From the sequence record NZ_CP083859.1: 64,000 nt of DNA, one strand, 5' to 3'. The translations under genes were made by a program, and so were the position numbers. A model generated the notes under the pieces. That model had not been told where the DNA came from and did no database searches. It worked only from the letters and a program-made list of their open reading frames with translations. Shown one piece after another: positions 1-64,000 of the stretch; within the stretch, counting starts at the first letter, position 1; every line of letters starts with the position of its first letter. The stretch is from a plasmid.

Positions 1-219
1 TCGCTCACGCGTCCGGGGGCTATTGTCCTTGACCCGTTCGCCGGCAGCGGCTCCACCTGCGTGGCAGCCGCCGAAGCCAGCCGCCGCTATATCGGGATCG
101 AGATGCTTGAGCAGTACCACGCCGCCGGCGTTCGACGTCTGGCACAGGTTGAACGGGCAAGAAGGATGCCGGCGGCCAATGACGGCGCGTTTTACCCCGA
201 CTATCCGGAGGCGGCATGA
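1..219 (+). CDS. 3' end of a site-specific DNA methyltransferase, N-terminally truncated by the window edge
   Basis: Frame-1 translation is ...AIVLDPFAGSGSTCVAAAEASRRYIGIEM...PEAA*, a C-terminal AdoMet-MTase fold (DPFxGSGTT-like) typical of ParB-methylases in plasmid leading regions. Stop TGA at 217-219. Confidence 0.6.
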   Translation, partial: SLTRPGAIVLDPFAGSGSTCVAAAEASRRYIGIEMLEQYHAAGVRRLAQVERARRMPAANDGAFYPDYPEAA

Positions 220-437
220 ACTACCCGGGCCTTGAACACCTGCGCGCGGACGTGGCCGCGCTCAGCAATGCCATGTGTGACGTGCGGATGCTGCTGAACC
301 GCCTCGAATCGCAGCACCGGCACGACGCGGCAACGCTTACCGAACGTATGGCTGCGCAGACTCTGCGCCGGATCAACACCCTGCTTCTTGAAGCCTACCG
401 CGAAGCCCTGGTGCTGGACGAAACCTTTCAGGACTGA
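216..437 (+). CDS. hypothetical 73-aa protein; start overlaps the methylase stop (ATGA)
   Basis: ORF with ATGA overlap coupling; no recognisable motif. Confidence 0.4.
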   Translation: MNYPGLEHLRADVAALSNAMCDVRMLLNRLESQHRHDAATLTERMAAQTLRRINTLLLEAYREALVLDETFQD

Positions 438-492
438 CTGACCCTGCCGGGCTGATGCCCGGCCTGTAACCCCTAACAAGAGAGAAAAAACG

Positions 493-915
493 ATGTACGG
501 AACCCGCGAAGAACTTTGTGTACAGCTTGAAAACATGTTCACGTTTGACGAACCCCTGGTCCTGCTGGTCTGGACGGAAGAGGGGATTAGCGTGGCCTGC
601 CGTGAAGCCCAGCCAGAACCGGACGGGACTGAAATCCGGAATCTGATGAAGGCGATCGGCGAAATGAAAATGACGCAATACCGTCAGGAGGGGGTAAATA
701 ATCTGACTGTCAGCGATCTCCTGGCCCGTCAGCGCGAAGCGGCAAACCGTCAGGTGAGTGTTCCGGCGGTACTCCTGTCCCGCGTCCTGCGTAACTATGA
801 ATGCGAGCTGGAAAACCGGATCGGTATGGCCTGGGAAGCCGGGCGGCAGGAGCCTGAATCCGTCAGGAATGAGCTGAAGGACGTTCACGCATTACAGGAG
901 ACGCTGGCCGCGTAA
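493..915 (+). CDS. hypothetical leading-region protein (140 aa)
   Basis: Clean ORF, AG-rich RBS region upstream (agagaaaaaacgATG), sits in the leading-region gene array. Confidence 0.55.
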   Translation: MYGTREELCVQLENMFTFDEPLVLLVWTEEGISVACREAQPEPDGTEIRNLMKAIGEMKMTQYRQEGVNNLTVSDLLARQREAANRQVSVPAVLLSRVLRNYECELENRIGMAWEAGRQEPESVRNELKDVHALQETLAA

Positions 916-1271
916 GGGAGAGAGCCGGGGTAACGCCCCGGCAACCGGTGGCCATCCACTGCGAAAAGGATGTCAGTGCCTTCCGCTTTTATCCGCCGCT
1001 GCCCTCCGGGCCACGTCGGGACAATGAAACTCCTCTGAAGCTCCGTGCGGTGACGGCATGCGCCGTGACTTCACTGTAGCCCGGCCGCATCGGCCACAAG
1101 GGTTCGCTTACGCCTCCGTCCTCACCCGTTCGCACCCTTCACGGTGCATTCAGCCCGTGAAGGCTTTGCGCTGCGGCTTGCGGCGTCGCCCCTGTGTCCT
1201 CCGCTTTTCGCCGGTCTGTCGTGTCGTCACGGCGATGCCGGAACCGAGAATATGTTAACCGTGGAGGATCT

Positions 1272-1700
1272 ATGAACCAGACCGTGACCTGTGATGCTGT
1301 TCGTCTTGAGGGTGCGCAGCGCCTGACTTTCCTGCCTGATTTGTTTGGCGGCGATTTTATGACGTCCGAGGCATCCGTGTACGCCTACGCCCAGCGTTAC
1401 TGCCCTGAGTATCAGGGGGGATTCTGGCAGTTTTACCGGCTGCCGGAAGGCGGCGGATATATGGCGCCTGACGTGGAGAGCCTGACCCTGTGCAATCCGG
1501 ACAACTGGTTTGAGCAGACTGTCAGCGGGGAAGTGGCGGGGATCATCCTCACGGCGCTGGTACTGAATCACCGGAGCTGGCACCACAGCAACCATGACCA
1601 TGAAGAACTGTGCCGCCACTTCTGCCGTCGCTATGAGCAGCTTATGGCATTTGCTGACACCCATCCGGAAAGCGCCACCATCTGGCGTGCCCTTGACTGA
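1272..1700 (+). CDS. klcA: KlcA/ArdB-family anti-restriction protein
   Basis: MNQTVTC...LTFLPDLFGGDFMTSEASVYAYAQRYCPEYQGGFWQFYRLPEGGGYMAPD aligns with the KlcA motif LNFLPRHFG...YRGGYWEFYELSNGGFYMAP. RBS GGAGGA 8 nt upstream. Confidence 0.8.
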   Translation: MNQTVTCDAVRLEGAQRLTFLPDLFGGDFMTSEASVYAYAQRYCPEYQGGFWQFYRLPEGGGYMAPDVESLTLCNPDNWFEQTVSGEVAGIILTALVLNHRSWHHSNHDHEELCRHFCRRYEQLMAFADTHPESATIWRALD

Positions 1701-1742
1701 CTGACCACGGGCGGCGATGCCGCCCGATAAAAGGAGAAAAAC

Positions 1743-2153
1743 ATGATTGGTACAGCAAGAGAAATTGCCCTTGAAATGTTCAGACATTCCGACCTCGATG
1801 GCGAGAAATACGTTTTCGCCTGCTGGAATCGAAATGACATTCGTTGCGTCTGCCTTGACTGGGATTTAACCGATGAGGAACTGGATGAAGTCCTGCGTCG
1901 GCTAAGCTCATGCCTTGAAAGTGGCGCTGATATCGGCCAGATACGGGCGATTGTCGAAACCATGCTCGATGAGCGACGCGAGAAGCGAACCGTGACTATT
2001 CCCGCGAAATCGCTGGCCTTAGTCATGCAGCTTGCAGGACGGGAGATGCAACGTATCGCAGTATGCGCGGAGGATGGCGGCGGATCAGCTGAAGAAACCC
2101 TGAAAGAAGAAAACGACGTCATGATGCGCCTGCGCGAGGCGCTCGATGCCTGA
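1743..2153 (+). CDS. hypothetical leading-region protein (136 aa)
   Basis: ORF with RBS aaaggagaaaaacATG; acidic protein, no known motif. Confidence 0.55.
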   Translation: MIGTAREIALEMFRHSDLDGEKYVFACWNRNDIRCVCLDWDLTDEELDEVLRRLSSCLESGADIGQIRAIVETMLDERREKRTVTIPAKSLALVMQLAGREMQRIAVCAEDGGGSAEETLKEENDVMMRLREALDA

Positions 2154-2324
2154 CAGAAAAGCCGGAGGCATTGCCTCCGGAAGTCATGATGCAGGTACTC
2201 GACGGCTATCCGTCCTTTGCAGCACTGGCTGCACACCCGAAACGTATTACCGGTTAACCGGGTGCCGTGACCGGATCGCACTCCGGCCACGGCGGACCAT
2301 CACTTAAACACAGGAGTAAAAATC

Positions 2325-4337
2325 ATGGCCGCCACCAATACTACGGCAAAAAAAACTGCGAAATCCACCTCTGCGAAAAAGACAGCGGAGAAAATCGCGC
2401 AGACTACCGAGCAGAAGCTCGTCCGGCTGCTCGCTGATACGCCCGTGCAAATCTTCCCGTACTCCCGCCTGTCACACACTGACTTAAACACGCGCATCAT
2501 TCCGCATACCGATCAGGAAGTGGAAGAGATGGCAGACAGCATTCAGGCAATGGGCATCCTCCAGAACCTGATCGGTGCAGAACTGCCGGACGGTACGATC
2601 GGCATTGTCGGCGGGGAAGGTCGCCGCAGAGGCACAGGCATTCTGGTGATGCGCGGTGTGCTCGATGCAGACACGCCGTTTGTTCCGGTGAAAGTCCTGC
2701 CCGTTGAGATGGCTGTGGCGGCCTCGATGATCGAGAACGGTCGACGTAAAAACATGCATCCCGCCGAGCAGATTATCGGTTTTCGTACCCTTCAGCAGGA
2801 AGGTAAAACGTCCTCTCAGATCGGCGCACTGATGGGCTATCACCCGCGCCACGTTCAGCGCTGCCTGAAGCTGGCGAATCTTGCCCCCTCCCTGCTGGAT
2901 GCGCTGGCGCGGGATGAAATCTCCCTTGAACAGTGTGAAGTCCTGACACTTGCTGATACTCATGAGCGTCAGGAGCAGGTCTGGAAAGAGGCTGTTGAAC
3001 AGTGGCGCGATCCTGCCGTACAGACTCTGCGCAAAATGGTGACCGACGACAAGATGGCCATCAGTCACCCTATGTTTGAGTATGTGGGTGAGGAAGCCTA
3101 TACCGCCGCTGGCGGTACGCTGACCGCCGACCTGTTCAGCGACAGGGACAGCACCTTTGCCGATGCGGCGCTGGTGAAATCTCTGCTGGCTGGCAAGCTC
3201 ACCGTGCTCGCCGCTCGCGTTAAGCAGGAGCAGGGCTGGGGCTGGGCTGAGTTCCGTATGACGGAACTGCGTGCCAGCGGTGAGGACGGTGAACAGTACC
3301 GTTTTGCGATGCCGAAAGCTGTCCTGACGGAAGAAGAACAGAAGCGCGTCAGTGAGCTGGAAGAACAAAGGGATGCCACTGAAAGCTACGATTACGAATA
3401 CGAGCTTCAGCAGGATATCGATGACATTTACTGCGAGGCGCAGTACCGCGAAGCCACGCCGGAATTTCGCGCCGCGCACGGAATCTGGGTGTCATGGGAC
3501 GGTAGCAATTTTCAGGTTCAGCCTGGTATCCGCAAGCTGACCGACGAAGACCGGGTAGCTGAAGAACAGGCGCGTCAGGAACGTGAAAGCAATGTGATCA
3601 GACACACCACGCCTGAAATTCCCGCCGACGCCTATCCGGCAACGCTGGTAAAAGCTATGTCAGCCGAACGGACTCTCGCCGTTCAGGCCGAACTGGCGGG
3701 TCGTCCCGACGTATCGGTGGCGCTGCTGACGTGGACACTGTGCCTCAGTATGTTTGACCGCAGCTACGGTAAACGCAGCGAACCGCTGAAAGCCTCCGTG
3801 TCCTCGAATCAGTATCACCTTGCATCACTGGCTCCATCCGGTGAAGAAGGGAAGGCGCTGACGGCGCTCAAAGCGCAGAAAGAGGCGCTTCAGGCAACGC
3901 TGCCCGAAAACTGGCATCTCGATTTCACGTGGCTGCTTTCATGGTCAGCGGAGCAGGTGAACACCCTGCTGGGATTCTGTGCCGCGCACGGTATCAACGG
4001 TATTCAGGAACGTATGTACAACCATACGCAGAAAAGCGAACTGGACGGGCTGGAAGCGGCGCTGGACTTTGACCTGCGCAAATGGTGGCAGCCGGATGCT
4101 GAGAGCTACTTCGGCAAGCTCACCATCGCCCAGATTGGCAAAGCCTACGAAGAAGCCGGACTCAGTGCCCGCGCCGGAGAGATTGTGAAGCTCAAGCGCC
4201 GCGATGCGGCGAAGGCCGCCGAGCAGGATCTGAATGCTCAGGGCTGGCTGCCTGACTGGATGGTGCGCACATCACCAACCGCTGAGGCTGAAGAAGCCAC
4301 CGAAACCGACGCTCACACCACTGACCACGCTGCTTAA
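2325..4337 (+). CDS. ParB/Srx-like nuclease-domain protein (670 aa), large leading-region ParB homologue
   Basis: N-terminal ParB-like domain (…GRRRGTGILVMRGV…IENGRRKNMHPAEQIIGFRTLQQEGKTSSQIGALMGYHPRHVQRCLKLANL), long acidic C-terminus; RBS caggagtaaaaatcATG. Confidence 0.75.
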   Translation: MAATNTTAKKTAKSTSAKKTAEKIAQTTEQKLVRLLADTPVQIFPYSRLSHTDLNTRIIPHTDQEVEEMADSIQAMGILQNLIGAELPDGTIGIVGGEGRRRGTGILVMRGVLDADTPFVPVKVLPVEMAVAASMIENGRRKNMHPAEQIIGFRTLQQEGKTSSQIGALMGYHPRHVQRCLKLANLAPSLLDALARDEISLEQCEVLTLADTHERQEQVWKEAVEQWRDPAVQTLRKMVTDDKMAISHPMFEYVGEEAYTAAGGTLTADLFSDRDSTFADAALVKSLLAGKLTVLAARVKQEQGWGWAEFRMTELRASGEDGEQYRFAMPKAVLTEEEQKRVSELEEQRDATESYDYEYELQQDIDDIYCEAQYREATPEFRAAHGIWVSWDGSNFQVQPGIRKLTDEDRVAEEQARQERESNVIRHTTPEIPADAYPATLVKAMSAERTLAVQAELAGRPDVSVALLTWTLCLSMFDRSYGKRSEPLKASVSSNQYHLASLAPSGEEGKALTALKAQKEALQATLPENWHLDFTWLLSWSAEQVNTLLGFCAAHGINGIQERMYNHTQKSELDGLEAALDFDLRKWWQPDAESYFGKLTIAQIGKAYEEAGLSARAGEIVKLKRRDAAKAAEQDLNAQGWLPDWMVRTSPTAEAEEATETDAHTTDHAA

Positions 4338-4374
4338 TACCGGAGGCCGCCGCCTTCGGGCGGCGGGAACAGAC

Positions 4375-4809
4375 ATGACTATGCAATATGACCTGAACCA
4401 AATCAACAAACTGACCGCCTCCGACCTGGAGTTTATCCGTCAGCAGGGCGAGGACGCGCGCCGCGCCCTCAGCGATACCGTGACCGGCCTCCTGTCGACA
4501 CCAGAAGGATGGCGCGTCTGCGCCGAATACCGCAGCGAGTTCGGCGGCTTCTTCCCCGTCCAGTGCCGCTTCAGCGCGGACGGCAGCGATGACTGGCATC
4601 TGTGCGTGTGCAGCCCCGGCGAAGTCTCGCCTTACTGGCTTCTGGTACTGCTCTCCTCCGGCGGGGAAGTGGTGCGTACCCTTTACCAGAGTGACACGCT
4701 ACAGCCTGACCGGATAAGCCAGCTGATCGCGCAGCTGGCAGGTATGCGCCGCTTTAACTGCACTGCCCGCACCGTGGCGAACCTGATGAGCGGGGATGTG
4801 ACAGCATGA
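4375..4809 (+). CDS. psiB: plasmid SOS-inhibition protein PsiB
   Basis: EYRSEFGGFFPVQCRF...LCVCSPGEVSPYWLLVLL matches F PsiB EYGSEFGGFFPVQVRF...LALCSPGDVSQVWVLVLV. Confidence 0.85.
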   Translation: MTMQYDLNQINKLTASDLEFIRQQGEDARRALSDTVTGLLSTPEGWRVCAEYRSEFGGFFPVQCRFSADGSDDWHLCVCSPGEVSPYWLLVLLSSGGEVVRTLYQSDTLQPDRISQLIAQLAGMRRFNCTARTVANLMSGDVTA

Positions 4810-5534
4810 TCCCATCCTCACACGCGCTCGTTTCCCTGAAGCCCGCCCGTCAGGCTGCAATACAGGCTATCAGCCATGTTGAGTCTGCCCGCGAACGCGG
4901 CGCACGACTGCCCGCCATGCCGTATGTGCGTACCTTTCTGCGTCTTCTCACGGGCAGCGGACGCCTCAACGCCACGGTGGCCAGTAAAATACCTGGCCTG
5001 CACTGGGTGCCAAATAACCGTCATTCGAACCTGAAACAGGTCGAGGAGGCGCTTAACACGATGATCGCCACCAGTGGCGAAGCCTGCCCGCTGCCGCTCA
5101 CGATTGACGTACAGGCCGAACTGTTTCCTGAGGTCATGCACACCCGCACGGGTCGACGGCTGCACCGGTCCGGCATTAAGACCACGCGCCAGCTGCGCCG
5201 CCAGTCCCGTGAGTACGAACAGCACTGGAAACTGCGCCAGAACCTGCTGGAGCAGGCGAAAATTGACCTGAATTTTCAGTCTCCGGAAACCGTCTGCACC
5301 TGGTACACCCGGTGGAGCGACGAGTTTGACGCGGCAGAGCTTGCCGGACCGTTCTGGCGCTGGCAGTCGCGGTTCGCGTCGCTGAAGGAACTTGACTGGC
5401 TTCGCATCAGCGGTGAGCCGCTGTATACAGTGATGTATGAAATCCCGTTTATTGTCCGAGAAACACCTGAGCATGTTCGTGTCGCTGAACGCTGGCAGGT
5501 GCCAAATAAGCTGGCTGACCGGAGCGGTGTATGA
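4806..5534 (+). CDS. psiA: plasmid SOS-inhibition protein PsiA
   Basis: Overlaps the psiB stop (ATGA). 242 aa, with F PsiA-like motifs (…LPLTIDVQAELFPE…RRQSREYEQHWKLRQ…WQVPNKL). Confidence 0.8.
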   Translation: MIPSSHALVSLKPARQAAIQAISHVESARERGARLPAMPYVRTFLRLLTGSGRLNATVASKIPGLHWVPNNRHSNLKQVEEALNTMIATSGEACPLPLTIDVQAELFPEVMHTRTGRRLHRSGIKTTRQLRRQSREYEQHWKLRQNLLEQAKIDLNFQSPETVCTWYTRWSDEFDAAELAGPFWRWQSRFASLKELDWLRISGEPLYTVMYEIPFIVRETPEHVRVAERWQVPNKLADRSGV

Positions 5535-5857
5535 AGTGGCGCTATTCCCTGCGCTGGAAATTGCCGCACAAGCCCTGCCCAGGTCTACTGGAGCTGGTTT
5601 CAGTTGTCGTGGAGGCAGGGCAGGCGGCACCTGAGGAGGTGATGGCACGCTGGGTTGCTGGCTCAGGTTACGCTGTTTGCGTGGATTTTCTCGGTCAGAA
5701 ACAGATCCAGCGCTGGAGCGATGAACGGAAAGCCGCAGTGAGAAGGCGCAATATGCAGGCACGGATTAATCGTGTTGCCCCTTTGTTTGCCGATGAGTTA
5801 ATCGAGCGTGAGCTGGCTGCAAGTCAGGCATATTTCAATGGCAAGTCCGCCCGATGA
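5531..5857 (+). CDS. hypothetical 108-aa protein downstream of psiA
   Basis: ATGA-coupled to psiA; no motif recognised. Confidence 0.45.
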   Translation: MKWRYSLRWKLPHKPCPGLLELVSVVVEAGQAAPEEVMARWVAGSGYAVCVDFLGQKQIQRWSDERKAAVRRRNMQARINRVAPLFADELIERELAASQAYFNGKSAR

Positions 5858-5912
5858 ATCAGATACAATGTTGTCTGACTGCTCAGACAAAACATATAAG
5901 GAAAGCAGAATT

Positions 5913-6287
5913 ATGAGGTACTGGTTGCTCGTTATCTTCCTGAACGTGCTGTTCTATTTAATCGTTAAGCATGCTGCGCCAGAATGGCATGGTACGCCTG
6001 GTTATTATGCAGGCCAGATCATCTGCACACTAATAGCTCTGGTCATCACATGGCGTGATCCGCCTGGCTGGTTAAATGAAATCCTGCTCGGCGTAATGAA
6101 ATACGGAGTTCTGAGTGCCGGGATCATCTTCTTTGTCTGGGGCGTCGGGTACAAGCTGGCATTCTGGGGGCAGGGTAATTCTGATGCCGAATTTGTAAGT
6201 GCATTTGACGTCATTTTGCCCAATCTTGCGCTGGTCACGGGCGTAGTGATCGCGGGATGGGGATACCTGAGATATTTCAGGCGTTAA
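5913..6287 (+). CDS. small membrane protein (124 aa, about four TM segments)
   Basis: MRYWLLVIFLNVLFYLIV...; hydrophobic, RBS aaggaaagcagaattATG. Confidence 0.5.
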   Translation: MRYWLLVIFLNVLFYLIVKHAAPEWHGTPGYYAGQIICTLIALVITWRDPPGWLNEILLGVMKYGVLSAGIIFFVWGVGYKLAFWGQGNSDAEFVSAFDVILPNLALVTGVVIAGWGYLRYFRR

Positions 6288-6329
6288 GCAGCATAAAGCG
6301 TGGATATACCTGGTAAGAAAGAGCACCTG

Positions 6330-6443
6330 CCCGGTATAATCGACGTGGCGCTTGAGGCTTTTTGCCTCATGACGTGAAGGTGGTTTGTTGCCGTGTTGTG
6401 TGGCAGAAAGCAGAAAGCCCCGTAGTTAATTTTCATTAACCCA
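6330..6443 (+). promoter_or_regulatory. hok (flmA) promoter and 5' leader of the hok mRNA (tac/ucb region), now separated from mok/hok by IS150
   Basis: TATAAT at 6335-6340, then GGCGCTTGAGGCTTTTTGCCTCATGACGTGAAGGTGGTTTGTTGCCGTGTTGTGTGGCAGAAAG...GTAGTTAATTTTCATTAACC, near-identical to the R1/F hok mRNA 5' end. Confidence 0.65.
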
Positions 6444-6490
6444 TGTACTGCACCCATTTTGTTGGACGATGAAATGGAATAGTCCCTGAT

Positions 6491-7012
6491 ATGTCAAAGC
6501 CAAAATACCCCTTCGAAAAGCGCCTTGAAGTCGTGAATCACTACTTCACAACTGATGATGGTTACAGGATCATCTCTGCACGTTTTGGTGTGCCTCGAAC
6601 CCAGGTCAGGACGTGGGTTGCCCTCTATGAAAAACATGGAGAAAAAGGTTTAATTCCCAAACCTAAAGGCGTTAGTGCTGATCCAGAGTTGCGCATTAAG
6701 GTCGTGAAAGCCGTGACCGAGCAGCAGATGTCCCTCAATCAGGCTGCTGCTCACTTTATGCTTGCTGGTAGTGGTTCTGTAGCCAAGTGGCTGAAAGTCT
6801 ATGAGGAGCACGGAGAAGCTGGTTTACGCGCACTCAAGATCGGCACCAAAAGAAACATTACAATGTCAGTTGATCCAGAAAAAGCGGCGTTAGCATTGGA
6901 GCTGTCGAAAGACCGACGTATTGAGGATCTTGAAAGACAAGTTCGATTCCTTGAAATGCGGCTTACGTATCTAAAAAAGCTGAAAGCCTTAGCTCATCCC
7001 GCGAAAAAGTGA
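6491..7012 (+). CDS. insJ: IS150 OrfA (173 aa, HTH)
   Basis: MSKPKYPFEKRLEVVNHYFTTDDGYRIISARFGVPRTQVRTWV... is the IS150 OrfA sequence. Confidence 0.85.
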   Translation: MSKPKYPFEKRLEVVNHYFTTDDGYRIISARFGVPRTQVRTWVALYEKHGEKGLIPKPKGVSADPELRIKVVKAVTEQQMSLNQAAAHFMLAGSGSVAKWLKVYEEHGEAGLRALKIGTKRNITMSVDPEKAALALELSKDRRIEDLERQVRFLEMRLTYLKKLKALAHPAKK

Positions 7013-7860
7013 AAGTACTCAACGAGCTAAGGCAGTTTTACCCTCTTGATGAGCTTCTCAAGGCAGCGGAGATACCGCGCAGTACGTTTTATTACCATCT
7101 AAAGGCTCTCAGCAAGCCTGATAAGTATGCGGATGTTAAAAAGCGTATTGGTGAGATTTATCACGAGAATAAAGGTCGTTACGGATACCGTAGGGTAACG
7201 TTGTCTCTCCATCGAGACGGGGAACGGATTAACCATAAAGCCGTTCAGCGCCTGATGGGAACCCTCTCGCTTAAGGCAGCGATTAAGGTCAAACGATACA
7301 GCTCCTACAGAGGAGAGGTAGGGCAAACCGCCCCCAATGTTCTCCAAAGGGATTTCAAGGCTACACGGCCAAACGAGAAGTGGGTTACCGACGTTACTGA
7401 ATTTGCAGTCAATGGGCGAAAGCTGTATTTGTCTCCAGTAATAGATCTCTTCAACAACGAAGTTATTTCTTACAGCCTGTCGGAAAGACCTGTGATGAAC
7501 ATGGTCGAGAATATGCTCGATCAGGCATTCAAAAAGCTTAAGCCTCACGAGCATCCTATTCTGCACTCTGACCAGGGATGGCAGTATCGTATGAGAAGGT
7601 ATCAAAACATCCTTAAAGAACAAGGCATTACACAGAGCATGTCCAGAAAAGGCAATTGTCTGGATAATGCAGTCGTGGAATGTTTCTTTGGAACCTTAAA
7701 GTCGGAGTGTTTTTATCTTGACGAGTTCAGTAATATAAGCGAACTGAAGGATGCTGTTACGGAATATATTGACTACTACAACAGCAGAAGAATTAGCCTG
7801 AAATTAAAAGGTCTGAGTCCAATTGAATATCGAACCCAGACCTATGTGCCTCGTGTTTAA
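7009..7860 (+). CDS. insK: IS150 OrfB (DDE transposase, made as an OrfAB fusion by a -1 frameshift)
   Basis: IS3-family DDE core (…WVTDVTEF…HSDQGWQY…[16 protein letters not shown]…). Overlaps orfA by 4 nt. Confidence 0.85.
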
Positions 7861-7884
7861 CTGTCCAACTTTTTGGGGTCAGTA

Positions 7885-7960
7885 CACCACGAGGCCACCT
7901 GTATGCCTAGACAACATCAGGATAGCCTCTTAGATGCCGCAAGGCAAGGAGAAGAAGGCC
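7885..7960 (-). ncRNA. sok: putative Sok/FlmB antisense RNA gene (position inferred)
   Basis: Placed by homology of the hok locus: the antisense RNA covers the mok SD/start region on the opposite strand. Its upstream part abuts the IS150 right end. Exact ends not determinable by eye. Confidence 0.3.
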
Positions 7961-8119
7961 ATGAAACTGCCACGAAATACCCTGCTCTGGTGCGTATTAA
8001 TAGTGTGTCTCACACTGCTGATATTCACTTACCTGACACGGAAATCGCTCTGCGAAATCCGATACAGGGACACGAACAGGGAGGTGGCAGCTTTTATGGC
8101 TTACGAATCCGCTAAGTAG
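7934..8119 (+). CDS. mok: Mok (modulator of killing) reading frame overlapping hok
   Basis: [15 protein letters not shown]...; same stop as hok. Confidence 0.6.
7961..8119 (+). CDS. hok: Hok/Gef-family toxin (52 aa) of the flm/hok-sok addiction module
   Basis: [52 protein letters not shown] matches Hok/FlmA; the 3' fbi element follows (AAGCGCCTTTATGAAGGGG...GGTAGCCCCTTT). Confidence 0.85.
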
Positions 8120-8235
8120 CTAACCCCGGCGGGGGGACCCCCCCCCGCCATTCAGGGGCTGAGACTGTGTGGACATGCCTGAAGCGCCTTTATGAAGGGG
8201 TTGCCGGTTCGCCGGTAGCCCCTTTTTCCATCCCG
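8100..8235 (+). promoter_or_regulatory. hok mRNA 3' fold-back-inhibition (fbi) element and terminal stem-loops
   Basis: GC hairpin CCCCGGCGGGGGGACCCCCCCCCGCC, then GAAGCGCCTTTATGAAGGGGTTGCCGGTTCGCCGGTAGCCCCTTTTTCC, homologous to the R1 hok mRNA 3' end. Confidence 0.55.
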
Positions 8236-8994
8236 AAGGGTGCAGTCGCATGCATGAACAACCCGGAAGGTCTGTTCCCCTGCGGGGAACGGGGGAAGGG
8301 GGACGCGCCTTCGGCGCTGCCCCTCTGCTCCCTCCGCCTTGCCCTCTCTCCTGCCTGATTTTGCTGAAGTCAGCGCGCCATTAGTTACCTGCCTGTATCT
8401 GGCTTCAGCCTGGTTTTCCCTGTGTTCTTCATCCCGGGCGTCATATCCGTCGTCCTGCTGGTTAACTTCCTCAGCTGCAGCTCCGTGGCCATAACCCGAA
8501 AACAGGGCAGGGCGATGGCCCCCTTCGGCTCCCGGCCAGCGCTGCTGTCCGGTCGTCGAGCCCCACTCCGCCAGGGCGGCCGCTGCGCACCCGCCAGGCT
8601 CCGCCGAACCCCTCCGGGTTTCGGGCCATACGGCTAGGGTCTGATGGCGAAGGTCAAGGGCTGCGGCTTCTCCGGCCGTGCCGTCCGGAACGCCTTCACC
8701 GCGCCGGCTGATGCCGTCGCTTTAATGGCGCCACGCCGTTCCGACGTGTCGGGTGTGTGCATCCTGTTCCCCCGGTGAAGCCATCCCCCGTGTGTCCTCA
8801 CGCGGAGGGCTGCTTGTAGCACCGTCGGGTCGTCATCCAAGGGGTGAAATGCACTCCGCCAAAACTTTTTTTCGTGCCGCAAAAACTTTAGTCTCCGCCC
8901 CTTTCCTTCCGCCCTTCGCCGTTGCTCCTTTGCCCTTTGCCGCGAGAGAACTCACCAGGGAGATGGACTGCCATCACCACAGGAGAAAACCAGG

Positions 8995-9288
8995 ATGCAC
9001 ACACGAAACGTCAACGTCAAAACCGCCGCTCAAGAATCTACCGGAAGATGTGATTCAAACCTCACCACGTCCCAGTTTACGGATCTGTTTTGCTGGGTCC
9101 TGGCCGCATCGGAAGGGGAGCCACAACCGGTAATTTTTACGCCGCCAGAGAATGCCACTGAGCTGACGTTAATAAATGACGAATGCCCGGATTATATCTC
9201 TGTCTGGGTTGTAGATGGTCGCCCGGTGGCAGCTGCAATCCCGCTGGATAATTTTCACCGCGTTATTTCTTCATCTCTTACTAAATAA
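8995..9288 (+). CDS. hypothetical 97-aa protein
   Basis: ORF with RBS caggagaaaaccaggATG, directly upstream of the DUF932 gene. Confidence 0.4.
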   Translation: MHTRNVNVKTAAQESTGRCDSNLTTSQFTDLFCWVLAASEGEPQPVIFTPPENATELTLINDECPDYISVWVVDGRPVAAAIPLDNFHRVISSSLTK

Positions 9289-9304
9289 TCAGGAGTAAAT
9301 AAAA

Positions 9305-10126
9305 ATGGTCAGTTTCGCAAGCCGCTATCGTATGCCTGCCTCGATCCGCAAAGACCGTCCGCTGACGAATGATGAATTACAGCGCATCGTTCCGAGCGCG
9401 TTCTCATCGGATAAACACGATTCACGCTCTGAACGTTATACGTATATCCCGACCATTAACATTCTTGATCGCTTACGTGATGAAGGTTTTCAGCCATATT
9501 ATGCAACGCAGTCACGTACACGTGACCAGGATAAAAGCGACTTTACAAAGCATATGCTTCGCCTGCGCCGTCATGACCAGATTAACGGAAAAGAAGTGCC
9601 GGAAATTATTCTGCTGAATAGCCATGATGGTTCAAGCAGCTATAAAATGATCCCCGGCATGTTCCGTCAGGTTTGCAGTAATGGTCTGGTTGCATGGAAG
9701 GATTTTGGTGAAATCCGCGTACCCCACAAAGGGGATATTGTCGGGCAGGTTATTGAAGGCGCTTACACGGTGCTGAAAACATTCGACGCGGTTGATGAAA
9801 ATATAGACCTCATGAAAAGCATTCAGCTCACTTTGCCTGAGCAGCGCCTTTTTGGTGCGACCGCCCTGGAACTTAAATACGATGGAAAACCAGCGCCGAT
9901 TACACCGGAGCAAATTATTAACCCTCGCCGTGTGCTCGACAGAGGCCAGGATTTATGGACCACGTTTAACGTGGTGCAGGAAAATGTGATCCGTGGGGGA
10001 ATTCGTGGCAGAACGGAAAAAGGGAAGATGACCAGAACGCGGGAAGTCACCGGAATAGATGGTGACATCAAATTAAATCAGGTGCTCTGGAAAATGGCGG
10101 AGGAGTTTGCAAAACTGAAGGCCTAA
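9305..10126 (+). CDS. DUF932-family protein (273 aa) typical of conjugative-element leading regions
   Basis: RBS aatcaggagtaaataaaaATG. Sequence features of the DUF932/YfjQ-like family found next to oriT in F-like plasmids and ICEs; family assigned from memory. Confidence 0.6.
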   Translation: MVSFASRYRMPASIRKDRPLTNDELQRIVPSAFSSDKHDSRSERYTYIPTINILDRLRDEGFQPYYATQSRTRDQDKSDFTKHMLRLRRHDQINGKEVPEIILLNSHDGSSSYKMIPGMFRQVCSNGLVAWKDFGEIRVPHKGDIVGQVIEGAYTVLKTFDAVDENIDLMKSIQLTLPEQRLFGATALELKYDGKPAPITPEQIINPRRVLDRGQDLWTTFNVVQENVIRGGIRGRTEKGKMTRTREVTGIDGDIKLNQVLWKMAEEFAKLKA

Positions 10127-10154
10127 AAATTAAGCCGCTCAACAGAGCGGCTTT

Positions 10155-10694
10155 TTACTGCACGCTATGTGACGATGCTGTTTCTGCAATTTTAATATCA
10201 TGCTCCTTTCCCGCAGCTGGCGCGAGACGTTCTGAAAGTAACTTTTTTCTGGCCAGTAATACACGATATATATTTTTGATATCCTGTGCATAGGCCTTGC
10301 GCTGTACAATGAGCTTTTTGCTCGGTCCAGTATTATACATCCCCACGCTGTCCCAGTTTTTCCCGTATGACCGAAAGTTGTGCGCCAGTACCCATGCTCC
10401 CGTATAAACGCAGATACATGGATCATTTAACAGGCGCTCACGGGTAATATTGAAGTTTTTAAGTTTACCGTAATGGGAACTGTTCACCTGCATACCGCAG
10501 ACATCTTCCGTTCCATTCCTGTTTGATCCATTTATCGCATCCGGTACAAGATGGCTCTCTTTAATCGAAATTGACATAAGCAGCAGCGGATCAATTTGGT
10601 AATCTTTCCCGGCCTGATCAAAGCACATCTGCGGAGCTGCGCCAGCAGATAGTGAAAGAGTCAGTAAAGCAGCAGGCAGTAACGATATTTTCAT
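10155..10694 (-). CDS. lytic transglycosylase (SLT domain), the X/orf169/PilT-like gene next to oriT; signal peptide
   Basis: MKISLLPAALLTLSLSAGA signal peptide; SLT catalytic region ...LLMSISIKESHLVPDAINGSNRNGTEDVCGMQVNS...YNTG. Confidence 0.8.
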   Translation of the reverse strand: MKISLLPAALLTLSLSAGAAPQMCFDQAGKDYQIDPLLLMSISIKESHLVPDAINGSNRNGTEDVCGMQVNSSHYGKLKNFNITRERLLNDPCICVYTGAWVLAHNFRSYGKNWDSVGMYNTGPSKKLIVQRKAYAQDIKNIYRVLLARKKLLSERLAPAAGKEHDIKIAETASSHSVQ

Positions 10695-10779
10695 GGTTTG
10701 GCCTTTTAGCGAAATAAACGGGCTCTGGAGAGGCGCTTTAAAAAATACCCCGGCGGATCGTCGCAATCAAGTAAATTCA

Positions 10780-11265
10780 CTACAAACGCGCCTGAGCGCT
10801 CTCCTGAAGGGATTTAACACCTGTCCGAAATAAACATGCCAGAACGGTATACGGTATTAACATGCCGCTCTTTACTAACCCTTTAAAACATCACACCCCA
10901 CGCAAGACTTCGTCTTGCAGATTTTTCCTTTCATTTCAGTGGGATGTTTGTAAGAAATTTGCGCGCTTTTGGAATGTGACCGTTTAATGTCGTACATACC
11001 GACACTACACTATCGTATAATCCTGATACCTGTTAGTGTCGGTATGTCACACATGTATCATACAATTGTAGATATGCTTTAATTACATTGAATTATATAT
11101 CGCACAGTGTCACACTATCGCACATCATAGTGCTGGATTGTACTACTGTATAGAACAGAAATGCACAGCAGTATCAACCCATTACAGCCTTGCACAGCAA
11201 TGTGGAAATCCACCAACAGGCCATACATAGTGTCGGTTCCGACACTAACTTAAAACAGGTAAGAA
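10780..11265. promoter_or_regulatory. oriT: F-like origin of transfer (oriT): nic-site core, A-tract/IHF region and repeated TraM-binding (sbm) sites
   Basis: Bottom strand reads TTGCGTGGGGTGT|GATGTTTT (F nic: GCGTGGGGTGT|GGTGCTTT) at 10889-10905. Repeated GACACTA / TAGTGTC boxes lie in inverted orientation between 10990 and 11245, just upstream of traM. Confidence 0.7.
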
Positions 11266-11267
11266 AT

Positions 11268-11663
11268 ATGGGAAGAGTCGGCATCTACCTTAAAGATAAA
11301 ATTGAACGCGAAGTTCGCGATATTGTTCAACAAGACCTGCAGAACGGCGCTAATGCTGGAGAAGCAAACATATCAGCTACCTGCAACGAATTAATCCGGC
11401 TTGGACTGCTTGTTTATAAACGCGATGGCGAGGATGGCAATCAATTTGATATCGAAGGATATCGAAGAGACCTCATAAGAAAAGCAGCCGGCTCACGCGA
11501 AGGCACAGTTCTCATTGCCACCCTAATCGCTGAGATGTATTTAAAAATGACAGGAAAAGACGGCGAAGGCAGCCTTGAAGATACGCTTGATATGATTTTA
11601 AGCGGCATAAACACAGCCGAGAACGAAGCAGAAGCAAGGCACTTCATCAACGAAAAAGAATAA
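11268..11663 (+). CDS. traM: TraM, relaxosome accessory protein
   Basis: MGRVGIYLKDKIEREVRDIVQQ...SATCNELIRLGL resembles F TraM MAKVNLYISNDAYEKINAIIEKRRQEGA...SATASMLLELGL. Position immediately after oriT. Confidence 0.8.
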   Translation: MGRVGIYLKDKIEREVRDIVQQDLQNGANAGEANISATCNELIRLGLLVYKRDGEDGNQFDIEGYRRDLIRKAAGSREGTVLIATLIAEMYLKMTGKDGEGSLEDTLDMILSGINTAENEAEARHFINEKE

Positions 11664-11695
11664 ATCTGTGAGCCGGACACCCCGGCCCACATCGA

Positions 11696-12352
11696 TCACA
11701 GGGACGGTTTTTCATCCCAGGGAAGGTCACTTTTCTCCACCTCCTTTATTTTTTCTTTCAGGAACACCTCGAACTCCATGCAAAGAACTTTAAGCGCCTG
11801 CACATCCTCATTCTGGTCAAGTAACCTTTCCGTAAAATAACCCAGCGTATTCATCAGACGGGTGAGCATTTCATCATTCAGACTACGGTTATGCACCTTC
11901 GCCATTGCCCTGATTTCATCTGCAAGGTTTTCAGGAATTCGCATGCTATATCCGGTTGCTTTCCCCGGAAGCAAAACTCTTTCACCCTCACGCCACATCC
12001 ACAATTGCTCCTGCTTGGGCGAGGATTTAATTTCTCCAGCATCATCAAGAGATTCACCATCAAGTAATTGCCCTAGCCACTCTTCAAATCTCACCGCCAG
12101 AGCAATGAGCCGCTCACCCTCCGCAGTTTTAATGACAGGCTTGCCGGGCTGATAATTCAGCGACAACAAAAGCCTGGCAATAATTTCCTCATTCACACTT
12201 CTGTTGCCAGCTCTGGCACATATTCTCAGCTCCATAAGCAGATTATCCGGTGCACGCAATCGCCACTCCACCGCCTCACCTGGCTGGAACTTGCGTGGAC
12301 GGCCGCGACCATCCCACATTTTTTCTTTTACTTTCATAGCTATAGATCCCAT
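11696..12352 (-). CDS. tandem ribbon-helix-helix (Arc/MetJ/TraY-like) DNA-binding protein, 218 aa, two internal repeats; occupies the traJ/traY slot in inverted orientation
   Basis: Two repeats: RPRKFQPGEAVEWRLRAPDNLLMELRICARAGNRSVNEEIIARLLLSL and RVLLPGKATGYSMRIPENLADEIRAMAKVHNRSLNDEMLTRLMNTL. Both carry the NRS-N-E Arc/TraY motif. Confidence 0.6.
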   Translation of the reverse strand: MGSIAMKVKEKMWDGRGRPRKFQPGEAVEWRLRAPDNLLMELRICARAGNRSVNEEIIARLLLSLNYQPGKPVIKTAEGERLIALAVRFEEWLGQLLDGESLDDAGEIKSSPKQEQLWMWREGERVLLPGKATGYSMRIPENLADEIRAMAKVHNRSLNDEMLTRLMNTLGYFTERLLDQNEDVQALKVLCMEFEVFLKEKIKEVEKSDLPWDEKPSL

Positions 12353-12428
12353 AGACCATCTCCGAACTTACTGGTCAACAAAGCCTACCCACTTACATAT
12401 TCGGATAAATCTGAATGGTTCCAAAAAG

Positions 12429-12444
12429 TGTGACATGCGTCACA
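12429..12444. promoter_or_regulatory. perfect CRP-consensus palindrome TGTGAcatgcgTCACA in the divergent promoter region between the RHH gene and traA, followed by a T12 run
   Basis: Sequence gtgTGTGACATGCGTCACAg at 12429-12444 matches TGTGA-N6-TCACA exactly. T-run 12446-12457. Confidence 0.45.
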
Positions 12445-12533
12445 GTTTTTTTTTTTTAGGGTCATGGGACAATTGCGCCCGCGTAAACAAGCACTTACGC
12501 GATTCACTTTTGTTTACTTCGGAGAAAACAAAC

Positions 12534-12887
12534 ATGTTAACCAAAGGCAGTGCCCTTAACGTCGGTAAGGGATGGGCGGTAGCGTCTTTATTCCGCAAAG
12601 CACGCGAAAATCGCCAGGCTAAATTTTACTTAAAGTCAGCAGGCGCTTTTTTAATTGCACTTATGGTCACTCACCCGGCATTCGCATCTGGTACCGACCT
12701 TCTTTCCTCGCAGAACGCCACGGTTAATTCCACCTTCGGCTCCGGCTCATCACTGGTTAAATGGTTCTATATCGCCGAAATCATCATGGGCCTGTTTATT
12801 TACATTAAGGCCCGCTCACTACTGGTATTCGTCGGTATCGTTATGGCAATCATCTTTACCCGTGTCGCCTTCGGTATCGCGAGCTAA
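12534..12887 (+). CDS. traA: TraA propilin (F-type pilin)
   Basis: ...ASGTDLLSSQNATVNSTFGSGSSLVKWFYIAEIIMGLFIYIKARSLLVFVGIVMAIIF matches F TraA AAGSSGQDLMASGNTTVKATFGKDSSVVKWVVLAEVLVGAVMYMMTKN.... Confidence 0.8.
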   Translation: MLTKGSALNVGKGWAVASLFRKARENRQAKFYLKSAGAFLIALMVTHPAFASGTDLLSSQNATVNSTFGSGSSLVKWFYIAEIIMGLFIYIKARSLLVFVGIVMAIIFTRVAFGIAS

Positions 12888-13193
12888 ATGATGAACGGGG
12901 AAGGAGACAAATATAACTTCCCGGAAACAATGAACCAGCAGAACCGCTATTTAGGCTTACCGATTGACGAATTTATTGTTACCGCACCCCTTTTAGTTTT
13001 GGGGGTGCTTAACAACCTGTCACTCGAACTTGGTGTAATTGCGGGAATCCTCTGGTTCATCGTCAGATATCTGAAAAAAGGGCAGGGGTCGTACTGGTTG
13101 CTTAATTTCTGCTACTGGCACCTGCCATCACTTTTATTCAAAGTAACCTTTCGCCAGATACCTGACTCAAGTTTCCGGCACTGGAGGGCATAG
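12888..13193 (+). CDS. traL: TraL
   Basis: NFPETMNQQNRYLGLPIDEF...YWHLPSLLFKVTFRQIPDSSFRHW matches F TraL [21 protein letters not shown]...YWYMPT...VPDSCFRQW. Confidence 0.8.
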   Translation: MMNGEGDKYNFPETMNQQNRYLGLPIDEFIVTAPLLVLGVLNNLSLELGVIAGILWFIVRYLKKGQGSYWLLNFCYWHLPSLLFKVTFRQIPDSSFRHWRA

Positions 13194-13199
13194 TTTTTC

Positions 13200-13781
13200 A
13201 TGAAACTGAATATTAAAGGAGAGCGCGATAAACAACTCCGCTATGCGTTTATTGGTCTTTCAGCTTTAACTTTACTCATGAGCGCAGGGAATGTACTGAC
13301 AGGGTCACTGGCATGGTATTTCGCCACAACCCAGAAAACCATCACCACGCCGTTAACGTTTAACCGCCCATTTGCATCAGATTCTAAAAGTGTCGATGCG
13401 ACCGGTCTGACACAGTTCGCCGCTTCCTTTATTTACTGGCGACTCAACGTTACCCCGGAAAACATCGAACATAACCAGAAAATGATTCTTGGATTTGTCC
13501 CCTCCGCCGAACGGGACGTACTCAAGAAAGCCCTGGACATAGAAACTGAGCGCATCCAGAAAGCGGGCATCACCACCCAGTTCGACACGAAAGAAATTCG
13601 CGTCATGGATGATGGCTCCGTGCAGTACAGCGGGGTACTGAAATCCTCCACCACAAACGGCGCAATCATCACGCCACTGAAAGACCAGGAAAAAACCTAC
13701 CGACTGAAACTGAGTTATGACAACGGTGTGATTAACCTCCACAGCTTTGAAGAACTCAAGCCGGTATCTTCCACTAACTGA
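13200..13781 (+). CDS. traE: TraE
   Basis: Gene order and size (193 aa) with an N-terminal TM segment; F-type T4SS TraE. Confidence 0.8.
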   Translation: MKLNIKGERDKQLRYAFIGLSALTLLMSAGNVLTGSLAWYFATTQKTITTPLTFNRPFASDSKSVDATGLTQFAASFIYWRLNVTPENIEHNQKMILGFVPSAERDVLKKALDIETERIQKAGITTQFDTKEIRVMDDGSVQYSGVLKSSTTNGAIITPLKDQEKTYRLKLSYDNGVINLHSFEELKPVSSTN

Positions 13782-13792
13782 CAGGACTGCCC

Positions 13793-14533
13793 ATGAAATT
13801 TCGCATTTCACCGGCAGCTGCTGCTGTGTTTCTGGCAGCGGGATTATTTACCAGCGGCCTCCGGGCCGCTTCCTCACCCGCAGCCATTCCGTTTGAGAAC
13901 GACGCCGCCTTTAACGTCACTCTCAGCAACACCAACCCGAGTAAGGTTGTTGTAGACGGAGAACTCATTACCAGCATCAGCGGACCAACCGGTGCGTATG
14001 ACCAGAGCCAGACCGAGGACGGAGCGCTTATTTTGTCTCCGCTTGTTGGCCAGAACTTCACCCTGTTTATCCAGACTGACCACGGTTCATCGCTGAGCCT
14101 GAACGTCAGGCCGCAGCCGGGTAACGGCAAAACACTGCGCTTCACCCCGATGTCACCACCACTTCGCAAGAACGACGATGCGAAGGCATGGGAAGAAGGG
14201 CAGACCTATGAAAAAACGCTGGTTGCGCTATCCCGCGCCGCAGTCAATGGCCAGGTGCCGGACGACTACCGGGAATACCCGGTCAGCCGCATGCCGGCTT
14301 ACACACCCGCCAGTGATGTACGCCTGACGCCTGAACGCCAGTTTGTGGGCAACCACCTGCGGGTTGTTCGCTTCCGGATGAGCAACCCGGGCAGCATCAC
14401 CCGCAGCCTCCGCGAGCGCGATTTCTGGCGCAAGGGCGTCCGGGCCGTAATGCTGTCGCAGAATCAGCTCTACGCTGGCGGTGAGGGCTATGCCTGGATT
14501 GTGTTTTCAGATGACGGAGACGCCCGCTCATGA
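13793..14533 (+). CDS. traK: TraK (secretin-like/VirB9-like)
   Basis: 246 aa with signal peptide; position after traE. Confidence 0.8.
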   Translation: MKFRISPAAAAVFLAAGLFTSGLRAASSPAAIPFENDAAFNVTLSNTNPSKVVVDGELITSISGPTGAYDQSQTEDGALILSPLVGQNFTLFIQTDHGSSLSLNVRPQPGNGKTLRFTPMSPPLRKNDDAKAWEEGQTYEKTLVALSRAAVNGQVPDDYREYPVSRMPAYTPASDVRLTPERQFVGNHLRVVRFRMSNPGSITRSLRERDFWRKGVRAVMLSQNQLYAGGEGYAWIVFSDDGDARS

Positions 14534-15006
14534 CCATCAGCCTGAATGAAAACCTGAAAACCCGCCGCAAGCAACTGGCCATCCTGGCCGCCGTCATCAT
14601 TGGCGGCGCAGCTGCAGCAGGCGGCGTAATGTGGTACGGGCAATACCAGCAAAAACAAAAGCAACCCGCACCGGTTGCAACACCAAACCTGACCGGCGTT
14701 GTGACCGCGACGTTTAACGAACAGGTCAACGATGCCGCGCTGACACAGCAGCAGGCAAAGACCTCCGCTCTTGAGCAAAACCTTGCCACGCTTGCTCAGC
14801 AGTTCGCGCAGAACAAGCTCACAACCGAGCAGAAGCTGGCCGAGAAGGACGCTGAAATACAGCGCTTGAATGACCAGCTAACGAAAGCCCCCGGCAGCAA
14901 CCAGACCACTGGCCAGCAGACACCACCTGTTGGCCAGAACGGAACACCACTCCCCGGTCCCGTTGCTGGCGGTCAGGCCCGGCCACCCGAATACACCGTA
15001 AAGTGA
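14530..15006 (+). pseudogene. traB: traB', a 158-codon 5' fragment of TraB (full length about 475 aa), truncated by a large deletion
   Basis: N-terminal TM and coiled-coil (…AILAAVIIGGAAAAGGVMWY…TGVVTATFNEQVNDAALTQQQ…) matches the F TraB N-terminus. Stop after EYTVK; no TraB core domain follows. Confidence 0.75.
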
Positions 15007-15010
15007 GCTG

Positions 15011-15247
15011 ATGTTAGCGAGGGCTTATATGAATGTATTTGGTTCACTTCCTGAGGGGCAGGGAATGACCATCATTGCTGGCTGGGCTGGCTATGAATTC
15101 ACTCTATATGGTCTGGAGCCCCAGGAGTGGCATTCACCGGTTTATAAGGATGTGGCCTCCTCAGTCCGTTCTGTGGCTGCATACATTAATGCACAGGACT
15201 GGGAGGACGGATGTCAGCAGGCCAGATATGAACTGAGTCTGATGTAA
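15011..15247 (+). CDS. hypothetical 78-aa ORF at the tra deletion junction
   Basis: ORF only; could be a gene remnant. Confidence 0.3.
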   Translation: MLARAYMNVFGSLPEGQGMTIIAGWAGYEFTLYGLEPQEWHSPVYKDVASSVRSVAAYINAQDWEDGCQQARYELSLM

Positions 15248-15362
15248 TAACCCGACGTTTTCCCACTCGCGCTATCACGTAATTCATCACCCTTTTCAAC
15301 GTTTCTCCCCTGATAACACACATCACCGAACAGGTGATGCAATAACGGCCGGACAACACTCT

Positions 15363-16013
15363 ATGAGCTTCGCAGGAAAAAACCTCACTCAGGGCGGGCA
15401 GATGACCGCCTACCGCTGGCGCATGTTCATTCAGGTGAACAACTGGATAGGATTCTGGATCTTCATCCTGTTCGCCGTGCTAACTACCGCCATTTTTCTC
15501 TGGCGAATTCCACAGGAAGCCCTTGATAACGGCTCCCTGTGGTGGTTTGCCAGCATCAACAGCAGTTTTATCGATCTGATGCCGGCAACGGGGACGCCAA
15601 AAATTTACGACGTCCACTACTGGTATGCGCCAACCGCGACGATGATGGTGCTCAAAATGACCCTGCCGCAGATCTATACCGACCTGTATATGCAGGAGAT
15701 GGGCAACCAGTGCCTGACTGAGCTGCAGTGGGCGGCCGGCGCCAGCGGGTTGTTCAGTATGGTGGTGTTTATCGCCGTGACATGGTTTATCGCCAGTATC
15801 GGCAGAAAGGAAAGTGAAGATGAATACATTTCCGGGATGCAGCTGACTGATAAGCCAGCTGAAGTGAACAAGCTCCTGCGTAAAAACGGTGAGTTCTCTG
15901 ACCTGCGCGTGGGTGATCTGCATATGGTCAGGATGGCGGAGGTACTCAACTTCCTGATGCATGGCACTATCGGGGTGGGGAAGTCGACGCTGATACGCTG
16001 GTTGCAGAGCTGA
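15363..16013 (+). pseudogene. traD: traD', the 5' 216-codon fragment of coupling protein TraD, ending just after the Walker A motif
   Basis: MSFAGKNLTQGGQMTAYRWRMF...LTDKPAEVNKLLRKNGEFSDLRVGDL...HGTIGVGKST parallels F TraD [22 protein letters not shown]...[26 protein letters not shown]...HGTVGAGKSE. Stop right after. Confidence 0.8.
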
Positions 16014-16022
16014 GCGGAGGCA

Positions 16023-17699
16023 GTGAAAACGTCACCGGAGGCGCGGTCCCGTACGCTCATCATTGCGCAGCTGAACGCCGACCGTAAGGCGATAAATGCT
16101 GGCATTCATGCCGCGCTGGCAGCGCGGGGAGAACTGGGGGAGAAGGCTATTAAGGTGCCGGTGCTCGATAAAATCACCCATACGCGCCATGAGTTCAATA
16201 AAACAGAGTCCTGGGAAGCCGGGATGGTGGTTAAACGCGGTGACCGCTACCAGGATGTGGTAGCCGTTGACCGTAACGGCAGCACGGTGACGGTACGTGA
16301 TGAGGAGGGGAAGATTGCTCTGGTTTCACCGAAGGAGCTGATCACCGGTGACGTGCAGCTGTTTCGCCGCAGCGAGATGGAAGTCCGTTCCGGCGATCTG
16401 CTTAAGTTCACGGCGACCGATCGCGAACAGGGGCAGATGGCCAACCAGCGCTATACGGTGGAGTCGGTCAGCGAGGAGGGGAATATCCGTCTGAAGGGGG
16501 AGAACGGTCGCGTCACCATCAATCCTGAGAAGGTCCGGGCGCAGCAGAATCTCGACTACGGCTGGGCCGTCACCGGCTACGGCGCACAGGGGGCCAGCAG
16601 TGATTATGTCATTGCGCTTGAGGGCACGAAAGACGGACGTAAGGCACTGGCTTCCCGTCGTGCCTTCTACATTTCAGCCTCACGCGTCAAGGAGCACGTC
16701 CAGATTTACACCGACAAGAAAGCGGACTGGGTTAAGGCGGTAAAAACGCCGGAGCGTGATATCAAAACGGCGCACGATGCGCTGGCACCAGAAACGCAGC
16801 GCAAACAGGCGAAAGCCATCTGGGCAATGGGGCAGCCGGTGAATAAAACGGCCATCGGTCGCGCCTGGGTGCGCCATCAGGGCATGCAGGATGCGTCACT
16901 GACGGCAAAAATCATCCCGGCCACCCGGCGCTTTCCTGAACCGGCGCTGGCGCTGCCGGTGTATGACAACAATGGCAGGAGTGCGGGCCTGGCCATGGTT
17001 TCCCTGGTTGCCAGCCCGGAAGGGCGGATGACACAGGGGGAGACCCGGATGGTCATGACAGAACGTGCCCGTGGTGCGGTACTGCAGCGAAGCCAGTCAG
17101 GCAACACGATTGTGGCCAGTGACCTGGCGGCCGCGCTTGATGCAGTACGACATCACCCGAAGGACGGCGTGGTCTGGCAGACCGGCGATGAACCGCCTTC
17201 AGCATGGTTGCTTAAGGTGAGCGGTGGGACAAAACAGGATGTGTCGCCGGGTATTGTCTCCACGCTGACTGACGAGCAGAACGTACAGCAACTGCGCGAA
17301 CAGATGCTGGCAGACCAGATTCGCAATGAAGACGCCGGACGGAACAGGCAGCCGGAGTCGTTGCTGCCGGAAATTCCGCAGGAAGAGGTGATCAGACTGA
17401 AACCGGAAGACATTAACCCGCGTAAACCGGAACCACTCACCCCGGATGCAGATGTAATCGCCAGGGTGAGAGGTGAGGAAAACACCGGTGGACAGGAAAT
17501 GAAAGCTGCTGCAGGTGTCAGGAGTGAGCTGGAAGGTGCTGACAAGGCATCCGGTGAACAGTCGCGGGCATCGCGTGTGATTGCAGATCTGGCAAACGCT
17601 GAGCGCGACATGCTCAGGGTGGCAGAAAATACTGAACGCGGCCGCATGCCGGAGCGTGAAGAACAGACCCTCACCCGTACCATTCAGAAAGAACGCTAA
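16023..17699 (+). pseudogene. traI: 'traI, the 3' roughly 558-codon fragment of relaxase/helicase TraI (C-terminal helicase-associated and C-terminal domains only); no relaxase domain
   Basis: ...AVTGYGAQGASSDYVIALEGTKDGRKALASRRAFYISASRVKEHVQIYTDKKADWVKAVK... is the conserved region near the end of the TraI helicase domain. The frame opens 9 nt after the traD' stop with no ATG (GTG). Confidence 0.8.
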
Positions 17700-17727
17700 T
17701 CCCCCATTTAACAATGAGACTCAGACG

Positions 17728-18513
17728 ATGAAAGTACACAAATTAGCAGCATTAATAGTTACAACATACATTGGCTTTATTGCAACAGCACACGCTTCGG
17801 CCCCTCAGCCGATATTCAGCCCGGAGCAGGAGGCCCGTATCGGGGAAATCGCAGCAGACTACCTGGTATCCCACCCGGAGATACTGGTGACGGTCAGTCA
17901 TAAGCTGCAGGAACAGCAGAAGGCACGTAAGCAGAAGATGTTTGCACTCAGCGTGATGGAGAATCAGGCGAACCTTCTGCATGATCCGGATACCCCGGCT
18001 TACGGGCCTGATAATACAAAGGTCGCGGTGATTGAATTCTTTGATTACCAGTGCGTGTTCTGCAGCCGCTTTGCGCCGGAGCTGGAGAAGGTCATGAAAG
18101 CGCAGCCGGACGTCCGCTACCTCTTTAAGGAGTGGCCAATATTTGGTGGCCGCTGGGAAGCCTCACTTCAGGCAGCGCAGCAGGGGCTGACGGTCTGGCA
18201 AAAGAAAGGGCCGCAGGCCTATGTCACCTATCACAATGCCATCTACGCCACCGGGCATAATGAAGGCAAACTGACGGTGGAGGATATTCGCGTTGCAGCG
18301 TCAAAGGCGGGGCTGGCCACCTCAGCTCCTGGCGACCATACCGCGTCTCTTGAGAAAAACAGCAATCTGTCGGAGGCGCTGGGACTCACCGGAACGCCGG
18401 GGATCATCGTCATGCCCGTTAGCGGGGCGACTCCCGACACCATCACGGTTTTCCCGGAAGCTGTAACCGCTGACAGGCTTCAGGTAGCAATCCGGAAAGC
18501 CACGGCCAGATAG
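17728..18513 (+). CDS. DsbA-family periplasmic thiol:disulfide oxidoreductase (CxxC = CVFC), signal peptide
   Basis: MKVHKLAALIVTTYIGFIATAHA signal peptide; ...VIEFFDYQCVFCSRFAPELEKV thioredoxin-fold active site. Confidence 0.75.
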   Translation: MKVHKLAALIVTTYIGFIATAHASAPQPIFSPEQEARIGEIAADYLVSHPEILVTVSHKLQEQQKARKQKMFALSVMENQANLLHDPDTPAYGPDNTKVAVIEFFDYQCVFCSRFAPELEKVMKAQPDVRYLFKEWPIFGGRWEASLQAAQQGLTVWQKKGPQAYVTYHNAIYATGHNEGKLTVEDIRVAASKAGLATSAPGDHTASLEKNSNLSEALGLTGTPGIIVMPVSGATPDTITVFPEAVTADRLQVAIRKATAR

Positions 18514-18613
18514 AAGATTTCAATTTCCTGTTTGCTGTGCCAGCCACATATGCAACCAACTTTTTTTAGCATATAGTTAAGTTCAGTAGTAAAATGCAGC
18601 GCCTCGTCGAGAG

Positions 18614-19162
18614 ATGATGATTATGGAGCCCGTCGTGAAATTTAAAATCCAGCACTTGCAGGCCGCAGTGGCACTGGTTCTTGCCAGTTTCCAGCCGCAA
18701 CCCAAAGCGGTTGCGTGTCAGCCTACGATTGTTGAACGGGTTTACGAAATGGGCTCCAGAGTCAACAAAACCGATATCAGCGAGCTCACTGTTGCTCTCA
18801 ATGACGTAGCTGAAGAATTACGCTCAAGTCGCATCGAGCTGGCACGGTATGCAGACAGCGATTTCGCCGGCGCTATCAAAGTCGCCAGCGACATCAGAAA
18901 TCATACTATCCATGTCGCAGGTATCGCAGAGTCCTTTGTTCTGATGCTGCCGGAAAAAAAAATCGTTCAGTCGTATGACAGGAATTCTGTTGAGTTTGCA
19001 TTCTTTAAGGCCATTAAAATGGTCAGTCTTGCGACTAAAAACTACCTCAGTCTTATTGATCAAATCACACGAACGACAGAAGTGCGTGACTCTGGAATCA
19101 ACCTCTCGGCCATGAATCACCTGCTGGATTCAGGCAACAGGGCAGCGGCTAAATGGCGTTAA
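18614..19162 (+). CDS. 182-aa protein translationally coupled upstream of a YafO-like toxin; putative non-canonical antitoxin
   Basis: Stop TAA overlaps the toxin ATG (ATGGCGTTAA). No Phd/YefM, RHH or HTH signature seen by eye. AT-rich. Confidence 0.45.
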   Translation: MMIMEPVVKFKIQHLQAAVALVLASFQPQPKAVACQPTIVERVYEMGSRVNKTDISELTVALNDVAEELRSSRIELARYADSDFAGAIKVASDIRNHTIHVAGIAESFVLMLPEKKIVQSYDRNSVEFAFFKAIKMVSLATKNYLSLIDQITRTTEVRDSGINLSAMNHLLDSGNRAAAKWR

Positions 19163-19569
19163 CAGCTGAGTACAGTCATGTCACGTGGGATACTTTTTTC
19201 CAGCCCACGTTTGCCGTTTACCCTGAGCTGGAGAGCCAGTTACAAGCAGAGTTCATTACGTATAAATCAACTGGCGCACCGTCAAATCTTCTTGGAAGGG
19301 ACGCCCCTTTTGATTACCCGCCATTCGCTGTCGATGCTAACGTCCAGCATATTCACGTTAATCTGCATTTCCAGCTCACCTGGAGTGCCAGACAAGAGAA
19401 TTACAACCGTACCTCAGATCACTATCTCATTTACACAGAACACATGTGGGATAGCGGCCGCTTTCTGCTGATGGGGCTGATAACACCGGCTCATGAACGT
19501 ATGCCCGCGAGAGATACACGGTTACTCAGCTACTTTTCTGAAGTTGCAGAAGATTTTCACGCTTCATAA
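19153..19569 (+). CDS. YafO-family type II toxin (ribosome-dependent mRNA interferase)
   Basis: LQAEFITYKSTGAPSNLLGRDAPFDYP...VQHIHVNL...DHYLIYTE...LLMGLITPAHERMPARD...SEVAEDFH parallels E. coli YafO FISYKRDGVLPDTFGRDALYDD...VAHIHLA...AHLVYCQG...LLIAILKPEPHKLARDN...KMAEAFR. Confidence 0.65.
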   Translation: MALTAEYSHVTWDTFFQPTFAVYPELESQLQAEFITYKSTGAPSNLLGRDAPFDYPPFAVDANVQHIHVNLHFQLTWSARQENYNRTSDHYLIYTEHMWDSGRFLLMGLITPAHERMPARDTRLLSYFSEVAEDFHAS

Positions 19570-19780
19570 CCCTAAAAATCACATATGGTACCCGGCAAAA
19601 GAACGAAAAGGACCGGCCATCCCGCATATCCAAACCACCCCGGTTCAGAAGGGGAAACGGGATAGCCGGCAGACCTACTTTAACGGAAGTTCCAATGTGA
19701 CACCATTTCAGAAAATTGCAAGCATGCGAGCATCCACACCTACTATCTTGTTAACTTGTTATCTTAACGTGTTGTTAAGT

Positions 19781-20770
19781 TCATATCAGATCCAGACGGT
19801 CGCGCGCCGTTCGCAGGCGCGCCTCGCCGCGGCGATCGTACTGCTGGGTGGTGGTGACGCTGGCATGACCCATCGCATCCTTCACCGTAATCAGGTCTTC
19901 CCCATTATCCAGCATGGCCGTGGCAAAAGTACGCCTTAAATCGTGCGGGGCGCATTTCGCTATTCCTGCCTGGCGCTGGCGCACCTGCAGGACATGGTAC
20001 ACTGCCTGGTCGGTGAGACGGTCATTCGTCAGGGTGTCAAAGCGACGGATACGGGTAAACAGCGGCCCGTCTTTTTCTCCGCGCACTTCATCGATCCACA
20101 GCTTTAGCCGCTGCCAGGTGCCCGCCGGCATATAGGCCAGCCGTTCCTTGTTCCCCTTACCCAGCACCCTGAGTGCTCGCTCAGTGGTGACAACGTCACT
20201 CAAATCCAGCCCCACGGCCTCCGACCGGCGCAGGCCGCAGCCAAGAATGACACCCAGCATCGCCGCATCCCGGAGGCCGATACTGGAGCCATCATCCTCG
20301 CAGGTACTGAACAGCGCTAGGATCTCCTCCGGCAGCAGGGCCCGGCCGCGGGGGAGACGGCTGCCGCGCAGGTTGCGCACCGCCCGGATGTGCTGGAAGC
20401 TTTCCACGTCCATCAGCCTGAGCATCCAGGCTTCCTTCGCCACGCCCTTGAGTGCCGAAAGGTAGGTGTTGACGGTGGCCGTGGCCCGCCCGCTATCGCG
20501 CAGCAGCTCGGTCACAGCCATCACGTGATGACGCCGCAGGCTGCCCCAGCTGCAGGCATCCATGGAAGCTGAACCGAGCATGTCCGCGACGATGCTAAGG
20601 AACGAGGCCATGGTCTGCCGGCTGCGGGGGGAATTCAGGGAAAGCAGGTACGCCCGGGCGGGACTGACCGGACCCTCGCCGCCTGTCAGCGCCGGCAGGA
20701 AATCCCCATCAGGTGGTATGACCGCCGGCGACATGGACAGGTCAGGATCATCATCAGGCATCTGTGTCAT
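19781..20770 (-). CDS. tyrosine site-specific recombinase (phage integrase family; likely plasmid multimer-resolution or integrase-like)
   Basis: C-terminal catalytic motifs ...HDLRRTFATAMLDNGEDLITVKDAMGHASVTTTQQYDRRG (R...HxxR...Y). Confidence 0.8.
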   Translation of the reverse strand: MTQMPDDDPDLSMSPAVIPPDGDFLPALTGGEGPVSPARAYLLSLNSPRSRQTMASFLSIVADMLGSASMDACSWGSLRRHHVMAVTELLRDSGRATATVNTYLSALKGVAKEAWMLRLMDVESFQHIRAVRNLRGSRLPRGRALLPEEILALFSTCEDDGSSIGLRDAAMLGVILGCGLRRSEAVGLDLSDVVTTERALRVLGKGNKERLAYMPAGTWQRLKLWIDEVRGEKDGPLFTRIRRFDTLTNDRLTDQAVYHVLQVRQRQAGIAKCAPHDLRRTFATAMLDNGEDLITVKDAMGHASVTTTQQYDRRGEARLRTARDRLDLI

Positions 20771-20981
20771 CCAGGGCTCCGTCAGGGCCGGAAACCGTCC
20801 GGCGCGCTGCGTGAAAAATCGGGGGAAATGATACCGCCAGAGCGTATCGCAGAAAGTCTACTTTTTCAAAGGTACATTTTAATAAGTAGATAAAGCAGCT
20901 ATCTCGCCTTGATACTGGTGGTATTGCTCTTTACGAAACCTAGTCCGTTCCCTTAGCGGAAATGCTTATAGTTCCTTTGGA

Positions 20982-21394
20982 TTGCTCGGCGCTGTGCTGG
21001 CTTTAGCCGTAACGAATATGACGAATGACGTCTTTTTCAAAGTGGGCCAGATAACCCTGATTGGCCTTTCCGCTAAGAATGCGATTCTGGTTATCGAATT
21101 CGCGAAACAATTGATGAAAGAAGGAAAGACCCTTATTGATGCGACATTGATTGCATTGAAGCAGCGCTTGTGGTCAATACGGATTACTTCTCTGGTTTTC
21201 ACATTAAACACTGTTCCGCTGATGCTTACCATGGGGCCAGTGACAGCACAAAGCATGCGATCGGTACCAGTGTATTCGGCGGGATGATTAGCGGAACGCT
21301 ACTGGCCATTTCCTTTGTTCCGGTATTTTTCGTAAATATCACCCGATTTACTGGCATGCGAAAAGACATACCGGGGAATAGCCGGAACGGCTAA
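20982..21394 (+). pseudogene. fragments of an RND (AcrB-like) efflux transporter C-terminus, frameshifted remnant
   Basis: ...QITLIGLSAKNAILVIEFAKQLMKEGK...LKQRLW... and ...GMISGTLLAISFVPVFFV... in different frames are typical of the AcrB/AcrD/MdtB C-terminal TM region. Confidence 0.55.
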
Positions 21395-22332
21395 TCTCTG
21401 CGCTATGTTCCGGTCAGTTTAAAGCAGGCTTCTTGCTGAACTGGCTGGCATTACATTATCAAGGATATTATGAACATCATTATCACACAAAGGTTAATTT
21501 AAGGGAGAGGATGCGGCAGCACTTTTCGATTACCTCTCTTCACCACGTGCTCCTTGCTTTTAGGTTGAAAAGTTACATTCACTAGCCGAGGCGGAGGTCG
21601 ACGTGGCTAAACGAGCCACTGACCCAGCACAGTTTGCCGTTTGTCTAAAAACCGATACGTTAATCGGATATCTTTTTGCGGACAATAGCAATAAGCCAGA
21701 CAGCAATACCAGGTCAGTAGGCTGACACTTTACTCAACGTTATGAACGCCAGAGATATGCGAACGAGTCATTTGCTGCATTGTTTGATTATTTATTTAAA
21801 CAGACGTTTGTATGCCTGGGTGGAAGTTTACAATCTGGCTTCTCAAAAATTTTGTGAACGTTACACGCAGAGGTTGCAGAGCAATAGTGGCCCAGAAAAA
21901 ATGCCTGCTAATTGAAATGAACAATATTCTTAGTGTTTTTAATGGTAATGCAGTTACTGAACACAATTTTATTGAACACAGATCAATGATCTGACTCTCC
22001 ACTAAATCAAAATTTCAACGTACCTTAGTCTTTGTCTATTTTTGAAAATAATAAGTAGCGGTAATTCTGAATTGTTTATGAAGAGGTCCCGTACGCCTGC
22101 CGTTCACCATCATAAGCTAGCCGGATGCTCGTAACACTTATTTTGGCAATCCGACGGAGCTGACCGACTCTGCTAGTTACTTGAGGATGCCAAGACGCGC
22201 CGAACCAATCAAGTAAATGAAAGAAAACAGACAATGCGGCGCCGGAAACAAATACGAATGTTCAGAGTATGAGCAGTTGATATGCACGAAAGGAAGAAAA
22301 AAGGCAGGGAGATTAATTCCCTGCCTTTTTTA

Positions 22333-22737
22333 TCATTTAATCAAGAAGTCATCAACATTGCCGCCGTTGGCAATGTGTTCAGCAAAAACTTTAGGTGTAC
22401 GGCCCTGGCCAGTCCATGTTTTAGTTTCACCGTTTTCATCGGTGTACTGGTATTTGGCCGGTCGTGCTGCACGCTCTTTTTTAGGTTTTGTCTGGCCGGT
22501 GGAGAATTCAAGCAACTCTGACGGGTCAATACCATCATCCAGCATCAACTGGCGCAACTTATTCAGCTTCTCTGTACGTTCCGAAATCTCGTTACGTTTT
22601 GCTTCTTCTTCATCACGACGTTCCGAAACGATGACATTAAACTTCTCCAGAATGTCTTCCAGAGTTTCGAGAGGCAACTCACGCGCCTGAGCTCGCAGTG
22701 AACGGGTGTTATTAAGTGTTTTCAGTTCTTCAGACAT
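22333..22737 (-). CDS. hns: plasmid-encoded H-NS/StpA-family nucleoid protein (134 aa)
   Basis: [33 protein letters not shown]...[26 protein letters not shown] parallels H-NS [33 protein letters not shown]...[26 protein letters not shown]. Long AT-rich upstream region. Confidence 0.85.
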   Translation of the reverse strand: [134 protein letters not shown]

Positions 22738-23331
22738 TTTAGCTCCAGAGGGTAGTAATCATAATCTCAGTTGATTATGAAACATTAAAAAATAAAATCA
22801 ACAGAAAGCCAACTGAATTAATGAACAATGTCGAACGGATTCACTTCTTTATGTTTCTTAAAATGAATGAACTGCGCTTGAAGAGCTTCTGAGACATTGT
22901 GCCTTGGTATACAGGTTGTAAAGTCGCATGGGGTTCATACATGTTAGATGGGAACGATACTTAAAATGAATCACAGGTAGGGATTTACCCGGCATATTTA
23001 TGATGTTAAAAAGTTAGAAATACAAAATTAGTTACAAAAACCTTATGGCAACTCATACCATATACCTGGTTTAAAATGCATCAACCCTGACTACTTGAGA
23101 GTGTTTTGATAAGCGTGGGTCAGGGGTAATGTTACCCCTTATATGAAGATAATCTGAGTTCAGCTTTGATGTAAGGTATTCGCTGATAGTGGCTATGGCA
23201 AGCATAATGCTGAGTCAGGGCAACTTTGGTCGAAGATAAATAAACGCTCCCGGTTAAAGTTTTACTTACCATTGCAGGAGTAATGGTTTACCGGGTGCGC
23301 ATATTTTATGCTCTCTGTCGGTTACTTTGTG

Positions 23332-23820
23332 TTAAGGGGATTCATTTTTCCGAATCTTCTCATTTTCACGGCTTTCCTTTAAAAGCTCGTCAATCACACG
23401 TTCCGTTATTTTTTCCACGGCCTCGCTTCTTGAGAGACCTTCCATATCCGCAAGCCTGTCTATCTTCCGCAGTATTTTCATACGCAGCGATAAAGAGACC
23501 GCTGTTTTTTTATCTTTATCCAGAATGACGCGGCCACCTGACTCTGTGCTTTTCAGTTCGGCATTCTTTGCCAGATCATCACTCATCCGTCGCAGCGTTT
23601 TTTTATCAAGGTTACCCGGCGTGATCATCTGGTAAGAGTGACTGGCCTTGCTGTACTTTATTTCTGCTGAATAGTCTTCCCTGAGTGCTTTAAGGGCCCG
23701 TGTCAGGGTTGGCTCTGAACATTCCAGGCTGGTGATGATATCGGCGGCAGGAACCGGTTTCCCGGTGCCCAGTAAATTAGCCAGAGTGAAAATGCGGACC
23801 TGTCGCGTATTGAGTTGCAT
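23332..23820 (-). CDS. terW: winged-HTH regulator, TerW-like (162 aa)
   Basis: N-terminal wHTH (…DIITSLECSEPTLTRALKALRED…); size and position next to ter-associated genes fit TerW. Assignment by context. Confidence 0.45.
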   Translation of the reverse strand: MQLNTRQVRIFTLANLLGTGKPVPAADIITSLECSEPTLTRALKALREDYSAEIKYSKASHSYQMITPGNLDKKTLRRMSDDLAKNAELKSTESGGRVILDKDKKTAVSLSLRMKILRKIDRLADMEGLSRSEAVEKITERVIDELLKESRENEKIRKNESP

Positions 23821-23822
23821 CG

Positions 23823-25046
23823 TTAGTTAAAGCCTGCGTCAAAAAAAAGTGGTTCAATTGCCTGAAAGATAAATGTCGTGCTCATCTTTCTGATAACCGG
23901 ATAGTCTCCAAGCGCTTCCACCGGATCCACATGTTCTATCCCGGCAAAATTAATCGACGCCATCTGTGCTCTGCTAAATTTGCATGACAGGATGTATTCG
24001 TCTTCAAGATACCCGGTCCGTTTACTGATGCGCTGGGTAAAACCTGAAACCACCACGTAGTCAAAGGGTAGTGTATGCAGGGCAATACCGGCCAGGCGCA
24101 ACAGGCACCCATGAACATGGCGTGCGTAATTTTCTCGCTGTGCTTTTTGCGTCATGGCCTTTTCGGTGATTTCTGTACCGCGGGCATTCACACCGTAAGT
24201 TTTATCAGGCATGTCTTCTATCTCAGGCAGATCGACATCGAGCCAGACCGTGGACTGTTCAGGTTTGACTTCGAACGTCACCAGAGTTTCCCGTGGCCAC
24301 TCAGTTTGCGCCAGTACCTCACCCAGTCGGGACTCAAAGAAAGCACTGTCCCTGCGAAACTGGTCACGGGCTTCAGCCTGCGATGCGATCAGCCTGCTTT
24401 CATGCTCCTTAGCCTCGAATTGCCAATTGGCATACTGTTCAGCCCAGGCGGTGCGCTGCTGCTGATAGCGATGCTGGCGGAGCGTATTTTCTCGTTCCGT
24501 ATCAGCCAGCGTCTGCTGCCATTGATTCCTGAGCTCCTCAAGACGCTCTGCACGGGCCGCATCGGATTCAAACCATTTCCCAAAAAATCCTACACTAGTG
24601 CTCTCATCCGGTTGCTCTGGTAAGGGCATCAACTCAGGTTTCGCCGGACGTACCGGCGCCGGTACCAGCCAGGGTTTCTGACGACTGGCCAGATATTCTG
24701 TTTCCAGTTCGGACCAGCTGATACCCTGGCGGGGATCCGGCGTCAGCTCATGGATATTGGCAATACTGCTCACAACAGACATCAGTGCGCCCACTTCCTT
24801 TTCGAGCTCCAGCCGAATAGAAGGATCGGGTTGTGCGCTACGGGCAGTACGTGAGCGGGCTGAGCTATCCAGTCTGGTGCGATAACTCAGGCCGGTACCC
24901 GGCAAACCCAGGTTGGCATAAGTGCCCCGGCTACCAATGGATACAGACGCCCCCCGCGGTCCTACGCTGAGACTCGGTGCGCCGTTACTTAAGTTCAGCC
25001 GTACGCCGGGAATGATGTTGATCGTTTTACGAAATCGAAATCCCAT
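23823..25046 (-). CDS. DUF4236-domain protein (407 aa)
   Basis: N-terminus MGFRFRKTINIIPGVRLNLSNGAPSLSVGPRGASVSIGSRGTYANLGLPGTGLSY is the DUF4236 signature; the rest is coiled-coil and Q-rich. Confidence 0.55.
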   Translation of the reverse strand: MGFRFRKTINIIPGVRLNLSNGAPSLSVGPRGASVSIGSRGTYANLGLPGTGLSYRTRLDSSARSRTARSAQPDPSIRLELEKEVGALMSVVSSIANIHELTPDPRQGISWSELETEYLASRQKPWLVPAPVRPAKPELMPLPEQPDESTSVGFFGKWFESDAARAERLEELRNQWQQTLADTERENTLRQHRYQQQRTAWAEQYANWQFEAKEHESRLIASQAEARDQFRRDSAFFESRLGEVLAQTEWPRETLVTFEVKPEQSTVWLDVDLPEIEDMPDKTYGVNARGTEITEKAMTQKAQRENYARHVHGCLLRLAGIALHTLPFDYVVVSGFTQRISKRTGYLEDEYILSCKFSRAQMASINFAGIEHVDPVEALGDYPVIRKMSTTFIFQAIEPLFFDAGFN

Positions 25047-25056
25047 TACGACATCC

Positions 25057-26013
25057 TCAGTTTTTCTGTGACAGTGGCATCAGTCTGATACCCTCTGCGC
25101 TTTGTTCCGGGATCATGCCATATATCCGGGCTCGTTCCAGTATGCTCGCTGCCCAGCGGCGATGCGTTGCCGGTTCGCACATCGCGCCCTGCGATTTGAA
25201 TACAGCCTGAGTGGAGTTGAGGATCCGGAGCGCATCCGAATGTTCGCCTGCTGATACCTTCAGTGCGTTTTCGATAACATCAATCTGAGCAGGGTGGATG
25301 GCCGTTTTACCCACCAGCCCATGCGCCATATCAAGCGCCAGCTCCCGCGCCATAATGTCATGATCGTCAATATGCTCACAGACTGGCGCCGTCAGCGCAA
25401 AATCACGCGGACCGAATACTGACACCAGCATTTTAATCACGTAGCCCATAGGCCCGTCGTAAAGTGTCAGATTCCGCGGCCGTCTCAGCGAGACCACATT
25501 CATCAGGTCATTTCCGCCGATACGCAGGGCAATGAGCCGATCAAGGCATGGATGAGAAAGTAGCTTTTCCGCAAGTTCACGCATCCGGAGGACATCAAAC
25601 ACGTCGTCGGTTTCAAGGGTCGGCATAAGACAAAGGTGCGTGTCTGCCATTGCCGCCCACCATTCCGGCAACGAGGCCAGAGTGAATTTTGGCAGTACAA
25701 AACCGTCAACGGCGCTCAGGTCGACATTCTGAACCAGCCATTGCCCCATTTCCGTATGTCGCGGGCGAATAAACACCAGCGGCCAGTCCTGGTTACCGGC
25801 ACGTAATTTTTCCTGGCTGAGGCGCTGCAGCAGCTGTCTCAGATTTTCCAGCGCCCGGGGGATATCTGTTTCACTGACCGCATCCTCCAGACAAATGACC
25901 AGCGAGCGAAGTCCCGGGATCTTGCCGTCCAGGATAGCTCCCTCAATATCGTAACGGGTTGCGGGCATGTACAGCGTGGCGCCAAGATTCCAGGGCGAGA
26001 GGCGATTTTTCAT
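25057..26013 (-). CDS. HpcH/HpaI aldolase / citrate-lyase beta (CitE)-like TIM-barrel enzyme, ter-associated biosynthetic operon gene 5
   Basis: ...LVICLEDAV...RIGGNDL... pattern and size (318 aa). Last gene of the operon divergent from terZ. Confidence 0.65.
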   Translation of the reverse strand: MKNRLSPWNLGATLYMPATRYDIEGAILDGKIPGLRSLVICLEDAVSETDIPRALENLRQLLQRLSQEKLRAGNQDWPLVFIRPRHTEMGQWLVQNVDLSAVDGFVLPKFTLASLPEWWAAMADTHLCLMPTLETDDVFDVLRMRELAEKLLSHPCLDRLIALRIGGNDLMNVVSLRRPRNLTLYDGPMGYVIKMLVSVFGPRDFALTAPVCEHIDDHDIMARELALDMAHGLVGKTAIHPAQIDVIENALKVSAGEHSDALRILNSTQAVFKSQGAMCEPATHRRWAASILERARIYGMIPEQSAEGIRLMPLSQKN

Positions 26014-27107
26014 CAGAGCACCTTTTTAATAATGGTCACGGCCCGGTACTGGCCAAGTGCGTCACCCATTTCGGTAACGATGATCCCTTTATCGCGGGCC
26101 AGGCCTACCAGTAACTCGACATCCGGATCGCTGACTGAGCGTACAAACACATGATCGGGTACCCGGCGTAATACGGCGCGGGTTGCTTCAGCGATACCCG
26201 GTTTAATCCGGTTGATGCTGTCGACCGCATACCTGTCAGCAAGGAGGGCGATCACATCACGACTCTTCTGCCACAGACCGGTATTCGCTGCCATATTCCA
26301 GTCGAGCCCGGGTACAGCCGCGGGATCGAGTTTTTCGCGATAATCGGCAACCGTCCCGACCAGCAAGCGGCTGCATTCGTACTCATTCAGATGTTCGCAC
26401 ACGACGCAGCCGTGTAACCCTTCAGTAGTCCATACAGAGCGTGAAATAAGGCCTGATACCGGCGCCCCCATAATCCCGAACGGGATCAGCCAGTCATCAT
26501 CGCTTGCCGCCAGCCAGGAGCAGCCACACGGGTCAGCGAGCACCACAAGGCGGGGGTGTTCCGGATAACCGCTGCGTCCTTCCAGGGAGCGAACCAGTTG
26601 ACCCGTGATCGCGCCTTTACCGGTCCAGCCATCAACGAACACAATGCCATGTGTGCCATGACGGGATTCAATGATATCCAGGGCAGCGGTATCGATGCCG
26701 CGATCACGAATGATGCTGATCCCGTAGTGGAAGGATGTTTTCCCCATGTCCCGCAGCGTCTGATGCAGCATCACGCCCAGAGGCACACCGGCCCGGACGA
26801 GACTTGCCAGAATAATGGGTTCATCACCAAAGCGGTTGGCCAGTTCGCGGGCAAGTTGTGTTACTTCGTGTGCCAGTCGGGCCGCGCCACGATCCAGTGC
26901 GCGTGAGAATAGATCCAGATGCCAAGAGGTAGGGGCAGGCTCCTGGCTCAGCATGTCTGAATAATGCTTTTTGCCGGACTGGATCAGCGCCTCTTTTTGG
27001 TCAACCGGCGTCATTTCCATTTCAATGGGTTTGAGCAGGAACTGGACATCACTGGCGTCGTAAGAGCCCGAAAAAGGAATGAGTGGCTGCATCTTACAGT
27101 TCTCCAA
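26013..27107 (-). CDS. PRTase-like protein with C-terminal TRSP-type domain (ter-associated), operon gene 4
   Basis: 364 aa, ATGA-coupled to neighbours; central ...GIVFVDGWTGKGAITGQL... resembles a degenerate PRPP-binding loop. Family assignment by context. Confidence 0.45.
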   Translation of the reverse strand: MENCKMQPLIPFSGSYDASDVQFLLKPIEMEMTPVDQKEALIQSGKKHYSDMLSQEPAPTSWHLDLFSRALDRGAARLAHEVTQLARELANRFGDEPIILASLVRAGVPLGVMLHQTLRDMGKTSFHYGISIIRDRGIDTAALDIIESRHGTHGIVFVDGWTGKGAITGQLVRSLEGRSGYPEHPRLVVLADPCGCSWLAASDDDWLIPFGIMGAPVSGLISRSVWTTEGLHGCVVCEHLNEYECSRLLVGTVADYREKLDPAAVPGLDWNMAANTGLWQKSRDVIALLADRYAVDSINRIKPGIAEATRAVLRRVPDHVFVRSVSDPDVELLVGLARDKGIIVTEMGDALGQYRAVTIIKKVL

Positions 27108-27885
27108 AAATTTTCATTGAGACGGCTTCAGCGAACTGGCTTTGACGCGGGATCCCGTACCAGCTGCAGAGCTTCATAAAGCGGTGATCGCTAAGACTGT
27201 CACCGAGCCCAATCACCGGGAATACACCTCGCTCGGCACGTAATTTGTTCAGCAACCAGGTAACGGCCAGACCTTTTTCCACGGGATGAGGAAGCCAGGC
27301 AACATTGTTGCTGTTACGGTGGATATAGAAGTCCGCGACCGGGAATACCGCTTCAATCTCGTCTGCAATGGCATACAGCTCATCAAGCCGTGTGCTGTCG
27401 CGGTGCTTCATCACCAGATAGACGGGTGTGCCGTCATATTCATAGTTGAGTCGCGCCCAGGCGTTAATGCCCCTGGCTTCCATCATCTCTGTGATCGCAC
27501 GTTGCATGGAGATAAGCCTCTCTTCGTACTGCGCCAGGCCCTGCAACATGTGCGCTTTCCAGTCCTCGTCAGGCTGACCCTGTGGGTTCAGGATAACGGC
27601 ACCATGGGTTGTAATCGCCCAAGAGTGGAAGGGGATCTGCACGCGGCTGATTTCTTCAGTGCCGCGGGCCGTCACCGGAATAAGTTCAGCCTGCTCCAGT
27701 AACCAGTCCACCAGCATGGACTGCTCTTCAGTCATGAAGCTGCGTGGCGCTAAACTTCTGTCCAGCGCTCCGGTTTTAAAGGGCTCCAGCGCGAGCTCAT
27801 CCACCATTTTGCGTCGGGTCTGGAAGAGGGTGTCATCAAGGTCACTCAGGACAACGGGTTTATTCATAGCTAATAATCTCCACAC
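27094..27885 (-). CDS. HAD-superfamily hydrolase/phosphatase, operon gene 3
   Basis: N-terminal motif I VVLSDLDDTLF (DxDxT). Confidence 0.75.
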   Translation of the reverse strand: MWRLLAMNKPVVLSDLDDTLFQTRRKMVDELALEPFKTGALDRSLAPRSFMTEEQSMLVDWLLEQAELIPVTARGTEEISRVQIPFHSWAITTHGAVILNPQGQPDEDWKAHMLQGLAQYEERLISMQRAITEMMEARGINAWARLNYEYDGTPVYLVMKHRDSTRLDELYAIADEIEAVFPVADFYIHRNSNNVAWLPHPVEKGLAVTWLLNKLRAERGVFPVIGLGDSLSDHRFMKLCSWYGIPRQSQFAEAVSMKIFGEL

Positions 27886-29002
27886 TGGCGGCTACTCCTG
27901 CCAGCGTCTTCATCAGGTGACTGTCCACGCTGGCCGCTGGCGTCTCGGTGCAAAGCAGAACGCGATCAAACCGCTGGTGCGCAACGTTGTATAAAAAATT
28001 GGGAATGCCCAGACCATAGTTATCCGTGAAGGCAATAGCCGACTGAATGGCGAAGCCTGTGGCTATCGGTGATCGGGTAGTGGAACTGTAAAACGCATCC
28101 GCACCGGCCTCGGCCAGACGCTCAGCAAGCAGGAACGGTTCCCACACAAATTCACCTGTGCCCAGCACCAGCACGCGTTCTCCCGGTGAGATGGTGATAT
28201 TACGGCCCAGGTCATTAGCGGGCGCCGTCATCCCCAGTCGGCCCCAGGACTGTTTGCCGGTGATGGGGAAGTTACCCCGGGAAGTCACATTCACCGCTGG
28301 CATTACCGGGACGGGCGCGTCCGGGATGGGTTCCCACTGCCATGCACCGCTGACCAATGACAGCGTGCGCACCGGCAAAGGACAACGCGTTTCCAGCGCA
28401 TCACCACTCCAGTCGGTGAGTGTGACAGCCACAACCTGCTCCAGCTGTGGCAACCGGCCAGTATTGCGCAGTGCCGCAAGGAGATTGATGAAGGTGTTAC
28501 CGGTTGTGGCTTCATCATCAATCAGAACCAGGGTTCGCGCTTCGGTCACTCTGCGGCGCATTTCCGCCTCAGCGGGCAGGTAGATCAGATGATCTGTCGC
28601 ATGGCTGTGCTCTTCCTTAAATTCACACAGCAGTTCACCGTCCTGAGGATGGCGCGTTGAGGTCAGGTAAACGGAATCCGCGTACTGGTGGCGAAGTTCA
28701 TCAAACACGCCAGCCCCGAGACCTACCGCAGTCTCGGCCATCCCGATAAACAGCACCGGTCCGGGAACGGACTCCGGAAACTGGCGGGCCAGACGCTGGT
28801 ATGCCTGACGCATTGTCGAAGGAGGAACCGGAATATGTCTGCCCAGCACTTTGCTGACAAAGAGAAAAGCACGTTTCGGGTTATGGCGCTCAGCAATATC
28901 AAAAAGATCGTTAAGGGACATCTCGCCCCGGGCGCGTGTGACCTGAATCGTGCCGCATAACAATGCACGTCGATAAACAGTGTCTTCGTTCAACAGTGAC
29001 AT
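27860..29002 (-). CDS. phosphoribosyltransferase (type I PRTase) family enzyme, operon gene 2
   Basis: PRPP-binding motif LVLIDDEATTGNTF. Confidence 0.7.
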   Translation of the reverse strand: MSLLNEDTVYRRALLCGTIQVTRARGEMSLNDLFDIAERHNPKRAFLFVSKVLGRHIPVPPSTMRQAYQRLARQFPESVPGPVLFIGMAETAVGLGAGVFDELRHQYADSVYLTSTRHPQDGELLCEFKEEHSHATDHLIYLPAEAEMRRRVTEARTLVLIDDEATTGNTFINLLAALRNTGRLPQLEQVVAVTLTDWSGDALETRCPLPVRTLSLVSGAWQWEPIPDAPVPVMPAVNVTSRGNFPITGKQSWGRLGMTAPANDLGRNITISPGERVLVLGTGEFVWEPFLLAERLAEAGADAFYSSTTRSPIATGFAIQSAIAFTDNYGLGIPNFLYNVAHQRFDRVLLCTETPAASVDSHLMKTLAGVAASVEIISYE

Positions 29003-29010
29003 AGTGAGCC

Positions 29011-30069
29011 TTAATTAATACGGTTGGTGAGGTCGGCTGGATAGACGATGACATCGGTAATGGATCGCACCGTTGCAGGCTTGAAGGAAACCATCGCGTT
29101 ATCTATCACTTCATTTTTCGACATCAGGCCCAGCTGGTGGAAGGCAAACAGCCCCGGCAGATTTACGCCGCTGCGCAACGTGTATCCAATCCCACCTGAC
29201 GGACGCATATTCGTCTCAAGCAGCACTGGCTTGCCGTTGTGGTCATTACGCGTCTGCACATTGGTGAGGCCGTCCGCGTTCATAGCCCGGGCACAGTTAC
29301 AGGCCAGCTCGTATGCTTCGCCGCAGTTCACCAGATACTGAAGCGCACCTTCTTTGCGACGTCCCACAGCTGCGAGGACTTCACCCTTGTGCGCCAGAAT
29401 ATCGACAGAATATTCGGGTCCAGGCAGATACGGCATCAAAACAAGGGGGGTAAACGTCTTAGCGGCGCTCAGCGCTGCAATATACTGGCCGGGTTTCACG
29501 ATCCGGTTTTCCGGGTTGTTGAATACCGCTATGGAGGAGGCCTCGTCATCGAAACGCCAGAATCCCATGCCATAAATACCCGTGACGGGTTTGACACATA
29601 GCGGAGTATCCGCAAAAGGAGGATTAGCAAGATGGTCCTGCAGCGCCGAAATCGAGTTGATGCGTACAGAAGGGACGACCGGCAGTCCACATTGCTGCAT
29701 AAAGTCAGCGAAAGTAACTTTATCGTCGGCAAGCGTCAGCCAGTCAGAAGCCGTCGCGCCAGTGGTGAGCGTAGCGCCCGACGCTTCGATTGCAGCACGA
29801 TGCTGTTCGAACCACTGACTATTTCGTCCCGTATGAACAGCATTAATCCCGTGTTTCCCGATAGTGTCGAGAATGAAAGCAAGGCGGCTTTCCGGGTCAG
29901 AGGGTTCGATTAGCGCATAGTCAGCAACGGCAAGCAATTCATTACGTTCGTGACGATGAGAGGCATAAACAACAAGATTGAAGTTATTAAATTTAGCGAA
30001 AGACTTCATTCCCTGAATAATATCACGCTGTGATGAAAGTCCTTCCATAAGCCAAATTTTGTTTTTCAT
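29011..30069 (-). CDS. ATP-grasp ligase, operon gene 1
   Basis: 352 aa; ...CVKPVTGIYGMGFWRF... and ...LLETNMRPSGG... fit ATP-grasp B/C subdomains. First gene transcribed from the terZ-divergent promoter. Confidence 0.7.
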   Translation of the reverse strand: MKNKIWLMEGLSSQRDIIQGMKSFAKFNNFNLVVYASHRHERNELLAVADYALIEPSDPESRLAFILDTIGKHGINAVHTGRNSQWFEQHRAAIEASGATLTTGATASDWLTLADDKVTFADFMQQCGLPVVPSVRINSISALQDHLANPPFADTPLCVKPVTGIYGMGFWRFDDEASSIAVFNNPENRIVKPGQYIAALSAAKTFTPLVLMPYLPGPEYSVDILAHKGEVLAAVGRRKEGALQYLVNCGEAYELACNCARAMNADGLTNVQTRNDHNGKPVLLETNMRPSGGIGYTLRSGVNLPGLFAFHQLGLMSKNEVIDNAMVSFKPATVRSITDVIVYPADLTNRIN

Positions 30070-30395
30070 TTTTTAAGTTATTACCTGATAAGTTCAAGCT
30101 GTTAAGGCGGTTATGAGAGTCTAAGAATGTCTTAAGTTGATGTCAATCATAATATGATTGTTAAATGCGGGCATTTTCAACGCTGTGACTGTGATCATGC
30201 AGGGGGTTTATACACTTATATTTCAGCAACCTGAAAGATTTAAGTGCGCAACAATGTAGCGAAAATACAGCCCTGGATCAAAAAAACCTAAAAATTTGTT
30301 CTTGCCTCAGAACTTCATCATGATATGATTTTTTACGTTAGTGGATAAGCGTTATCTCTGGGTTAACTTTCTCATCACCATTTAAGGAAATAAAT
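30070..30395. promoter_or_regulatory. divergent promoter region between the ATP-grasp operon and terZABCDE
   Basis: 326-bp AT-rich intergenic region between divergently oriented operons; RBS aaggaaataaatATG for terZ. Confidence 0.5.
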
Positions 30396-30977
30396 ATGGT
30401 TTCATTAAGCAAGAATCAGACGGTTTCACTCACTAAACAATCTTCTGCACTCAGCCAGCTTCAGTTTGGTCTTGGCTGGGATCCAATTAAGAAAAAAGGG
30501 CTGCTGGGTGGGTTGTTTGGTGGCAGTGGTTCCATCGATCTAGATGCCGGATGTGTCCTCATGGACAGCGCCGGAAACAAAATCGACACCGTCTGGTTCC
30601 AACAACTGAAATCCAAATGTACGGCTGTTGTTCACAGCGGCGACAACCTGACAGGTGAAGGCGATGGTGATGATGAAGTGATCAATGTCAATCTGAGCAA
30701 ACTGCCTGCAAATGTCGAGTACCTGGCCTTTACCGTGAACAGCTTCCGTGGTCAGTCGTTCAACGATGTCGATAATGCATTCTGCCGTGTAGTTGATCAG
30801 ACCAACAAAGAACTCGCCCGTTATCAGCTGACCGAGCAGGGCGCCCATACCGGCATCGTTATTGCGTCCCTGCGTCGTAATAATGGCAACTGGGACTTCA
30901 CGGCCCATGGCCACCCATGCCGCGGTCGTACCATTACCGATATGCACTCCGATATCGTTTCAACGGTAGTCCGCTAA
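30396..30977 (+). CDS. terZ: TerZ (TerD-family)
   Basis: MVSLSKNQTVSLTK...GLGWD...[19 protein letters not shown]... is the TerD-domain signature; first gene of the ter operon. Confidence 0.9.
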   Translation: MVSLSKNQTVSLTKQSSALSQLQFGLGWDPIKKKGLLGGLFGGSGSIDLDAGCVLMDSAGNKIDTVWFQQLKSKCTAVVHSGDNLTGEGDGDDEVINVNLSKLPANVEYLAFTVNSFRGQSFNDVDNAFCRVVDQTNKELARYQLTEQGAHTGIVIASLRRNNGNWDFTAHGHPCRGRTITDMHSDIVSTVVR

Positions 30978-32146
30978 TGAACCTGACGCCGGGGGGCAAT
31001 GCCCCCGTACCATCACAGGAGCTCCGGGTTCGAATCACCTCAGGTGGTCCGGTTGACGCCTCTGCGTTTCGTCTTTATGCAGACGGAAAAGTGCAGGGGG
31101 ATGCGGATATGGTCTTCTACGGCCAGCTGCGCAACGATGATGGCACTGTCAGCCTGGTGAGTGAGGGACAGTATTCAACATTTACTGTCGCTCTTAACCG
31201 GCTGAGGACCGATGTCCAGAAAATTGCCTTTACCGTTACCTGTGACGGTGGGCAGACCGTTGCTGGTCTTCGCAATCTGTCTATTGACGTAGAGCAGGGT
31301 GCAACCCGTCTGGTTAGCGGCGTCGTGGATTTAACGGGCCGTCAGGAAGCTGCGCTCATTCTGGGTGAATTCTATCGTCGTAATAACGAGTGGAAATTCC
31401 GCTTCGTTGCTCAGGGTTTCAATGGCGGACTAAAGCCGCTGGCGGAACACTTTGGTGTTGATATCGCAGACTCACCGGCTCCGGACACTACAACTGCGCC
31501 GCCTGCCGTTACGCCACCAGCACCAGCTCCGGCAGCTAATAAAGTAAGCCTGAGCAAGGTTTCCCTGACCAAGGAGAAACCAGCAATCAGCCTGGCCAAA
31601 CGCGATAACTTTGGCGAGATCCGTATCAATCTTAACTGGAATCGCGCAAGCGGCAGCTCAGGACTGAGGGGCATGTTTGGTTCCAAAGGGATTGATCTGG
31701 ATCTGGGTGCCTTTGTAGAGCTGGAAGACGGTTACAAATCGGTAATACAGGCGCTGGGTAATGCCTTCGGTGATTATCATGACGAACCTTATGTTCAGCT
31801 GCAGGGCGATGATCGTACTGGCGACAATGCTTCAGGTGAATGGCTGCACATCAACGGCCGCGAATGGAAGCACGTTCGTGAGGTCCTGATCTATGCCTTC
31901 ATTTACGAAGGTGCGGCCAGCTGGGATAAAACAGATGGGATCGTCACCATCCATGTTCCGGATCAGCCGCCTATTGAAACCCGGCTGACAGAAGGCGATA
32001 ACCGTCGCACCTTGTGTGCGATTGCCCGCCTTGTCAACGAAAATGGCGCCATCAAGGTGGAGCGAATCAACCAGTATTTCAAAGGCCAGTCTGAAATGGA
32101 CAAAGCCTTTAACTGGGGCTTTCGCTGGAGCGCCGGTTCTAAATAA
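30977..32146 (+). CDS. terA: TerA (tandem TerD-domain protein)
   Basis: 389 aa; start overlaps the terZ stop (TAATG); two TerD-like halves. Confidence 0.85.
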   Translation: MNLTPGGNAPVPSQELRVRITSGGPVDASAFRLYADGKVQGDADMVFYGQLRNDDGTVSLVSEGQYSTFTVALNRLRTDVQKIAFTVTCDGGQTVAGLRNLSIDVEQGATRLVSGVVDLTGRQEAALILGEFYRRNNEWKFRFVAQGFNGGLKPLAEHFGVDIADSPAPDTTTAPPAVTPPAPAPAANKVSLSKVSLTKEKPAISLAKRDNFGEIRINLNWNRASGSSGLRGMFGSKGIDLDLGAFVELEDGYKSVIQALGNAFGDYHDEPYVQLQGDDRTGDNASGEWLHINGREWKHVREVLIYAFIYEGAASWDKTDGIVTIHVPDQPPIETRLTEGDNRRTLCAIARLVNENGAIKVERINQYFKGQSEMDKAFNWGFRWSAGSK

Positions 32147-32168
32147 CGTCACATCAAAGGATTTAACC

Positions 32169-32624
32169 ATGAGTTTTTTCGACAAAGTTAAAGGTGCGCT
32201 TAATTCCGGGCGCGACGAACTGACCCGTCAGGTTGGCCGTTTCAAAAATAAGAAGTTCATGCAGGGTACAGTCGCTGTCTGCGCCCGTATTGCTGCCGCC
32301 AGTGACGGCGTAAGCTCGGAAGAAAAACAGAAAATGATGGGTTTTCTGCGTGCTTCCGAAGAACTGAAAATTTTCGATACCAATGAGGTTATCGAGTTCT
32401 TCAACAAACTGGTTTCAAGTTTCGATTTCGATGTTGAGATTGGTAAAGGTGAAACCATGAAGTACATCCTGGCGCTGAAAGATCAGCCTGAAGCCGCACA
32501 ACTGGCATTACGCGTTGGTATTGCTGTTGGCAAAAGCGACGGTAACTTTGACCCGGATGAGAAAGCAGCCGCACGTGAAATCGCTGTCGCGCTCGGCTTT
32601 GACCCGGCTGAATTCGGCCTCTGA
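32169..32624 (+). CDS. terB: TerB
   Basis: MSFFDKVKGALNSGRDELTRQVGRFKNKKFMQGTVAVCARIAAASDGVSSEEKQKM... is the TerB fold. Confidence 0.9.
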   Translation: MSFFDKVKGALNSGRDELTRQVGRFKNKKFMQGTVAVCARIAAASDGVSSEEKQKMMGFLRASEELKIFDTNEVIEFFNKLVSSFDFDVEIGKGETMKYILALKDQPEAAQLALRVGIAVGKSDGNFDPDEKAAAREIAVALGFDPAEFGL

Positions 32625-32647
32625 GATACATCCTTTAAAGGTAAATT

Positions 32648-33688
32648 ATGGTTTCGACACATATTGGTTTTCCGGTTGAGACAGTCACAGTGTTTATTGC
32701 GCTGTCACTCGGTGCCATTTTCATTGACCTGTTCATGCACCGTCATGACAAGCCAATTTCGCTGAAAAGTGCCGCGCTGTGGTCCGTGTTCTGGGTCATT
32801 GTCGCGATGGCATTTGCCGGGTTCCTGTACGTTCACCACGGTGCTGAAGTCGCAAGCCTGTTTGTCACTGGTTATGCACTGGAGAAGGTGCTTTCTGTCG
32901 ACAACCTGTTCGTGATGATGGCCATTTTCTCCTGGTTCTCGGTACCGGATCGTTTCCGTCACCGTGTGCTCTACTGGGGCATTATTGGCGCCATCGTCTT
33001 CAGGGGCATTTTTGTGGCCATCGGTGCTGGCCTGCTGAGCCTGGGGCCGTATGTTGAAGTGGTATTCGCCCTCATCGTGGCCTGGACGGCTGTCATGATG
33101 CTCAGAAGTGGCGGTGATGAAGAGGAAGTGGAAGACTATTCGCAGCATCTTGCATACCGGATGGTTAAACGCTTCTTCCCGATCTGGCCAAAACTTCAGG
33201 GTCACGCTTTCCTTCTCTCTCAGAAAGAAGTGGATGCCGAGCTGGCAAAACCTGAAAACAAAGATGTGACCATCGGTCGCGGTAAGAAAGCATGGCGCTA
33301 CGCCACGCCGCTGATGCTCTGTGTGGCAGTAGTGGAGCTCTCCGATGTCATGTTTGCGTTTGACTCGGTCCCGGCCATCATAGCCGTCAGCCGTGAGCCA
33401 CTGATTGTCTACAGTGCCATGATGTTTGCTATCCTGGGCCTTCGTACCCTGTATTTCGTACTCGAAGCCCTGAAGCAGTATCTGGTGCATCTGGAGAAAG
33501 CCGTTATCGTACTGCTGTTCTTCATCGCTGCCAAACTGGGGCTGAACGCAACAGACCATATCTGGCACCACGGGTATAATATTGCGGCCACCACCAGCCT
33601 GTACGTCGTGCTGGGTGTCCTGGCCGTCGGGATCATTGCAAGCGTCATGTTCCCGGGCAAACCAGAAACAGAGGGAAAGGAGAGCTAA
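32648..33688 (+). CDS. terC: TerC integral membrane protein
   Basis: 346 aa polytopic membrane protein of the TerC family (…LSVDNLFV…). Confidence 0.9.
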   Translation: MVSTHIGFPVETVTVFIALSLGAIFIDLFMHRHDKPISLKSAALWSVFWVIVAMAFAGFLYVHHGAEVASLFVTGYALEKVLSVDNLFVMMAIFSWFSVPDRFRHRVLYWGIIGAIVFRGIFVAIGAGLLSLGPYVEVVFALIVAWTAVMMLRSGGDEEEVEDYSQHLAYRMVKRFFPIWPKLQGHAFLLSQKEVDAELAKPENKDVTIGRGKKAWRYATPLMLCVAVVELSDVMFAFDSVPAIIAVSREPLIVYSAMMFAILGLRTLYFVLEALKQYLVHLEKAVIVLLFFIAAKLGLNATDHIWHHGYNIAATTSLYVVLGVLAVGIIASVMFPGKPETEGKES

Positions 33689-33736
33689 TCTCCTGAGAAT
33701 TTCACTAATTCTATTACTAATGCATGAGGCTGAACT

Positions 33737-34315
33737 ATGAGTGTTTCTCTTTCTAAAGGCGGTAACGTATCCCTGAGCAAAGCAGCTCCAACCATGAAAA
33801 ATGTTCTGGTTGGTCTGGGCTGGGATGCTCGTTCCACTGACGGGCAGGACTTCGACCTGGATGCTTCTGCGTTTCTGCTGAGCGCCAGTGGCAAAGTTCG
33901 TAATGACGCAGATTTCATTTTCTATAACAACCTGAAGTCAGCTGACGGGTCCGTTACCCATACCGGTGATAACCGTACCGGTGAAGGCGATGGTGATGAT
34001 GAATCCCTGAAAATCAAACTGGATACTATCCCGGCAGACGTGGATAAGATTGTGTTTGTGGTGACGATCCATGATGCACAGGCCCGCCGACAGAGCTTTG
34101 GTCAGGTATCCGGTGCGTTTATCCGCCTGGTGAACGACGATAACCAGACTGAAGTCGCTCGTTATGATCTGACTGAAGACGCCTCCACAGAAACCGCCAT
34201 GCTGTTTGGCGAACTGTATCGTCACAATACCGAATGGAAGTTCCGTGCGGTCGGCCAGGGTTATGCTGGTGGCCTGGCTTCCGTGTGTGCTCAGTACGGC
34301 ATTAACGCGTCCTGA
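33737..34315 (+). CDS. terD: TerD
   Basis: [32 protein letters not shown]...[17 protein letters not shown]... Confidence 0.9.
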
Positions 34316-34384
34316 TAAAAGTCGCTTTTCTGTCCCCGGGCTGTTCATTCAGCCCAAACCCTAATTAATAGCAGGAGCTTAACA

Positions 34385-34960
34385 ATGGCAGTTTCTCTCG
34401 TTAAAGGCGGTAACGTATCCCTTACTAAAGAAGCACCAACCATGAATGTTGCGATGGTTGGTCTGGGCTGGGATGCGCGTGTCACCGACGGTCAGCCATT
34501 TGACCTGGATGCGTCTGTGTTCGCGGTAGGTGATGACGGTAAAGTGCTTTCTGATCAGCACTTCATTTTCTTCAACAACAAAACCAGTCCTGACGGCGCC
34601 GTGGAACACCAGGGTGACAACCGTACTGGTGAAGGGGATGGCGATGATGAGTCGGTCAAAATTGATCTGACCAAAGTGTCAGCTGACGTTAAAAAACTGG
34701 TATTCGCTGTCACCATCTATGACGCCGAAGTCCGTAAGCAAAACTTCGGTATGGTGAGCAACAGTTTCATGCGCGTTTACAACAACGATAATGCTGCTGA
34801 AATCGCACGCTTCGATCTGTCTGAAGATGCGTCCACCGAAACCGCTATGATCTTTGGCGAACTGTACCGCCATGGCGCCGAATGGAAATTTAAAGCCGTA
34901 GGCCAGGGTTTTGCAGGTGGATTACCGGCGCTGGCATCCCAGCACGGTGTTAATATCTAA
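34385..34960 (+). CDS. terE: TerE
   Basis: [32 protein letters not shown]...[17 protein letters not shown]... Confidence 0.9.
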
Positions 34961-34974
34961 TAATAATTACATAC

Positions 34975-35008
34975 TCAACCCCGGTGCTGTCACTGGGGTT
35001 TTTTTATA
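34975..35008 (+). terminator. rho-independent terminator after terE
   Basis: CTCAACCCCGGTGCTGTCACTGGGGTTTTTTTATAGG: GC stem CCCCGGTG/CACTGGGG then T7. Confidence 0.55.
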
Positions 35009-35019
35009 GGTGTCTGCAC

Positions 35020-35670
35020 ATGGCAAAGAAAAAAGATGATGGTTCGGCTGTAATACTACTTTTTGTTGTAGCGTTTTTTGTGTTCCTGCCCTTTCTGATA
35101 TTCGGGATGTTCTTCTACCGAAAATTAAAAAGAAAATACTCAGCAATACCAAACATCCAGCGTGTTTACGATATTGGCGTTCTGTTTAAAACGTTGGGTG
35201 CCTCCATTGCTGTAATTGTGGTTTCAGCCGTACTGGTTCTGCAACTGAGTGCACTTCCGGCTAAATTTGTATCGCCAGGAACCGCACATTACATTGCGAG
35301 AGTTTTATTCATTCTCTATCCGATTGTCATGATATGGCCAATGAAAAAAATGGCTGAGCGCATCGCCATTGAGTACTTCGGCATCGTCTTCAATGACAAC
35401 GACAGAACAATTATCCTCCCTGCCGACATAGGTAATATGGGACTGGGTGACTGGCTTCGCCTCAGGTTCCTGAGCAGAATGGGCGAGCAGGACAGCATAG
35501 AGATACGCAAAATATCGAATATCACCCGAGAGAAAGGCGTCAATTTCTACATTCACGGTGATTTTGGGTCCCGCCGTATCAACTTTTCCAATAAACAAAA
35601 GCGTGACGAATGTCTTTCGGCGCTGCAGGCCAGAACCCGCGTAAAGGGTGGCAGAGACTACGGTTATTAA
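35020..35670 (+). CDS. membrane protein between terE and terF (216 aa)
   Basis: [33 protein letters not shown]...; about three TM segments, soluble C-terminal domain. Confidence 0.5.
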
Positions 35671-35686
35671 ACAAGGAGCAGAAGCC

Positions 35687-36940
35687 ATGCAATTACAGTC
35701 AGGTCAGAATATCCCTCTAACTTCATCCTCTATCACGCTCAACCTGCGATATCCGGTGCGACCGGCTTTTCGCGGCGAACCCGATACCTGCGTTTTCATG
35801 CTCAACGCACAGGGAAAGGTGAGTGGTGATAACGATTTCATCTTTTTTAATAATCTGAGTTCACCGGATGGCGCCGTTAAACTGACTCCTGGGACACAGC
35901 AATCAAGCGTGCATATTGAACTTAACCGTGTATCACCGGCTGTTCAGAAAATTGCCTTAACTCTCGTCATCGATGGCAGCGATACCATTACCGGCCTGCA
36001 GCAGCTGAGCCTGCAGGCACCCGGCATCGCATCATTCGATCCCGAGACGGCAGGGCGCAGCGAGAAAGCCATCATCGTGGCGGAGGTCTATCGTCATAAC
36101 GGCAACTGGAAGCTCCGGGCGCTTGGCCAAGGTTTCAATGGCGGGCTTGAGCCGCTGGCCATCAGCTACGGTGTTGACGTGTCATCTCCAGCTCCGACAC
36201 CGGCTCCTCAACCTTCAACAGCTCCGACGATAAGTCTTGAGAAAAAGCTGGAGAAACAAGCGCCACGCCTGGTCAGCCTTGCAAAAAAAGCGACCGTCAG
36301 TTTGACCAAGCACAAGCTTAATACGCTGCAGGCGAGCGTAGCGTTTGTGCTCGATGCCTCTGGCTCAATGACCGGAGAGTTTTCAAGAGGGCATGTGCAG
36401 TCTGTACTGGATCGCATCGCTGTTCTTGCCGTTCAGTTTGATGATGACGGTGAAATGGATCTTTGGGGCTTTGCTGAAAAGCACCGAAAATATCTGAATG
36501 TCACGCTGAGTAATCTCGATAATTATGTCGAAACCATTCAGGGGAGTGGCAAACGCTCAAGGTGGGAATTACTGCCTGGCTTGGGTGGTACGAACAACGA
36601 GCCACCAGTGATGGAGGAGATTGTTGATTACTACCGGGACAGTAAGCTACCTGTCTATATCGTATTCATCACGGACGGCGGCATCAGTAAAACAAAAGCG
36701 ATAAAAGATGCTATTCGTCGATCCGCAAATTATCCAATCTTCTGGAAATTTGTCGGCCTCGGAGGTTCGAATTATGGCATCCTGAAAAACCTTGATGATT
36801 TTACAGATCGTAAGATCGATAACACGCACTTCTTTGCCATGGATAATTTCGCAACCGTTAGCGATGAAGCACTTTACGATAATCTTCTTGAAGAATTCCG
36901 AACGTGGATTGATGAGGCTAAGTTAAAGAATATTCTGTAA
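35687..36940 (+). CDS. terF: TerF: TerD-domain N-terminus fused to a C-terminal vWA-like domain
   Basis: RBS aaggagcagaagccATG. N-terminal TerD-like (…[12 protein letters not shown]…) and C-terminal vWA MIDAS-like [15 protein letters not shown]... Confidence 0.8.
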
Positions 36941-37554
36941 TTTTGAAGGCCACGTGCCTGGTGTAATTCCAGGCATATTAAGATTAACCCAGGCAATTTA
37001 ACTTAAGTTTAATTTAATATTTCCGGCGTTAATGGCATGTTAAAATGCTGTAAAGCGAACAAATACGCTGTTTATTTATTGTCCGGAAGGTATGGATGTC
37101 GTATCTTCCGGAATTCTTTACAATGCCTCGTATGATGACATTTTTGTACCAAGGACCGTTGAAGCTAGAAAGTTAACTCTGGCTAAACACTTAGCTACAG
37201 CTTTTTAAGCTAATTGTATTAGCATCATCAATATGCAACATATCCTTGATCGTAATACTATATCATTCATCTCTGGTCACTATCACGAAACCTTTTCTTT
37301 TTTGCCTCCTGCATCGCCTGATGCCTTCTTCGTCTGGGCACCTCATTGGCGCCAAATATAATAACAAAAGCAATTATTGCAATAACAACAAATAAAATAA
37401 TCATTTTCCGTCCTTTTTGAGTTTTTTATCGATCCCATCTTCTTCCTTTTCAAGCGACTTTTTACGTCGCTTTTCAAGATGGTCCGAAGCTTTTTTTCCT
37501 GCAAAAGCTGATGAAATAGCCGTCACTAATAACCCAACAGCGGCCAGGATGTTT

Positions 37555-37914
37555 TTACTTTGTGACAAGACCATACTCCTCGTTCAGAAATGTGTAGAAG
37601 CCTTTGTCTATATTGCCATTATCGAAAGGTTCCCGGCCATGGACATCGATTAAATTATTACGCAATTTTTGTATCTGCGACTTTAAATCATCCACCGGCA
37701 TTTCGCCAGAAGCGTACTCATACCTCAGCAGTTCAAGCGAGACAATCGTTTCCAGTTGGGCGACATCTGCAGCATTAAGATCTTTGCTTTGCCGCAAACG
37801 CTCAGCTGCTGCTGTTACTACAGCAGGCTCGCAACAATCATCGGAGTCTTCAAAATGATAAAAGTTTTTTGTATTAGTGGCATGGTTTACTAAGCGCATA
37901 CAGTTTTTATCCAA
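37555..37914 (-). CDS. hypothetical acidic 119-aa protein, third gene of an unknown three-gene operon
   Basis: Overlaps the upstream gene's stop by 25 nt (coupled). No known motif. Confidence 0.45.
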   Translation of the reverse strand: MDKNCMRLVNHATNTKNFYHFEDSDDCCEPAVVTAAAERLRQSKDLNAADVAQLETIVSLELLRYEYASGEMPVDDLKSQIQKLRNNLIDVHGREPFDNGNIDKGFYTFLNEEYGLVTK

Positions 37915-38993
37915 TCGTCAAAATTTGATTCGCTGTCATTAAGTACGGCAATAGATTTTTCATAATGAGTCATGACCTGACGATGCTGTTTATGGACTAT
38001 CAACACCGAACGGGCGCTGTTCCAGAGGAACGGACCGGCAATAAGGTAGTTCAGCTTTCCGGTTCGTCCAAGAGTTCCTGTTACCAGCAGAAGCATCTGT
38101 ATAACAAGCGCAGTGCCATAAGCGATCACCGCAAGTTGCGTCTTATGCAGCTCTTTTTCATCTTCAGGAGTATCCAGTCCCCTGTGGGCAAAAGCGCCAT
38201 AAGATAGTAAGAGCATCTTCATAACAGCGTAGGTGGATGCATCAGCTGCGTTAATAGTTCCGTACTCATCTCCCAGAGCTTCCATTAAAGGATTCGAGGC
38301 TGCATACCCTGTAGCTTTGGTGGGGTCCTCTTTCCACTCTGTAAAAAAAGAAGAAAAGGGCAGAGGAAGACCTTTCGTTGTGGGTAAATCGGAAAGATAG
38401 TGGGTCAGAATATGCAGTATTGCCTTCAAATGCAGGCCGAGGCCACTGCTACCGGGAAAGTTACTTTCGAGATACTTGAGTACCAGGGAATAGACCGATT
38501 GCCCTCCGACATCTTGCCCGCCATACGTATAACCGTCAGGCAGTTTCTGATTGAGATTAAAGTCGTGCCCAAAGATTGAACGATGGTTACCACCTGCCCG
38601 GTAGTCTAAGGGACTGGGGCCTTTATCCTTAGGCTTAAAATTCTCATGCAGCTTTACGAATTTCTCTTCAAGTGCATCTGCATAGTGATTTGTCAGTTGC
38701 GCAGCTCCAACTCCCATGATCCCAATGCAGACTGCCACAACAATATCATTGGGATTGAGTGAACGATAATCTGTTGATATCTCCAGGTCTGCAAGCATCG
38801 TCTCGAAATCCACCGTACCGACTGCCATTTTGGCCCGTTCATCCAGGGACAAGTGCGCGGTGGTAGGATCAACTATAATTTCACCTGTGTGCCTCTTCAC
38901 CAGATAGTCAAGGTTGGTCGCTCTTTGATCCCAGTAAGCATCTTCCGGTTCTGCTATGAAAACCGATTTAATTTTGTGCCATATTTTCGCCAT
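37890..38993 (-). CDS. hypothetical 367-aa protein with a hydrophobic segment near the C-terminus, middle gene
   Basis: Long clean ORF in AT-rich DNA; segment LAVIAYGTALVIQMLLLVTGTLG. No catalytic motif recognised. Confidence 0.5.
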   Translation of the reverse strand: MAKIWHKIKSVFIAEPEDAYWDQRATNLDYLVKRHTGEIIVDPTTAHLSLDERAKMAVGTVDFETMLADLEISTDYRSLNPNDIVVAVCIGIMGVGAAQLTNHYADALEEKFVKLHENFKPKDKGPSPLDYRAGGNHRSIFGHDFNLNQKLPDGYTYGGQDVGGQSVYSLVLKYLESNFPGSSGLGLHLKAILHILTHYLSDLPTTKGLPLPFSSFFTEWKEDPTKATGYAASNPLMEALGDEYGTINAADASTYAVMKMLLLSYGAFAHRGLDTPEDEKELHKTQLAVIAYGTALVIQMLLLVTGTLGRTGKLNYLIAGPFLWNSARSVLIVHKQHRQVMTHYEKSIAVLNDSESNFDDWIKTVCA

Positions 38994-39021
38994 TTCGTCC
39001 TCATGAGTTTACTAAGCGGAG

Positions 39022-39507
39022 CTATGTTCTAGGCTGGCTGTCCGTCAGCATGACGGAATAGTGGATGCCATGTGGCAGACTGATTAATAATGGCTTATTG
39101 AGTGTCAGCGGGATGGTCTGTGGTGCAAGTGGTATTGTCCTGACAACACCTCCTACCAGATGGGCATTCACGTATTGCTCGTGATCATAGTAATTTATCT
39201 CACCACTGATTTCGGCCGTACTGTTTCCTTTATGTGGGTAAAAATCGATATAGATCGTCGCTGCTGCAAATTTTCTGTCCAGATCAGAGGTGAATACTTT
39301 ACCAGGCAACGGACGGAGTGCGTACAGTAGCAAATTACGGGTATTGTCTTTTTTCAGAAGGCTTTCCGCGGTTACAGTTACTGTGGTTGGTCCTGAAACT
39401 GGTGACCGCATTTCCGTTATCAGGTACTGCGTTCTGTTTTCTGAGGGCATAGAACTGCATCCCATCAGCGTAAGACTTAAAACAGCAACTCCTGTCATTC
39501 TGTACAA
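39022..39507 (-). CDS. lipoprotein (161 aa), first gene of the three-gene operon
   Basis: Signal peptide plus lipobox MYRMTGVAVLSLTLMGC|SS. Confidence 0.55.
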   Translation of the reverse strand: MYRMTGVAVLSLTLMGCSSMPSENRTQYLITEMRSPVSGPTTVTVTAESLLKKDNTRNLLLYALRPLPGKVFTSDLDRKFAAATIYIDFYPHKGNSTAEISGEINYYDHEQYVNAHLVGGVVRTIPLAPQTIPLTLNKPLLISLPHGIHYSVMLTDSQPRT

Positions 39508-39760
39508 TTCAAGTTTCCTTCTTTCATTATCATTAAATGATAGTCATTCTGTCAGTATCGGCATAGTTTGCAATTAGTTGATACTAATATGCTCAGAGGG
39601 TTTGAAAGGCAATACACATCCGGCTCATAAGTTGATGGTGTTAGTCACATCTGCTTTGGTTGTTATCCTTTAAGCTGGCTACTCCACTCCTCGTCCACTA
39701 ATGATCACGCGCAACTTCCGCTTTTCACTCATAACCGCCTGATGCTATCCGGGGGATTTA

Positions 39761-40873
39761 GTGTCAGAATTGGATATTGCTATTCTCATGATATGTTCGT
39801 TGAAGGAGAACATTTTGAACCTGAGTAAAGATGGATACCCACAGGGTCTGTTAGTACGGGCAGTGTGGGACTGCTGTAATGAGCTTTATCAGAAACTCGG
39901 TCGAGCACCCTCCCGACAGGAATTCAATGATGAAATTGGCAAACGCGAACCCCATCGCATAGGTATTAGCACCCATTCCCGCCAGTGGGGAGAATGGATG
40001 CGTCATCATAATTTTTCAACGTTTGATGTTGATGTGTCTGGTATAATTCCTGAAGAAATGCACTATCCGCAATATCTCCGCGTATGGTATGCCGTGACAC
40101 AACTGAATTCCGCTTCTGCTACAAATATTGTTAAGTGGATCCGTAACAGCAATGCCCCCCTGAAAGAGACCGAGATTCGCATTCAACTGGATGCATTAAC
40201 CGTCAATAGCAACTCCCGGTATCGATATCTTGGTAGCCGAAAAAGCGCTCGGACTGACCTGGGTAGCCCATACGATTTGTTATTTCGTAGTGGAAACCTA
40301 CGAAATACACGGTATGAACTGTATGTGCAGGAGCTGCACGGCATATGGGACATTGGCGATGATGGTAAGACGCCAATTCAGATTGCAGTCCCCAGGCCAG
40401 GCGACAGGATGGTAGTTGAAGCGAGAGATGAATTATTCAATGAATTGCCTGAAGATGAAGGTGACTTTCGCCTTAAAGCCCTACGCGAGGTAATTATTCG
40501 AGAAGGGCAACCAGTATTTAGACGAAAGCTCATTGAAGCTTATGAGGGTAAATGTGCAGTAACGGGCTGTTCAATCTAAGTGTTACTTGAAGCTGCACAT
40601 ATTACCCCCTACGCAGGAGCTTGGCATACCCGTGCTCAGCATGGGCTGTTACTGAAAACAGATATCCATACTCTGTTTGACCGCGGTTTGCTCTGGATTG
40701 ATACCGAGTTGAAAATAAGGATATCAGAACAGTTGGCCGGAACAGAATATACAGAGTTAGATGGCCGAAATCTCAGGTTACCTAAAGATAAGCAAAACTG
40801 GCCGTTAACAACTCATCTGAAAAATCATCGCCAATATTGGATTGAAAATCGTAAAGACGTTGAAAGTGCTTAA
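39761..40873 (+). pseudogene. HNH-nuclease (HNH_2-type) gene with an N-terminal uncharacterised domain, interrupted by an in-frame TAA at 40577-40579
   Basis: ...FRRKLIEAYEGKCAVTGCSI-TAA-VLLEAAHITPYAGAWHTRAQHGLLLKTDIHTLFDRGLLWID: the HNH motif spans the stop codon, and the two ORFs are contiguous in one frame. Confidence 0.6.
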
Positions 40874-40971
40874 CGTTACTACTGTCTGCATCTCGCTCAC
40901 AGCGGAACTTTATCTCTTAAGTCGGTCCGTTTTGAGCCAGAAGCGGACGTGGGAATTTTTGCCGACTTGTA

Positions 40972-41051
40972 AGTTGGACTGACCCCGCCCCGGTAGACGA
41001 TCCTGCCCTATAGTTGGACTGACCCCGCCCCGGTAGACGATCCTGCCCTAT
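40972..41051 (+). repeat. perfect 40-bp tandem duplication containing the IS3-family left inverted repeat plus 8 bp of flank
   Basis: AGTTGGACTGACCCCGCCCCGGTAGACGATCCTGCCCTAT x2 (40972-41011 and 41012-41051). Confidence 0.8.
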
Positions 41052-41073
41052 AGTTTGAGCATAGGAGGAGCGT

Positions 41074-41358
41074 ATGGGCACACCACGATTTACACCTGAA
41101 TTTAAGGAAGAAGCCGTCCGTCAGATAACAGAACGCGGTTATTCCGTTGCCGAAGTATCCGACCGTCTGGGCGTTTCTGCACACAGCCTCTACAAGTGGC
41201 TACGGGCTATCAAACCTGATAACAGCGAACAGCATGCCCGGGATTTACTGGAAGCCAAAAGCGAGATCCTGAAACTCCGGGCGCAGCTAAAACGCACCGA
41301 AGAAGAACGGGATATCCTGAAAAAGGCCGCGCGGTACTTTGCAAGGGAGCCCGACTGA
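41074..41358 (+). CDS. IS3-family OrfA (HTH)
   Basis: MGTPRFTPEFKEEAVRQITERGYSVAEVSDRLGVSAHSLYKWLRA... leucine-zipper C-terminus. Confidence 0.75.
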   Translation: MGTPRFTPEFKEEAVRQITERGYSVAEVSDRLGVSAHSLYKWLRAIKPDNSEQHARDLLEAKSEILKLRAQLKRTEEERDILKKAARYFAREPD

Positions 41359-41396
41359 AGTACCGCTTTATCAATGAACACCGCACTGTATGGGGT

Positions 41397-42209
41397 GTGA
41401 TGACGATGTGTCGGGTACTGAATGTCGCCCGGGCCGGGTTCTATGCGTGGCTGCACAACCCGGTCTCGGCGCGTGATAAAGATAACCAGCGTCTGCTGAT
41501 GCTTATCCGCGACTCATATTCACTGAGCGGAGGCGTATACGGTTACCGGCGGGTTCATGGCGACCTGAACGAAATCGGGGAAACCTGCGGCAAAAACCGG
41601 GTGGGTCGTATTATGCAACAAAACCGGATCAAAGCCGTACGCGGCTATAAAGCGCCGCGTCGTATCGCCGGCCGGCCTTCAGTGGTTGCCCCTAATCGCG
41701 TGCAACGGCAGTTTACTGTTGTCCGGGCCAATCAGGTCTGGGTCACAGATATTACTTATATCCGCACCTGGCAGGGCTGGCTGTATCTGGCGGTGGTTAT
41801 CGATCTCTTCGCCCGTAATGTGGTCGGCTGGTCGATGAAGCCCACTCTCTCACGCGAACTGGCACTCGACGCGCTGATGATGGCCGTCTGGCGGCGAAAA
41901 CCGGACGGCGAGGTCATCGTGCACTCAGACCAGGGCAGCCAGTACGGCAGTGACGACTGGCAGCGCTTCTGCCGGGCTAATAACCTGGCCCCGAGCATGA
42001 GCAGGCGTGGCAACTGCTGGGATAATGCGGTGGCCGAATCGTTCTTCAGTTCGCTGAAAAAAGAGCGGATCAGAAAACGCATCTATAAAACCCGGGATCT
42101 GGCCCGGGCCGATATCTTCGATTACATTGAAGTGTTCTACAACCGGGCCCGGCGCCACAGTCACCTCGGCGGCCTCAGTCCGGAGGCCTTCGAACAGGCC
42201 TCATCGTGA
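41397..42209 (+). CDS. IS3-family OrfB (DDE integrase core)
   Basis: ...WVTDITYIRTWQGWLYLAVVIDLFARNVVGW...HSDQGSQYGS...NCWDNAVAESFFSSLK... Confidence 0.75.
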   Translation: MMTMCRVLNVARAGFYAWLHNPVSARDKDNQRLLMLIRDSYSLSGGVYGYRRVHGDLNEIGETCGKNRVGRIMQQNRIKAVRGYKAPRRIAGRPSVVAPNRVQRQFTVVRANQVWVTDITYIRTWQGWLYLAVVIDLFARNVVGWSMKPTLSRELALDALMMAVWRRKPDGEVIVHSDQGSQYGSDDWQRFCRANNLAPSMSRRGNCWDNAVAESFFSSLKKERIRKRIYKTRDLARADIFDYIEVFYNRARRHSHLGGLSPEAFEQASS

Positions 42210-42239
42210 GGACAGAATTTGTCTACGGGCGTGGGGTCA

Positions 42240-43603
42240 GTCCAGAAAACAAAGAATCAATACTTCTTTTAGAAAAAATAAATGAAAATAACTCCAATAT
42301 TCTCAGCAAAGAAATACTACCCTATATTATTGAATTTGCGCAGGGTTTTCCTTGGCTTTTAAAAAGAACGATAGCTCATGTTTTAAAACTCACTCGAAAA
42401 GGTGACTCTCAGAGGGACTTAATCAGTGCGGGCTTAAAACTGAACGACCTTTTTGAAGAAGAGCTTGAAGGTTTGGATGAAATTGAAAAAGATTATCTAG
42501 TTAAGATTGCAGCCAAGCTACCAGCAGATTTCAATGAACTTCAATACCAATTTGACGAAGACCCAATGCTTGTAAAAGTCCTCGATAAGTTAACAGCTTA
42601 CAGATTGGTACGCTTGAGTGGTTCTACTTATGATACTTATAACGATGTTTTCAAAGAATATCTTGTATACCAAAAGCTTCCCGAGTTTAGACTGCTAGTT
42701 ATTTATAGAATGTATCCAAGTTCTGTTATATCTCAGTTTCATAAACTGATAACAATGAGAAAGCTGACAATTACAAAAATAACAGAAAACCTAAATGTAA
42801 GGGAAGGTTACGCATTTAATCTCGTGAAGGAATTGCGGAATTTAGACTTGCTTGATGCAGTTAAAAGTGGTGAATGGATAATTCCAACAAATGTAAGAGA
42901 TATATATTCTCAAGGTACTCTTGCTGGTTATCTACGCCGAAAGATTTTAGACAATCAACTCGTCGAGACTTTACTTAAAAAAAATCTTTCTGGAGAAAAA
43001 ATTTTCGAGAGCGATATACCCACGTATTTTTCCGAATCTTATCCTTTTATTGAGGCATCAGAGAAAACATGGGGATTATACTCTACGATTTTAAAGTCAT
43101 GGTTGCTTGCCCTAAAAATTATAGAAATTGATGGAGAAGGTCGCATTATTGCCTCAGATGTGTCGCATAATGATGCAACAGCTGAGTTAGGAAATCTTAA
43201 GAAAATTTCGGGCTTAAGGGCAGGAAATAAAGGGCTTTTCTTCCCTGTAACATCTCACGCCAAAATGATTGAAGTTACCAGTTTGATACTGAACGGTGAA
43301 GAGCCTACTGGAAAAGAAGCGCTTAAAGCAAAATCTGATTTAAATAATGCTGGTGTTTTAGTCGGTGGACATTTAGCAGTATCTAATATTGAAGAGCTTA
43401 ATGAGGCACTTACAGCTCAAATACTTGATGACGGGTATGAGGATTTCTGGAAAGCAATACATGCTGATCAGCCCTGTTATGAAATTTTTAAAGGTATTGC
43501 AGGGGAAGGATTAACTGAGTCCACCCTTAAATGTCGCTTAAGAAAGTTAACAGCTTTAGCAAAAAAACTGAAAATCATACCAAACAAAAGATTCAAATAT
43601 TAA
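42240..43603 (+). pseudogene. N-terminally truncated AT-rich gene (AAA+-lid-like segment and wHTH-like repeats), 5' end replaced by the IS3-family right end
   Basis: The ORF 42206-43603 reads through the IS right end; the first native residues (…ENKESILLLEKINENNSNILSKEILPYIIEFAQGFPWLLKRTIAHVL…) resemble an AAA+ lid; no P-loop remains. Confidence 0.4.
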
Positions 43604-43787
43604 TTACTGTCATAACGTTAAAAAGTAGCGGATGCATTCCTCCGCTACTTAACTTACACTCAAGGAGCGATTATATTGAATATTTTCAAAGCCTGTGGGG
43701 GCATCAATGTCCGCTCTTCGCTCATAACGGACTGCGCTCACTTATTGCAGTGAGCGTTACCTTGTGTTTAATGCCAGCCTGGTATAG

Positions 43788-44783
43788 TCAGGTTGACAGT
43801 ACCGGTTTCAGGCTTTCGTCATTAAAAACGGTTCCGGTCTTCAGGACGCCATAACACCAGTGCACCAGTTTCCGCATCAGCGCGCCAATGGCCACCATTT
43901 TAGGTTTACCCCGCAGGCACATCTCATCGTAAATATTACGCATTCGCTTATTGTAGATTTTTCCGCACAGGGCGGACATGTAAAGCTTCGCTCTCAACTG
44001 AGGGGGGCCGATTTTCGACATCCGCGGTCGGCGCCGGACCGATGTGCCTGAGCGTTTCTCGATCGGCACCACGCCCAGAAAGGCGGCAGCCTGCTCAGCC
44101 GATACAAAGTTATGGCTGCGAAGCACGACCAGCATATGCATCCCCTGCTGGGGACCAACCGATTTAATTGAGCTCAGCAGTGTATAATCACGCCTCAGTG
44201 CAGGGCTGGCTTTGATATGTGCTTTTATCTGCCGCTCGATATTACTTACCTCCTCGCGCAGAAGCTGCGCCATACGCCTGCAGGAACTGATAATATCTGC
44301 AGGTGTGTCTGTCGACAGGTATTTTTCCAGCCTGTTCTCCTCACGCAGGGCATCACCCAGCAGAACATCCCGCCGTCGCAGGAGTGCACCGAGATATCTG
44401 ATTTCGGGTGCCGGCGGCTCCCAGCGGTGTGGCTTCTTAAGGAATGCGTAACAGGCCAGCATATACGCATCCACCTTATCCGTTTTTGTCATGATTCCCA
44501 TGCCACGCGCAAACTCCCGACTACGGTGAGGGTTGGCCAGAGAAACCCGGAAACCGGCATCATGTAACTCAGTGGCCAGCTGTTCGTGATAAACACCGGT
44601 AGCTTCCATTACCACATGAACATCTTCCGGACCGCAGTGCTGAAGCCTGAGCCAGCGAAGAATATTTTCAACTGAATGTCTGTTATTCTGGATGTTACGG
44701 GTTTTTATGCGTCCTTTGATACCGTCATAAAGCATGCAAAGATCCAGGGTGTTTTTACTTACGTCAATGCCGACTGGAAACAT
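43788..44783 (-). mobile_element. IS110-family transposase gene (DEDD)
   Basis: MFPVGIDVSKNTLDLCML...VVMEATGVYHEQLA...DKVDAYMLA... are IS110/IS1111 N-terminal motifs. Confidence 0.8.
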
Positions 44784-45013
44784 GGTCAAACTCCTCTCAC
44801 ATAAACCGTCACGCCTGTTCGCCTTGTACATACGGAGTCGAGCTCCCGGTAACCGTTCAACCTGATGTGCTGGCGTGAAAGGAGAAGCGGAGGGCCATAT
44901 GCTGCAAATCAAGGTTCAGTGGTGCAGACTTTTCTGACCTTAAGGGAAGGGGGCGGCTCACTCTGCTTCAGTGGTGGTAGCTAATCACCACAAACTGTTA
45001 GATACAAGCCACC

Positions 45014-45403
45014 GTGGCGGATGTCACCCAGGTCGACAAACTGCTGCACGGCGACGAGAACGTCGTCTGCGCCGATGACGGCTACACAGGCGTCGAAAAG
45101 CGCTCCGAGCATGCCGACCGAGAAGTGATCTGGCAGGTCGCAGCACGCCGCAGCACCTACAAGATGCTCGATAAACGCAGCGCCCTGTACAAAGCCAAGC
45201 GCAAGATCGAGAAGGCCAAGGAGCAAGTGCGAGCGAAGGTAGAGCCCCCGTTTCGCGTGATCAAGCGGCAGTTCGGCTACACCAAGGTACGTTTCCGAGG
45301 GCTGGTGAAGAACACTGCACAACTGGTGACGCTGTTTGCCCTGTCGAACCTATGGATGGCCCGCCGACATTTGCTGGCAAGCGCAGGAGAGGTGCGCCTG
45401 TAA
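45014..45403 (+). mobile_element. 3' fragment of an IS5-family transposase gene
   Basis: ...FRVIKRQFGYTKVRFRGLVKNTAQLVTLFALSNLWMARRHLL is a typical IS5-family C-terminus; the N-terminus is absent. Confidence 0.55.
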
Positions 45404-45627
45404 TGCGGAAAATGGCCGTCGCAAGGTGCTCGCGACGGCTGAAAGCACCGAAATGAGCGAGTGATCCGATCGTTTTTGATCGGTTCACCGCTTTCAAAAT
45501 CAGCAGTGGCTGAAGTCAGCCGGAAATACAGGGCTACTTCAGACCATCCCTAGCTAGGGCTCGTAGTTCGGCGCAAGGCTGAAGTCGCTTGGCTGCTTCG
45601 CTGTGCAGATCCATGACCCACTTTCCA

Positions 45628-46803
45628 TCAAACTCCCGGTTGTAGTTCCACAAGCATCTCGCGAGTCTTGCCGGCCCGCTCCACTAACAAGACCACAACA
45701 TCTCCAACGTTCTTGTCGTCTAGCCGGGCCTGTAATGTGGTGACGTCGTCAACGGCGATACCGTCGATGCTGATAACGCGATCGCCGGGCACGATGCCGC
45801 CTGCGGTGACCTCGACGCCGACGAGCCCGGCCCTGTGCGCCGCCGAGCCCGGCGTCACGCGCAATACGAATACGCCCTTACTGCCGGTCAGCGCCTGCAG
45901 ACGCGTGTTAAGCTGCTCATCCACCTCGATGCCCAGCGCCGGACGGATGTACTTGCCGGTCTTTATGAGTTGCGGCACCACGCGCATGACGGTATCGACC
46001 GGCACCGCAAAGCCTATGCCGGCCGAGGCGCCAGACGGACTGTAGATGGCGGTATTGATGCCGATCAGCCGCCCAGCCGAATCGAGCAGCGGGCCACCGG
46101 AATTGCCGGGGTTGATGGCGGCGTCGGTCTGGATCAGGTGATCGATGGCCGGGCCGCCCGCTTCTCCCGGCAACGAGCGGTCGAGCGCGGAGACGATACC
46201 AGTGGTGAGCGTCCAGTCCAGGCCGAAGGGGTTGCCGATAGCAAACACCTTCTGACCCACCTTGAGGTCGGCACTGGTGCCGACCGGCACGGCCGGCGGG
46301 CGCTTGAAACCGACGCCGATCTTGAGCACGGCGATGTCGTGCGCGGGGCTCGTCCCCACCAGCGCGGCCTGGTAGTCGCGGCCGTCGGCCAGTTTGACGG
46401 TGGCTTCGGACGCGCCCTGGATGACGTGGAAGTTGGTGACGACGTGGCCGGCGTCGTCCCAGATGAAGCCCGAGCCAGTGCCGCGCGGCACGGAGAACAC
46501 GTTGCGCGTCCAGACATCGCGTACTAATTGCGCGGTGGTGATATAGACCACCGAGGCGCGCGATTTTTCGAACAGTTCGATGGTGGTTTTCTCGTCCGCC
46601 GCCAGATCGCCACGCGCCATCACGGTGCGTTCTGCTGCCTCGCGCGGACTGAACCAGGCCTCGATGGCGGGCAGAAACTGCCACAGCAGCATGAGCGCGG
46701 CAATACAGGCGGTGATGAAGAGCCAGCGCCGGACGAAGCGGTCCGGCGCGGGGCGTTGGTACGGGTCGAGATAGGCCATGAGACGTCTCCTGTTGATGGG
46801 CAA
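45628..46803 (-). CDS. degP: DegP/HtrA-family periplasmic serine protease with PDZ domain (LHR/tLST island)
   Basis: Catalytic triad regions ...GTGSGFIWDDAGHVVTNFHVI..., ...DIAVLKI..., ...GNSGGPLLD... Confidence 0.8.
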   Translation of the reverse strand: MPINRRRLMAYLDPYQRPAPDRFVRRWLFITACIAALMLLWQFLPAIEAWFSPREAAERTVMARGDLAADEKTTIELFEKSRASVVYITTAQLVRDVWTRNVFSVPRGTGSGFIWDDAGHVVTNFHVIQGASEATVKLADGRDYQAALVGTSPAHDIAVLKIGVGFKRPPAVPVGTSADLKVGQKVFAIGNPFGLDWTLTTGIVSALDRSLPGEAGGPAIDHLIQTDAAINPGNSGGPLLDSAGRLIGINTAIYSPSGASAGIGFAVPVDTVMRVVPQLIKTGKYIRPALGIEVDEQLNTRLQALTGSKGVFVLRVTPGSAAHRAGLVGVEVTAGGIVPGDRVISIDGIAVDDVTTLQARLDDKNVGDVVVLLVERAGKTREMLVELQPGV

Positions 46804-47826
46804 TCAGCGCCACAGCCCGCTCGGGCGCCAGCGCGGTGGGCGCGTCGCCAAAGCGGATTCCGGCAAAAAATGGGGCGCGCGGAGTGGCAACGCTGATGCT
46901 GGCCCAGGCGCCAACGTCAGCAGGTGTGCGATGCGCTCTTGCGTTGCCGGACGCGTGCGCAAGCAGGAGGGCTCGGGATTGCCCCATCCCGGCCATAGCC
47001 AGGCACGCCAGGAGCGGCTGACCCGCTCGATTTTCGCCAGCGCGGACGCCAGCCCCTGCGGGTCGCCAGTCAGTTCCGCCGCAAGGCGGTCAGCGTCGAA
47101 CTCACGCACGCGAGACAAGCCGAGCTGTGCGAGCAGGGCCAGTTGGGGCGATGCGGCCAATAACAATAGACCAGGCCAATAGACCTCCGCCGCGCCAACC
47201 AGCAGCGCGGGCAGGCTGAGCAGGATCGCGATCTGTCCCATAAGGGCCAGTAGGCACGTGAGGCGACTGACGGAATCCGCCAGCCCCATGACACGCAGAT
47301 CCTCATTAGCGATGTGCGCGACCTCGCGCGCGAACACACCCGCCAGCTCGCGTGGGCTCAGGCTGCGCAGCAGGCCATCGGTGAGGGCGATCGATGCCTC
47401 CTGCTTCGATCCGGTGGCGAAGGCGTTGACGACGGCACTGGGCACATAGTGCGGCACCGGCGTGGCGGGCAAACCGGCACGGGCGGGCAGCTCGCGCAAC
47501 AGGGCCCACATCTCGTGGGCTTGTTGCGGGTGCAAGGCCCGTACGCGGTACAGGCGCAAGCTCAGCGCCGACGCGGCTACCGGTTCCAGCAGCAACGCAC
47601 CTGCAACGGCAAACAGCGCGAGCCACAGGCAGCCTTCCCCAAATGGCAGTCTCCCTGCTGCGGCTGCGATCCCGACCAGGGTCAGGACCAACAGCCCGGT
47701 CTGCAGGCGGTTGAGCCAGCGGTGTTGCAAGAGCGCAGTGCGCGGATCACTCGGATGATGACGGGTCATGCTCAGAGGTCTCGGCGGCGCGGTCGCCGCG
47801 CTTGCGCAGCAGCCAGTAGGTCGCAC
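46804..47826 (-). CDS. M48-family (HtpX-like) membrane zinc metalloprotease; expected HEXXH reads REVAH
   Basis: ...SLSPRELAGVFAREVAHIANEDL... aligns with HtpX ...GVLAHELSHIKNGD; codon 167 is CGC (Arg) at 47326-47328. Confidence 0.65.
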   Translation of the reverse strand: MRPTGCCASAATAPPRPLSMTRHHPSDPRTALLQHRWLNRLQTGLLVLTLVGIAAAAGRLPFGEGCLWLALFAVAGALLLEPVAASALSLRLYRVRALHPQQAHEMWALLRELPARAGLPATPVPHYVPSAVVNAFATGSKQEASIALTDGLLRSLSPRELAGVFAREVAHIANEDLRVMGLADSVSRLTCLLALMGQIAILLSLPALLVGAAEVYWPGLLLLAASPQLALLAQLGLSRVREFDADRLAAELTGDPQGLASALAKIERVSRSWRAWLWPGWGNPEPSCLRTRPATQERIAHLLTLAPGPASALPLRAPHFLPESALATRPPRWRPSGLWR

Positions 47827-48244
47827 CCAGAGCCAGCGTGGCGCCTGCCAGCGCGGCTATCTTTGCGGGGCTCGCGTCGGAGTCGAGGATGACGAACTTG
47901 CGGGAGAGTGCGATCACCGCGATCAGGACCACCGTCTTAACCTGGATGATGCTGTCCCGACGCAGCGCCACGCGCACGATGGAATGCTTGAACTCCATCG
48001 CGATCAAGAGCGTCATGATCATGCCGAACACGCTCTGGAATACCTTGTGGTCCAGGGGATTGAAGGCATCGAGAACCAGCAGCGTGAAGACGATGGAGAT
48101 GAGCTGGAACAGCGACACCATGATGATGACGGCGATCACCGCCGACAGCACGAGCGCGACGACCTGCTCGAAGCGCTCGTAAAAACTCATGATGGCCAAT
48201 TGGTCACGCAAGACCTGAAATGGGTTAAGGCGTTTTGATTTCAT
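47747..48244 (-). CDS. psiE: PsiE-family membrane protein (phosphate-starvation-inducible E-like)
   Basis: 165 aa, four TM helices; position between kefB and the M48 peptidase as in LHR islands. Confidence 0.55.
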   Translation of the reverse strand: MKSKRLNPFQVLRDQLAIMSFYERFEQVVALVLSAVIAVIIMVSLFQLISIVFTLLVLDAFNPLDHKVFQSVFGMIMTLLIAMEFKHSIVRVALRRDSIIQVKTVVLIAVIALSRKFVILDSDASPAKIAALAGATLALGATYWLLRKRGDRAAETSEHDPSSSE

Positions 48245-48246
48245 GA

Positions 48247-49956
48247 CTATGAACTCCCTGGAAAACGGCTGCTGTCGAGACGGCGGCGCATTGCGCTGAT
48301 GTGTCCTTCAATCAACTCGGTCGACATGCCAAGCGTCGACATCACCTGTTCCGCCAGCCCAATAGCTGCGGCAAAGGATTGCTGATACACGCGCACGTTA
48401 GGCATGGCGCGAAATGCATCGGCCGCGGTCGTACTTCTGCATGACACCCACAAGGTTAGCGCCGGACGGCGCTCGGCAATCGCCTGGGCGATGCGCAACG
48501 CTTGCTGGGCATGGGCGAACGTTAGCACCACCAAGTGCGCATGCGTCAAGCCGGCAGCCAGCAAGGTATCGGGCCGACTGGCATCGCCATGGAACACCGG
48601 CGCGCCGGCGGCACGCGCGGCCTCTACCTTCTGCGCGTCCGCCTCCAGCAGCAGATGCGCCACGCCGGCGTGGCGAAGAATCTCGCTGACTGTCAGGCCA
48701 AGCTCGCCCGCGCCGCAAACGATGACATGGTCTCGATATCGCGTCGTCTGCGCGGCGATCTCGACTTCTTCAGCCTGGGGTGGCTGAATGACGCCGCCGG
48801 TGCGGCTCAAGAACCGGGCAAGTACATCGTGATGGCGGATCAGTAGCGGTGCCAGGGCCATGCTGAGCACCAGCGCGACCAGCATGGGTTGGACGACGGT
48901 CGCGGGGATCAGATGCTGCTGCAAGACCGTGCCCAACAACAGCAGGGCGAACTCGCCGCCGTGCCCCAACGCTATGCCCGTGCGCCAGGCATCGAGGGCG
49001 GACAGGCGCGTCGCCCGCAAGGCCAGCGTATTGAGCAGGATCTTGACCGGTACCAGCACCACCAGCCACGCCAGCACCGCCAGCGGTGCCGAAAGAATCT
49101 GTGCTGCGTCCAGTTGCAGGCCGATGGTCACGAAGAACACGCCCGACAACACATCGCGAAACGGCCTGAGGTGGCTTTCCATGTGGTGCCGGAAGTCGCT
49201 CTCGCCCAGCACCATCCCGGCGAGGAAGGCCCCCAGGGCGGCGGATACGCCGACCGCGTGCGCAGCAGCGGCGGCAGCCACCACCACGCACAAGGAGACG
49301 AGCACGAACGATTCCTCGTGGCCCCGCCGCGCCACCCAGCCCAGCAGGCCATGCAACAGACGGCGCGAGACGAGGGCCGCTGCCGCGAACAGCAGCAGCA
49401 CACCGAATACTTCGAGCAGCACATGCTCGATCTTCGGCGACTCGCCGCGCGCCCAGATCGCCAGCAAGGCCAGCAGGGGCACGCTGGCCAGGTCCTGAAA
49501 GACCAGCACGGCGATGGCACTGCGTCCGTGGCGGGTGGTGAGCTCGCCTTGGTCGGCCAGTTGTCGGCTGACCAGCGCCGTGGACGACATGGCCGCCGCA
49601 GTGCCGAGCAGCGCGGCGCTCTGGCCGGGCTGCCCCAGCCACATCAATAGCAGGATCAGCGGCGGGGCCACGGCGATCATCTGCAGAGCGCCCGCCATCA
49701 GCACCGTCCTGCGGGCGAGCCAGAAGTCTCCGAGGGAGAATTCCAGTCCGACCATGAACAACAGCAGCGCCACGCCCAGCTCGGACAGAAAGCTCAGCGT
49801 CTCCCCCGGCGCGATCACGCCGATGACTGAGGGGCCCAGTACAACGCCGACAGAGAGATACCCCAGCAAGGCGGGCACTCTGAACGCCGCCGTGGCCATC
49901 GCCGCCAGGCTGCAAGCCGCCAGCAGGATTAGCGTAGTGCCGAGCAAGCCCTGCAT
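48247..49956 (-). CDS. kefB: CPA2-family K+/H+ antiporter (KefB/KefC-like) with C-terminal RCK/TrkA-N domain
   Basis: 569 aa polytopic; C-terminal Rossmann HVIVCGAGELGLTV... Confidence 0.8.
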   Translation of the reverse strand: MQGLLGTTLILLAACSLAAMATAAFRVPALLGYLSVGVVLGPSVIGVIAPGETLSFLSELGVALLLFMVGLEFSLGDFWLARRTVLMAGALQMIAVAPPLILLLMWLGQPGQSAALLGTAAAMSSTALVSRQLADQGELTTRHGRSAIAVLVFQDLASVPLLALLAIWARGESPKIEHVLLEVFGVLLLFAAAALVSRRLLHGLLGWVARRGHEESFVLVSLCVVVAAAAAAHAVGVSAALGAFLAGMVLGESDFRHHMESHLRPFRDVLSGVFFVTIGLQLDAAQILSAPLAVLAWLVVLVPVKILLNTLALRATRLSALDAWRTGIALGHGGEFALLLLGTVLQQHLIPATVVQPMLVALVLSMALAPLLIRHHDVLARFLSRTGGVIQPPQAEEVEIAAQTTRYRDHVIVCGAGELGLTVSEILRHAGVAHLLLEADAQKVEAARAAGAPVFHGDASRPDTLLAAGLTHAHLVVLTFAHAQQALRIAQAIAERRPALTLWVSCRSTTAADAFRAMPNVRVYQQSFAAAIGLAEQVMSTLGMSTELIEGHISAMRRRLDSSRFPGSS

Positions 49957-49959
49957 CGG

Positions 49960-50400
49960 TCAGCGCCCCACTTGCGTCGACGTCCAGCGCACGATGTCCT
50001 GCGCGCCCATCGCGCCGGCCTGACGGGCGATCTCCCGCCCACCCTGGAACAGGGCGAGCGTCGGGATGCTGCGGATACCGAACTGCGCGGCCAGGTGGGG
50101 CTCAGCCTCGGTATTCACCTTCGCCAGCCGGATCCTCGGTTCGAGCTGGTGCGCCGCTTGCTGGAACTGTGGCGCCATCATCTTGCACGGCCCGCACCAT
50201 GGCGCCCAGAAATCGACCAGCAGCGGCAGATCGCTGCGCTCCACGTGGCGCGAGAACGTCGCCGTGGTCAACTCGATGGGCTCGCCCGTAAACAAGGGCT
50301 GCTGGCAGCGGCCACAGTTGGGATGTTCCGATAGCTTCGCAGTCGGTACGCGGTTGATGGACTGGCAATGCGGGCAGACGAGGTGAAGATCATTCTTCAT
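49960..50400 (-). CDS. trxC: thioredoxin 2-type thioredoxin (N-terminal Zn finger + WCGPC)
   Basis: CPHCQSINRVP...CGRCQ and FWAPWCGPCK. Confidence 0.85.
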   Translation of the reverse strand: MKNDLHLVCPHCQSINRVPTAKLSEHPNCGRCQQPLFTGEPIELTTATFSRHVERSDLPLLVDFWAPWCGPCKMMAPQFQQAAHQLEPRIRLAKVNTEAEPHLAAQFGIRSIPTLALFQGGREIARQAGAMGAQDIVRWTSTQVGR

Positions 50401-51556
50401 GGTTCGCCTCCTTGGACCACAGTGAGGCTGCCTCGCTTCGGGTCACAGACAATGCCGACCAATCAACGCCTTGGAGCCAATCGTTCCCGTTTTTGCTTAC
50501 TCCGGCCTCTTCCAGATGAGCAGCGATGAATGCTTCGGCCTGCATGAGCCACCTTCGGACAGCATCTTCCTTACTAGGAATCAGCAGGATTTCAGAGACG
50601 CTGCTGGCATTCAGCCCGTCCACACGGATAAGCAGAAAAATGCGCCGCCACAAACGCGGCATGTCCTTCAGCAGGTCAAATGCAAAAGCGAACTCGCTCG
50701 ACCGATCAATCAGCTCCTCCTGTTCCGCGATCGTTGCGACATCGGGATGCTGACTGCCAGCGAAAATATCGGCCAGCTTGAGTGTGTCATCGTGCTGATA
50801 AAATTCGAAGATTTCCTCTTCCACCATGGCCTCGGCCACGTCTTGGGCATCCGGTTCGACCGGCGCGTCCAGAGAAACGAATTCGCCAAATTGCCGGCTG
50901 CTTGCCACTTCGTTATCCAGGACGGCGAACAGATGCTTCAAAAGACCGGTGTAAGCCTCTTTTTCCCCCGGCACGGATTGCCATTCCACCTTAGCTCGGA
51001 CAATCGCTTCATCCACCACGTCGCGCAGCGTCGGATAATCGCGCGGTAAATCGCCGACGGCCCGCAGATAAGCCAGCTCACGCCTTGCGACAGCCTCAAG
51101 TTTCGACAGTAGAGGCATTCGGGTCACCTCGGCCTCATGGGCGGCTGATGCGGGTTTTGCGGCAATCCGCACCTTGAGCTCGCGCAAGCGCTCGCGTCGT
51201 GCTTTGCGCTTGATTTGATCCTGAGCATGCAGTCGGTCAAAATGCTTCTTGGCCTGACGGAACAACGACTGTGCGAGCATCTGCGCGAGGGGCGTCAGCT
51301 CGTCATGTGATGCAGTAACGCTGACAATCTTTTTGCCGGGCAGGTGCATATAGCCACTGGCCAGAAATTGCCGCTTGATCTTGTCGCGATCAAGGACGAT
51401 TTGAAGTCGCGCTGAATCTTTAGTGTGTTTGTCGAGCAATGGCTTGAGGGCGTGCTCGATCACATTTCCCAAAGCTCTCTGCCAAGGTTCATGAAACTCT
51501 TTGTCGATAGCTCGATAGCTATATTGTATCTGCATGTATGACTCCTTCGATGTCAT
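50390..51556 (-). CDS. hypothetical 388-aa protein with C-terminal sigma-70 region-4-like HTH
   Basis: ...RRIFLLIRVDGLNASSVSEILLIPSKEDAVRRWLMQAE resembles ECF sigma region 4. Confidence 0.5.
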   Translation of the reverse strand: MTSKESYMQIQYSYRAIDKEFHEPWQRALGNVIEHALKPLLDKHTKDSARLQIVLDRDKIKRQFLASGYMHLPGKKIVSVTASHDELTPLAQMLAQSLFRQAKKHFDRLHAQDQIKRKARRERLRELKVRIAAKPASAAHEAEVTRMPLLSKLEAVARRELAYLRAVGDLPRDYPTLRDVVDEAIVRAKVEWQSVPGEKEAYTGLLKHLFAVLDNEVASSRQFGEFVSLDAPVEPDAQDVAEAMVEEEIFEFYQHDDTLKLADIFAGSQHPDVATIAEQEELIDRSSEFAFAFDLLKDMPRLWRRIFLLIRVDGLNASSVSEILLIPSKEDAVRRWLMQAEAFIAAHLEEAGVSKNGNDWLQGVDWSALSVTRSEAASLWSKEANHEE

Positions 51557-51614
51557 TTCTATGGAGGCATGAATCGAGGATGCTCATATCCATAGATTTT
51601 GGTTTGGCACGCTC

Positions 51615-52226
51615 TTACCCCAGGCGCGTTTTGCGAAGATTCCAACTCAAGAACAAAAGCGTGACGCCATAGACTGCCGCATGGAAACCCAACAGCCAGC
51701 CTGCGGCCACGAATGACTCGACCGGACGGGTAAAAAATATCCACAAGACGATAGCACCAAGGATAATCGAGAGCAGTCCACTGAGGGCAAGCCAGATTTC
51801 ACCCTTGATTTCCCGACGCAGCCGAACGGCGGCGGATATCTCCAGCACACCGGTGAAAATCGCCCAGAAGCCCACGCTAGCCCATAAAAAAGAAGCCAAG
51901 ACTATCGTGGCGACCCAAGGAGCAACCAGGACGACGACGCCCGTAAGTATGCCGACAATGCCGCTGAACAGCAGCCAGCCCCAGCGCTCTTTTTTCTGGA
52001 TATGGCGCACCGCTGCAAACAAGTTGAACGCGCCATTGACCAAGGAAAATGCGCCGAACATGATGGTCATGGCCAACAGAGCCGATTGTGGCATCCAGAA
52101 CGCGAGGGCTGCAAAAATCAATGCCAAGACACCGCGCAGCACAAAAAGCCACCAATTTTGGCTCAGCGAACACAGTGCTTTGGTGGGGTCATCCGCATTG
52201 GAATTGGCGATGGTGTCTGTGTTCAT
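51615..52226 (-). CDS. hdeD: HdeD-family (DUF308) acid-resistance membrane protein
   Basis: 203 aa, six TM helices with repeated ...WWLFVLRGVLALIF... pattern. Confidence 0.7.
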   Translation of the reverse strand: MNTDTIANSNADDPTKALCSLSQNWWLFVLRGVLALIFAALAFWMPQSALLAMTIMFGAFSLVNGAFNLFAAVRHIQKKERWGWLLFSGIVGILTGVVVLVAPWVATIVLASFLWASVGFWAIFTGVLEISAAVRLRREIKGEIWLALSGLLSIILGAIVLWIFFTRPVESFVAAGWLLGFHAAVYGVTLLFLSWNLRKTRLG

Positions 52227-52315
52227 GCAATATCTCCTAAAGATCTATACAAAATAAAAAATCAAACACTCATGGGACAAGAGAGGGGGTGCTATGCGCC
52301 CCCTCTCCAGCGGTT

Positions 52316-53203
52316 TCAGAACAACCTGGACAGTTTTGCCTTGACTTCATCGAGCCAGCCTTTTCCGCAGCCTCCCCCTCCCGTCTTTTCCTTGATTTTC
52401 TTGAGTTCAGCGTACAGGGGCTCAAAGTCCTTCCTTTTTCCATAGCCCAGCAGTTCTGCCATTTCCAACTGCTGCCGGGCTTCGTTCAACAATGTCTCCA
52501 GGCGCTCATTGGATGCTTCGCTGCGCTGACCATCTTCTACCAGGGGCTCGGCGCGCTTCAGGAGCAGCTTCGCACGCAGGACGGGCAGCGGAAGCACGCT
52601 GCGCTCCTCGACCAGCGTGCTGAGCGCTGACTGCAGCGCGGCTTTGGCTTCTTCGATCTTGCCCTGATCGATCAGCGGCACGACTGCCTTCACGGCTGCG
52701 GGATAGGACGCCAAAGGGATGTTGGTGACCGTGATCACGATTTCACTGGCCAGCAAAGCCAGCATGTGGCGAGCCTGTTGCACCTCGCCATGTTTGAGGG
52801 CATCCAGCGCCTCGTCGGTCATCGCCTCAATGGTTTCCGTGTTGGCGAACAAGTCGTGCACGATGGTGCGCACATCAACGCCGGCCAGGGCGAGCGTGGG
52901 TTCGCGCGCGACGATCAGCTCCAGCTTTCCCGTCACTTCGGCCAGCGTTGCCAATGCGCGTGCAGTGTCCTTGCCGTCAAGTGCGGCCAGCGCTGATTTG
53001 GTCAGCGACAAGGCCGAGACTGCCTCATCGAGGACTTGTTTACGTTTGTCTGCCGCCTGCGAGTCCGTTTCTTTCTGAACCTCAGGCTGTACCTCCGTGA
53101 CGACTTCAGGCTTGGACTCTGGACTGACAGGAAGGCTGCTTACCGCGGCCTGTTCGTTTTTTCCTTCGTTCGTCGCATTGGGATTTGGTGTTTGCTCATT
53201 CAT
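52316..53203 (-). CDS. yfdX: YfdX-family protein (YfdX2)
   Basis: Paralogue of the next gene; C-terminus ...LLGYGKRKDFEPLYAELKKIKEK... with GGGGCGKGWLDEVK tail. Confidence 0.7.
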   Translation of the reverse strand: MNEQTPNPNATNEGKNEQAAVSSLPVSPESKPEVVTEVQPEVQKETDSQAADKRKQVLDEAVSALSLTKSALAALDGKDTARALATLAEVTGKLELIVAREPTLALAGVDVRTIVHDLFANTETIEAMTDEALDALKHGEVQQARHMLALLASEIVITVTNIPLASYPAAVKAVVPLIDQGKIEEAKAALQSALSTLVEERSVLPLPVLRAKLLLKRAEPLVEDGQRSEASNERLETLLNEARQQLEMAELLGYGKRKDFEPLYAELKKIKEKTGGGGCGKGWLDEVKAKLSRLF

Positions 53204-53305
53204 GGTGATATGCCTCGTATGAGATAGTGAAAATAGGCGAATCTATTGGGGCTGAATGCGAACATCGCGAGACTGACCGACAGAGCAGTCAGCCCCTTCA
53301 TCACC

Positions 53306-54220
53306 TCAAAACAGCTTTTGGATGCGCGTCTTCAACTCGTCGAACCATCCCTTGCCGCTTTTGCCACCAGCTGACTTTTGCTCAATGGACTTCACCTGAT
53401 CGAAGATGGGTTTGAAGTCCGCCTTCTTGCCATAACCCAGGATCTGCGCCATCTCGATCTCCGTGCGCACGGACGACAGCAAGGTGCTGAGCTCCTCGTT
53501 CTGCCTGGCATCGCGCCTGTCGGTCTCGGCCAGCTTTTCAGCTTTTGCCATCGCGGCTTCGGCCCGTAGCACGGGCAGAGGAAAGGCGACCGAGGTCACC
53601 ACCAGCGTGTTCAGTGCTCGGGCGAGTTCCGCTTTGGCGTTGTCGATCTTGCCGCTGTCGATGAGCCGTGCGGCCGACTTGATCGCTGCCGGGTACGTTG
53701 CCATCGGAAGGTTGTCGGTTTCGATTACGATTTCGCTGGCCAGATTGGCAACGATGGGCCGGGCCTTTTGCACCTCGCCATCACTCAACAACTCCCGAGA
53801 CAACTTGACCGCTTTCTTTACCGATTCCACGTTGGCGTGGATATCGTGGGTGATGACGCGTACATCGACCGGCGCCAAAGCAAGTTTAGCGTCGCGTGCC
53901 AATACCAGTTCCAGCTTTCCGCTGGCCAGTTCCAGCGCAGCAAGCGCCTCCTTGGTCTTGTTTGCATCAAGGAGGGTCAAAGCCTCCTGGGTCTTGGTGA
54001 GCGCCGTGATGGCGTCTTGAGTGAGCTCGGCACGCTTTTTATCGGCTTCCCGGGCGGCCTTGTCATCTACCTGTGGCTGTGCCGCCTTGGATGCGGCAGA
54101 GGGTGCTGCAGCACCTGGGCTAGAACCTGCCGCCGATTGGGCCAGAGCCGGTCCGCTCAGTCCGACGACGACCGCCAGGGCAAGTGCGGAGAAGGTGTAT
54201 TGTGGCTGTTTGATATTCAT
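53306..54220 (-). CDS. yfdX: YfdX-family periplasmic protein (YfdX1), signal peptide
   Basis: MNIKQPQYTFSALALAVVVGLSGPALA signal peptide; C-terminus ...ILGYGKKADFKPIFDQVKSIEQK...GKSGKGWFDELK parallels the upstream paralogue. Confidence 0.7.
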   Translation of the reverse strand: MNIKQPQYTFSALALAVVVGLSGPALAQSAAGSSPGAAAPSAASKAAQPQVDDKAAREADKKRAELTQDAITALTKTQEALTLLDANKTKEALAALELASGKLELVLARDAKLALAPVDVRVITHDIHANVESVKKAVKLSRELLSDGEVQKARPIVANLASEIVIETDNLPMATYPAAIKSAARLIDSGKIDNAKAELARALNTLVVTSVAFPLPVLRAEAAMAKAEKLAETDRRDARQNEELSTLLSSVRTEIEMAQILGYGKKADFKPIFDQVKSIEQKSAGGKSGKGWFDELKTRIQKLF

Positions 54221-54242
54221 GATCTTGGGCTCCTGATTGAAG

Positions 54243-54701
54243 TTAGTTGACTGAGATTTCAATCTGTTTCGGTTTGTCTTGCTCGGCCTTGACAAGCCGC
54301 ACTTCCAGCACGCCGTCTTTCATGGAAGTCGTCACCTTGGTCGGATCAACGTTGTCAGGCAAGACAAAGCTGCGCACAAAGCGGCCATAGGCACGTTCGA
54401 TGCGGTGGAACTTCTTGCCCTGCTCCTCTTTTTCCAGTTTGCGCTCGCCGCTGATGGTGAGCACACCGTTTTCCGCGCTGACGCGCACGGCATCCCTGGG
54501 GACCTCCGGCAGATCCAGCTTGAGGAGGAATGCGTTCTCATCCTCGCTGATGTCCGCCATTAGAGCCCAGTCCGCCGTGGTCTTGGCTTCGTTGCCGGTA
54601 CGGGCGCCCTGTCGCTGGGGTATTCGTCCGAACATCGTCGCCAGGCGGTTTTGCAATTCATCCAGTTCCCGGAAGGGGTCCCACGGAGTCAATGCAGACA
54701 T
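54243..54701 (-). CDS. small heat-shock protein (Hsp20/alpha-crystallin family)
   Basis: ...AFLLKLDLPEVPRDAVRVSAENGVLTISGERK...KDGVLEVRL alpha-crystallin domain. Confidence 0.8.
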   Translation of the reverse strand: MSALTPWDPFRELDELQNRLATMFGRIPQRQGARTGNEAKTTADWALMADISEDENAFLLKLDLPEVPRDAVRVSAENGVLTISGERKLEKEEQGKKFHRIERAYGRFVRSFVLPDNVDPTKVTTSMKDGVLEVRLVKAEQDKPKQIEISVN

Positions 54702-54788
54702 ATCGGTTCTCCTTGAACAATGCCGACGAATTGGATGACGCACTGAACAGAGCCGTCGGTTTACTCTGAATGGCAGCTACTACTGTTT

Positions 54789-55756
<968 letters not shown>

Positions 55757-55847
55757 TCACGCTTGTAGACGACCGCCACCGCGATCGATGCCAGGGAGGC
55801 TGCCCATGCCAGGCTGATGGAGTCGGACACGGCAGCCTCGCCCGCCA

Positions 55848-58697
55848 TCAAGATGCGTCGCTCGCCGACTTCTTCTTGCTCGAGTCTTTGCCAGCGTCGC
55901 CGTGCGGCGTCTCGGTCGCCTTCGCGACATCCGGCTGCTCCGGCTCGGCCGGGGTCTGCGGTGGCTCTTTGCGTTCGAACACCACGCGTTCGGCCTTGTC
56001 GTCCCAGCGTGCGCTGGCGTGATCGCCCTTGCCGATGCCGCCACCGAGCATCTCGCGCGCCAGCGCAGTTTCCAGCTCGCTGCGGATCAGGCGCTTGAGT
56101 TCACGCGCACCGAACTCGGGCTTGTAGCCTTCTTCCGCGAAATGGTCGATCAGCGTCTGATCGAAAGTGAGCGTCACGCCCTGGCTGGCGGCGCTGCGCG
56201 CCACGCGATCGAGCTGCAGGCCGACGATGTGGCGGATCTCCTCCTTGCCCAGCGCATGGAAGACGATGATCTCGTCGATGCGGTTGAGGAACTCGGGCCG
56301 GAAGTGGCCGCGCAGCACGTCCATGACCTCGGCCTTGGTCTTTTCGTACTCCTCGCCAGCCGCCTCACGCGCCTTCAGCCGTCGCTGGATGATGTCCGAA
56401 CCCAGGTTGGACGTGGCGATGATGATGGTGTTGGTGAAATCCACCACCCGGCCCTTGCCGTCGGTGAGGCGACCGTCGTCGAACACTTGCAGCAGGATGT
56501 TGTAGACGTCAGGGTGTGCCTTCTCGATCTCGTCGAGCAGCAGCACGCTGTAGGGCTTGCGCCGCACCTTCTCGGTGAGCTGACCGCCTTCGTCGTAACC
56601 GACATAGCCCGGAGGCGCGCCCACCAGCCGCGCCACGGTATGGCGTTCGCCATATTCCGACATGTCGATGCGCAACAGGGCGTGCTCATCGCCGTAGATC
56701 GATTCGGCCAATGCCTTGGCGAGCTCGGTCTTGCCCACCCCGGTCGGGCCCAGAAACAGGAAGGTAGCCACCGGTTTACTGCCTTCGCGCAGGCCGGCGC
56801 GGGATAGCCGCACGGCATCGGCCACGGCACGGACCGCCTCGTCTTGTCCCACCAGGCGCTCGTGCAGCCGTTGTTCCAAGTGCAGCAGCTTTTCGCGCTC
56901 TTCCACCGTCAACTCGTTGACCGGGATGCCGGTCAGGCGCGAGACAACCTGCGCCACGTGTTCCGCCTTGACCTCGGCACTGCCGGAGGCCCGCTCCCGC
57001 TCCCAGTCCTCGACGAGCTTCTTGAGCTCGGCCTCCTTGGCTTCGATGCGCTTGCCGAGCTCGGCGGCCTGGTCGTACTGCTTGCGCGCGGCCACGTAAT
57101 CCTGTTCACGCCGTAGCTGGTGCAGTTCGGACTCCAGCTCCTGCACGGCCACCGGCCGGGCCGTGGCCGACAGCTTCACGCGCGCGGCCGCCTGGTCGAG
57201 CAGGTCGATCGCCTTGTCCGGCAGGAAGCGCGCCGTGATGTAGCGGTCGGACAACTCGGCCGCCGCGATGATCGCGTCCTCGGAGATGCTGACCTTGTGG
57301 TGCGCCTCGAAGGTGTCGCGCAGGCCGCGCAGAATCATGATGGTCTGGGCCACCGTCGGCTCGGGCACCGTCACCGGCTGGAAGCGCCGCTCCAGTGCGG
57401 CATCCTTCTCGATGTATTTCTGGTACTCGTTCAGCGTCGTGGCGCCGATCAGGTTGAGTTCACCGCGCGCCATCATCGGTTTGAACACGTTGGCCACGTC
57501 CAGCCCGCCTTCGCCACCGCCCTGGCCGGCACCGACGATGGTGTGCACCTCGTCGATGAACAAAATCAGCTCGCCCTGGTGCTCGGTCACCTCCTTCAGC
57601 ACCTTCTGCACGCGCTCCTCGAACTCGCCGCGATATTTGGCGCCGGCCACCATGGCGTTGATGTTGAGTTCCACCAGGCGCTTGTCGCGCAAGGTCTCGG
57701 GCACTTCACCCGCCACCATGCGCTGCGCCAGCCCTTCGACGATGGCGGTCTTGCCCACACCCGGCTCGCCGATCAGCACCGGGTTGTTCTTCTTGCGCCG
57801 GGCCAGCACCTCGATGGTGGTTTCGATCTCCTGCGCGCGGCCGATCACCGGGTCGAGCTTGCCGTCGCGCGCCATCTTGGTCAGGTCGCGCGAGTACTTG
57901 TCGAGTTCTGGCGTGTTGGTCGGCGTCTCAGCGCGGCCATCCTCGGCGCCCTTGCCGACCACCTTGCTGACCTGTTGGCGCAGCGCCTGCGGCGTCAGGC
58001 CGTAGCGGCGCAGCAGGTTGGCGGCCAGCCCTTCGCCTTCCTCGGCCAGACCGATCAGGAAATGCTCTGGACCGACATAAGAATGGCCGAGTTCATTGGA
58101 GGCCACGAAGGCGCGGCTGAGCGCATCCTTCACGCGCGGCGACACGCCGATCTCGCCCTCGAAGGGCTTGTCCCCGCGCTTGGCCTCAGACTCGATCTGC
58201 CGCTTGAGGTCATCGACCTTGATCTTGAACTGACCCAGGATGGTCTTGACCACGTCGCTGTCGGCCAGCGCCAGCAGCAGATGTTCGGTATCCACCTCGG
58301 AGCGGCCAAATTCGGCAGCGTGTTTGGCGGCCTCCTGCAGCAAGGCTTCCGACTGTTCGCTGATGCGGCTGGCCAACCCACTGCCGCGACGGCGCGGCGC
58401 ACCCGAACCTGCGGTGGCGGGCTCGCCAAACGAGGCATCGACCACGTCATCGGTATCGGCGGCAACTGGCGTCGCGTCTTCGCCGATGCGGAAGAAGTCA
58501 CTGCCGAGGAAGTCCTCGAACAGGCCGCTGCGCGAGCCGAACAAGGCTTCCAGCGGCGAAACGGTGCGCTTTTGCTGGCGCACTAATTGCCGGTAATGGT
58601 CGTCGCACAACAGCATGGTGCTGTTACGACCGTTGAGATTGGCTTCTACCCGCATGGTGGCGGGTTGGCCGCAGACCTGGCATTGTTTTCTGGCCAT
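55848..58697 (-). CDS. clpK: ClpK/ClpG-type stand-alone AAA+ disaggregase (949 aa), hallmark of the heat-resistance island
   Basis: N-terminal Zn-binding [18 protein letters not shown]...; two AAA modules ([13 protein letters not shown]...; [16 protein letters not shown]...); ClpB-like coiled-coil. Length 949 aa. Confidence 0.9.
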
Positions 58698-58802
58698 GCT
58701 GATGCTCCTGAGAAGGTTGACAAGGTTGAGGCGACGAGGCATCGCGAGCCGCGACTCCTCGTCTCGTGCCGGGTTTTTCTTGTGACGAACGAGCCTGCGA
58801 CG

Positions 58803-59372
58803 TCAGCCGTTGATCGGGATCGAGCGTCCCTGCTTCGGCGCGCTGACCTCGCGCTTGTCGATCGTGACCGTGAGCACCCCGTTCTTGAACGATGCCTTGA
58901 TCGAATCCTGGTTGGCGTCGTCAGGCAGGTTCAAGGCACGCTGAAAGCTGCCGTAGGAGCGCTCCACACGGTGGAAGCCACCTTCCTTCTTCTCCTGTTC
59001 CTGGCGCTTCTCGCCACGCACCATCAGCACGTCGTTGTCGAGAGTTATCTGGATGTCCTTCTCCTCGACACCGGGCACTTCCAGGGTAATCTTGTACTGC
59101 TTGTCGGTTTCCTGGATGTCCAGGGCCGGCTTCAGCATGCCCGACCAATCGGATGGCCACTGCGGCATGTTCAACGCCGGAAAACCGAAGCCCCGGAATG
59201 CGTCATCGAACAGCCGGTCGATTTCCCGATGCAGTTGCAGGATCGGGCTGACTGGCCCGCTCGCCGCTGGCAGGTCATTGCGCTGCACCGGCAGGGAAGA
59301 GACGGTCTGCTGCTCTTGCTGCTCGTTCTTGAACCAGTTCCAGGGAGCCAACTTCTTGAAATCGATGTCCAT
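58803..59372 (-). CDS. small heat-shock protein sHSP20 (first sHSP of the island)
   Basis: ...YKITLEVPGVEEKDIQITLDNDVLMVRGEKRQEQEKKEGGFHRVERSYGSFQRALNLP...KNGVLTVTI. Confidence 0.85.
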   Translation of the reverse strand: MDIDFKKLAPWNWFKNEQQEQQTVSSLPVQRNDLPAASGPVSPILQLHREIDRLFDDAFRGFGFPALNMPQWPSDWSGMLKPALDIQETDKQYKITLEVPGVEEKDIQITLDNDVLMVRGEKRQEQEKKEGGFHRVERSYGSFQRALNLPDDANQDSIKASFKNGVLTVTIDKREVSAPKQGRSIPING

Positions 59373-59406
59373 GCCATACCTCCAGAAAAATTGGAAAACG
59401 AGTTAC

Positions 59407-59688
59407 TCAAGCCCTTTGCCTGCTGTGACGGGCAGTGCGCCCAGGCGACACGGGCTGCTCGGATGACTTCTGCTGTTCACGCTTGCGCATCACCTCCTTC
59501 TTTGCTCCGGCTCGGGTCTGATCATTGATGCACTGATCGATTTCACTTTGACGAAGCCGCCACGTCCCGCCCATCTTGAAAGCCGGAATTTCCCCGTGTG
59601 CGGCGAGCCGATAAAGCGTCCGCTTGCCGACTTTCAAGTACGCAGCCAATTCATCGAGCGTGAAAATCACCTGTAGGTGCGCTTTCAT
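59407..59688 (-). CDS. small HTH DNA-binding protein (excisionase/MerR-like), first ORF of the island
   Basis: MKAHLQVIFTLDELAAYLKVGKRTLYRLAAHGEIPAFKMGGTWRL is an AlpA/excisionase-type HTH. Confidence 0.6.
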   Translation of the reverse strand: MKAHLQVIFTLDELAAYLKVGKRTLYRLAAHGEIPAFKMGGTWRLRQSEIDQCINDQTRAGAKKEVMRKREQQKSSEQPVSPGRTARHSRQRA

Positions 59689-60187
59689 CTCACCCTCTCC
59701 AATCGCGCCGCTTTGCGGTTCCGGCCAAGGAAATCCTTGCAATACTTTGTAATATTAGACCTACTATGAATAACTTCAAGAGTCAATGTGCAGCGTTCTC
59801 CCGCCCCATTGATGCAGGTCAACTGCTCAGGCAAGGCACAGGGGGGCGGCCTGATCAGGCAATGGACAGCGCCTGGCTCCTCAGCCTGCGTGTGCCACAG
59901 GCGCCTCGATCAAACACCGATCCTCACGTTGTAGCCGAGTGCCCGCAGCCCCTTGCTCGTCTGCATGTTCCTTGGCGGAAACTCGTCTGGGCGCGCCCAG
60001 ACGACGATTTCCCCGAGGCTGCTCAGGCCAACGTGCGGAATTGCCCAGTCGTCGCTGCGGATCGCGTTCCAGAGTCGGGCCGAAACACTTCCGTTGCCCC
60101 AGACAACGTAGTTCAACAGTATCCGTCCGGCCAACACACCTTCCCGACACCGCCGCCGAAGGCCATGGCCCATCAAGCGGATTTTCC

Positions 60188-60512
60188 ATGCGCCCTCAGC
60201 GCCGTACCTACAGCAAATCTTTCAAGGCTCAGGTCATTCAGGAGTGTTCTGAACCCGGTGCCTCCATCGCAAACATCGCCTTGGGCTACAGCCTCAATGC
60301 CAACCTCGACCACAAATGGATTCGGCTGCCTACCCAGAAAACCACGGCTATCCAGCCAGCGTTCATCCCGTTGCCTTCTCAAATGCTCGGCGTGGGTTCG
60401 CATACTCAAGCGCGCTGCTGCGATCATGAGTTTGATCCAGTCGGCCCGTAATAATGGGCACGATCCGTATGCCTATCTCAAGGATGTGCTGACACGGTTG
60501 CCGTCCCTGTAA
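60188..60512 (+). mobile_element. IS66-family remnant: tnpA 5' part fused by internal deletion to the last codons of tnpC
   Basis: MRPQRRTYSKSFKAQVIQECSEPGASIANIALGYSLNANLDHKWIR (IS66 TnpA start) ... then ...ARNNGHDPYAYLKDVLTRLPSL* (IS66 TnpC C-terminus) in another frame. Confidence 0.5.
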
Positions 60513-60668
60513 CAGCCTGAAGTTGACCTGGGTAATCAAATACCGGTGTAGTGATTAGGAAACAGGGCTCGGATAACATCATGGCGCAGGTCATTGAACC
60601 TACTAACGACGCCGGATATATGGTCGCAAACCACATCGAACTAGTACTTGCATCACCCGGGGCGTCCT

Positions 60669-62880
60669 GAAGTGGTTTACTGAATTTGGCCACCTGAACA
60701 GAGGTGATATGCTCACCTCAGAACAACACAGGTGTCATAATGAAAAAAAAGAAATTTCAGCGCAGAGTTTAAACGCGAATCCGCTCAACTGGTCGTTGAC
60801 CAGAACTACACCGTGGCAGATGCAGCCAGCGCTATGGATGTCGGCCTTTCCACAATGACGCGATGGGTGAAACAATTACGTGATGAACGGCAGGGCAAAA
60901 CACCAAAAGCCTCCCCCATTACCCCGGAACAAATTGAAATCCGTGAGCTCAGGAAAAAGCTACAACGTATTGAAATGGAAAATGAAATATTAAAAAAGGC
61001 TACTGTAGATTCAATCTGTCAATGCAACACCCCTTTCAATTATCTCTTTCGGTGTTTTGAACTTCAGTGTCTTTCTCGGTCTGTTGTTTAGCTGAGCAGC
61101 AACCAGATCTAGTTCATGTTGAGTATATTGGGCAAGACATGTCTTTTTAGGAAAGTACTGCCGAATTAGCCCATTTGTGTTCTCATTTGTTCCCCGCTGC
61201 CAAGGACTCTGAGGATCGCAGAAGTAAACTTTAACGCCGGTGCTGACAGTAAATTCTAGATGTCTGGCCAGTTCCATTCCTCTGTCCCATGTCAGTGATT
61301 TTCTGAGTTCTGACGGTAAACTCAGGAATTTGTCGGTAAGAGCCTGATTTACTGAGACAGAATCTTTGCCCCTGAGTCTAAGGATGATCGTATAACGTGA
61401 TTTTCGGTCTACAAGTGTGGCTATATGAGAGTTTTTTGTACCTGAGACTAAATCGCCCTCCCAATGCCCCAGAGAGCGTCTGTTATCGATATTTCGGGAA
61501 CGTTCGTGAATTGGTGTTCCGTTCACTATGTTAATCGTACCTCTTTCGCCTTTGCGGGTATGACGCCTGCCATGGCGAAGGCTATGCGACCGTCGCAGAT
61601 GCTGTATATTCAGGTGGTGTAGCGCTTCACGGCTACGAAAGTACAGCGTTTTATAAATTGTCTCAGGTGATATTCGCAGCGTTTTTTGACGTGGTTTTGT
61701 TCGCCTTAACCATCCTGATATTTGCTCTGGAGACCATTTCATCTCCAGCTTTTCCAGAACAAGCTTTCGCAATGGTAAATTTTGATCCAGTAAGCACGGT
61801 TTTTGGCCTTTTCGCCATTCTGTTGGCTCGGTTATTAGCATCAACAGCTTTGTAATAGCGTCTGCCCCGATTACGCTGAACTTCACGTGAGATCGTCGAA
61901 GGACTGCGATTCAGCGCAGTAGCTATCGCACGAATGCTCATTTTGGCTGACAAACCAGCTCGTATCTCCTCGCGCTCAGACAGTGTCAGGTGAGCTACAG
62001 CCCGCTTACGCTCATGGGGTTTTATGCCGCCAGTATCCCTTAACATAGTGAAGATCGTTCCGGGTTTTGAACCCAGGATATTCGCTATTTCACTGAAGCC
62101 TGTTCCGTTCTTCCATAGTTCAAAAACAGAGGCTTTTTCCTCTGCTGTAAATGTTCGTCTCATTCAAAAAACCTCCGCAACCCCATGTTTTCACATAACT
62201 GTTGCGTTGACCAATTGAATCTACAACCGCGCTCTTGATGTCAGACTCCCTGAACAGTTCTCGATAATCGGGAAACTCAGGGCGCGTTATCCTGTGGCCA
62301 CTCTCTGCCATGTGTTCGGGGTTCATCGCAGCAGCTACAAATACTGGAAAAACCGTCCTGAAAAGCCAGACGGCAGACGGGCTGTATTACGCAGTCAGGT
62401 ACTTGAACTGCATGGCATCAGCCACGGCTCTGCCGGAGCAAGAAGCATCGCCACAATGGCAACCCAGAGAGGCTACCAGATGGGGCGCTGGCTTGCTGGC
62501 AGACTCATGAAAGAGCTGGGGCTGGTCAGTTGCCAGCAGCCGACTCACCGGTATAAGCGTGGCGGTCATGAGCACGTTGCTATCCCGAATCATCTTGAGC
62601 GACAGTTCGCCGTAACGGAACCAAATCAGGTGTGGTGCGGTGATGTGACCTATATCTGGACGGGTAAGCGCTGGGCGTACCTCGCCGTTGTTCTCGACCT
62701 GTTCGCAAGAAAACCAGTGGGCTGGGCCATGTCGTTCTCGCCGGACAGCAGGCTCACCATGAAAGCACTGGAAATGGCATGGGAAACCCGTGGTAAGCCC
62801 GTCGGGGTTATGTTCCACAGCGATAGTAATAATGCCGATGTCAGTCTTTACCACCACTTAGTTTGCCGTTTAACCAGATT
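60669..62880 (+). mobile_element. IS911-like IS3-family element, disrupted: orfA split by IS30, orfB 3'-truncated; orfA also carries an extra A in its 5' poly-A tract
   Basis: ATGAAAAAAAAGAAATTTCAGCGCAGAGTTTAAACGCGAATCC (A8 vs the A7 I recall for IS911) ...[35 protein letters not shown]...[11 protein letters not shown]| then IS30; orfB ...WVTDVTYIWT...VMFHSD then diverges. Confidence 0.65.
61004..62225 (-). mobile_element. IS30, complete length with 2-bp TSD AC; transposase ORF split by a 1-nt homopolymer indel
   Basis: Ends TGTAGATTCAATCTGTCAATGCAACAC... (61004) and ...CCAATTGAATCTACA (62225). Tnp MRRTFTAEEKASVFELWKNGTGFSEIANIL... continues in a second frame after ...AKRPK; GGTTTTTGG is T5 where I recall T4. 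Flanks AC/AC. Confidence 0.8.
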
Positions 62881-63105
62881 GGTGTGATTACTGATGCAGT
62901 GAAGACCTTCCCGCATCCTGACTCACACAGCGATCGACCTTTTGTGTCCTGCCCTGGACCCGTCGGTTGCCGGAAGCGCCTTCATGCGAGGCATCTCCTC
63001 ACCGATGCGCGTGACTCAAGAAGGGCCTGACGGCTTGTCTCGTTACTGTCCTGTCCGGGTTATCTGTCTGGAGATTCAACTCTGTTTCCTCACAGGAGCT
63101 CTGTC

Positions 63106-63342
63106 ATGGTTGATAAAGTTACCGAAGCTGCCGTTGTGGGTGGCGTGGATACACATAAAGATTTGCACGTTGCCGCTGTCGTAGATCAGAACAATAAAGT
63201 CCTTGGGACTCAGTATTTCTCCACAACACGACAAGGTTACCGGCAGATGCTGGCATGGATGACCTCGTTTGGGACATTAAAGCGAATTGGTGTTGAGTGC
63301 ACAGGTACCTATGGTTCCGGTTTGCTTCGTTACCAGTCATAA
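63106..63342 (+). mobile_element. 5' fragment (78 codons) of an IS110-family transposase gene
   Basis: MVDKVTEAAVVGGVDTHKDLHVAAVVDQNNKVLG... is the IS110 N-terminal DEDD motif; the ORF stops early. Confidence 0.6.
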
Positions 63343-63427
63343 AACCAACCGGCGTCTTTTCAGAAGTTTGCACTTCATCACATAGCGGTGGTTAAATTCG
63401 CTACATAAGCCCAAAAAGAGCAGGGGA

Positions 63428-64000
63428 CTAACGTTTCAGGCTGGCCCTGAATTCCGCTGGGTTTGCCAGCACCGGATTGATAGCTCTTACTTGTTCCTGC
63501 ACCCGGGCCTGTGCCCGCCTTTTAGGCATCTTCTTGCTACGGTCCCGTTTCCCGTCCCGCTCCAGTTCGTCCATCTTGTCCTGAGCGAGTTTCAGAACAG
63601 CCCCAAGACGCTTGTTATCAACGATTTGCCCCTGGTCGACACATTCCAGTTTGTCGAACACCTGATATTTGAGTGAACGGTAACCGTATTTGAATGCCAG
63701 CGTGCCGTCCGGATAGTCGAAGACTGTTATTTTTTCGCCAGCGATGCGAGTATTTTCTTCACTAGGTTCAACCAGATATATCATTTTGTCATAGCGGAAT
63801 GTCAGCGTTTTAGACAGCTTACGCAGTTACTGCCAGGCAAAGATATCATCCAGCTCTTCGTTGCTTTCAGCCACGGTTCGGTGCAGATCTTTGGGGTATT
63901 TTGCTGGTCTTGCGAAGCGACGATTGAAGTCGGCAATGAAGGTATCCAGCCAGGCGTTGGCTGCTTCAATACTGCTGATTCCCTCGAGACACATATCCTT
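63428..64000 (-). mobile_element. 3' portion of a DDE transposase gene (family undetermined) containing an in-frame TAA; continues beyond the window
   Basis: Reverse strand from 64000: KDMCLEGISSIEAANAWLDTFIADFNRRFARPAKYPKDLHRTVAESNEELDDIFAWQ-TAA-LRKLSKTLTFRYDKMIYLVEPSEE..., a single frame with one stop. Confidence 0.5.

Follow-up and report, generated by a model that had tools for sequence, protein, structure and literature searches.

Few toxins of the RelE superfamily are as poorly understood as YafO, whose dependence on the ribosome is disputed. In Escherichia coli K-12 it is encoded by yafN-yafO, located in the SOS-regulated chromosomal dinB operon, in which the gene of the 97-aa antitoxin YafN precedes that of the toxin and the two genes abut or overlap. 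DNA-binding domains are common, although not universal, in the antitoxins of type II systems, and antitoxins usually evolve faster than their toxins. Two other kinds of module invite comparison: RelBE and HigBA, whose toxins are BECR-fold ribosome-dependent RNases blocked by the C-terminal segment of the antitoxin, and phd-doc, the addiction module of the P1 plasmid prophage. YafO has been assigned to the BECR-fold RelE/ParE superfamily, the antitoxin gene lying ahead of the toxin gene (PMC11980606).

Here, we analyzed a YafO locus within a stretch of 64,000 nucleotides (the window) of the sequence record NZ_CP083859.1, an IncF plasmid of Enterobacter. The toxin of this locus belongs to the same Pfam family as that of yafNO and is likewise preceded by the gene of a putative antitoxin. 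However, its N-terminal extension differs from that of K-12 YafO, its partner is a predicted all-helical protein of 175 aa lacking the Phd/YefM domain, and it is located on plasmids and phages instead of in the SOS-regulated operon of the chromosome. The partner is also unlike the antitoxins of RelBE and HigBA, in that it has no RHH, HTH, or Phd domain and combines a long helical N-terminal bundle with a hydrophobic leader.

Operon layout and the YafO-family toxin

The ORF list contains two overlapping frames on the plus strand, 18614..19162 (182 aa from an ATG) and 19153..19569 (138 aa, also from an ATG), which follow one another in the usual antitoxin-then-toxin order, as the original prediction had recognized. 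The upstream gene had been taken at its full 182 aa, but GTG 18635 is the probable start of the partner (18635..19162, plus strand, 175 aa) because a GGAG Shine-Dalgarno sequence (18625..18628, plus strand) lies 6 nt upstream, homologues begin there, and PGAP makes the same call. This GGAG is invariant in a nine-locus alignment, and some homologues (L005, with TTG, and L006, with GTG) have no in-frame ATG upstream of the equivalent start.

A sigma-70-like promoter (18566..18595, plus strand; TTAGCA and TAAAAT separated by an 18-nt spacer, nine of 12 matches in the scan) belongs to the conserved module. A T-run and the -35 element through to the -10 element are kept in nine loci whose upstream DNA is unrelated, and homology to E. 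coli phage-plasmids (82% identity) begins at about position 18527 of the window. This single conserved promoter would serve both co-oriented genes, with the putative antitoxin upstream, and the small repeats within it were not convincingly operator-like.

The two genes share 10 nt at the partner stop and toxin start (ATGGCGTTAA, 19153..19162, plus strand). The partner frame reads ...GCT AAA TGG CGT TAA and the toxin frame ATG GCG TTA ACA, placing the partner TAA 4 nt past the toxin ATG and not inside it, as had been proposed. Eleven of the 12 loci compared have the same 10-nt overlap, and the other has a 4-nt ATGA; an overlap of this kind is consistent with translational coupling.

The Pfam profile search that had been suggested for the downstream gene confirmed its assignment to the YafO family. 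The 138-aa protein (19153..19569, plus strand; PHROG phrog_1651) matched YafO_toxin (PF13957) with an E value of 1.3e-20 and a score of 73.8 bits (gathering threshold, 25) over profile positions 2 to 100 of 101, and its homologues also carry PF13957. E. coli K-12 YafO shares 31% identity with it over 112 residues (BLASTP E value of 2e-12), and their alignment has 22 invariant columns, including F34, K38, G48, R49, D50, H66 to H68, R86, T87, P112, A132, E133, and F135. The common blocks are FxxYK, GRDAxxD, HIH, RT, LL...P, and AExF, and the window toxin keeps every residue that is invariant across clades and in E. coli YafO. The signature blocks listed in the original prediction are thus present, but their spacings had to be corrected from the alignment to F-x-x-Y-K, GRDA-x-x-D, HIH-x-x-L, and LL-x-x-L-x-x-P-x-H. 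The score against the NCBIfam equivalog PRK09885 is below the cutoff (53.4 versus 153 bits), and on these sequence comparisons the protein is a member of the YafO family and not an orthologue of E. coli YafO.

The AlphaFold model of the toxin is of low confidence (pLDDT of 58.3). The PfiAT toxin-antitoxin complex, HigB2, and RelE were its best Foldseek matches in the PDB, none of them significant (E values of 0.18 to 3, TM scores of 0.3 to 0.5), and with a model of such low pLDDT these matches cannot serve as evidence. No solved structure of a YafO-family protein was found.

The partner protein and its relatives

The partner had no match above threshold in Pfam or NCBIfam and none in PADLOC or the PDB. 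The early impression that it lacks RHH, Phd, and HTH motifs was upheld by the Pfam and NCBIfam searches, which also found no AbrB domain, and there was no fold match to DNA-binding proteins. Nor is it related to YafN (BLASTP E value of 53; no PF02604 match). Structure prediction of the partner alone, also suggested at the outset, gave an all-helical AlphaFold model (pLDDT of 85.4, pTM of 0.72) but no informative fold match, since Foldseek against the PDB and BFVD returned only generic helical bundles; a search of its profile against PDB sequences retrieved only designed coiled coils. A small canonical antitoxin hidden in the region, which would have undercut the pairing, was not found by Pfam searches of six small ORFs on both strands, and tblastn of YafN against the window gave E values of at least 4.7; Rfam gave no match, and thus no known antitoxin RNA either.

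To collect relatives, species-representative genomes were searched with patterns specific to this YafO subfamily, yielding eight loci, all eight of which carry the partner, while distant YafO clades were sampled by tblastn against phages and plasmids. Every phage and plasmid clade sampled has a partner of 175 to 210 aa ahead of YafO, so the protein was wrongly described as atypical. Conversely, a YafO gene lies directly 3' of every partner homologue with downstream DNA at hand, down to 20 to 30% identity, and the possibility that the partner is not conserved beside YafO can be set aside. YafN is the one YafO antitoxin to have been studied, yet among the cases examined the E. coli K-12 chromosome was the sole one with YafN upstream of YafO.

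Partners of 178 to 190 aa directly 5' of YafO in phage HK639 (gp17/gp18), Pseudomonas phage YMC11/02/R656 (gp093/gp092), and Klebsiella plasmid p1254-1 proved to be remote homologues (hhalign probability of 93%, E value of 3e-7; hmmsearch scores of 33 to 35 bits); their PHROGs, phrog_8416 and phrog_22162, are listed as of unknown function. Like the window pair, these consist of a partner of ca. 175 to 190 aa followed by a YafO-family toxin, and the partners share a C-terminal motif, I/V-D/S-x-x-G/A-L/M-x-x-L-x-x-x-G-T/N, as well as the N-terminal hydrophobic segment. They differ in sequence (partner identity of <20%, toxin identity of 25 to 31%), in having genes 8 to 9 nt apart where those of the window overlap, and in their location as prophage morons. 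A 205-aa partner from a Klebsiella phage-plasmid (phrog_13546) was left out of the superfamily, as its match was merely suggestive (E value of 0.0025, probability of 12%).

Wherever these partners have a public name it is "hypothetical protein," and we found no experimental work in the literature on the window partner or any homologue. The name "YafM antitoxin" is an automated label. Judging from this distribution, the long helical partner is probably the usual antitoxin of YafO toxins on mobile elements. The proposal of a new antitoxin family stands insofar as the partner belongs to no known family and is conserved with YafO; its activity is something we infer, and the idea is not entirely new, since in large computational surveys most YafO partners had already come out as unclassified (PMC10790755; PMC3141249).

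Both genes are under purifying selection. The dN/dS ratio is ca. 0.11 to 0.13 for the partner and 0.03 to 0.09 for the toxin, so that the partner evolves faster, and synonymous divergence across homologues is saturated. Codons 1 to 30 of the partner have lowered synonymous divergence; a regulatory RNA structure was considered as the cause and rejected (RNAalifold covariation of +0.81; compensatory changes in three of 54 pairs).

Conservation across the partner superfamily is widest in the C-terminal helix (INLSAMNHLLDSGNRAAAKWR, 19097..19159, plus strand), corresponding to residues 164 to 181 of the AlphaFold model when numbered from ATG 18614 and preceded by a low-confidence linker (residues 156 to 160, pLDDT of <50). 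The part shared superfamily-wide comprises the C-terminal ca. 50 residues, with Q143, L163, and G167 (numbered from GTG 18635) invariant, and profile similarity to the partners of HK639, Klebsiella, and Pseudomonas is concentrated in the helix. From the model and this conservation, the helix is a candidate toxin-binding element.

We consider it somewhat better than an even bet (a probability of about 0.55) that the pair is a type II-like toxin-antitoxin operon whose partner represents a new antitoxin superfamily, neutralizing the toxin through the conserved C-terminal helix. The gene order with its conserved overlap, inheritance as a unit, purifying selection, and the predicted terminal helix behind a disordered linker all argue for this reading, as do the decayed copies described below, in which the toxin is lost with the partner kept or both are lost, and the lack of any other antitoxin candidate nearby. 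The locus would then be an independent operon of two genes under a promoter of its own, encoding an mRNA-cleaving toxin of the YafO family preceded by its cognate neutralizing protein, and an all-helical superfamily of ca. 175 to 190 aa would occupy the place of YafN in yafNO. The partner would be made first and the toxin translated by coupling through the 10-nt overlap. Flexibly tethered to the long helical bundle, the C-terminal helix would bind and block the toxin, the mode of inhibition known from RelBE and HigBA, and the N-terminal two thirds may act as an accessory domain for stability, localization, or sensing, rather than as a DNA-binding domain of a known type. Against the toxin-antitoxin reading, it leaves autoregulation without an explanation, as the searches found no DNA-binding domain in the partner.

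The hydrophobic leader and the frameshifted alleles

The partner begins with a hydrophobic segment (18635..18718, plus strand; MKFKIQH-LQAAVALVLASF-QPQPKAVA-C) that is signal-peptide-like yet unusually conserved. By a heuristic criterion based on hydropathy and charge, all members have a positively charged start, a hydrophobic run of 11 to 13 residues (Kyte-Doolittle mean of ca. 2), and a small-x-small (AxA) site, a layout that recurs in distant members. This signal-peptide layout is an argument for an explanation that we regard as unlikely, namely, that the partner is exported by Sec or membrane associated and is not a cytoplasmic antitoxin. The pair would then link a component located in the envelope to a cytoplasmic RNase (a prophage or plasmid exclusion/defense module would be an example), or only a short-lived unexported precursor would neutralize the toxin. 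An exported partner could not classically sequester a cytoplasmic toxin, which counts against the toxin-antitoxin reading. Several observations agree with export. Ser/Thr-rich low-complexity linkers, typical of exported proteins, follow the leader in the distant members P0084, P0091, the Pseudomonas phage partner, and Pantoea At-9b; in HK639 and the Flyfo siphovirus, where the pair is a moron 3' of the tape-measure gene, it adjoins genes of the envelope type, one for a lipoprotein and one for an SmpA/OmlA protein; the slot that the module occupies in phage-plasmids adjoins defense and anti-defense genes; and frameshifted partner alleles are tolerated with an intact toxin.

However, the signal-peptide call is heuristic, and within each clade no other part of the protein is as conserved as the leader (LQAAVAL is invariant in the clade of the window, AAIGLLMQQT conserved in that of HK639), a degree of conservation seldom seen in signal peptides. 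A QQ breaks up the short hydrophobic run of the HK639 clade, and in the window partner the leader is modeled with a pLDDT of 85 to 89, as if it were within the helical bundle. A Cys after the leader is frequent but not invariant, and hence the partners are not lipoproteins. The toxin has no export signal, and its strict coupling and co-inheritance with the partner are most simply explained by direct interaction with a cytoplasmic toxin. The more specific idea that the leader is a true Sec or membrane signal, with the cytoplasmic antitoxin pool set by export or membrane insertion and not by proteolysis, appears decidedly improbable to us. If true, antitoxin lability would amount to secretion, or envelope/Sec status would be linked to a cytoplasmic RNase, and control set by export would extend to the majority of the YafO modules on phages, phage-plasmids, and plasmids.

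The partner gene also contains a homopolymer of nine A's (18954..18962, plus strand; codons E-K-K), at which frameshifts recur among natural alleles. The tract is A8 in L042, A7 in L037, and A6 in L045 and L046, and seven truncated partner protein clusters diverge immediately after LPEK. Isolates having A8 or A6 include GCA_053007785.1 and ERR4089023. The partner is frameshifted in L042, whose intact toxin is 100% identical to that of the window, and in L045 and L046, whose toxins have all the invariant residues. In L037 it is the toxin that is frameshifted and the partner that is kept, and both genes are lost together in L038, L040, and L043. The alleles with a frameshifted partner and an intact toxin fit an antitoxin role poorly; they fit the proposed model only if loss of coupling silences the toxin, a C-terminal 47-aa ORF translated on its own suffices, the frame is restored by transcriptional slippage, or the indels are sequencing errors. 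Taken with the signal-like leader, the slippery poly-A tract could point to a nonclassical control of how much antitoxin is present.

Mobile carriers and biological role

The window copy sits beside a decayed tra region, as originally noted. Upstream of it lie a C-terminal fragment of TraI and a DsbA/ScsC-like gene, and downstream, on the opposite strand, a tyrosine recombinase. The module is carried by IncF plasmids, SSU5-like phage-plasmids, an Erwinia genome contig, and two further contigs with chromosomal-looking flanking genes; pair and promoter are conserved as a unit, and the flanks differ between carriers. In the SSU5-like phage-plasmids it occupies a fixed slot, flanked on one side by PhoH, Gp49 or Sequestin or an Acb2-like gene and GrxA and on the other by an integrase, and one of these copies adjoins a type I restriction subunit. 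Transfer of the module together with a neighboring integrase was considered and rejected, as the recombinases beside the window copy and the phage-plasmid copies are unrelated.

Under the toxin-antitoxin reading, the role on the IncF plasmid and the SSU5-like phage-plasmids would be addiction by post-segregational killing, possibly with abortive infection. By analogy with phd-doc, whose toxin and antitoxin belong to families unrelated to those of the window module, the putative operon would stabilize an extrachromosomal prophage from its slot in the SSU5-like elements. Alternatively, the module might be primarily an abortive-infection defense: the partner would detect a phage cue through its helical N-terminal bundle and respond by releasing or activating the YafO RNase, with addiction secondary or absent. 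The variable cargo positions of the prophage and phage-plasmid copies, the many RelE/ParE-superfamily modules that act in defense (PMC11980606), and a partner domain large for a simple antitoxin speak for this role, which we nevertheless find improbable. Neither protein matches any PADLOC model (PADLOC-DB 2.0), and the window copy lies among plasmid maintenance functions, close to ParM and a recombinase, on a plasmid that also carries hok/sok at another place; moreover, this alternative concerns the biological role more than the mechanism and overlaps with the toxin-antitoxin reading. It is very improbable that the locus is an inert remnant, a YafO homologue no longer toxic with an unrelated upstream hitchhiker kept by linkage, for although the adjoining tra region is decayed and several plasmids have decayed copies or frameshifted partners with no obvious harm, strong purifying selection has acted on both genes over saturated synonymous divergence, the toxin keeps its invariant residues, and conservation of the pair, overlap included, extends from Enterobacterales to Pseudomonas phages.

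Among the mobile carriers are clinical plasmids of Enterobacter, E. coli, and Klebsiella as well as SSU5-like phage-plasmids and HK639-like and Pseudomonas phages. If the partner neutralizes YafO, it would define a new antitoxin superfamily and provide annotation pipelines with a model that they are missing, and the complex might stabilize YafO for structural work. It would also account for the conserved stability/defense slot in phage-plasmids that carry resistance genes.

The gene pair and its plasmid setting

The downstream gene of the pair (19153-19569, plus strand, 138 aa) can be assigned unambiguously by its sequence to the Pfam family YafO_toxin (PF13957; E 1.3e-20, 73.8 bits against a gathering score of 25, full-length domain), as recognized in the original prediction. 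It shares 31% identity with K-12 YafO of E. coli (E 2e-12) and, in the alignment, retains all 22 columns invariant between its own clade and the K-12 protein. It is not an orthologue of E. coli YafO, since it scored 53 bits with NCBIfam PRK09885, which has a cut-off of 153. The toxin structure model was poor (pLDDT 58) and none of its top fold matches (the PfiAT toxin-antitoxin complex, HigB2, and RelE) was significant, so that the BECR fold assignment rests on the literature (PMC11980606); no solved structure was found for the YafO family.

The upstream gene, here called the partner, spans 18614-19162 (plus strand) if read from the first ATG, which gives the 182 aa initially proposed. Translation from the GTG at 18635 (175 aa) is most likely, because a GGAG lies 6 nt 5' of it, all homologue alignments begin at the residue it encodes, two homologues have no in-frame ATG upstream of this position, and PGAP also chose it in identical plasmids. 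The junction reads GCT AAA TGG CGT TAA in the partner frame and ATG GCG TTA ACA in the toxin frame; the genes overlap by 10 nt, rather than the partner stopping inside the toxin start codon as had been described. The partner had no above-threshold match in Pfam, NCBIfam, PADLOC, or PHROGs and no similarity to YafN, the antitoxin of K-12 YafO, in agreement with the view that it is not of the YafN type.

IncFIB/IncFII plasmids from the Enterobacter cloacae complex are nearly identical to the window, and E. ludwigii CP123378 matches it at 100%. Upstream of the pair are a C-terminal TraI fragment (16023-17699; TraI_C, 205 bits), the sole portion of TraI left, and then a ScsC/DsbA-like periplasmic thioredoxin gene (17728-18513; ScsC_N and DSBA), while a tyrosine recombinase gene lies 3' on the opposite strand. 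Since the twin plasmids are typed as non-mobilizable and carry tra remnants, the pair was correctly placed downstream of a decayed tra region. One twin has an 84-nt TraD fragment as well. Elsewhere on the same plasmid, a match to the sok antitoxin RNA (6346-6520, plus strand; Rfam RF01794, 66.4 bits, gathering score 59) indicates a putative hok/sok type I addiction module.

Partners of YafO across mobile elements

In a tblastn search with the toxin, 637 plasmids and 17 phage records proved to carry YafO homologues. Every clade inspected had a "hypothetical" gene of 174 to 210 aa directly 5' of YafO, so the partner can hardly be called atypical, as it had been. Its length was 174 aa in Enterobacter phage-plasmids, 205 aa in Klebsiella phage-plasmids (phrog_13546), 178 aa in Klebsiella plasmid p1254-1, 190 aa in phage HK639 (gp17, 5' of gp18) and in the Flyfo siphovirus, 180 aa in Pseudomonas phage YMC11/02/R656, 179 aa in phage PhiR40_1 (PV340560.1, 222-761), and 210 aa in the Pantoea At-9b plasmid. 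In HK639 (1920-2938) and Flyfo (870-1860) the pair forms a moron immediately following the tape-measure gene and adjoins a lipoprotein or SmpA/OmlA gene.

The profile of the window's family aligned with that of the HK639, Klebsiella, and Pseudomonas partners (phrog_8416 and phrog_22162, function unknown in PHROGs) with a probability of 93% (hhalign, E 3e-7), and by itself gave 33 to 35 bits on the HK639 and p1254-1 partners (hmmsearch). The combined profile retrieved 72 clusters, Pseudomonas chromosomes among them, and those bearing a source name were all "hypothetical protein"; the 205-aa Klebsiella type is weakly similar to the window's family. The one exception met to this naming, "YafM antitoxin," is the depositor's automated label in the PhiR40_1 record, for which no experimental basis was found. 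This label collides with the E. coli gene name yafM, a gene also called rayT. "YafO/YafM" is likewise listed from automated annotation in a genomics paper on Pectobacterium. Earlier published surveys already reported most YafO partners as unclassified, and left them uncharacterised: Leplae (2011) paired YafO with Phd and guilt-by-association sequences (PMC3141249), and the E. coli SLING survey listed 13 YafO partner clusters, 8% of them known (PMC10790755). A literature test of the partner family was sought and no paper was found.

E. coli plasmids of ca. 110 kb share both genes at 82% nucleotide identity, and the homology spans ca. 18527 to 19559 of the window, exactly the promoter and the two genes. 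Conservation extends from the genes to the 5' UTR and the −10 and −35 elements, while sequence farther upstream varies. These plasmids are SSU5-like phage-plasmids (tRNA-Asn, ligase, CobT-like, and AAA genes) whose flanks share 92% identity with Salmonella phage SSU5; the phage search found no toxin match in SSU5 itself. Among SSU5-like phage-plasmids (loci L002, L017, L026, L028, and L029), the module has a single fixed position, flanked by GrxA and the integrase; PhoH and a gene that varies (Gp49, Sequestin, or Acb2/Tad1-like) precede GrxA, and CobT follows the integrase. Three different partner/toxin clades share this slot, where Sequestin, an Acb2/Tad1-like gene, a type I HsdR, and AbiGi are among the neighbors.

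The window's own partner family is small: a word-seeded search gave 42 clusters at 90% identity, and when 1.8 billion proteins were searched exhaustively with a profile, only 23 representatives at 50% identity turned up. An Erwinia genome contig and two further contigs carry homologues with 61% and 49% identity; there the module sits amid housekeeping-type genes, unlike the plasmid context, and an overlapping YafO gene follows the partner each time. Homologues at 20 to 30% come from other phage-plasmid contigs and from small metagenomic ones. In all cases with DNA available downstream, these distant members included, a YafO toxin lies 3' of the partner, and a toxin-pattern search of species-representative genomes found the partner upstream in 8/8 loci. 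The pairing, on whose conservation elsewhere the original prediction depended, thus held.

Fold and termini of the partner

The AlphaFold2 model of the partner, built on a 19-sequence alignment, was confident and all-helical (pLDDT 85.4, pTM 0.72). Counting from ATG 18614, it comprises an N-terminal helix (residues 5-24) and two short helices, three long helices (52-82, 84-110, and 126-153), a disordered stretch (156-160), and a terminal helix (164-181). The best Foldseek match (PDB, BFVD) reached only E 0.16, and the only solved structures matched by sequence profiles were designed coiled coils. Conservation across the superfamily is concentrated in the terminal helix and the preceding one, with Q143, L163, and G167 invariant (from GTG 18635) and the common motif I-D-x-x-A/G-L/M-x-x-L-x-x-x-G-N/T. 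As the toxin is the partner's one constant neighbor, this segment is the natural candidate for a toxin-binding element. RelB-, HigA-, and Phd-type antitoxins act through a C-terminal, toxin-blocking segment, which the putative role of the partner C-terminus would mirror.

At the other end (MKFKIQH-LQAAVALVLASF-QPQPKAVA-C), the partner is laid out like a Sec signal peptide by a heuristic call, a layout recurrent in every member, and distant partners carry Ser/Thr-rich linkers after this segment. The protein might accordingly be exported or membrane-associated, but we consider this unlikely. A simple signal peptide is argued against by the N-terminal segment being the best-conserved region within each clade (LQAAVAL invariant here, AAIGLLMQQT in the HK639 clade), a Gln pair after the hydrophobic run in several clades, a pLDDT of 85 to 89, and synonymous divergence 2 to 7 times lower in codons 1-30 (18635-18724) than in the remaining codons (pS 0.09 to 0.38 versus 0.64 to 0.67). 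Export of the partner would be hard to reconcile with a classical antitoxin acting on a cytoplasmic RNase. RNA structure as the cause of the low synonymous divergence found no covariation support (RNAalifold).

Frameshifted copies and the reading of the module

An A9 run in the partner gene (18954-18962, plus strand, codons E-K-K) is a recurrent frameshift site: the sequences of seven truncated partner protein clusters part immediately behind LPEK. One E. roggenkampii assembly has A8 here, next to a toxin 100% identical to that of the window. A second lineage has A6, against A7 in in-frame relatives, across five contigs from two or more sequencing runs, and its toxin is intact and retains every invariant residue. 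The tract may serve for contingency or slippage, or the indels may be homopolymer sequencing error. An antitoxin model would be kept if toxin translation starts from a weak ribosome-binding site and needs coupling, the frameshift halting ribosomes ca. 100 nt upstream and so silencing it; if the partner C-terminus is supplied by a 47-codon ORF in the original frame, which starts at an internal Met, encodes the conserved C-terminus, and overlaps the toxin start; if transcriptional slippage on A8 restores the frame; or if the indels are sequencing errors.

In E. ludwigii NZ_CP131964 (2019-2434), a 1-nt deletion shifts the toxin frame near codon 88 and the partner is intact, which fits tolerated toxin loss, while at three loci (L038, L040, and L043) both genes are deleted jointly. 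These decayed copies follow the pattern expected of a toxin-antitoxin pair. On two E. hormaechei contigs (L043 and L044; 2780-3369), the DsbA gene is separated from the partner remnant by a 75-aa Phd/YefM-like gene and a 111-aa gene; there the module looks to have been replaced by a different pair at the same site.

The best-supported reading, which we put at a probability of roughly 55%, is that the pair is a type II-like toxin-antitoxin operon, with a YafO toxin and an antitoxin of this helical superfamily, whose members preceded YafO in every mobile-element clade checked. The toxin would be neutralised through the partner's conserved C-terminal helix, expression would be coupled via the 10-nt overlap, and the likely role would be addiction, defence, or both. 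It is quite improbable that the genes are primarily an abortive-infection sensor-effector pair, a mechanism that overlaps the toxin-antitoxin reading. Both genes are under purifying selection (dN/dS ca. 0.11 to 0.13 for the partner and 0.03 to 0.09 for the toxin, with synonymous divergence saturated), and we give very little credence to an inert remnant. The YafO toxin family is a known one, and the partner family bears no database name.
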